This document shows, piece by piece, positions 1 to 23,343 of a stretch of DNA of 23,343 nucleotides. Position numbers and translations under genes: made by a program. The notes below the pieces were generated by a model. The model saw only the letters and a list, made by a program, of their open reading frames with translations. It was not told where the DNA came from and ran no database searches. How positions within the stretch are numbered: position 1 is the stretch's first letter; the number at the start of each line of letters is the position of its first letter. Source of the DNA: a virus; UHGV virus genome UHGV-0099467, one strand, 5' to 3'.

Positions 1-323
1 TCACTATTACCAAAAGTTAAGTCAGTTAGTGAATACTTATAAGATTTATCACCTTCATCTGATAACTTATTGAGCTGTAAACACCAGAAGAAACCTTCCA
101 AGTCAGCAGGAGTAGTTCCGACATGAGTAGGAACGTTATGAACCAGTCCCCCTAAATATTCATCTAAGTTTTTATTAGCTCTAATCTCTATGTACATGCC
201 ATAACCAATTACATCGGTATAAGCTGTGATTTGAGCTTTGAAAGGCATTGTCTTACCGCCAGCAATCTTGAAACTGCTTTTAGTCCCATCCCATGTCCAT
301 AGGTTCATTATCGGATATCTCAT
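1..323 (-). CDS. Hypothetical late protein, partial; C-terminus lies beyond the window start. Possibly a structural or tail protein.
   Basis: ATG at 323-321 overlaps the upstream gene's stop as ATGA. The reading frame stays open to position 1 (MRYPIMNLWTWDGTKSSFKIAGGK...). It sits in the late operon directly downstream of TerL and the 101-aa ORF. Confidence 0.5.
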   Translation of the reverse strand, partial: MRYPIMNLWTWDGTKSSFKIAGGKTMPFKAQITAYTDVIGYGMYIEIRANKNLDEYLGGLVHNVPTHVGTTPADLEGFFWCLQLNKLSDEGDKSYKYSLTDLTFGNS

Positions 324-625
324 AAAAACTCTCCTAATCCGTCTAAGTCGTCCTCGGCTCGCAATTCATCGAGCTTATGTTTATTAATTTCTTCTTTAAC
401 GTCAACGACAATACCGTGTTCTTTAGCAAGCGCCATGAGGATAGCTTTATCACCTTGAACAAATTTCTCTGTAACTGTTTCGTCAACTAGTGTCCTCTTC
501 TTGCCAGTGCTAGTATCTTTGTACTTATATTTTTTCGTAACCACCGTCACAGTCTTAGACAGTGCTCGCTCTAATAACTCTTCTTCTAATTTCTGTTTAA
601 CTGTTAATGGATTAACTTTTGGCAT
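320..625 (-). CDS. Hypothetical 101-aa charged protein encoded downstream of the large terminase.
   Basis: ORF in the six-frame track. Its start overlaps the TerL stop as TAATG, indicating translational coupling. No recognisable motif. Confidence 0.5.
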   Translation of the reverse strand: MPKVNPLTVKQKLEEELLERALSKTVTVVTKKYKYKDTSTGKKRTLVDETVTEKFVQGDKAILMALAKEHGIVVDVKEEINKHKLDELRAEDDLDGLGEFL

Positions 626-2268
626 TACAATAACTTCCCTTCTTCTGAAATAGCGATACCTTTCTCACGCATTGTGTTTAAATTTTCTTGACCGTATAGT
701 GCAAAGTCAGCTAAATTGCTTTCATATACATATACAGCATTTGTTAAAGCATCTGTTAAGTCGATTTTACCTTCTTTAGTGTCTTTCACCAAACGAATAG
801 CAGCAGTATCTTTTTGATTAGCTACTTTGGCATTAAGTAAGTGCACTTTCATTAAGTTTCCCACATAGAACATCTCTCCGCTTTGTAGTGATCGCTTAGT
901 TGATTGAATGGCACTAGACATTGTAAATGCGTTCTGTTTAACTTTCTCGACATCTGCATATAGTCCCAATTCCTCGAATTTTTCTAAGAAACGAGATGAA
1001 TAAGCGGGGTCGATAGCTAATTTGATTGTGTGCAATTCGTTTTCTTCTAATAAGTTAACCAACGTCTTAACACCCTCAATACTATCATTTCTCCCGCCTT
1101 CGTGATAATGTGTTTCCCCTAAGTGTCTATATGCATCTTCTTTTTCTTGCGGTCTAATAGCTATAGGAAGAGCATAGAAAGTCTGACCAACCATAGTTAA
1201 GAAAACAGAACCCCAAGTATCGCCAGTAATAGAGAAGTCAGATCCGAGGACACCATATAATCCCTTGAAGTCGAAGTTCATGAGTTGTGCTGCATCTACC
1301 TCTTGTGGTGAGAAGTATTTATTTACTCCGTTAGCATTCAAGTTAAAGCGTTTAGTAAGTGCAACAGCCATCTTACTTGGGTCAGCTTTAGCATCATCTA
1401 AGTCCTTTTGTATATCTTCTCGTTTAACTGCTACACCGATTGCTGGGTTTGCTTTTATCCACTTATCAGGTTGATGTACCTCTTCTATATCATCTAGCTC
1501 ATAAATGAATGACCATCTAGAAAAATCATCGTTATCTAAATAAGTTTCAAAAATTTTCATCTCATTGTCATAAGCTCCACCACGAATTAAGTTATTTGTA
1601 GTAGTAACAAGCAACAAGCCTTCATTCTTTGCCAAACCTTGTCGCAATGTGCCAAGTGGACTTTTTGCCATAGCCCCTAGCTCATCAACGACAACTAATT
1701 GTTCTCGTCCACCATCAAGTTTCTTTTCGTCAGCACCGCGGATAACAACGCTAGACCCACGTGTAGGAAGTTTAGACTTCATAGGGATAGCTACATTATC
1801 TTTGTTTATTTGGATAGCTTGTTTCGCTGCTACACCGCTTGTAAGAGATAACTGTAAGTGAGTAAACATTTCGGCTTCAGCAACTGCTTTAGATACCGCC
1901 ATAAACTTCATAGCCTGATTAGGACGCCCGCCGAGCAGTAAAGTTAACTCAGCTGCCATAGTACCAAAACCAGACTTGTAGTTAGAACGACCTACACCAG
2001 CGAATATTTCACGAATAGGGAAATCATAGCAAAACACAAGAGACAACGGCATCTTCATCCAGTCAAGTAATGGTGCATAATCTCCGTTAGGTAGTGGAAT
2101 TTGATTGGAACAATATTTCTCTATCTTCTTCCACTTTTCTAAGTTAAATGTTTTACCGAGTGGCGACTTATCAAACCTTTTTAGTTTAGCTAGTGTGCGT
2201 TTATTTTTAGCACTCAATGGAATGCTTTCGAACACTGCTATATTTGGATTGTTGTACTTCATTACCAC
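625..2268 (-). CDS. terL: Terminase large subunit (ATPase plus nuclease).
   Basis: 547 aa. It has an N-terminal ATPase region with a Walker-B-like LVVVDELGAM segment. The C-terminal region is RNaseH-like nuclease, with motifs such as GSDFSITGDTWGS and LAIDPAYSS. It lies immediately downstream of an HNH gene, as in cos-type phages. Confidence 0.85.
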   Translation of the reverse strand: MVMKYNNPNIAVFESIPLSAKNKRTLAKLKRFDKSPLGKTFNLEKWKKIEKYCSNQIPLPNGDYAPLLDWMKMPLSLVFCYDFPIREIFAGVGRSNYKSGFGTMAAELTLLLGGRPNQAMKFMAVSKAVAEAEMFTHLQLSLTSGVAAKQAIQINKDNVAIPMKSKLPTRGSSVVIRGADEKKLDGGREQLVVVDELGAMAKSPLGTLRQGLAKNEGLLLVTTTNNLIRGGAYDNEMKIFETYLDNDDFSRWSFIYELDDIEEVHQPDKWIKANPAIGVAVKREDIQKDLDDAKADPSKMAVALTKRFNLNANGVNKYFSPQEVDAAQLMNFDFKGLYGVLGSDFSITGDTWGSVFLTMVGQTFYALPIAIRPQEKEDAYRHLGETHYHEGGRNDSIEGVKTLVNLLEENELHTIKLAIDPAYSSRFLEKFEELGLYADVEKVKQNAFTMSSAIQSTKRSLQSGEMFYVGNLMKVHLLNAKVANQKDTAAIRLVKDTKEGKIDLTDALTNAVYVYESNLADFALYGQENLNTMREKGIAISEEGKLL

Positions 2269-2576
2269 CCTAAAACCTTTCTAACGTTATCTTCAGCGCT
2301 ATTTTTATCATCCTGTGCATTGTGACACGATTGGCACAACACTTGCAATGGCACCTCTAACAGATCATATATGCTATTAACTTCTACGGCATTCTCTTGT
2401 AACTCTTCGTTCCATTTCCATTGAATAGGATTGATGTGGTGAACTACTAAGTGTTTCATAGAACCGCATATTTGACATTGATGCTGTTCTTCTATAGCAC
2501 GCGCTCTGTATTTTCTCCATAATCTGCTATTGTTATATAATCCTCTATGTGTAATTAACATTTGAATACCTCCCAC
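2262..2576 (-). CDS. HNH endonuclease, terminase-associated.
   Basis: 104 aa with the CQICGS...HHINP...N...LCQSCHN arrangement (HNH motif with zinc-binding Cys pairs). It overlaps the terL start. The RBS GGGAGG lies 6 nt upstream of the ATG. Confidence 0.8.
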   Translation of the reverse strand: MGGIQMLITHRGLYNNSRLWRKYRARAIEEQHQCQICGSMKHLVVHHINPIQWKWNEELQENAVEVNSIYDLLEVPLQVLCQSCHNAQDDKNSAEDNVRKVLGW

Positions 2577-2649
2577 AGCTCATATAAGAGCCGTATAACC
2601 TTTCTAAAGTTCCCACTGGTATATTTACCCGCCAACGAATTAAACTATC

Positions 2650-3390
2650 TTAATTCTTCTCTTTTGGATTAGGGTATATAGCTCTAAATTCTGTATCCCA
2701 CATCTCAGTGTAAGGGAATTTGAGTGGATTGTGACCATCTTGACCCAAGTAAAACTTAAGTTCTCTATCAGTTTTAATCCAACGAGCATTAAAGCCGTCA
2801 CAAATGTAATGAGTTTTTTTGTTCAAGTTTTTGATAACGTACATATCTAAATTAACCTCTTTCTTTGGTTGTGGTTTTTCTGGTTTTGGTTGTTCTGTAT
2901 TTGGTTTATTCGCTTGTTTGGGTCGCACGATACAGCTAAAGCCGTTATATACTGACCATGAGTTTTTACCAGGCAATAATTTTACATAGCGTTGACCGTA
3001 ATAGTTTTGTTCTATTGTTGATACGTTATTATTAGCTACTGAGTATACAACACCTACGTGCCCTGTGGAAAGTCCCGGACGTGCTGAGATGAAGAAGATG
3101 TCACCAGGTTTCAATTGTGAGAAACTAGGATCATCAATCTTTTCGAACCCCATAGCAGCCCAGTCAGTTTGGTAAGCTACGTTCCATGCAGTAGCACAGT
3201 CTGAACCAGGAACCCATTGAGCAGTAATATCAGGTTTACCGTAAGCCATTTGGTATTTGTTATTAGTCAGGATAGAAAGCCAGTATGAAGCTAACTCTCC
3301 GCATTCGCCCCCATAGCCGTATCCAACGTGATAACCATAACCAATTACTTTACCGACCGTGGCTGCTTTAAATTGTTCTATATCCATCAT
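2650..3390 (-). CDS. Endolysin: N-terminal CHAP amidase/peptidase domain, Pro/Lys-rich linker and a C-terminal cell-wall-binding domain.
   Basis: 246 aa. The candidate catalytic Cys lies in GECGELASYW and the candidate His in STGHVGVVYSV, the CHAP signature. The linker is PKQANKPNTEQPKPEKPQPKKE. The start overlaps the holin stop as ATGA. Confidence 0.8.
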   Translation of the reverse strand: MMDIEQFKAATVGKVIGYGYHVGYGYGGECGELASYWLSILTNNKYQMAYGKPDITAQWVPGSDCATAWNVAYQTDWAAMGFEKIDDPSFSQLKPGDIFFISARPGLSTGHVGVVYSVANNNVSTIEQNYYGQRYVKLLPGKNSWSVYNGFSCIVRPKQANKPNTEQPKPEKPQPKKEVNLDMYVIKNLNKKTHYICDGFNARWIKTDRELKFYLGQDGHNPLKFPYTEMWDTEFRAIYPNPKEKN

Positions 3391-3713
3391 TTATTTTCCT
3401 TTCCCATTTTATCTTTGATGAATTTTACGAGATCTTTAAACCATGGATTAATTTGCTCAATAAGTTGGAATAGCCGAGCAATAAAGAATGCCAAAGCTGC
3501 ATTTAAAATCCAAGTCAGTTCTTTATCGTATGAACCAAACATGCCAAACCAGTAAAGCAGTTCAAGAATCCAGAATACTGCAATTGTGCTAAAGTCAATT
3601 ATTAGACGTCTATTAAGAGGTGGTGACATGTGTTCTCCATCTTTAACCCAAGTCATGTATAGAATGAGTAGAATCAAGACGGTTATTGCGATAAGTTGCG
3701 ATATTGTATTCAT
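3387..3713 (-). CDS. Holin, class I-like, with three predicted transmembrane segments.
   Basis: 108 aa with three hydrophobic stretches (ISQLIAITVLILLILYMTWV, IIDFSTIAVFWILELLYWFGMFG, LTWILNAALAFFIARLF) and a charged C-terminus. It lies immediately upstream of, and overlapping, the endolysin gene. Confidence 0.6.
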   Translation of the reverse strand: MNTISQLIAITVLILLILYMTWVKDGEHMSPPLNRRLIIDFSTIAVFWILELLYWFGMFGSYDKELTWILNAALAFFIARLFQLIEQINPWFKDLVKFIKDKMGKENK

Positions 3714-3727
3714 TTGTTGACTCTTTT

Positions 3728-6118
3728 CTAATTAAATCTAAGTGGATAGCCATTTTTACGCATAAGCCCTTTAAACTCATTCATAACGGCTTGTGGATTT
3801 TGTGCGCCATCAATTGTAACATTGAAGTCACCGTAAGTTGTTGCACCAGTAGTTTTGCTTGCCATTGTAGCGCCACGGAAAGAACCCATAGCACTATTTA
3901 AAGCATCCATAACACCAGAAGCCTTAGTAAAGTATTGAATGTCAGCTAAGCCTGCGAAGGGGTCAGGTTCATCTTCAATATCTGAACTTACATTGTAATC
4001 AACACTAACTTCTTGTTGTTCGTCAGCACTCTTAAAGATAGCGTTCCAAGCATCACCGATAGCTTTAGCAATACCCCTAATCGTGTCAAGGAAACCGGAT
4101 GCAATATTGACAAAGTTTTCTATACCTCTAAGCAAGATACCTAAAGCAGTTTCGAGAACTTTGTTATTAGCTACCCATTGTCCGATGGCTGTTATGATAT
4201 TGAATATAACGCCTATCACATTACCGATTACGTGAGCTATTTTGCTGAGAACTGGAACTAACATCTCCCAAATTCTTTTTAATCCGTCCACGATGTCAGA
4301 CAATCTCTTGCTAGCTTTGCTATTCTTGTCAGTTAGTCCAGCAGCTTCCATGAAGCCATTTACAAGAGCTTTGACGACATTAACTACACCTTCAATGATA
4401 GATCCGAGGAACTGAATAACTGAAGTTAACAAGCCACTCTTATCAATCCAAGAAAGTAATTGCACAGCACCTGAGATAAGCTGACCAACAAGGGTTCCAA
4501 GAAATTGAATGATAGGCTGAAGAGCAGCAGATAAAGTTCCAAGAACACCTTGCAACAAAGCAAAATCTTCGTTTACTTTTTCGGTTGCTCCTCCTGTTTC
4601 CCCAAGCCATCCAGCGCCTTCCATCAAAGCATTAACAAAAACATTGATTAAGCTTGTTATCTGTGTCAGAACGCCCATAAGTAAGTCCCACGCACCTTTT
4701 AGCAAGTCAGAGAATACCTGAACTTGTGCCATGTTAGGAATTAAGTTTCCTAGTGCAGTGAATAGATCGACTCCCATTATCCTAGCTATGTCACTTGCGG
4801 AAAAACTAAGTCCCTCAAAACCTTCCTGTAATTGAGCTACAAAGGGGCTAACAGCTTGCCATGCCCCCCCTAAGAATGCAGCAGCAGCTTCTCCTATTTG
4901 TGTCGTAAAATCAGACATATTGTTAGACATATCACTGAGCGTGAAACCTAGAGAACCAAATTCTTTTTTCATGCTTTCTATGAATGACATGTCAAGAGAT
5001 TTCATTGAGTTCTCGAATGCATCACCGAATGTTTGTACGTCTTGACCAGCACCTTTGAAGTCAGCACCTAAGCTCTCAATTGCTTTGCGGTATAAATCAG
5101 CACTTACTTCACCATTGTTAACTTTTTCTTTGAAGTTATCCATAGTGATACCGGCATCATTATGCGCTGCTATCCATTTCTTGATAGGACCTGCAGCACC
5201 CGAGTCTATCAACTGGTTGTAATCCTGTGCCATAAGCTTACCAGCAGAGAATATTTGAGATGATACTAGACCAAAGTTCTCTATTTTATCCTTAGACATA
5301 CCGAAAGCAGTACCTATATCAAGAATGTTAGTAGACATCTTAAATGCTTCTTTACCACTCAAGTTAAGAGAAGATGATAGATTTTTAGCTATATCAGTTA
5401 ATGAACCCATATCAGCTAAACCGGCAGAACCAAGTTTTTTAATCTCTCCTTGGAACTCATTTGCACCTTTAGCGCCGTCAGACAATGAGTTAGTCATAGC
5501 ACGATTACCACGAGTTATTTCATCGTAAGTACCCATAGCAGACTTACCAAGTAAACCCAAACCAGCAGCCGCTGTGCCGGATATTTTAGCGAGCGTTCCT
5601 ATGCCAAATTGTGCTGCTTTAGCTATCCCGTTGAAACCGGTTTTAATAACTGTAGCAGAACCACTAGCAACCGCGCTTAATCCTTTAAATGAAGCACTGA
5701 GAGCTTTAACAGGTTTAGAGTTCATGGCAGCATCTTTAGCAGCTTTTAATCTAGCAAACCCTGTAGCGCCACCACCAGCACTTTTATTCATAGCATCCAT
5801 CTCTCTACGCAATGCAGCAGCTTGTGTTTTAGCGTTACGTAAATCAGCTTCAGTTTTGTTAATGCCTTTAATGTTACCTTTAGCTTCCATAGCTTCAAGG
5901 TCGGCGGTTAACTTTTTAACTTTTTCGTCAGCTAAACTAATAGCTTGTGCCATGTCTTGCATAGCTTTTTTCTTGTCCGACTTCTTGCCAGACTTTTCAA
6001 ACTCTTTGTTAAACTCTCTAGCGGACCTAGTGAGTGAGTTCATCTGTTGATTGATACCTCTGATACCCGAACTTAAAGCACGGTTATTTAACTCGGTGTC
6101 AATAACATATTTTGCCAT
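3728..6118 (-). CDS. Tail tape measure protein.
   Basis: 796 aa, rich in Ala/Gly/Leu. It has an N-terminal coiled-coil and hydrophobic central segments. It sits directly after the gpG/gpGT chaperone pair and the major tail protein. A strong RBS (AGGAGG) precedes the ATG at 6118. Confidence 0.8.
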   Translation of the reverse strand: MAKYVIDTELNNRALSSGIRGINQQMNSLTRSAREFNKEFEKSGKKSDKKKAMQDMAQAISLADEKVKKLTADLEAMEAKGNIKGINKTEADLRNAKTQAAALRREMDAMNKSAGGGATGFARLKAAKDAAMNSKPVKALSASFKGLSAVASGSATVIKTGFNGIAKAAQFGIGTLAKISGTAAAGLGLLGKSAMGTYDEITRGNRAMTNSLSDGAKGANEFQGEIKKLGSAGLADMGSLTDIAKNLSSSLNLSGKEAFKMSTNILDIGTAFGMSKDKIENFGLVSSQIFSAGKLMAQDYNQLIDSGAAGPIKKWIAAHNDAGITMDNFKEKVNNGEVSADLYRKAIESLGADFKGAGQDVQTFGDAFENSMKSLDMSFIESMKKEFGSLGFTLSDMSNNMSDFTTQIGEAAAAFLGGAWQAVSPFVAQLQEGFEGLSFSASDIARIMGVDLFTALGNLIPNMAQVQVFSDLLKGAWDLLMGVLTQITSLINVFVNALMEGAGWLGETGGATEKVNEDFALLQGVLGTLSAALQPIIQFLGTLVGQLISGAVQLLSWIDKSGLLTSVIQFLGSIIEGVVNVVKALVNGFMEAAGLTDKNSKASKRLSDIVDGLKRIWEMLVPVLSKIAHVIGNVIGVIFNIITAIGQWVANNKVLETALGILLRGIENFVNIASGFLDTIRGIAKAIGDAWNAIFKSADEQQEVSVDYNVSSDIEDEPDPFAGLADIQYFTKASGVMDALNSAMGSFRGATMASKTTGATTYGDFNVTIDGAQNPQAVMNEFKGLMRKNGYPLRFN

Positions 6119-6122
6119 GTGG

Positions 6123-6305
6123 TCAACCTCCTATTAATTGATAAGCTTCTTCAATAGCAAGCCAATCCCATTCTTCACGAGGTATGGACAAAGAAGAAAG
6201 CCCCCTAATCAGTACTAGGGATTGAGATTCTAGTAAGTTAGAAGGCTGTTCATTCTTTTTGCTATCTTTATCAGGTTTAGGAAACTTGACCTCACTTATT
6301 TTTTT
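6123..6305 (-). CDS. gpT-like extension of the tail assembly chaperone, reached by a programmed -1 frameshift from the 79-aa gpG-like ORF.
   Basis: The minus-strand slippery heptamer A_AAA_AAA (plus coordinates 6305-6299) sits in the zero frame immediately before the gpG stop codon (6298-6296). The -1 frame is open for about 57 codons (ISEVKFPKPDKDSKKNEQ...AYQLIGG) and stops at 6125-6123, three nt before the tape-measure ATG. Confidence 0.55.
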   Translation of the reverse strand, partial: KKISEVKFPKPDKDSKKNEQPSNLLESQSLVLIRGLSSLSIPREEWDWLAIEEAYQLIGG

Positions 6306-6535
6306 AAAGCTTTTTGCATAACCTCTAAACCTTCCAAGTATAGCCCAGTTTCATACATTGATTGAAATTCTTCCGATTCAATAAAGTTATTGAAGTTCTC
6401 CCATGTAGTTGGTTCTACCATGGCAGCGACGATATAAGGTAAGTTTGCCATTTCTTTTGCATCTAATAGCAACTCGCTTCCCATTTTACGTTTATAGTTG
6501 ATTGTGCTTCCTGCTGTAAATCGAAGTTTTGTCAT
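6296..6535 (-). CDS. Tail assembly chaperone (gpG-like).
   Basis: 79 aa, located between the major tail protein and the tape measure. RBS AGAGG. It ends in a slippery A-run. Confidence 0.6.
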   Translation of the reverse strand: MTKLRFTAGSTINYKRKMGSELLLDAKEMANLPYIVAAMVEPTTWENFNNFIESEEFQSMYETGLYLEGLEVMQKALKK

Positions 6536-6558
6536 ATTGTTTCCTCTTTCCTATTTAA

Positions 6559-7170
6559 TTAAGCTCCTAGTTTTGTGTCAGTTGGTAAAACGATAGTTCC
6601 ATCTGTGTACATTTTATTCAATGCCCAAAGGTTTTCATCTGATGGATCGTTAGGGTCAACGTCGAACTGGAAGAAGTCTGTTTTAGCTGGGTCAAACTGA
6701 TTGACTGCACAAGTGATTTTGTTTTCGGTTGCTGTTAAGCTATCTTCATCTGCTGCACGTTCCACAGAAGCTGGGGAAGCTGTTAGAGCGTAGTAGATAT
6801 TGATGCGGATGATCTCTTTTCCTGCTACATTTTTCCATTCACCAAATGCGATAGCGAATTGTTTGAATGCTTTAGGATCGTTAGCAAGACCGAATCCTAG
6901 CTTCTTTTTACCAAGAGCGTGAGTTTTCATTGCTTCTGGATATTCAAGAGCTGTGATTTCTGTTTCACGTGTTACAGTACCCTGTTGAGTAAAGAAGGCT
7001 ACTCCCTCCATATCTGCCCAGATGTTTGTAGATTCTGCACTAGGGTCCTCTGACTGAGCTGTAAGACCTTTAACTTCTACAGCTGAACCATGCGTGCCGT
7101 TATTCAATGGGAAGAATAAACCTCGACCAATACCATGTGTAAACACTTTTTCTGTTGTTGTAATTGCCAT
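6559..7170 (-). CDS. Major tail protein.
   Basis: 203 aa, in the canonical position upstream of the chaperone and tape-measure genes. Size and composition fit siphovirus major tail proteins. RBS AAAGG. Confidence 0.65.
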   Translation of the reverse strand: MAITTTEKVFTHGIGRGLFFPLNNGTHGSAVEVKGLTAQSEDPSAESTNIWADMEGVAFFTQQGTVTRETEITALEYPEAMKTHALGKKKLGFGLANDPKAFKQFAIAFGEWKNVAGKEIIRINIYYALTASPASVERAADEDSLTATENKITCAVNQFDPAKTDFFQFDVDPNDPSDENLWALNKMYTDGTIVLPTDTKLGA

Positions 7171-7183
7171 TTATTTGCCTTTC

Positions 7184-7951
7184 TTATTTTGCTGCTGCTG
7201 TCTTGATAATTGCACTAGCATGTTTAAAAGTTTCAATCCCTGCAATGTTGCCAGATAAGCGATAAGTCACCAAGTTACCTTCTGCATGTTCTTCGATTGT
7301 CAACTCAGGTTCTTCTAACTTAGTTACTGCCATAGCTTGTGTTGTTGTAACGATACCTTTAATATCTTGTAAACCTGACACATTACCATCAATTAGCCAA
7401 CGTGGCATAGAAATAATAGCATCAGGATACAAGTCAGTCAATTCCTTTACTTCAGCCGTTGTGGCATTTTTTGGATTAACCAAGATATAAGGTTGTCCTA
7501 CTTTATTAAGCAAAGCATAGCCTTTAACAAAGCTGTCAGACTCAACCACATTATTAAGCTTAGCGACATTATAGTCATACCAAGGTGAACGGATTGACAT
7601 TTCACTAGGATCAGTCACATCAGTACCACCAGCAAAGCGAGCAAACTCTAAACCTTGCAAGTATTGTTGTTCTAGCTCAGTAATCAAACCAGCATCGCCG
7701 TACATTGTCATAATTTTGGGAACTGTTCGAATAGCTTCTAAAATTCCATTACGTACAACTCGCTTATTTTCTGTGATATCAGGTTCTTGTGATTGACCGC
7801 TAAACAAACCATGCCCAACGAAAGCAGCGATATTTTCATTGTTATCATTTGCTACGTTAATCGGTTTATCATCATTGAGAACAGTGAACAAAGAAGCAAC
7901 ACGTGCAGCTAGAGAGTTCTCAACTACTTTTTGATTATTAAAAATTGTCAT
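7184..7951 (-). CDS. Structural protein of unknown role, possibly a head-tail joining, decoration or minor capsid protein.
   Basis: 255 aa, placed between the capsid and major tail genes. RBS AGAAGG. No recognisable motif. Confidence 0.4.
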   Translation of the reverse strand: MTIFNNQKVVENSLAARVASLFTVLNDDKPINVANDNNENIAAFVGHGLFSGQSQEPDITENKRVVRNGILEAIRTVPKIMTMYGDAGLITELEQQYLQGLEFARFAGGTDVTDPSEMSIRSPWYDYNVAKLNNVVESDSFVKGYALLNKVGQPYILVNPKNATTAEVKELTDLYPDAIISMPRWLIDGNVSGLQDIKGIVTTTQAMAVTKLEEPELTIEEHAEGNLVTYRLSGNIAGIETFKHASAIIKTAAAK

Positions 7952-7966
7952 GTTGCCTTCTTTCTA

Positions 7967-9544
7967 TTATTCGCTAGCCGCAGCCCCTGCTTTGACAGTT
8001 ACAACTTTAGCCATACGACGCGCTGCAATAGAACCACCAACAAGTACTTCTGTCAAGAATTGATCGTTGTTATATTTAATGTCAAAGTCTTGGAAATTAT
8101 CGAAACCTGAAGCCATCGAAAGGTTGTAACGCTTGCTTGCGAGTGATACGATAACCCCATCATTAAAGAGTTTTGTATCAGCTGCTTTATTTTTACCAAT
8201 TTTAACATTATCAACGATAACGATATCTTCAACACCAAGACCAGCTGCAATTTGTTCTACAGAAGATGTGGCAGGGAAAATCAATTGATTATTTTTATCA
8301 CGCGCAAATTTAAGTTCGGCAAATGTATCAGGTGACATTGCGAGAACAACACCAAATGAACGAACAATACCTTTGAGCGCTTCTTTAACACCACCTACAT
8401 AGTCATCATTACCAACTTCAACCTTTTCTACCCATTCATCAGTAGTGACACCGCGAATGGCTTCAGAAGCTGTTCCAGCAATAACTTTTTGTTCAATACC
8501 AAGAGCAAGTTGTAAAGGCAAGCGATTCATAACGTAGTCGAGCAGAGCGTTTTGATTCATAGCTTTATTCATTGCAATAAGTTTACGAGGAACTTCGATA
8601 AATGAATAGAAGAACTCAGGGTTGATTGAGCGCAACTCAGGAGTGAGAGTGCCTGTTTTTTCTTGACCCATTGTATGATATGAACCAGTTGAAGCTGCTG
8701 AATCCCAACCGACTTGAAGGTCAGTCAATGGTGTTACATAAAGGTGACGTAGCAAACCACCAGGGCGTTCGAACGCATCCATGAAGCGAGATAATACACC
8801 TTGTGGAATAAGTGATTGAGGGTTAGTGATACCTTTTTCACGTTGAACCATTTCTGATTTTTCTACCCAACGTTGTTTGAATGGTTTAGCTGCTTCTACG
8901 TTGAACAATTCTTGTGCAAAGTCAAGAATAGCTCCAGCAGATTTTTCGTAAGCTACAGTGTCTTTGATTTTGATCTCGCCTGTTTTTTCTTTTTTCAAAG
9001 TTTCGACAATTGACTCAATTGATTTTGAGAATGCCGCTTGCTCTTCTTTTTTAATCGCCACTTCATCTTCAGCTAGTTTCAGTTTGCGCTCTTCAAGTTC
9101 TAATTCTTTTTCTTTAAGTTCTGATGCAGTTGCTACCATATCTTGTTCCTCTTCTTTTTCTATAGTTTCTGATTTTGTGAATGTTACTTTTGCTAATTCA
9201 TTAGCTGGATTGCGTACTAGGCTACCCTCAGTAATAACAATGTTGTGATGTTCTCGACCGTGAATATCAGATGTAGCTACGCCGTATCCAACTGACAAAC
9301 CTTCTCGACCTGAACTCTTAGCTTGACGAGCCAAATCTGAATTGTCATAGACAGCGGTGATTTCTACACCATCATCAACAACACTCCAAATTAGTTCACC
9401 AATCTTATGCGCTTTATTATGTTCTAGGTACAAAGGAGCTTTACCAAAGTCACCCTTAACACTCTTGATAATATCACCATGCTTATCTACATTGTCAAAC
9501 TGAACGAGTCGACCACGCAATCCTCCATTACTCGCTATTCCCAT
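7967..9544 (-). CDS. Prohead protease (S78/HK97-like), scaffold-like coiled-coil and HK97-fold major capsid protein, fused in one polypeptide.
   Basis: 525 aa. The N-terminal ~130 aa carry a prohead protease signature (FDNVDKHGDII...GDF, His in EHNKAHKIG, Ser in GLSVGYG). Residues ~135-200 form a charged coiled-coil (EKEEEQD...ELKEKELELEERKLKLAEDE), acting like a delta domain or scaffold. The C-terminal ~320 aa have capsid-like composition. No separate protease or scaffold gene is present. Confidence 0.7.
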   Translation of the reverse strand: MGIASNGGLRGRLVQFDNVDKHGDIIKSVKGDFGKAPLYLEHNKAHKIGELIWSVVDDGVEITAVYDNSDLARQAKSSGREGLSVGYGVATSDIHGREHHNIVITEGSLVRNPANELAKVTFTKSETIEKEEEQDMVATASELKEKELELEERKLKLAEDEVAIKKEEQAAFSKSIESIVETLKKEKTGEIKIKDTVAYEKSAGAILDFAQELFNVEAAKPFKQRWVEKSEMVQREKGITNPQSLIPQGVLSRFMDAFERPGGLLRHLYVTPLTDLQVGWDSAASTGSYHTMGQEKTGTLTPELRSINPEFFYSFIEVPRKLIAMNKAMNQNALLDYVMNRLPLQLALGIEQKVIAGTASEAIRGVTTDEWVEKVEVGNDDYVGGVKEALKGIVRSFGVVLAMSPDTFAELKFARDKNNQLIFPATSSVEQIAAGLGVEDIVIVDNVKIGKNKAADTKLFNDGVIVSLASKRYNLSMASGFDNFQDFDIKYNNDQFLTEVLVGGSIAARRMAKVVTVKAGAAASE

Positions 9545-10454
9545 CTTCCGGTTTTACCTCTTCTTCTTTTGGTTCTTGTTTAGGTTGATACTCAGCAGCA
9601 ATGGCTTGCATTTTCTCCTCCTTGGCAATCTCAAGTTCAGTACTAAATCTCTCATTTTCACGTGTGACTTTATTATACTGATCAAGATACTTATAACCAG
9701 CAGTTGAAATAAATGACAGTGTTGTAGCAAAGTCAAAGTTCCAATCTAAGCCTAAAGCATCCAAGTAAGTGCCAGTGATTTGATTAATGAAAGTCATAGT
9801 CTGATTATCGTTAGCCATTCCGAGAACGAACTCAGGAGGAATTCCGGATTGTGCAAGCATAGAAGTGAGTAATTGCTTAGGAGCTTCCATGTTAGCGCGT
9901 GAATAGTCAGGTTGTAATTCCTTAACATCTTCAGTGTTCTTAAACCATAATACTTTATCGCCTGCTTCGACTGAACTGTTAATTTGTTCATTACGTTGTT
10001 TCTGCCAAGGTAAAGCCACTTTAAGATTAAGATCTTGGTTAGTCTTAGCAATAAACTTAACCGAACCGTCTAAGTCAAATTTTCGTCCCATAGCATCAAA
10101 AGCTGCATCTATCAAAGCCAAGTTGCCAGCAACTTGTTCATATGGTCGTACAACTAATTTATAATCTCCACGCAATGCGGTAACTAAATTATAACCGTCC
10201 ATGTACGTTTTAATTGTAGGGATTTGCTCTACTACGCCGAACTCTTGATCATTAGCAATTCGATAAACTTTATTATCCTGAAGCACAAGCTCTTGAACAG
10301 CATCTAATCGATTAATCAACCTAATCACATCCAACTCTCTGCTTTTATCATATTCGACATATGACAGGGAACGGATGATAGCCTTAGTAACGATATCTCG
10401 ACCAACTGTACCAGTCCGACCAGACATATTAAAAAGGCTTGAAATATCGCCCAT
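9528..10454 (-). CDS. Putative portal protein (small, 308 aa).
   Basis: Assigned on position, immediately upstream of the protease-capsid gene. It has an acidic C-terminal tail. At 308 aa it is short for a portal, so the call rests on synteny only. Confidence 0.4.
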   Translation of the reverse strand: MGDISSLFNMSGRTGTVGRDIVTKAIIRSLSYVEYDKSRELDVIRLINRLDAVQELVLQDNKVYRIANDQEFGVVEQIPTIKTYMDGYNLVTALRGDYKLVVRPYEQVAGNLALIDAAFDAMGRKFDLDGSVKFIAKTNQDLNLKVALPWQKQRNEQINSSVEAGDKVLWFKNTEDVKELQPDYSRANMEAPKQLLTSMLAQSGIPPEFVLGMANDNQTMTFINQITGTYLDALGLDWNFDFATTLSFISTAGYKYLDQYNKVTRENERFSTELEIAKEEKMQAIAAEYQPKQEPKEEEVKPEDGNSE

Positions 10455-10514
10455 ATCTTTATTTCCTTTCTAGCAAACCTAAGCTGCATATTCACATTAT
10501 AGGGAGTGTCCCAA

Positions 10515-10596
10515 TTCTCGCAAGTGGATTCGAACCACTACTTTATTATCGGCACTAATGCTAAAACTAACCTGCCCCTAGTTAACCAGTACGAGA
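10515..10596 (-). tRNA. tRNA-like element. The 3' half is canonical (anticodon arm, 4-nt variable loop, T-arm and acceptor stem), but the 5' D-region is aberrant. It may be a tRNA-Gly(GCC)-like gene or a pseudo-tRNA.
   Basis: On the minus strand a 7-bp acceptor stem forms between TCTCGTA and TGCGAGA, with a discriminator A. The T-arm is AGTGG-TTCGAAT-CCACT, carrying the canonical GGTTCGAATCC motif. A candidate anticodon arm is cATTA-GTGCCGA-TAATa, with U33 and anticodon GCC. The segment between the acceptor stem and the anticodon arm is 29 nt instead of about 19, so no standard D-arm forms. The total length is 82 nt. Confidence 0.35.
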
Positions 10597-10645
10597 ACAA
10601 AAATAAAGGAGACGACATTTTAACGACTTATCGAGGTCGAGTTAT

Positions 10646-10828
10646 TTACATCAACTCTAACAATTTAATCATGAGATAAGCTATCAACCATGAGTACCAA
10701 AGGTTAAATAAAATTTTGCTATATCCAATTTTATTTACATATTCTAAACTAAAAGATGCAAACAAACTCAACAACCAATTAGCAGAATTAAGGATTAATA
10801 CAACCCAAACTACAACATTTAAAATCAT
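10646..10828 (-). CDS. Small hydrophobic membrane protein (60 aa, 2-3 TM).
   Basis: Its ATG overlaps the stop of the preceding 35-aa ORF as ATGA. An AAAGG sits about 9 nt upstream. The sequence is highly hydrophobic (MILNVVVWVVLILNSANWLLSLFASF...). Confidence 0.4.
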   Translation of the reverse strand: MILNVVVWVVLILNSANWLLSLFASFSLEYVNKIGYSKILFNLWYSWLIAYLMIKLLELM

Positions 10829-10932
10829 TTCTTTTTACCTTTCAATATATCAGTAAACACTGCATAGAATCCATATACCATGAAGTAAGCAGTAATAGCA
10901 ATGATTGACACACTAACAATATCACTAATCAT
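10825..10932 (-). CDS. Tiny single-TM peptide (35 aa), translationally coupled to the RuvC-like gene.
   Basis: Its ATG overlaps the RuvC stop as ATGA. Sequence: MISDIVSVSIIAITAYFMVYGFYAVFTDILKGKKK, a hydrophobic core with a lysine C-terminus. It is absent from the ORF track because it is under 60 aa. Confidence 0.35.
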   Translation of the reverse strand: MISDIVSVSIIAITAYFMVYGFYAVFTDILKGKKK

Positions 10933-11384
10933 TTTTCTAAACTTTCCACATATTTCAGTTGGCAGTAAGCGTCCGCTTCATCATCGCCTAATTCTAAACC
11001 TAAGTCATGGAGTAGTATTGCCTTGCTCTGCTCTTTTCGTTCAGATCGCTTTCCACTAATCAGATGATAACTAGCCCAAGAACTATTAGGAATAAAAGTG
11101 AAGCCGTCACTAACTTGTTGTAACATACCCAATAACATGCCATTACAGTTAGCTAAAGTTATAGCTGTTTTTTTGTTCCGTACATTAATAGGTTGTTCAA
11201 TAACTATGTGATAATTTTGTAAACTATCTTCGATAATCATTTCTTTTATAGTTACAGCTATTTGTGCTGTGCGCTCCCATGCTGAACCCTTACCACCTTT
11301 AATAACTCCAACAATATATTTACCATTCTGTTTATAAGCGTAACCTGTAGCGGTTGTGCTAAAATCAATACTTAAATAATTCAT
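10929..11384 (-). CDS. RuvC-like Holliday junction resolvase.
   Basis: 151 aa. The N-terminus YLSIDFSTTATGYAY matches the RuvC ILGIDPG..TGYAV motif with its catalytic Asp. IVIEQP supplies the second acidic residue. The C-terminal DDEADAY matches the RuvC D..D motif. Confidence 0.85.
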   Translation of the reverse strand: MNYLSIDFSTTATGYAYKQNGKYIVGVIKGGKGSAWERTAQIAVTIKEMIIEDSLQNYHIVIEQPINVRNKKTAITLANCNGMLLGMLQQVSDGFTFIPNSSWASYHLISGKRSERKEQSKAILLHDLGLELGDDEADAYCQLKYVESLEK

Positions 11385-11386
11385 TA

Positions 11387-11536
11387 TTAAATAGGCAAGC
11401 TATACGAAGTAACCACAGCGAAAACTTTTCCAGTCTCTGGATAATCAACACTAATAGAAAAGTCTTGAATTTCTTCAAGATATTCTAATAACTGATTAAG
11501 TTCATACCATGAATTGACGTTATATTCATTTTTCAT
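11387..11536 (-). CDS. Small acidic ORF (49 aa), first gene of the leftward operon.
   Basis: Sequence MKNEYNVNSWYELNQLLEYLEEIQDF... An AGG/AAAGG RBS lies 6-9 nt upstream. Its TAA stop is 2 nt before the RuvC ATG. Confidence 0.35.
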   Translation of the reverse strand: MKNEYNVNSWYELNQLLEYLEEIQDFSISVDYPETGKVFAVVTSYSLPI

Positions 11537-11586
11537 ATATCTGCCTGCCTTTCTGTAAATCTAAGTTATCTCAACTCGATAAATTA

Positions 11587-11648
11587 ATTATAACATATAA
11601 AAATGTATGGTTTTTATCTCATTATACGACAAAAGCGAAGCGTGCTAA
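11587..11648 (-). promoter_or_regulatory. Candidate leftward (late/middle operon) promoters.
   Basis: On the minus strand an extended -10 TGtTATAAT spans 11595-11587. A second element has -35 TTAGCA (11648-11643), a 16-nt spacer and -10 TATAAT (11626-11621). Both lie upstream of the first leftward ORF. Confidence 0.4.
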
Positions 11649-11721
11649 GAAGGCGACTAGTTTCTAACTAAAGTGTTAGCTGCCTTAGCAGCGTGCAATA
11701 AAAATAATTTTGGGTTATCTC

Positions 11722-11755
11722 TTGACAAAACCATACTAATATGATATGCTATAAT
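11722..11755 (+). promoter_or_regulatory. Rightward promoter P1, driving transcription into the ORF-free origin-like region.
   Basis: TTGACA at 11722-11727, then a 17-nt spacer to TATGCT (11745-11750). Overlapping this is the extended -10 TGcTATAAT at 11747-11755. Confidence 0.45.
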
Positions 11756-11756
11756 A

Positions 11757-12099
11757 GAATTAAGAACTGAATACGAGTAATGCCTTATCGGATGGCTTGC
11801 TTGAGGAGTATATGAACAGCAGCTGAATAAGTATTGCTAAGTAATGAATTCGAACTTATTAGAAAGCCGTGCCTTTGTATAGGAAAAGCACAATATAACT
11901 AAAGGCAATGTCAAACAAGTAAAACGATTAGACAACCTGTGCGGCTAGTGTTTCTGATAAGGGGTTTAATAGTGAGGACTAATAGCCTGTAAGACCGAAG
12001 AGCAAAATACACCGAGGTTGCTTTTAATAACTCTTTGAGTTTTGGAAATTATCAAGTTAGAAGTAATAACAGGGGGCTAAGAAAATGCTAACTTTACTC
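11757..12099 (+). other. ORF-free, GC-richer transcribed region between the divergent promoters. Candidate replication origin or noncoding RNA.
   Basis: About 340 nt without a credible ORF, lying between P1 and the early promoter at 12100. GC content is visibly above the genome average. It contains a hairpin GTGCCTTT...AAAAGCAC and a TAATAG repeat. Confidence 0.3.
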
Positions 12100-12128
12100 T
12101 TGACAATGTTTTTAAAGTATGATATTAT
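12100..12128 (+). promoter_or_regulatory. Early promoter (sigma-A type).
   Basis: TTGACA at 12100-12105, a 17-nt spacer, then the extended -10 TGaTATTAT with the -10 hexamer at 12123-12128. Confidence 0.6.
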
Positions 12129-12154
12129 ATAAGTATGGAAAAAAGGAGCATTGT

Positions 12155-12346
12155 ATGTGGCTAAATGGTTTAGAGGGTTTATACAGTTACACAGAACACG
12201 GCACAGTTTGGAATCACATTCGAAATAGAGAACTACATCCAACTAAAAACAGAATCAAGATAAGAGGTAAGTGTTATTATGTTTCGGAAAAGTTACATAA
12301 GTCACCAAATAATAATATATCTTTATTTGACTTATTAGGTGTTTAG
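12155..12346 (+). CDS. Short NUMOD4-like protein, a probable N-terminal remnant of an HNH homing endonuclease.
   Basis: RBS AAGGAG lies 6 nt upstream of the ATG at 12155. The sequence MWLNGLEGLYSYTEHGTVWNHIRNRELHP...IKIRGKCYYVSEKL fits the NUMOD4 pattern W..I.G.EG.Y.VS..G.V.S...L.P...GY..V.L. No HNH catalytic domain follows. Confidence 0.4.
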   Translation: MWLNGLEGLYSYTEHGTVWNHIRNRELHPTKNRIKIRGKCYYVSEKLHKSPNNNISLFDLLGV

Positions 12347-12384
12347 TGATAGAATAGTTTTATAGAAATGAAAGGGGAGAATAA

Positions 12385-12516
12385 ATGGAAGTAAGATGTA
12401 TGACACTAGAAGAAATTCAAGGAGTTATTGAGCGGAAGAATGAAGAAATTAGAAAATTAACAAGTGCTTTAGTTGAATATCGTGAAGATGTATTATATTA
12501 TATAAACGAAAGATGA
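12385..12516 (+). CDS. Small ORF (43 aa).
   Basis: RBS AAAGGGGAG upstream of the ATG at 12385. Sequence MEVRCMTLEEIQGVIERKNEEIRKL... Confidence 0.4.
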   Translation: MEVRCMTLEEIQGVIERKNEEIRKLTSALVEYREDVLYYINER

Positions 12517-12534
12517 AAGTAAAGGAGAATTACA

Positions 12535-12738
12535 ATGAAAGAAATTATTTTATATCTAACTGCTGGAGGTGTCACATTAGGTTTATCTTTGACATCTATA
12601 TTTGCATCAATTATGATTTTTAGAGAAGCCTATGACGAAAAAGATTGGGGTGATGCCGTTTTGGGTATGATTATGTTATCGTGTGTAGCAATGCCAGCTT
12701 TTGGATTGTTTGCTAGTTTGTTTTTTATTGGAGGTTAA
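12535..12738 (+). CDS. Small membrane protein (67 aa, 2 TM).
   Basis: RBS AAAGGAG. There are two hydrophobic helices separated by REAYDEKDWGD. Confidence 0.55.
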   Translation: MKEIILYLTAGGVTLGLSLTSIFASIMIFREAYDEKDWGDAVLGMIMLSCVAMPAFGLFASLFFIGG

Positions 12739-12739
12739 C

Positions 12740-12937
12740 ATGAAAGCTACACACTATATAGTATATGACGAGAAAGAGAACTTCGTAGACATGGGGACAT
12801 CTGAAGAGTTACAAGAACGCTTCAATATGACTAAGTTACAAATTAGACAAAAGGCAACTGACACAAAGCGTAGAGTTCCAAAAAGCGGAGTTCGTAGAGG
12901 ATTATTATTTTATTCAGTCGGGAAAATGGAGGTGTGA
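12740..12937 (+). CDS. Hypothetical early protein (65 aa).
   Basis: RBS GGAGG immediately upstream of the ATG at 12740. The track ORF 12701.. begins inside the previous gene, so the internal start is preferred. Confidence 0.5.
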   Translation: MKATHYIVYDEKENFVDMGTSEELQERFNMTKLQIRQKATDTKRRVPKSGVRRGLLFYSVGKMEV

Positions 12938-12938
12938 T

Positions 12939-13028
12939 ATGTCAGTTTTGGAAGCTATAATTTTTAGTGCATGTTTGACTATAAGTTTGTTTACATTGAG
13001 TTATATTTTACAAGGAGGTAAGAAATGA
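12939..13028 (+). CDS. Tiny hydrophobic peptide (29 aa).
   Basis: RBS GGAGG upstream. Sequence MSVLEAIIFSACLTISLFTLSYILQGGKK. Its stop overlaps the next ATG. Confidence 0.3.
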   Translation: MSVLEAIIFSACLTISLFTLSYILQGGKK

Positions 13029-13126
13029 GCGAACTAGAAAAGCATTTATTATATACTGCTATATTTTTCGCAATTGCGTTATTGCTAGTTTTAGCAGGTG
13101 TTTTGTTGACTATTTTCGGAGCATGA
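13025..13126 (+). CDS. Tiny hydrophobic peptide (33 aa).
   Basis: RBS GGAGG upstream. Sequence MSELEKHLLYTAIFFAIALLLVLAGVLLTIFGA. Confidence 0.3.
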   Translation: MSELEKHLLYTAIFFAIALLLVLAGVLLTIFGA

Positions 13127-13389
13127 TTATGGAAGAAGATTTATTTAGACTATTTAACGAAGCTCATTTAGGTAACTTTAAAATTATAAACAGAGCTTTG
13201 CAAGACGAAAATATATCAATGTATAATTTAGTGCGCTACAAGTCCATGACAAAGCGTATGAGGGCTTCCATGAGGTTACTCGGTAAATTGTACCAGAAAG
13301 ATGCTAACGAACGTTATTTGGTGTTATATGGGCGTGTGATGAATTTGGATTATGCGTTGAATAAAAGAATGAGGGAGAAATTTAAGTGA
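13123..13389 (+). CDS. Hypothetical early protein (88 aa; an alternative start is at 13129).
   Basis: ORF in the track. It overlaps the previous stop, and a GGAG is present upstream. Confidence 0.5.
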   Translation: MIMEEDLFRLFNEAHLGNFKIINRALQDENISMYNLVRYKSMTKRMRASMRLLGKLYQKDANERYLVLYGRVMNLDYALNKRMREKFK

Positions 13390-14243
13390 CTATATTTGAT
13401 AAAGTCATGAGTTCAAAAGAAATTGTAGAAAATGAAGAATTTGAGCAAGTGCAGTGGCTAGTGGATGATTTAATTCCAAGCGGACAAGCTGGTTTGATAG
13501 TGGCTCCCCCTAAGGCTATGAAGTCAAGTTTAAGCATGGATATAGCACAAGCTGTAAGTAACGGTAGTAAAGTTATGGAACACCAAGCACGACAAGCTAA
13601 TGTACTTATAATCCAAAATGAGAATAATGTGTTAACAGAGCGCCAACGACTATTACAAGGGGATAGAGAAGTTAATGATAACTTGTTCTTCTTACATGGT
13701 GGCGTGTTTAAACTAGATAATGTTGAGCACATGCGAGATTTAACTAACTACATTCGAGAAAAAGAAATTAAGTTGGTTATCATTGACCCATTGAAAGACT
13801 GCTTGAGCAGCGATGAGATATTAAACAACATGCAGGAAATGAACAGAGTGTTAATGCGCATTACTCAAATGAAGTTGTTCCTTGAAGATGTAAGTTTTAT
13901 ATTGGTCGCTCATGCTGTTAAGTCTACAACGGAACGCAGCATTACAGAAAAAGATTTTCGTGTTATTCCCGAGAATGCTCTAGGATCTACAGCTATACCT
14001 TCTTGGTATGAGTTTTGTTTTACTATGAGTCCTAAACGTGGCAAAAGTGGAATGTACAGTATAATCCGTTTGTCTGCACGTAACTTTGCATATAACAAAG
14101 AGATAGCATGTGGGTATATTGGTGACAAATTTAGTTATATCTTGCCAGATAGTGAGAAGAAAAAGCATAGGGAAGAAGTTGAAGAAAATGAGCTTATTAA
14201 AGCTTTGAAAGAACAAGGAAAGGTGACAGAAATAAATGATTGA
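13386..14243 (+). CDS. RecA-fold ATPase of the AAA_25/Sak4-like family with a deviant Walker A motif.
   Basis: 285 aa, GTG start with a GGGAG RBS. It has the AAA_25-like layout LIPSGQAGLIVAPPKAMKSSLSMDIAQAV. The Walker A reads APPKAMKS instead of the consensus GxxGxGKS. Walker B is KLVIIDPL. Confidence 0.65.
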   Translation: MTIFDKVMSSKEIVENEEFEQVQWLVDDLIPSGQAGLIVAPPKAMKSSLSMDIAQAVSNGSKVMEHQARQANVLIIQNENNVLTERQRLLQGDREVNDNLFFLHGGVFKLDNVEHMRDLTNYIREKEIKLVIIDPLKDCLSSDEILNNMQEMNRVLMRITQMKLFLEDVSFILVAHAVKSTTERSITEKDFRVIPENALGSTAIPSWYEFCFTMSPKRGKSGMYSIIRLSARNFAYNKEIACGYIGDKFSYILPDSEKKKHREEVEENELIKALKEQGKVTEIND

Positions 14244-14460
14244 ATTCAAGAAGAAAATAAAAGTTAAACCATATATGCCAGATGCTATGATGCCTAATGT
14301 ATTATGGGCAAAGCATCATAAGTTAGGTCACAAGGAGTATGACTTATACGGCAAGATGTGGGAAGTGGGAGAAGATGTTAATTTTGATAAATTTTGGTTT
14401 AGATTAATAAAGGATAAAGAATCAGAATTAGTAGTGAAGGGATTTAGAAAAAATGATTAA
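14236..14460 (+). CDS. Hypothetical early protein (74 aa).
   Basis: ORF in the track. It overlaps the ATPase stop. RBS AAGGTG. Confidence 0.55.
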   Translation: MIEFKKKIKVKPYMPDAMMPNVLWAKHHKLGHKEYDLYGKMWEVGEDVNFDKFWFRLIKDKESELVVKGFRKND

Positions 14461-14734
14461 ACGATATTACATAGAAGAGACTGACGGAAAAGAAACTAAG
14501 CGTACATTGACAACATTTAATGATTTAGATGACATGCGTAACTATAGCGATATTGAAATTCAAGAAATGTATTATGAATCTACAGCTGAGTTAGTTAGTA
14601 AGGCGCACAAGGTTGAGTTATTATTTGAAGAAATAAAGGGTCGTTACCAACTAGGGGAAAGTGATTTTAATTTAAGTATTCTAACTGAAGCATATGTAAA
14701 TAAAAGCATAGCTTTAGATAAAATTAATTTGTAA
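14453..14734 (+). CDS. Hypothetical early protein (93 aa).
   Basis: ORF in the track, overlapping the upstream gene. Confidence 0.55.
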   Translation: MIKRYYIEETDGKETKRTLTTFNDLDDMRNYSDIEIQEMYYESTAELVSKAHKVELLFEEIKGRYQLGESDFNLSILTEAYVNKSIALDKINL

Positions 14735-14756
14735 TATAATTGTAAAGATTTTGCGG

Positions 14757-14785
14757 TTGACGAGTTAGACTATTTTTGATATAAT
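14757..14785 (+). promoter_or_regulatory. Internal promoter.
   Basis: TTGACG at 14757-14762, a 17-nt spacer, then TGaTATAAT with the -10 at 14780-14785. A GGAG RBS and the ATG at 14813 follow. Confidence 0.6.
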
Positions 14786-14812
14786 AGTCTTATCAAATTA
14801 AAGGAGTTTCAA

Positions 14813-15079
14813 ATGAACTATTACGAAAACAAACACGGTAAAGATTTAAAGTCATTTATTATTGAAATGGATATCGAAGCGTGGTTACACTTCTGTTTAA
14901 TCAATGCTATGAAGTATCAAATTCGAGCAGGTAAAAAAGAAGGAGAGAGTGAATCGAAAGACTTCGCTAAGCGAGATAATTACTTAGAAAGTTATATTGA
15001 ACTCACAGGAGAAGATGCGGAAGAAGTTTACAAAAATTTAGCTAGTGCGGTAAAGATGTTCAACGACTATGATAACTAA
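14813..15079 (+). CDS. Hypothetical protein (88 aa).
   Basis: RBS AAAGGAG. Confidence 0.55.
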   Translation: MNYYENKHGKDLKSFIIEMDIEAWLHFCLINAMKYQIRAGKKEGESESKDFAKRDNYLESYIELTGEDAEEVYKNLASAVKMFNDYDN

Positions 15080-15311
15080 CTTAGATGATTTAAAAGCATG
15101 GCGAGAGGCTAGCTTAAAGTATCACGAACTGAGTGGAGGGGAGTTAACTTATCATTGTCAAGTATTCTTTGTAAAGGTAAGAGCGTATTTCAATGAGAAT
15201 GGCTTTCCAGAACCTCAATATTTCAAAAATGGCAAAATTAAACCATTTACTAAAAAACAAGAATTAGAACAAAGAAAGGCGATCCAGCGGTGGATTGATG
15301 ATAGAAGATGA
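15069..15311 (+). CDS. Hypothetical protein (80 aa).
   Basis: ORF in the track, overlapping the upstream gene. Confidence 0.55.
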   Translation: MITNLDDLKAWREASLKYHELSGGELTYHCQVFFVKVRAYFNENGFPEPQYFKNGKIKPFTKKQELEQRKAIQRWIDDRR

Positions 15312-15457
15312 AAAACATAGAAAACATTAACAACTCAAATACAATTAAATGCGCTCATTGCGGAGAGTTTAATGTGAAATTATTAGTTGATGGTTATAAC
15401 ATTGCCCAGTTCCGATGTATTAAGTGTAACAAATATTTTGCTAAGGAGTATAAATAA
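15308..15457 (+). CDS. Zinc-ribbon mini-protein (49 aa).
   Basis: Its ATG overlaps the previous stop as ATGA. It carries the pairs CAHCGE...CIKCNK (CxxC...CxxC). Confidence 0.45.
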   Translation: MKNIENINNSNTIKCAHCGEFNVKLLVDGYNIAQFRCIKCNKYFAKEYK

Positions 15458-16011
15458 TGAAGTTTAATGAGTTACAGCAAAAAATGCAGTTAGCTAAAAG
15501 TGCTAATAAGGCAGTTAGTTATTCTAGCCGTTCTGCTGAGGATATTCTAGATAAGTTTAAAAGTTTAGATAGCGGTTGGATTCTAACTATGAGCGATGAG
15601 ATTATTCACGTTGGAGAAGTTGATTATTATAAATCAGTTGCCCATTGTCAAAAAGAAACAGAGGTTTATACAGCTAGTCATATGCAAGTGTTGAGCGAAC
15701 CACCTTTGAGTAAGCAAGGAAAGCCTACTATGAGTTTACCTCAATGGTTTGGAGCGGTTAGTTCATATGCACGTAAATACGCACTACAAGGATTGTTTGC
15801 AATGGGTGAAGCTGATTTCGACCAAATGCCAAGCGAGGTAACTACACAACAACAGCCAAAGCCTAAAGCCCCTAAAGTATGGAGTACAGCAGAACTTGTT
15901 AAAATGGCTATGAAAGCTACAGGTGAACCAGAAAGCACATTTAAAGGAATGTCACAAGCTGAGATCAAAATGGAAGTCAATCGGATTAAAGAAGTTAAAA
16001 ATATTAAATAA
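15457..16011 (+). CDS. erf: ERF-family single-strand annealing protein.
   Basis: RBS AAGGAG. The motifs SYSSRSAEDILDKF...LTMSDEIIHVGEVDYYKS and GAVSSYARKYALQGLF parallel the phage P22 Erf signature (EDILEG...SDEIV..GDRYYV and ATSSYARKYCLNGLF). Confidence 0.8.
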   Translation: MKFNELQQKMQLAKSANKAVSYSSRSAEDILDKFKSLDSGWILTMSDEIIHVGEVDYYKSVAHCQKETEVYTASHMQVLSEPPLSKQGKPTMSLPQWFGAVSSYARKYALQGLFAMGEADFDQMPSEVTTQQQPKPKAPKVWSTAELVKMAMKATGEPESTFKGMSQAEIKMEVNRIKEVKNIK

Positions 16012-16065
16012 CTTATCACTTGACAAACTAAAATAAATATATCAAACAAAGAAAAGAGAACAATA

Positions 16066-16413
16066 ATGGCAATTATCGACACAGTACGAGTAAACGACAA
16101 AAATACTAATGAAGTTAACACAAAAGACGGACTTAAGTTAGTGATGACTTATCGAGTTTATCCAAGTGACCTTTATATTAAAGGAATTTGGTTACCTAAG
16201 AACGTTCAAATGGGAGATGTAGTAAATCTTTATATTGAGCAGTTTGAGAAGAAGGAAAACGGAGAGTATACAAACTTTGAAGCATCTTACCCTAAAGTTA
16301 ACAAAAACTTCTTGCTTAGTGATAACTCGAATGTAACAGTTACAAAAGTTGAAGAACCTAATCCATTCGGAGCGACTGAAGAATTAAGTTCGGATGTTGA
16401 CTTACCATTCTAA
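16066..16413 (+). CDS. ssb: Atypical single-stranded DNA-binding protein.
   Basis: 115 aa. It is predicted to be beta-rich, suggestive of an OB fold. It carries an acidic C-terminal tail ending SSDVDLPF, like the SSB DDDIPF partner-binding tip. It is encoded directly after the ERF gene. Confidence 0.55.
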   Translation: MAIIDTVRVNDKNTNEVNTKDGLKLVMTYRVYPSDLYIKGIWLPKNVQMGDVVNLYIEQFEKKENGEYTNFEASYPKVNKNFLLSDNSNVTVTKVEEPNPFGATEELSSDVDLPF

Positions 16414-16423
16414 GGAGTTTCAC

Positions 16424-16597
16424 ATGACAAAGTATGAAGAAACACTGGACCAAGTTGATAAATTGAGTTTGCAAGGTAAATACGACATAGCACAGACGCT
16501 TATTGACTTAAATTATCCGCAACTGTTCAATCCTGACGAATGGTTCAAATTAACGCAGCTAGTAGCAACTAATAAAGCAAAACGAGGAGATAAATAA
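16424..16597 (+). CDS. Hypothetical protein (57 aa).
   Basis: RBS AAGGAG lies 5 nt before the ATG at 16424. The track start at 16394 falls inside the SSB gene, so the internal start is preferred. Confidence 0.5.
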   Translation: MTKYEETLDQVDKLSLQGKYDIAQTLIDLNYPQLFNPDEWFKLTQLVATNKAKRGDK

Positions 16598-16598
16598 A

Positions 16599-17135
16599 AT
16601 GACTACATTGCGAGAATTACACGAAGAACTTAATATTACACAGCGACTTAGCTTGTACATTAAAAATCAGAATAAGAAATACAAGCCGAACGAACCATTT
16701 ACAGCCGACAAAGATCTATCTAAAACAATGGAAACATTGATTCGCATTAACACTCTTGGTAAGTTAGGGCGACACATGGAACAAGCACGCGTGGTGAGTA
16801 AAGCTACAAGCCAAGAAGAAGGTAAAAATATGCGTTTGGCACAGGCTATCTCAGATAATACTTCTTTGAAAATTCAACTAGATGAAGCAAAAAGCAAGGC
16901 TAAACGTGCTGAAAAGATTGTAAATAACACTAATATGCGAGACTATATCATTAAATTATTTGTTGTTGCAGAAGGTTTTGAGACCGATGGAGTTATTACA
17001 GAAAAAGCGGAAGAATTAGCTAAGAAATATACTAAAGCAGCTTATCAATATCTCTCTAAGAATGTTATAGCTAAGATTTTAAAAGATGAAGCAAACAAAC
17101 TTAATGAATACCTACAAATGAAAGAAGGTGAATAA
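16599..17135 (+). CDS. Hypothetical protein (178 aa); possibly replication-associated.
   Basis: RBS GAGGAG. Helical and charged, with no clear motif. Confidence 0.55.
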   Translation: MTTLRELHEELNITQRLSLYIKNQNKKYKPNEPFTADKDLSKTMETLIRINTLGKLGRHMEQARVVSKATSQEEGKNMRLAQAISDNTSLKIQLDEAKSKAKRAEKIVNNTNMRDYIIKLFVVAEGFETDGVITEKAEELAKKYTKAAYQYLSKNVIAKILKDEANKLNEYLQMKEGE

Positions 17136-17314
17136 TGTACATCGAAACTCTAGAAAAGATTTTAGAAGAAAAAGAAAAAATGCTTAATGGTGCAAATAGA
17201 GAATTACGCCGAGCTATCAAAGAATCAGCTAGAGCGTTAGAACGATATAATAAGTTTGCTAAAGACACAGCTGCTCTAAAACAAGCTATTAACTCTATGA
17301 AGGAAGGTAAATAA
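17135..17314 (+). CDS. Small coiled-coil protein (59 aa).
   Basis: TAATG overlaps occur at both ends. RBS GGTG. Confidence 0.45.
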   Translation: MYIETLEKILEEKEKMLNGANRELRRAIKESARALERYNKFAKDTAALKQAINSMKEGK

Positions 17315-17604
17315 TGAATATAAATGGCAAAGTTAAGGTGCATCCAGTCAATGGAGTGCCTTTCATTGCTACTATAACGCAAAATAACTGGGGTCGATAT
17401 TCAAGTCAATACAGTTCAGTTATTATGGCGCAAGTAGTTAAAATGAATGTACCACGGTTAGCGGTTGACCCAAGCAACCTAACTGAGGGTGTAACAATTG
17501 ACGGTAAATTCTTCCATGTGATGAAATTAGAGCAAAAAGGAGTTAACTTCATGGTGACTCTATCAGATAATTCAGAAATAGAACTAAAGGATGTGGTTAA
17601 ATGA
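17314..17604 (+). CDS. Hypothetical protein (96 aa).
   Basis: RBS GGAAGG. Confidence 0.55.
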   Translation: MNINGKVKVHPVNGVPFIATITQNNWGRYSSQYSSVIMAQVVKMNVPRLAVDPSNLTEGVTIDGKFFHVMKLEQKGVNFMVTLSDNSEIELKDVVK

Positions 17605-17912
17605 CAGAACAAACTTTTGACAATGTAGTATGGGTAACGGGACGACTGACAGAGCCTACTAATTACCCTAAAAAAAGCGTAGTAATTGATGTAAATGTGT
17701 TCGAGAGCGACATGAACAACTTATACAGCAAGCGAGTAATGAACTTATATCTTGTAAATGATGAAGATTTTAGCACTGTAGTAGATGTTTTGAAGCAATC
17801 ATACGGTGAAAACTGGGACTTATACGGTAAAAAAGTTGACTTCCTAGGTTTCCAAGGTGTATACCAAACTTACAGCATCACGATTAACCAACAAGGAAAT
17901 ATAGACTTTTGA
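17601..17912 (+). CDS. Hypothetical protein (103 aa).
   Basis: RBS AGGA. It overlaps the upstream gene. Confidence 0.55.
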   Translation: MTEQTFDNVVWVTGRLTEPTNYPKKSVVIDVNVFESDMNNLYSKRVMNLYLVNDEDFSTVVDVLKQSYGENWDLYGKKVDFLGFQGVYQTYSITINQQGNIDF

Positions 17913-18370
17913 GAAAATTTATAAAATATAAAGAAAATTATATGGTTAGTGACCATGGAGAAGTGTGGAAGATAACCAAAAACGGTCTTAAACGAACACT
18001 TGGGACGAAAGCTGGAGCTGACTATACTATTATTAGTATAAACGGCAAAAGAGAATATTTACACAGAGTTATAATTGGTGCATTTAATGGTGGCAGTGAG
18101 TTAGAAGTAGACCACTTAGATATGAATAAAAACAACAATATTTTAAGTAATTTAGAGTATGTGACACACGAAGAGAACATGAAAAGAGCGTGGAAGAGCG
18201 GAAAAGTAAGCCAGGCGTCGAAAATGAAAAAAGTTAAACATAACAATGTTACTTATGACAGTATTACTGAAATGTGTAAAGTTTTGGGTTTAACGATAGG
18301 TGCAGCCAGTGATGCATTAAAAAAAGGAAATAAAATAAAAGGATATTACGCAGAAAGAGTCGAGGTATAA
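17909..18370 (+). CDS. Free-standing HNH homing endonuclease (NUMOD4, HNH_3 and a C-terminal helix-turn-helix DNA-binding module).
   Basis: It carries YMVSDHGEVWKI...GY..IISINGKREYLHRVIIGAF...EVDHLDMNKNNNILSNLEYVTHEEN (HNH_3) and then ITEMCKVLGLTIGAASDALKKG (HTH). The start is either TTG at 17909 or ATG at 17942. Confidence 0.8.
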   Translation: MRKFIKYKENYMVSDHGEVWKITKNGLKRTLGTKAGADYTIISINGKREYLHRVIIGAFNGGSELEVDHLDMNKNNNILSNLEYVTHEENMKRAWKSGKVSQASKMKKVKHNNVTYDSITEMCKVLGLTIGAASDALKKGNKIKGYYAERVEV

Positions 18371-18372
18371 AA

Positions 18373-18672
18373 ATGACATTAAAGGAACTTTGTTATAAAC
18401 TATTAATGCTTCAACCGCAAGAAGAATTTACGGCACAAATGGAGCTATCACTAGAGATTTTAAACGATGTTTGTGATAAAAAATACAGTTTAGATGATGT
18501 AGTAGATGGCAAAAATGAATATCAACGTGCAGCCTTATTCCTCAAATTAGACACTAAGATAGCTTTAAATGAGCTTGAATTATGGGGATCAACGTTAGAT
18601 AGCTTACAAAAAGCACGTAATCGAGCATTAGAAGCTGTACAAGCAATATCAACTATTGAAACACAACCTTAA
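18373..18672 (+). CDS. Hypothetical protein (99 aa).
   Basis: RBS GAGG. Confidence 0.55.
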   Translation: MTLKELCYKLLMLQPQEEFTAQMELSLEILNDVCDKKYSLDDVVDGKNEYQRAALFLKLDTKIALNELELWGSTLDSLQKARNRALEAVQAISTIETQP

Positions 18673-18694
18673 TACAATATAAATCACTTTGTAA

Positions 18695-18723
18695 TTGACA
18701 AGGTGGTTTTTTTATCGTATAAT
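18695..18723 (+). promoter_or_regulatory. Perfect consensus sigma-A promoter.
   Basis: TTGACA at 18695-18700, a 17-nt spacer, then TATAAT at 18718-18723. It is followed by a conserved leader box shared with the promoter at 20638. Confidence 0.65.
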
Positions 18724-18756
18724 AAGTATATAAAGTTAAAACAAAGGAGAAAATAA

Positions 18757-18930
18757 ATGAAACTACTACTTAAAACTATCTTATATCTCATCGGTGGTTG
18801 GTTCTTCACTGTCCCGACTATCATCATCGGAGCGATTCACTTAACAATTGCATTTACTAAATTTACATTCAAAATGATTGCATTGCCATTAAAATTAGTG
18901 TATAATATGATTGTGGAGGTAAGAAAATGA
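18757..18930 (+). CDS. Small membrane peptide (57 aa).
   Basis: RBS AAAGGAG. Sequence MKLLLKTILYLIGGWFFTVPTIIIGAIHLTIAF... Confidence 0.4.
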   Translation: MKLLLKTILYLIGGWFFTVPTIIIGAIHLTIAFTKFTFKMIALPLKLVYNMIVEVRK

Positions 18931-19088
18931 CAGTTGATGAATTAATGAAGGAATTGCAAAAATTAAGTGATCAAGGGCACGGAGATGTTCCTGTTCTATA
19001 TAAAGCTTATTACTATGAAGATGTTCGTTGGGTTGAATTATATGACGAAGAAGATGAAAAATACATATTGTTAGACACAAGCATTTAA
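18927..19088 (+). CDS. Small acidic protein (53 aa).
   Basis: ATGA overlap with the previous gene. RBS GTGGAGG. Confidence 0.4.
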   Translation: MTVDELMKELQKLSDQGHGDVPVLYKAYYYEDVRWVELYDEEDEKYILLDTSI

Positions 19089-19099
19089 GAGGAATATAA

Positions 19100-19195
19100 A
19101 TGAAAACAAGTAAATTACAAGCGGAAGCGGAAATGATTGCTAAAATGGCACGACAACGAGAAGAACAAATAAAATTATTGAAAGGATATAAATAA
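19100..19195 (+). CDS. Tiny basic peptide (31 aa).
   Basis: RBS GAGG. Sequence MKTSKLQAEAEMIAKMARQREEQIKLLKGYK. Confidence 0.3.
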   Translation: MKTSKLQAEAEMIAKMARQREEQIKLLKGYK

Positions 19196-19198
19196 AAT

Positions 19199-19399
19199 AT
19201 GGCAAAACAATATAGAAAATTAGACATGGCTGTGAGCCAAATACAGACGATTAGGGACAGTTTATTCTTACTTGATAAGCTGTATTCAGATATGAATGAA
19301 GAGACACTGGAAGCATTACACAGCAATCCTGACTATAAGTTAATAGAAGATTGGTCAAGTCATTGGATAGAGTTCAAAGGAGCAGAAGATGAAATATAA
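19199..19399 (+). CDS. Hypothetical protein (66 aa).
   Basis: ORF in the track. Confidence 0.5.
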   Translation: MAKQYRKLDMAVSQIQTIRDSLFLLDKLYSDMNEETLEALHSNPDYKLIEDWSSHWIEFKGAEDEI

Positions 19400-19622
19400 A
19401 ATTATAAAAGCGTGGAGTCATGATCAATTAGAGAATAGAATTGATTACATGTTGAGTAAAGGTTGGGAATTACAAGGTGGGGTATCAATGACAGTTTTAG
19501 AATGCGAAGTACAATATGCACAAGCTATGATAAAACATGATGATGTTAATATGAACATACGAGCCTCCAAAAAGGTAAATACGATTAGTTTGAGAGAGTT
19601 TCTGGATAGTAAGCCAGCATAA
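19389..19622 (+). CDS. DUF4177-like small protein (77 aa).
   Basis: RBS AAAGGAG. The sequence MKYKIIKAWSHDQLENRIDYMLSKGWELQGG resembles the DUF4177 pattern. Confidence 0.5.
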   Translation: MKYKIIKAWSHDQLENRIDYMLSKGWELQGGVSMTVLECEVQYAQAMIKHDDVNMNIRASKKVNTISLREFLDSKPA

Positions 19623-19634
19623 CGTTAAACAGTC

Positions 19635-19660
19635 CTTAGAACGCAATCTGAGGGCTTTTA
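19635..19660 (+). terminator. Rho-independent terminator.
   Basis: Stem CCTTAG with loop aacgcaat and CTGAGG (one G-U pair), followed by gcTTTTa. Confidence 0.5.
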
Positions 19661-19836
19661 TGATGTGTTGGATATGAAACAAAAATGAAAACGAAAATTT
19701 GAAATGTAAATAAAGAGGAGTTAACGCACTCGACAGGGTAGGGTACTTATAATTCACCCCGGGCATGATTGGCACTGATTTACCTGACAAAAACAAAAAA
19801 TAAATAACAGATCAATAAAAAAATTATTTCTTTAGC

Positions 19837-19865
19837 TTGACAACACAACAATAATATATTATAAT
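19837..19865 (+). promoter_or_regulatory. Perfect consensus sigma-A promoter with a long CA/TA-rich leader.
   Basis: TTGACA at 19837-19842, a 17-nt spacer, then TATAAT at 19860-19865. An ~85-nt A/C-rich leader follows, with repeated ACTATAC/TACTATA motifs, ending in the RBS AGGAGG. Confidence 0.6.
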
Positions 19866-19954
19866 ATAATCATAACAACAATACATAACACACAGTACAC
19901 TATACTATACTACTATATATAGGTACTATACACCAGTACATAGGAGGCACACAC

Positions 19955-20176
19955 ATGGGAACACTACACAATGGATTATATTACACAGATTGGGAAGCTA
20001 AACTATTAAATAAGAATAATCAAAAGAATAGCAAACAACTAAGTAATGATACCAAGCAGATTATCATATCATTAGCATATACGGATAGCCTTACCAAGGA
20101 TGACATTCTAGAACTATCTGATATTCTATTAACTATATCCAAATATAAAACACCCAATAAAAAGAAAGGACTATAA
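19955..20176 (+). CDS. Hypothetical protein (73 aa).
   Basis: Strong RBS AGGAGG. Confidence 0.6.
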   Translation: MGTLHNGLYYTDWEAKLLNKNNQKNSKQLSNDTKQIIISLAYTDSLTKDDILELSDILLTISKYKTPNKKKGL

Positions 20177-20180
20177 ATAA

Positions 20181-20621
20181 ATGGCTAATTCAAACGCAGA
20201 CTTCCCTAATCAATTACAACGTGATAAAGATATCATGGCTAGAGATTTCTATAATGCAGTGCAAAAAGGAACACAGCCTGTAGGTAACTTAACACAGGTG
20301 CAAGGTAATGTCATGGTATTACAAGGGCGAGTATTCGCTTCTAAATATGATATCAAAGGTAAATCTATGTTCGGTGATAAAATAAACACTCCTAAGAGGA
20401 CACTTAAACTAGGAAAGGATCATTATAGAATTTCTGTTAATGCTTCTGCTGGATGGCTGGCTATGATGAATAAATCAACTTATCAAATGAGGAAACCGAA
20501 TAAAGGAGCTTTATCGGGAACGGTCAGAAAAGGAGTACAACAGAACTTTAATAGCCTAGTTTCGAAAAACGAACAGAATGTCAATACAGCTGTTGGTAGA
20601 TTGAAAGGCAAAAAATATTAA
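20181..20621 (+). CDS. Hypothetical basic protein (146 aa).
   Basis: RBS GAAAGGA. Lys/Asn-rich with no motif. Confidence 0.6.
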   Translation: MANSNADFPNQLQRDKDIMARDFYNAVQKGTQPVGNLTQVQGNVMVLQGRVFASKYDIKGKSMFGDKINTPKRTLKLGKDHYRISVNASAGWLAMMNKSTYQMRKPNKGALSGTVRKGVQQNFNSLVSKNEQNVNTAVGRLKGKKY

Positions 20622-20637
20622 AAATCATAGTTTCTCC

Positions 20638-20666
20638 TTGACATTTTAAAGATATTATCGTATAAT
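20638..20666 (+). promoter_or_regulatory. Perfect consensus sigma-A promoter.
   Basis: TTGACA at 20638-20643, a 17-nt spacer, then TATAAT at 20661-20666. A 28-nt box at 20655-20682 matches 18712-18739 at 27 of 28 positions. Confidence 0.65.
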
Positions 20667-20691
20667 AAGTACATAAAGTTAAGGAGGAAAA

Positions 20692-20904
20692 ATGAAAAAA
20701 ATACTATTAGCCATCGCATTTATATCACTAATTCCTATTACAGATGCAACACTAGTTATTTTTGATAACATAGGGAATACACCAGAAACATCTTTCCAAA
20801 ACTTCACAAGTTATGTAGCTGGTGAAATTGAACGTATAGAAGTCAGTGAAGAAACTCAATATGAACAAACCCCAGGACAATACTTAGAACAACAAAAAAT
20901 ATGA
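20692..20904 (+). CDS. Small secreted acidic peptide precursor (70 aa) with an N-terminal signal peptide.
   Basis: RBS AAGGAGG. The sequence MKKILLAIAFISLIPITDA is a predicted Sec signal without a lipobox Cys. The remaining ~45 aa are acidic. Confidence 0.55.
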   Translation: MKKILLAIAFISLIPITDATLVIFDNIGNTPETSFQNFTSYVAGEIERIEVSEETQYEQTPGQYLEQQKI

Positions 20905-21002
20905 TTCCTGACGATTTAAATGAAATAGATAGAGATTCAGCTGAAGTGTTAGTTCATTCTTTAAAAGATAAGTATGAATCATATTGGGGTAACGTTAATT
21001 AA
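20901..21002 (+). CDS. Possible tiny ORF (33 aa) coupled by ATGA.
   Basis: ATG at 20901 overlaps the previous stop. No RBS is present. Confidence 0.2.
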   Translation: MIPDDLNEIDRDSAEVLVHSLKDKYESYWGNVN

Positions 21003-21040
21003 AAAAGAGCCTAGCAATTAAGCTAAGCTTTTTCTTTTAC
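21001..21040. terminator. Bidirectional rho-independent terminator between the convergent early and late operons.
   Basis: Stem AGCCTAGC (21008-21015), loop aattaa, then GCTAAGCT (21022-21029), with 7 of 8 positions paired. An A-run lies upstream (21001-21006) and a T-run downstream (21030-21038). Confidence 0.6.
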
Positions 21041-21807
21041 GATTTTACTAATGGATAAGGTAACACACAACCTAAATTCGCTGCAGTTGCTCCTGTTGCT
21101 GCTTTGGCAATTTGTAGTTTTCCGTCGGTTTGTACTAAAACTCGTATAGTAGGCCAACCAGGCGTCCTATATGTTCCGACGCCCTCCACTTGGAATGGCA
21201 CACTGATACCTGGTGGGAAATTAATAGTCCCAAGCGTTTTAACATTACTCTCGCTTGAGCTATATACAACATTGACATTATCTATGCGAACGTACAGAAC
21301 ATTTGAAATAATAGCCCAAGATAGACTTTCAGGAGTAGGTGGAGTTATGCTACTGTCCGCGGGAGTTATCGCAACAAAAGGAGTATTTGGGATTAAAGGT
21401 TCTATATAATCAATACCAGGTTCTGCTTTTTCTACTGGCTGTAACCCATTACCCTTCAATATACCATTAAGTTCTCCTCTACCAGTACCGCCGTCCACAA
21501 CATCTAAAATAGATTGACGTGTTACATTCAGTATATTTTCGCTTAATTTTAGAGTGTACATATCATATCCTGCTTGAAATTGACGATCGATTGAAATATC
21601 TTGCACTAAGCTTTCAAAGTTAGTTGTAAGACCATTTACTGAATATTCACCTGATATTTGCTGTCCATCCGTGATATATTTGCTTAAATCTGTTCCTGCT
21701 GCTACCGCTAATGTCACCGTATATTCTGCTGGATTGAATACAGATTTATCAAATGCTTCTTTTTCATTGATGTAATAATCTACACCATTCAATTCATTAA
21801 TTATCAT
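21037..21807 (-). CDS. Last gene of the late operon; receptor-binding or tail-fibre-like protein.
   Basis: 256 aa, rich in Gly/Thr/Ser/Val as in beta-rich proteins. RBS GAGGTG. It is terminal in the operon, just before the terminator. Confidence 0.45.
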   Translation of the reverse strand: MIINELNGVDYYINEKEAFDKSVFNPAEYTVTLAVAAGTDLSKYITDGQQISGEYSVNGLTTNFESLVQDISIDRQFQAGYDMYTLKLSENILNVTRQSILDVVDGGTGRGELNGILKGNGLQPVEKAEPGIDYIEPLIPNTPFVAITPADSSITPPTPESLSWAIISNVLYVRIDNVNVVYSSSESNVKTLGTINFPPGISVPFQVEGVGTYRTPGWPTIRVLVQTDGKLQIAKAATGATAANLGCVLPYPLVKS

Positions 21808-22494
21808 TTAGTTCACCTCTAATCTTTGACCTTGCACTAACGCTGGAGCTGTACCACTTTGAGCCACAAATTTAACCCGCCCATTAGGAAACGGAACACC
21901 AGACTTACTAGGCATCTGCATTTTTATGTTTGTTCCACCTGTTTGAGTCACGTAGAAACTTTCTCCTGTTTGCAACCTGCACTTACCAACTTCATGCTGT
22001 AAATCTGGAAAAGGTTCATCACCTACCCAGAAATAACGTATATCAGTGCCATCTTCTGTCCTAAAATATCCAGCCCTAACTATTTTATCTAAAGTAAAAG
22101 AAGTCAATACTTTCACTTCAAAATCACTGAAATAATTTCCTGTTTCTGAAGCTAAAGCTGTCACTTTATAACTCTCAGCTTTGCGAGGTTTCATTTTTTT
22201 GGCACCTGTGATTCTGTAAACCGATTCTGTGTTACTCATAGTTGTTGTGAACTCTATGTTGCGAACATTTAATAAATTAACCATATAACCTACCTGCATA
22301 GATTCTAATATAACTAGATTAGCTTGATCTGTGTGATTAACAAAGTCTAGTTGTTCTAATTCAGTCAACCCCCTAACATGAAGCAAACCAGAGATAATAC
22401 GAGTTCCATTGTCGTAAACTTCTGTTCCGTCATTCTCGTATGTGAAATAATACTCCTTAGCAACTTCGTAGCCGCCATTAAATACTTTAATCAT
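21808..22494 (-). CDS. Distal tail or baseplate protein (228 aa).
   Basis: ORF in the track, coupled by ATGA/TAAATG to both neighbours. Confidence 0.45.
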   Translation of the reverse strand: MIKVFNGGYEVAKEYYFTYENDGTEVYDNGTRIISGLLHVRGLTELEQLDFVNHTDQANLVILESMQVGYMVNLLNVRNIEFTTTMSNTESVYRITGAKKMKPRKAESYKVTALASETGNYFSDFEVKVLTSFTLDKIVRAGYFRTEDGTDIRYFWVGDEPFPDLQHEVGKCRLQTGESFYVTQTGGTNIKMQMPSKSGVPFPNGRVKFVAQSGTAPALVQGQRLEVN

Positions 22495-23343
22495 ATAACA
22501 CCCGTTGTCCCCCCTATAACACTCACCTCGTTGATATAATCAACTTCCGAAACAATAAAGCCTTTCCCTTTGTAGAAAACTATCTGATTAATATCTAACG
22601 CCCTGTATATTTTATATGACTTCTGTTTAGCAAAAGCATCATATTTAGCTAATGCTGATGAATAGTCAATAAAGCCTTGATTACCTTCGACTTGTAATAT
22701 CTGCATTGATCCTAAACGTGCCGGTAATCCATAACCTGTTACTGTTCCTGTACCATCTGAATTAGCTGATGCAAAGAATACAGGGAAACCATAAGCCTCT
22801 TGTGGAGCTGCTTGTCTTATGTAGAAGTTGTTATACTTACCGTTCACATCTATATATTGAGTATTAATTGAAATGCGACTCTTATCTTCTCTACCATCAC
22901 TGTAAAACCAATAAGCCCATTGTCTAACTGCTGTCACAGGTAAAGGAGTATTATTGTCTACAATTTCTTCTATTTCAAACTCATCAAACATATAATCATA
23001 TGACTGCACTTTTTTAAAGTCCGGTATCGGCTTTAAGTACCACGAAGCAGTTGTGTAGCTATCGCGAAATTGTGGGGCTTGTAATAGTTTAGGGCTATGT
23101 CTTTCGAATGTGCTTTTGAAATAATTAATCATCTCTTCACGCCCGATACCATCGAGATTTTCACCACGGAAGAAAATGTTACCTTTACTATCATTGACAA
23201 AGTTTAGGTATTGAGTGTTCGCTGTTGGGTTTTCACCATCTAAGAAGTTATTTGCAACCTGCGGATTAGCGTTTTGTAAAGCTCGAATAAAAGGACTGGT
23301 ATTACTTGTTTTAGATATAGGTGACTCTCTCAAACTAAAATCA
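22491..23343 (-). CDS. Distal tail protein, partial; the N-terminus probably lies beyond the window end.
   Basis: The frame stays open to the window edge with no in-frame stop in the last 10 nt. The track's TTG at 23333 is probably not the true start. Confidence 0.5.
   Translation of the reverse strand, partial: DFSLRESPISKTSNTSPFIRALQNANPQVANNFLDGENPTANTQYLNFVNDSKGNIFFRGENLDGIGREEMINYFKSTFERHSPKLLQAPQFRDSYTTASWYLKPIPDFKKVQSYDYMFDEFEIEEIVDNNTPLPVTAVRQWAYWFYSDGREDKSRISINTQYIDVNGKYNNFYIRQAAPQEAYGFPVFFASANSDGTGTVTGYGLPARLGSMQILQVEGNQGFIDYSSALAKYDAFAKQKSYKIYRALDINQIVFYKGKGFIVSEVDYINEVSVIGGTTGVI

Follow-up and report, generated by a model that had tools for sequence, protein, structure and literature searches.

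TLE-1, a tRNA-like element without a conserved anticodon arm in phages of Lactococcus garvieae and Lactococcus petauri

An 82 nt tRNA-like element, here called TLE-1, lies on the minus strand at positions 10515–10596 of the stretch of viral DNA analysed in this study (23,343 nt; hereafter the window). We conclude that TLE-1 is probably a conserved phage gene for a small non-coding RNA that mimics the top half of a tRNA and does not decode. The parts of the tRNA that are kept are a 7 bp acceptor stem, a 5 bp T stem with the canonical UUCGAAU loop, and a G-rich D-like loop. The anticodon arm can be missing or exchanged for another structure, and the RNA therefore cannot decode. No annotation of TLE-1 was present in the public phage records examined, and a full-text literature search returned no description of it.

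Phage tRNAs rescue translation from host tRNA-cutting defences. A mini-tRNA that lacks the decoding half, and that is conserved almost base for base in phages of the same host, suggests that the tRNA shape is put to another use, perhaps to lure away a factor recognizing the elbow and acceptor end, or to provide a cleavage signal built in between transcription units. Lactococcus garvieae/petauri is a fish pathogen whose phages are in development for phage therapy in aquaculture, and both ideas are directly testable in these phages.

Anatomy and genomic setting of TLE-1

Read 5' to 3' on the minus strand, TLE-1 opens with the 5' strand of the acceptor stem, UCUCGUA (10590–10596), which forms seven pairs, including one U6–G67 wobble, with the 3' strand UGCGAGA (10516–10522). 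The discriminator is A (10515), and CCA is not encoded. A D-like element, CUG-GUUAACUAGGGG-CAG (10572–10589), consisting of a 3 bp stem and a 12 nt loop with a run of G residues, adjoins the acceptor stem directly, nucleotides 8–9 having no equivalents. The place of the anticodon arm is occupied by a variable module, GUUAGUUUUAGCAUUAGUGCCGAUAAUAAAGU (10540–10571), which is of the type designated A below and contains GCC as well as UAAAGU, the 5–6 nt equivalent of the variable loop. The T arm that follows, AGUGG-UUCGAAU-CCACU (10523–10539), is a perfect match to a tRNA T arm; with three mismatches permitted, this 17-mer occurs once in the window, and 0.06 occurrences are expected by chance.

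In the window copy a hairpin AUUA-GUGCCGA-UAAU, with a 4 bp stem, a 7 nt loop, U33 and GCC, can be drawn within the variable module. The features reported for this region by the initial annotation (acceptor stem, T arm, discriminator A and a drawable GCC hairpin) are thus all present. Its description of an overlong D region without a standard D stem is likewise borne out: the distance from the acceptor stem to the GCC hairpin is ∼30 nt, and a standard D arm fits nowhere within it.

Standard tRNA finders overlook this class of RNA. ARAGORN found no tRNA in the window and its tmRNA search was likewise negative. Rfam returned no match at gathering score in the window and none at E ≤ 10 in 10300–10800, whether to tRNA, tmRNA, YrlA or any other family, and no relative's variant of the element produced a match at E ≤ 10. 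For comparison, the threshold of the tRNA family RF00005 is 29 bits, and true tRNAs of the same loci score 52–60 bits. The non-match to Rfam shows only that TLE-1 is not a canonical tRNA. Three relatives are called as tRNAs by ARAGORN, with contradictory identities (Ala-agc, Asn-gtt). The minimum free energy fold of the window copy keeps the acceptor stem and T arm, with a z-score of only −1.38, no better than that of shuffled sequence. The check by covariance model and ARAGORN that had been proposed for the element was negative as far as Rfam and ARAGORN are concerned. A custom covariance model, R1, scores the window copy at 97.4 bits (E = 4e-23), and the occurrence of the element in both related and unrelated phages, with compensatory base changes, places it well beyond chance.

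The window represents a phage of ∼23 kb whose closest relative is Lactococcus phage ACM616_1, which infects L. petauri. Its architecture is that of a c2-like Ceduovirus, and its Holliday-junction resolvase shares 52% identity with Ceduovirus resolvases and ∼41% with those of the 936-like Skunavirus group. The resolvase gene (10929–11384; PHROG 827, E = 1e-40) forms an operon on the minus strand (10646–11384) with genes that translate to a hydrophobic 35-aa product (10825–10932) and a hydrophobic 60-aa product (10646–10828), which correspond to the two small membrane-protein genes noted previously upstream of the element. A conserved promoter-like site, matching the consensus, lies upstream of the resolvase at 11648–11621 on the minus strand. 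Between the operon and TLE-1 is an imperfect long hairpin followed by a U-tract, CUCCUUUAUUUUU (10597–10660, minus strand; −11.1 kcal/mol, z = −1.96), a candidate weak terminator of the upstream operon. This motif, which is conserved in the c2-like group, ends 2 nt before TLE-1, so transcription into the window copy may be weak.

On the other side, a sigma-70-like promoter, TTGCGA-16 nt-TATAAT (10496–10523, minus strand), takes its −35 hexamer from TLE-1 itself, namely from the last part of the T stem together with the acceptor 3' strand. The same overlap is seen in PLgW-1 and LG75P1 (TTCGCA-17-TGnTATAAT); a promoter directly downstream of the element is not evident in the copies labelled L016, L035 and L041. 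All of these promoter and terminator calls are consensus matches. The first gene after TLE-1, the putative portal gene of the initial annotation, encodes a 308-aa virion structural protein (9528–10454, minus strand; PHROG 10159, in a search that covered 10 window ORFs), and beyond it lie a protease/capsid fusion and then further structural genes. In LG75P1 the element begins 7 nt past the resolvase stop codon and must therefore be co-transcribed with the resolvase. The position of the element is fixed immediately after the Holliday-junction-resolvase operon.

Distribution, conservation and covariation

A sensitive blastn search with 10400–10720 against 50,697 phage records gave matches solely in L. 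garvieae/petauri phages. The carriers identified were ACM616_1, PLgW-1, PLgY-16, PLgY-30 and PLG-II, and in the last four, which are Uwajimaviruses, the match is limited to the element itself. Exact-pattern scans of viral and metagenome collections yielded further copies (L011/L055, L015, L016/L041, L034, L035 and L068); the remaining 50 metagenome matches are ordinary tRNA genes (with anticodons such as GAC, TGT and GAT) that have only the T arm and 5 nt in common with the element. The two copies in L016 look like the product of a chimeric, inverted assembly and were not counted as a duplication. R1, built from 11 distinct copies (alignment A1), recovered all 11 at 77–97 bits and found, at 63 bits, a divergent copy in LG75P1, the sequence of which is identical in LG75P3. 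At least 12 distinct sequences thus carry the element, and they represent three lineages of L. garvieae/petauri phages, namely the c2-like phages (including the window), LG75P1/P3 and the 936-like Uwajimaviruses, lineages that otherwise have little DNA in common.

Related loci in phages of L. lactis are without it. When resolvase-homologue loci were collected from IMG/VR with an alignment as query (n = 80), ∼76 were c2-like L. lactis phage contigs, all lacking the element, and only two contigs, both Uwajimaviruses, carried it; a related-locus search with a single resolvase protein as query returned no loci. It is likewise missing from roughly 500 resolvase-carrying records of L. lactis phages. 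In L. lactis phage M6162 the endolysin gene follows the resolvase directly, with no such element, and in bIL170 the equivalent place is taken by near-canonical tRNAs. A collection with a single genome per species, covering 185,579 bacterial and archaeal species, contained no match to the 3' 20-mer of the element, GGTTCGAATCCACTTGCGAG, and the 5' 20-mer had three chance matches only, in coding sequences of Paenibacillus and Bacteroidota. Within the limits of these collections, the element is phage-specific and restricted to L. garvieae/petauri phages. Comparison of the window ORFs with those of PLgW-1, LG75P1, M6162 and ACM616_1 revealed no co-occurring phage protein partner: the ORFs specific to L. 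garvieae phages in that comparison were the endolysin, the holin and a few small early ORFs, none of which is tRNA-related or strictly co-distributed with the element.

The conserved core consists of the acceptor stem, the 18 nt CUG-GUUAACNAGGGG-CAG, the UAAGU that precedes the T stem, and the T arm. Outside LG75P1, every copy agrees with the window at 48–50 of the 50 core positions. In the same comparisons, identity over the 120 nt upstream is ∼50%, a level at which the sequences cannot be aligned, and the adjacent structural gene is 67–69% identical to that of the window in L041 and L068. Within the D-like element 17 of the 18 positions are invariant in the 12 distinct sequences, loop position 17 alone varying (U, A or G). 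The 5 nt UAAGU appears as UAAAGU or UAAGGU in copies of type A, and the T arm is invariant except in LG75P1. The core is therefore under strong purifying selection, although part of the near-identity across lineages could stem from recent horizontal transfer instead of long-term selection.

The sequence between the D-like element and UAAGU, by contrast with the core, is entirely different from copy to copy. Type A arms, found in the window, L011 and L015, are 26–27 nt long (a 32 nt insert). Type B, in PLgW-1, PLgY-16 and L016/L041, consists of no more than a 4 nt linker, GUUA (a 9 nt insert). Types C and D, in PLG-II, L068, ACM616_1, L035, L034 and LG75P1, are hairpins of 40–60 nt whose basal stems differ yet stay complementary, and hence covary. 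An anticodon arm is absent or replaced in 8 of the 12 distinct homologues, and the 'anticodon' that is GCC in the window is GCT in L011 and L015. The anticodon arm with GCC that had seemed plausible from the window sequence is not conserved, and the GCC is consequently meaningless as an anticodon. Furthermore, the discriminator is A, G or U among the homologues, and such variation speaks against any specific aminoacylation identity.

The arm types do not follow the phage lineages but are shuffled among them: the type A arm of the window is identical at 29 of 32 positions to the arm of the Uwajimavirus-like L011, a locus whose flanks cannot be aligned with those of the window. One arm module, 'hairpin H', is also found free-standing beside a tRNA gene. 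Because the insert lengths (9, 32, 43, 50, 53, 58 and 64 nt) do not differ by multiples of three, coding is excluded on either strand, and we rejected a protein-coding reading of the overlapping ORFs (plus strand, 57 aa; minus strand, 26 aa), which cannot be conserved. A guide or antisense role for the variable arm was not supported, the best complementarity within the window (11–14 nt, E > 0.1) being at chance level.

The pairings of the core have been maintained through sequence change. The acceptor stem of LG75P1 is GCCUGUA/CGCAGGC, as compared with UCUCGUA/UGCGAGA elsewhere, so that pairs 1, 3 and 4 are doubly changed and still paired; its T stem, AAUGG/CCAUU, contributes one additional compensatory pair. 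The D-like element of LG75P1 is unchanged save for the loop position that varies elsewhere too, and such constancy next to covarying stems speaks for a sequence-specific contact in addition to folding. Pairing extends to 98.3% of the cells in the model alignment, with double changes at four pairs, a result matched by none of 500 shuffles; the sample is small, at 12 distinct sequences, and all four compensatory pairs come from one lineage (LG75P1/P3), and so represent few independent events. When the pairing partners were slid by 1–3 columns as a control, pairing was 33–44%. RNAalifold, given no structure, predicted the same three helices, including the CUG/CAG stem. Isolated mismatches occur in PLG-II (pair 4), PLgY-16 (pair 1) and LG75P1 (pair 7). 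The invariant U6–G67 wobble would become an A–C mismatch if the opposite strand were read, which assigns the fold to the transcript of the minus strand, where the surrounding genes are also encoded.

The initial annotation had made the element depend on conservation of its acceptor and T-arm pairings in related phages. They are conserved, with compensatory changes, and this favours one of the options it had offered, that of a tRNA-derived structure. A role in processing, which it had also suggested, forms part of the explanation that we prefer, set out below.

Candidate roles

What bacterial RNase P, RNase Z and the CCA-adding enzyme recognize is the 12 bp acceptor/T helix and the elbow, and not the anticodon arm. 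At the level of sequence, all copies have the features expected of an RNase P and RNase Z substrate: the 12 bp helix and elbow, single-stranded 5' and 3' flanks, and, as suits RNase Z, no encoded CCA. No conserved extension of the stem past 7 bp was seen among the copies. In the structure that we envisage, the acceptor stem would be stacked on the T stem, and the G-rich D-like loop could close the elbow. The RNA would be transcribed as the tail of the resolvase operon or, in some phages, from a short upstream promoter. RNase P would cleave at the 5' end and RNase Z after the discriminator, CCA would then be added, and the product would be a discrete RNA of ∼60–115 nt; the same cleavage would separate the upstream mRNA from anything transcribed downstream. 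It counts against this processing model that the first nucleotide is U in most copies, since bacterial RNase P generally prefers G at +1.

As to what such an RNA might do, the role that we tentatively consider the most likely is one in trans, in which the mature RNA would pass for a tRNA without doing harm and tie up a host factor reading the elbow and acceptor end. Candidate targets would be a defence toxin of the AbiEii/MenT type that modifies the acceptor end, or SmpB. Two considerations lead us to prefer a decoy to punctuation of the transcript. The D-like loop, T loop and UAAGU retain their sequence as well as their shape, even in the copy with covaried stems, and the element tracks the host and not the phage lineage. 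Lactococcal defences that act on tRNAs include AbiE, PARIS and Hesat (PMC13064643), and they lend the decoy an argument from plausibility only. In a more specific and rather unlikely version, TLE-1 would be a counter-defence RNA, a stable, CCA-tailed top half of a tRNA that titrates an AbiEii/MenT-type nucleotidyltransferase, another tRNA-directed toxin, or SmpB. Lacking an anticodon, it would act without disturbing translation, and the anticodon-arm position would receive structured modules swapped between phages. If true, this would be a new class of RNA anti-defence decoy, exchanged among unrelated phages of the same host.

The strongest competitor of a decoy, though we think it improbable on balance, is cis-acting punctuation: the element would be an insulator whose tRNA-like fold merely recruits RNase P and RNase Z, and the excised RNA would be functionless. 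Cleavage would part the resolvase transcript from read-through RNA, leaving the structural genes to be expressed from their own promoter only. This accounts well for the position of the element, which always comes first after the resolvase operon, ahead of the next promoter or tRNA-like module, for the overlap of the next promoter with its 3' strand, and for the retention of those parts that processing enzymes need while the anticodon arm varies freely. Nevertheless, punctuation requires shape and no particular sequence, and yet the 12 nt D-like loop, T loop and variable-loop equivalent are near-invariant where the flanks are unalignable. Moreover, the islands of the Uwajimaviruses, L034, L035 and L041 already contain other tRNA-like units or a true tRNA to which this task could fall, and punctuation does not predict limitation to the phages of one host group.

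Other readings of the element explain less of the data. We regard it as very unlikely that TLE-1 is a decaying pseudogene, the relic of a phage tRNA cluster with no present function. Such an origin would be in keeping with its going unrecognized by Rfam and ARAGORN, with the aberrant tRNA-like units (TLE-2, TLE-3) and true tRNAs in the islands of relatives, and with the tRNAs of bIL170 at the equivalent place; but decay should be even, and what is found instead is core identity of 48–50/50 beside flanks at chance level and neighbouring genes at ∼68%, with compensatory changes in the stems. A DNA-level site is more improbable still, be it an attP-type fragment of a host tRNA or an inverted-repeat operator or UP element of the adjacent promoter. 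A canonical 3' half joined to an aberrant 5' half is the classic appearance of attP, and TLE-1 displays it; the T-arm inverted repeat and the 3' acceptor strand also overlap the −35 box of the promoter. The use in integration envisaged by the initial annotation does not agree, however, with the absence of the 3' 20-mer from the bacterial genomes scanned, with the purely chance matches of the 5' 20-mer in coding sequence, or with the annotations of ACM616_1, PLgW-1 and LG75P1, the closest annotated relatives, which list no integrase. The 5' half is conserved equally well at a variable distance of 9–64 nt, unfit for a fixed protein-binding site, the pairing includes a conserved G–U wobble that works on one strand only, and three copies have no downstream promoter. 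Least credible of all is a working decoding tRNA, be it a tRNA-Gly (GCC) or a tRNA whose D region has gained an insertion. The 4 bp stem, 7 nt loop, U33 and GCC can be drawn, and ARAGORN calls three relatives; but PLgW-1, PLgY-16, L016 and L041 have no such arm, six other copies have unrelated hairpins in its stead, GCC becomes GCT in L011 and L015, the ARAGORN identities conflict, and no variant has an Rfam tRNA match at E ≤ 10. The earlier suggestions of a divergent phage tRNA and of a tRNA carrying an insertion are thus not borne out by the relatives, in which the proposed anticodon arm is missing or replaced. The D region itself is a conserved, non-standard element and not a random insertion.

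Comparison with known tRNA-like systems

TLE-1 resembles the canonical tRNA (RF00005) in its covarying 7 bp acceptor stem and 5 bp T stem, its UUCGAAU loop, the 5 nt equivalent of the variable loop, the discriminator and the G residues of the D-like loop, and the region in which it lies holds true tRNA genes in related phages. It differs in having no conserved anticodon arm, no consistent anticodon, no nucleotides 8–9 and no match to the covariance model at E ≤ 10. Its D-like element, with a 3 bp stem and a 12 nt loop, is also to be set against the canonical D arm, which has a stem of 3–4 bp and a loop of 7–11 nt.

Copies with arms of types C and D are reminiscent of tmRNA (RF00023), with an acceptor stem, a D-loop analogue, a long helix in the place of the anticodon stem and a T arm, which together correspond to the tRNA-like domain plus helix 2. 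The sequence CUGG-N7-GGG follows the acceptor stem both in TLE-1 and in E. coli ssrA, a weak resemblance that could be due to chance, and we rejected it as evidence because this motif is all that the two D loops have in common. Unlike tmRNA, TLE-1 has no G3–U70 pair (pair 3–70 is U–A in 11 sequences and C–G in one), no pseudoknots and no reading frame for a tag, no conserved ORF being found in the 9–64 nt inserts, and it measures only 59–114 nt. The absence of G3–U70, tag frame and pseudoknots makes the likeness to tmRNA a lead, and not a sign of membership.

The bacterial Y-RNA-like YrlA RNAs (PMC4201824) are likewise non-decoding, have a T/D-loop elbow and another helix in place of the anticodon stem, and are in some cases phage-encoded; they end in a Ro-binding helix and their acceptor-like stem is closed by a loop, whereas TLE-1 ends at its acceptor stem. 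There is no Ro/Rsr gene near TLE-1, no rsr-like gene was found in the annotated relatives ACM616_1, PLgW-1 and LG75P1, and Rfam gave no match to YrlA. Among RNAs of phage origin, the stable RNAs species 1 and 2 of T4 (rnaC/rnaD) belong to a phage tRNA cluster, are partly tRNA-like and are matured by the tRNA-processing machinery. They have no known function and are not known to have an exchangeable arm or a sequence relationship to TLE-1, from which they differ in architecture. In mascRNA at the MALAT1 3' end, and in mitochondrial tRNA punctuation, a tRNA-shaped module in a long transcript is a cleavage signal for RNase P and RNase Z. These systems are eukaryotic or organellar and keep a stem like that of the anticodon arm, and the analogy to TLE-1 is one of mechanism only.

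With tRNA-like phage RNAs, processing signals and mimics already known, as exemplified by the T4 stable RNAs, YrlA, tmRNA and mascRNA, TLE-1 is not new in kind. What is new is a strongly conserved mini-tRNA that lacks an anticodon arm, carries an exchangeable module in its place, and recurs across the phage lineages of one host.

tRNA-like units and true tRNAs of the island

Behind the resolvase operon, each island carries one to three tRNA-like units, arranged as a mosaic. Besides the conserved anticodon-less element TLE-1 there are two more such units, TLE-2 and TLE-3, neither of which was detected by ARAGORN or Rfam. In TLE-2 (AUCUAUA...AGCGG-UUCAAGU-CCGCU-UGUAGAU) there is a 5-bp stem whose 7-nt loop has no U33; TLE-3 reads AUUUGCU...GGGGG-UUCGAGU-CCUCU-GGCAGAU. 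TLE-2/TLE-3 units lie at 1001-1069 (-) in PLgW-1 (L003), 1324-1392 (+) in the compared sequence L034, 1439-1507 (-) in PLG-II (L005) and ~225-322 (+) in the 2.1-kb metagenome contig L016 (CYGL01004518.1). The last also contains TLE-1 copies at 95-153 and 1529-1587, and its segments align to the window in opposite orientations; the two copies probably reflect a chimeric assembly rather than a true duplication.

The true tRNA of the island has the anticodon UCA in PLgW-1 (862-934, -) and PLgY-16 (L004; 779-851, -), where ARAGORN labels it 'SeC', whereas PLG-II (1301-1373, -) and the compared sequences L011 and L015 (the latter at 966-1038, -) have CCA (Trp). The UCA form could be a tRNA-Trp variant that reads UGA or acts as an opal suppressor. 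Three tRNA-like sequences also follow the middle operon of the classic 936-type phage bIL170 (L073; NC_001909), at 3258-3329, 3384-3455 and ~3540-3590: they comprise a tRNA match (35.9 bits) in which the anticodon arm is shortened, a tRNA-Pro(UGG) (52.5 bits) and, third, a T-arm-like sequence. Over this stretch, the bIL170 annotation table contains no tRNA feature.

Conserved modules around TLE-1

Hairpin H has a conserved core, GUUAUAGUGAYRAGUGUNUCGCGUAU, and arms that are variable yet complementary; the inner stem shows covariation (GUGA/UCGC against AUGG/CCGU). In three phages it forms the arm insert of TLE-1 (L035, ~4660-4686, -; L034, ~1153-1178, +; LG75P1, L071, ~3051-3076, +). It also occurs free-standing in the Uwajimaviruses, the 936-like phages of L. 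garvieae/petauri, at ~947-972 (-) in PLgW-1 and ~1386-1411 (-) in PLG-II, where it is followed by UUUU and lies 4-5 nt upstream of the tRNA-Trp/UCA gene. Hairpin H may be a structured module that is mobile or can be reused, or else a terminator.

An extended -10 promoter, TGGTATAAT, and a leader of ~85 nt, CCUUUGUAUGACGAUACAUAAAGACAAG...GAGCUAUGGUUAUACC, constitute one conserved module, present at 1085-1169 (-) in PLgW-1, at 3123-3215 (+) in LG75P1 and also in L034, L035, PLG-II and L011. It sits after TLE-1 in the Uwajimaviruses, L034 and LG75P1, with 91-92% identity across lineages, and is probably a regulatory leader RNA common to these phages.

Indications of gene exchange among phages of one host

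Five window ORFs, at 2650-3390 (-), 3387-3713 (-), 12701-12937 (+), 14453-14734 (+) and 17909-18370 (+), have homologues in PLgW-1, which is 936-like and infects L. garvieae, and some also in LG75P1; in M6162, a c2-like phage of L. lactis, none has one. Their PLgW-1 counterparts are the annotated endolysin and holin, two small hypothetical ORFs and the annotated transglycosylase. This indicates that genes are exchanged among phages with a common host.

Promoter-like and U-tract motifs

A non-coding stretch of the window, 11613-11696, has 85-88% identity to the divergent-promoter region of the Uwajimaviruses, while its flanks are unalignable; the matches are at 2403-2490 in PLgW-1, 2900-2983 in PLG-II and 3161-3245 in L011. 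Inside it lies a promoter-like TTAGCA-16-TATAAT (11648-11621, minus strand).

In the c2-like group, the sequence UUGGGACRCUCCCUAUAAU is always found directly behind the last tRNA-like unit, irrespective of which unit that is (window 10498-10514, -; also L034, L016, L068 and L001). Within it, a small palindrome, GGGA-N3-UCCC, adjoins a perfect -10 box, and the whole may be a regulator site for transcription of the structural genes.

A further motif, CUCCUUUAUUU(UU), recurs at ~10601-10613 (-) in the window, ~985-1000 (-) in PLgW-1 and 3331-3345 (+) in bIL170. It is placed directly before TLE-1 in the c2-like group, directly after TLE-2 in the Uwajimaviruses and directly behind the first tRNA-like gene in bIL170. 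The motif resembles the U-tract of a terminator and also the 3' end of 16S rRNA.

What the first reader, a model, noticed from the sequence alone, without database searches (positions are those of the whole stretch)
11537..12154. Divergent promoter hub with a ~340-nt ORF-free, GC-richer transcribed segment (candidate origin or ncRNA)
Leftward promoters at 11587-11648 and rightward promoters at 11722-11755 and 12100-12128 flank a segment with no credible ORF (11757-12099). This segment is clearly more GC-rich than the AT-rich surroundings and contains hairpins and short repeats. Because a promoter fires into it, it would be transcribed as a long leader or ncRNA. In small lactococcal-type virulent phages the replication origin sits in this position between the early and late promoters and is itself transcribed.
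Basis: partly seen in the sequence, partly recalled or inferred. Interest (0 to 1): 0.6.

Follow-up and report, generated by a model that had tools for sequence, protein, structure and literature searches.

The report
c2-type transcribed phage replication origin
The gene-free stretch between the early and late genes of this small Lactococcus phage matches the replication origin of phage c2, where an untranslated RNA made from the first early promoter is needed to start DNA copying; it is a new sequence variant of a known device, not a new kind of element.

Summary
Window 11537-12154 is a 618-bp intergenic hub. It has leftward promoter-like sites, two strong rightward promoters (P1 11722-11755, P2 12100-12128) and 343 nt between them with no credible ORF. 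The "GC-richer" claim is true only against the promoter flanks: 36.7% versus a genome mean of 36.3%.

The layout matches, part for part, the 611-bp intergenic region of Lactococcus phage c2 that is annotated as its origin. That region reads late promoter, l1, Holliday-junction resolvase on one side, and PE1, untranslated PE1-T, PE2, e1 on the other. The flanking proteins are homologous to c2's.

The first ~90 nt of the untranslated segment (11764-11853) are homologous to c2-type PE1-T. They contain a hairpin whose stem is kept by many compensatory changes across four sequence types, including the 949-group phages. The remaining ~250 nt are a new sequence type. Five metagenomic relatives share it, and it is swapped as a cassette between P1 and P2.

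There are no DnaA boxes, no iterons and no Rfam match.

A separate ~110-bp element (11612-11720) lies upstream of P1 and is conserved in L. garvieae/petauri phages of three lineages. It is probably the late-promoter control region, but this remains unexplained.

Verdict: a new member of a known kind.

The parts
11387..11536 (-). First late gene (l1 homologue, 49 aa, DUF7395); left border of the hub
   Evidence: ORF list. Pfam PF24127, E 2e-10. 48% identical to c2 l1.
11587..11595 (-). Extended -10 TGTTATAAT with no -35. It sits where c2's late promoter LP1 sits.
   Evidence: Read. The c2 record annotates only a -10 for LP1, 31 nt before l1. A TGnTATAAT-like motif is kept in the relatives.
11605..11614 (.). 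Left arm of a 10-bp perfect inverted repeat (GTATGGTTTT / AAAACCATAC at 11727-11736). The repeat brackets element A and lies in the spacers of both divergent promoters.
   Evidence: the repeat finder I2. Locus L259 carries a compensated version, GTATTCGTTTT / AAAACGAATAC.
11612..11720 (.). Element A: a conserved block upstream of P1. It holds a leftward promoter, invariant AGCGTGCTAAGAAGGCGA (11639-11656) and TTGGGT (11710-11715).
   Evidence: 81-88% identical in GE1, PLG-II, PLgW-1, PLgY and ACM616_1, at unannotated intergenic sites. 12-sequence alignment A7. 85-97% identity in relatives whose l2 gene is only 66-88% identical.
11621..11648 (-). Leftward promoter-like site TTAGCA-16-TATAAT inside element A
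   Evidence: Scan, 10/12. TATAAT is invariant in 12 of 12 sequences. The -35 spacing is not kept in PLgW-1.
11679..11692 (.). Small hairpin or palindrome GCTGC-CTTA-GCAGC inside element A
   Evidence: Three stem variants (GCTGC/GCAGC, GTTCC/GGAAC, GCTCC/GGAGC). Two positions change on both sides.
11722..11755 (+). P1, counterpart of c2 early promoter PE1 (TTGACA-17-TATGCT, overlapping TGCTATAAT)
   Evidence: Conserved in relatives.
11757..12099 (+). Untranslated segment, counterpart of c2 PE1-T; candidate replication primer RNA and its template
   Evidence: No ORF. 93-96.5% identical in five metagenomic relatives, which is more than the flanking genes. Exchanged as a cassette between P1 and P2.
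11764..11853 (+). Conserved 5' domain, in order: GAAUACG, hairpin, GUAUAUGAA (11808-11816), CUGAAUAAG (11823-11831), AGUAAUGAAUU (11840-11850)
   Evidence: Alignments A5 and A6. The covariance model gives a single hit in the window at 101 bits; since the window was a training row that score is by construction, and the informative point is that nothing else in the window scores above 13 bits. It also gives an independent hit in LG75P1, E 0.006-0.03.
11771..11811 (+). Hairpin of the 5' domain. Outer stem 11771-11774 / 11808-11811; inner stem 11775-11784 / 11794-11802; loop 11785-11793 ending in GAUG.
   Evidence: RNAalifold predicts it unaided, and 6 of 9 pairs show double changes. 96.9% of cells are paired against 27-52% when the partner is slid. 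Covariation is 0.663 against 0.09-0.14, with 0 of 500 shuffles as high.
11972..11983 (+). GTGAGGACTAAT island shared colinearly with c2-type PE1-T
   Evidence: The 3' part versus c2 reaches only z = 2.3, so this is weak evidence.
12072..12076 (+). G5 run near the 3' end of the segment; candidate site of a stable RNA-DNA hybrid
   Evidence: It is the only + strand G5 run in the 23-kb window. A G run (G4-G9) sits at the equivalent place in c2, p6/4, bIL67, LG75P1, GE1, ACM616_1 and the 949 group.
12100..12128 (+). P2, counterpart of c2 early promoter PE2; followed by an RBS at 12144-12149 and the e1 start at 12155
   Evidence: Scan, 11/12 with TG..

Best explanation
The region is the replication-origin and transcription-switch hub of a c2-like virulent siphophage of Lactococcus garvieae/petauri.

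**Proposed mechanism.** Host RNA polymerase starts at P1 (11722-11755) and transcribes about 340 nt of untranslated sequence, the counterpart of c2's PE1-T. The RNA folds; its 5' domain (11764-11853) carries a conserved hairpin flanked by invariant single-stranded motifs. The RNA acts in cis at its own template. Most likely it stays hybridised near the G run (12072-12076) and is processed into a primer for host DNA polymerase, so that theta replication starts without any phage-encoded initiator. P2 (12100-12128), just downstream, drives the early genes. Leftward promoters in 11587-11648 drive l1, the resolvase gene and the late genes.

**Shown here:**
- the promoters and the absence of ORFs;
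- the part-for-part correspondence with the c2 origin region;
- homology of the 5' domain to c2-type PE1-T;
- covariation in the hairpin, with G-U pairs that fit the sense strand;
- conservation of the segment above that of the neighbouring genes.

**Taken from published c2 and Ceduovirus work:** PE1-T is made, is needed for origin function, and the region replicates plasmids without phage proteins.

**Inferred:** origin activity in this phage, the R-loop or primer step, and the role of the G run.
For: - **Layout.** It is identical to the c2 record's annotated origin region.
- **Flanking proteins.** l1 and the AAA_25 early protein are homologous to c2 l1 and e5. The Pfam context is c2-like: DUF3882/RuvC, ERF, Phage_SSB and the L. 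lactis phage capsid family.
- **Sequence homology.** blastn gives 109 colinear nt at 70.6%, E 4e-10. Local alignment against c2, L266, PMBT69 and the 949 type gives z = 11-12 against dinucleotide shuffles.
- **Hairpin.** It is supported by covariation. 16 of its 130 cells are G-U pairs, which would be A-C mismatches on the other strand.
- **Conservation.** The segment is 93-96.5% identical in relatives whose l2 gene is 66-88% identical.
- **Cassette exchange.** It is swapped exactly between P1 and P2. The literature likewise says Ceduovirus origin types differ mainly in the sequence between PE1 and PE2 (PMC7150918).
- **No initiator sites.** No DnaA-box excess and no iterons.
- **Skew.** The cumulative GC-skew minimum lies at 11-12 kb.
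Against: - No experiment exists for this phage.
- Homology to c2 covers only the first ~90-105 nt. The other ~250 nt are a distinct sequence, with z = 2.3 against c2 and none against the 949 types.
- The closest sequenced relative, ACM616_1, has an unrelated cassette that the covariance model does not detect.
- Folding energy is no better than shuffles.
- No terminator was found before P2, so the RNA might simply be a long leader.
- The GC-skew switch coincides with the switch of gene orientation, so it is not independent evidence.
- c2 and the 949 types have a C run that could pair with the G run. The window type has none.
- I could not read the two primary papers, Rakonjac 2003 and Schiemann 2004.
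Confidence: 0.75

Rival explanations
1. The segment is only a long 5' leader. P1 and P2 are tandem early promoters, the 340 nt have at most a role in mRNA stability or translation control, and the real origin lies elsewhere.
For: No intrinsic terminator was found between P1 and P2. Folding energy is no better than shuffles. The early genes follow directly.
Against: The 5' domain is homologous to a segment whose transcript is reported essential for c2 origin function. Conservation is above that of the flanking genes, and the segment is exchanged as a cassette. The same module lies in a gene-free region of the 949-group phages. P2 alone suffices to express the early genes.
Confidence: 0.1
2. The RNA is a trans-acting non-coding RNA, for example one that binds or titrates a host or defence factor. 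Replication priming would then be secondary or absent.
For: The 5' domain has invariant single-stranded motifs (CUGAAUAAG, AGUAAUGA, loop GAUG) next to a covarying stem, a pattern typical of a binding platform. The module also occurs in 115-130-kb 949-group phages. No Rfam family matches.
Against: The published summary says the c2-, bIL67- and 923-type regions support plasmid replication without phage proteins, and that chimeric origins fail, which fits a cis-acting RNA. No evidence for any target was found here.
Confidence: 0.1
3. The origin core is element A (11612-11720), read as single-stranded hairpin DNA or by a host protein. P1 transcription would only activate it by opening the DNA behind the polymerase.
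For: Element A is more conserved than its neighbouring genes across three phage lineages that share a host species. It contains a compensated hairpin and is bracketed by an inverted repeat.
Against: It is absent from Ceduovirus, whose origins work without it, and from LG75P1. It is present in Uwajimaviruses, which lack a PE1-T cassette. It contains an invariant leftward TATAAT and lies where an activator site for the late promoter would be. The stem changes fit a palindromic operator equally well.
Confidence: 0.05

Closest known systems
Origin of replication of Lactococcus phage c2 and other Ceduovirus (PE1 / PE1-T / PE2 cassette; c2, bIL67 and 923 types)
   Same: - Same position, between l1-resolvase (late) and e1 (early).
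- Same size: 618 bp against 611 bp.
- Two early promoters about 360-380 nt apart, with no ORF and no RBS between them.
- A late promoter with only a -10.
- Homologous 5' ~90 nt, including a hairpin at the same columns.
- A G run near the 3' end.
- The cassette is exchanged between PE1 and PE2.
   Different: - The host is L. garvieae/petauri, and the phage lies outside Ceduovirus: only ~45-52% protein identity.
- The 3' ~250 nt match no known type.
- There is no C run to pair with the G run.
- The sequence between the late promoter and PE1 is replaced by element A, which Ceduovirus lacks.
- Function is untested.
ColE1-type plasmid origins (RNA II preprimer)
   Same: From textbook knowledge: host RNA polymerase makes an untranslated, folded RNA of a few hundred nt. 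This RNA hybridises to its template through a G-rich stretch and is cut to prime host DNA polymerase, with no plasmid-encoded initiator. The window has the promoter, the length, a structured 5' domain and a G run.
   Different: No sequence or Rfam relationship. No convincing antisense RNA I-like unit was seen: there is no antisense promoter in 11757-12099, only one antisense terminator-like hairpin. Dependence on RNase H or Pol I is unknown.
Unannotated non-coding region of 949-group phages (Audreyjarvisvirus) and phage PMBT69
   Same: It shares the 5' domain, with the hairpin at the same alignment columns and the motifs GUAUAUGAA, CUGAAUAAG and AGUAAUGAGUU. It also has a downstream G run, lies in a divergent gene-free region and follows a strong promoter.
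   Different: There the module starts ~250-270 nt after the promoter, behind 2-4 tandem hairpin repeats. The bodies are not alignable with the window. Nothing is known about its function, and I found no description of it in the papers I could search.
Initiator-dependent phage and plasmid origins (DnaA boxes or iterons plus an AT-rich unwinding element)
   Same: Intergenic position and AT-rich flanks.
   Different: No DnaA-box excess: 8 sites found against 7.6 expected in the window, and none inside the hub proper. No iterons.

Membership tests
Ceduovirus-type transcribed origin (PE1 / PE1-T / PE2) | Lies in the non-coding region between the divergently transcribed early and late gene blocks, next to l1 and the resolvase gene | tested here: met
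   ORF map, c2 record, l1 and l2 homology
Ceduovirus-type transcribed origin (PE1 / PE1-T / PE2) | Non-coding sequence of 300-400 nt flanked by the first two early promoters | tested here: met
   P1 at 11722-11755 and P2 at 12100-12128, with -35 hexamers 378 nt apart against 360 in c2
Ceduovirus-type transcribed origin (PE1 / PE1-T / PE2) | No ORF of 100 bp or more and no ribosome-binding site after PE1 (criterion in PMC7150918) | tested here: met
   Longest sense ORF is 22 aa. One antisense ORF of 33 aa (102 bp including the stop) has no RBS.
Ceduovirus-type transcribed origin (PE1 / PE1-T / PE2) | Sequence homology of the transcribed segment to a known origin type | tested here: inconclusive
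   The 5' ~90-109 nt are homologous to the c2 type (E 4e-10, z = 12). The remaining ~250 nt are not (z = 2.3). The published types are themselves mutually non-homologous, so this feature is not strictly required.
Ceduovirus-type transcribed origin (PE1 / PE1-T / PE2) | An abundant untranslated transcript from PE1 is made and is essential in cis | not testable with these tools
   Needs RNA mapping and promoter mutants. Indirect support comes from G-U pairs and one-sided changes that fit the sense strand.
Ceduovirus-type transcribed origin (PE1 / PE1-T / PE2) | Supports plasmid replication in lactococci without phage proteins | not testable with these tools
   Reported for the c2, bIL67 and 923 types. 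No similar sequence occurs on plasmids in PLSDB.
ColE1-type RNA-primed origin | G-rich RNA stretch that forms a persistent hybrid at the RNA-DNA switch | tested here: inconclusive
   A G5 run is present, unique on the + strand, and conserved in position across types. Hybrid formation was not tested.
ColE1-type RNA-primed origin | Antisense RNA that controls preprimer folding | tested here: not met
   No antisense promoter-like site in 11757-12099; only an antisense terminator-like hairpin at 11893-11867
DnaA- or iteron-dependent origin | Cluster of DnaA boxes or tandem initiator-binding repeats | tested here: not met
   8 one-mismatch DnaA boxes in the window against 7.6 expected, none within 11445-12155. 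No tandem or multi-copy repeats.
Any Rfam RNA family | Covariance-model match | tested here: not met
   No hit at gathering score on the window. Only chance-level hits at E <= 10 on 11400-12300. None at E <= 1 on nine related loci, including a 949-type contig and PMBT69.

The most novel reading that the evidence does not exclude
The first ~90 nt of the segment would be one instance of an undescribed structured RNA module: GAAUAYG, a covarying hairpin with a GAUG loop, GUAUAUGAA, CUGAAUAAG, then AGUAAUGA.

The module is shared by origin transcripts that were regarded as unrelated, and by phages of at least three lineages:
- Ceduovirus of the c2 type, and weakly the bIL67/LG75P1 type;
- these L. 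garvieae/petauri phages;
- the 115-130-kb 949 group.

It would be the common, host-factor-recognised core of transcription-primed replication in lactococcal phages, with the variable body conferring type specificity. Separately, element A would be a host-species-specific control or origin-accessory site shared across genera.
Probability: 0.4. Interest if true: 0.55.

Novelty: new member of a known kind. Interest (0 to 1): 0.35.

Why it matters
The result extends the transcription-dependent, initiator-free origin of phage c2 beyond dairy L. lactis phages to phages of the fish and human pathogens L. garvieae and L. petauri.

It adds a new cassette type whose 5' end is c2-like. It also shows that origin transcripts described as having no significant similarity between types share a small structured domain, which is found in the 949-group phages too. 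That domain is a concrete target for learning how the RNA is recognised.

In practice, cloned origins of this kind are reported, in work recalled from memory, to give type-specific phage resistance, and they can serve as minimal replicons. The coordinates given here are therefore directly usable for L. garvieae tools or for designing phage therapy.

Tried and rejected
- **Rfam.** At gathering and permissive thresholds, on the window and on nine related loci: nothing.
- **tRNA/tmRNA scan.** Nothing.
- **Single-sequence folding.** No signal on either strand.
- **Nucleotide searches with the transcribed segment.** In the phage collection they returned only a short ACM616_1 promoter match and a 44-nt PMBT69 match. 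The plasmid collection gave nothing relevant.
- **Three-way MAFFT of window, ACM616_1 and GE1 segments.** No real alignment; these are different cassette types.
- **Scans of genome contigs and metagenome contigs with a 15-mer from element A.** This was a mistake. I therefore could not test whether element A occurs in host chromosomes.
- **The search for related loci with the resolvase in viral contigs.** Nothing found. The protein search plus contig look-ups worked instead.
- **Covariance-model hit inside a gene of L261** (E 0.34). Rejected as chance after reading the sequence.
- **Direct repeat AGCGTGCTAAGAA / AGGGGGCTAAGAA and the 17-nt inverted repeat between P1 and P2**. Not conserved in relatives, so dismissed.
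- **A coding reading of the segment.** Rejected.
- **DnaA-box or iteron origin.** Rejected.
- **Primary papers.** PMC194990 and PMC529073 are not held.

Full report
**What the window is.** The 23,343-base window is essentially a whole small phage genome.

- Its nearest sequenced relative is Lactococcus phage ACM616_1 (host L. petauri), at 86% identity over 56% of the window.
- Genes run leftward from 11536 and rightward from 12155.
- The proteins are c2-like. l1 is a 49-aa DUF7395 protein, 48% identical to c2 l1. It is followed by a RuvC-like resolvase (DUF3882), a Lactococcus-phage capsid protein, an AAA_25 early protein 45% identical to c2 e5, ERF and a Lactococcus-phage SSB.

- Rightward: TTGACA-17-TATGCT at 11722-11750, with TGCTATAAT ending at 11755, and TTGACA-17-TATTAT at 12100-12128.
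- Leftward: TTAGCA-16-TATAAT at 11648..11621, and TGTTATAAT at 11595..11587.
- P1 and P2 share CTCTTGACAA and TATGATAT exactly 378 nt apart.
- Between them the longest sense ORF is 22 aa, and no ORF has a ribosome-binding site.
- The segment is 36.7% GC. That is above the 29-33% of the promoter flanks but equal to the window mean of 36.3%, so the GC contrast is local only.
- Folding energy is no better than shuffles.
- There are no iterons and no excess of DnaA boxes.
- The cumulative GC-skew minimum falls here, but so does the switch of gene orientation.

**What it corresponds to.** The c2 GenBank record annotates a 611-bp intergenic region as containing the origin of replication. Its parts are late promoter LP1 (only a -10) before l1 and the resolvase gene, then early promoter EP1, about 335 nt, early promoter EP2 and e1. 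The window has the same parts in the same order and at nearly the same distances.

A paper I could read (PMC7150918) summarises the experimental work:

- PE1 produces a non-coding transcript, PE1-T, thought to start replication in a transcription-mediated way.
- Three types (c2, bIL67, 923) show no significant similarity to one another.
- Chimeric origins do not work.
- All three types replicate a plasmid in L. lactis without phage proteins.

The two primary papers (Rakonjac 2003, Schiemann 2004) are not held.

**Homology of the transcribed segment.** Database searches with the segment find almost nothing. Direct comparison does better.

- Window versus c2 gives 109 colinear nt at 70.6% identity, E 4e-10. 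The match starts in the P1 -10 region and covers the first ~85 nt of the transcript.
- Local alignment scores against c2, a c2 variant (L266), PMBT69 and a 949-type contig are 11-12 standard deviations above dinucleotide shuffles.
- Without the 5' domain, the score against c2 falls to z = 2.3 and against the others to nothing.

The window therefore has a c2-like 5' domain joined to a body of its own.

**Relatives.** Searching with the resolvase protein and fetching the encoding contigs gave five metagenomic phages with the same cassette, 93-96.5% identical to the window across the transcribed segment; whole intergenic regions are 87-94% identical. It also gave one GE1-type, several c2-type and other types.

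- The cassette is more conserved than the adjacent genes. The l2 gene is 66-88% identical and AAA_25 is 83-89% identical.
- ACM616_1 and locus L257 share the left 254 nt of the hub at 92.5%. They then carry unrelated segments, and similarity resumes at P2.
- So the segment moves as a cassette between the two promoters. This fits the Ceduovirus literature, where the sequence between PE1 and PE2 is the main difference between origin types.
- LG75P1, another L. petauri phage, carries a bIL67-like cassette.

**A conserved structured 5' domain.** Aligning the first ~100 nt from four sequence types shows invariant motifs separated by a hairpin whose sequence differs in every type. The four types are the window type, the c2 type, the 949 group and PMBT69. 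The motifs are GAAUAYG, GUAUAUGAA, CUGAAUAAG and AGUAAUGA.

- RNAalifold predicts that hairpin unaided, and 6 of its 9 pairs show changes on both sides.
- For the 13-pair structure, 96.9% of cells are standard pairs, against 27-52% when the partner is slid by 1-3 columns. The covariation score is 0.663 against 0.09-0.14, and no shuffle out of 500 reaches it.
- 16 of the 130 cells are G-U pairs, which favours the sense strand, that is, an RNA made from P1.
- A covariance model built from this domain hits the window once, at 11764-11853. Because the window was a training row, the 101-bit score is by construction; what matters is that nothing else in the window scores above 13 bits.
- Outside its training set, the model finds LG75P1 at the expected place (E 0.006-0.03). 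bIL67 appears there only at chance level. ACM616_1, GE1, L259 and p6/4 give no hit at the origin position, only chance-level hits elsewhere.
- No Rfam family covers any of these sequences.

**The 949-group connection.** All 949-group phages, and PMBT69, carry a c2-like module in a ~900-bp unannotated, divergent, gene-free region at the end of their records. It sits behind a strong promoter and 2-4 tandem hairpin repeats. For the c2 and 949 types, RNAalifold also pairs a C run with the downstream G run. The window type has no C run. I found no description of this relationship in the papers I could search, but I cannot exclude that it is in papers that are not held.

**The G run.** GGGGG at 12072-12076 is the only G5 run on the + strand of the whole window. 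A G run sits at the equivalent place, a few tens of nt before PE2, in most other cassette types examined. By analogy with ColE1 RNA II (textbook knowledge), this is the most likely place for a persistent RNA-DNA hybrid and for the RNA-to-DNA switch. This step is inference.

**Element A.** These include Uwajimaviruses, which have no PE1-T cassette. The element always lies between the leftward resolvase cluster and the rightward early genes, and it is never annotated. It is absent from Ceduovirus and from LG75P1.

- It contains an invariant leftward TATAAT with TTAGCA 16 nt upstream, an invariant 18-mer, a small hairpin or palindrome (11679-11692) with three compensated stem variants, and TTGGGT.
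- A perfect 10-bp inverted repeat brackets it and falls in the spacers of both divergent promoters. L259 has a compensated version of that repeat.
- My best reading is that element A is the control region of the late (or middle) promoter, with a palindromic operator. A role as an origin accessory site is not excluded.

**Verdict.** This is a c2-type, transcription-dependent origin hub in a c2-like phage of L. garvieae/petauri. Its cassette is new in sequence but of a known kind. The mechanism is carried over from c2 and is untested here.

Two points go beyond what I could find described. One is the conserved structured 5' domain, shared across cassette types and with the 949-group phages. The other is element A, which remains unexplained.

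Noticed in passing
window 11612-11720: Element A is a ~110-bp block, 81-97% identical in L. garvieae/petauri phages of three lineages, including Uwajimaviruses that lack the PE1-T cassette. It holds an invariant leftward TATAAT, an invariant 18-mer and a compensated small hairpin or palindrome. Its function is unknown.
   Followed up: partly
window 11605-11614 and 11727-11736: A perfect 10-bp inverted repeat (GTATGGTTTT / AAAACCATAC) lies in the spacers of the two divergent promoters. Locus L259 has a different but still complementary pair (GTATTCGTTTT / AAAACGAATAC).
   Followed up: partly
window 18671-18759: An internal early promoter cassette (TTGACA-17-TATAAT plus RBS) is 92% identical to Uwajimavirus PLgW-1 and PLgY. 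The flanking genes do not match at the DNA level, which suggests that regulatory cassettes are shared or exchanged among L. garvieae phages.
   Followed up: partly
window 10523-10539 (minus strand), within the gene-poor stretch 10455-10928: A perfect tRNA T-arm-like GTGG-TTCGAAT-CCAC has flanks (CTCGTA...TGCGAG) that could form an acceptor stem. ARAGORN and Rfam call nothing. PLG-II has a tRNA-Trp at the syntenic position, so this may be a decayed tRNA.
   Followed up: partly
L274-L279 (949-group phages, last ~900 bp of each record); L273 2150-2810 (PMBT69); L271 1580-2220: An unannotated non-coding region has a strong promoter, then 2-4 tandem copies of a hairpin repeat (AGGATAACGGTGGTCTCCGTTGTAAAATAA), then a c2 PE1-T-like module ending in a G run. 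This could be the unrecognised origin of these large phages.
   Followed up: partly
L001 (ACM616_1) 18975-19320 versus L257 1741-2090: Two phages share the left part of the hub at 92.5% but carry unrelated untranslated cassettes between P1 and P2. This is natural cassette swapping with break points at the promoters.
   Followed up: yes
window ~20905-21036: This is the convergent end of the early and late gene blocks, and the cumulative GC-skew maximum falls here. By analogy with c2, it is where the cohesive ends would lie. I did not examine it.
   Followed up: no
L249 (LG75P1) intergenic region, about 2680-2800 of the locus (reverse strand): An extra strong rightward promoter (TTGACA-17-TGCTATAAT) sits close to the late-gene start, followed by CCTTAGCG / CCTAAGCG motifs reminiscent of element A but not alignable with it.
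   Followed up: no
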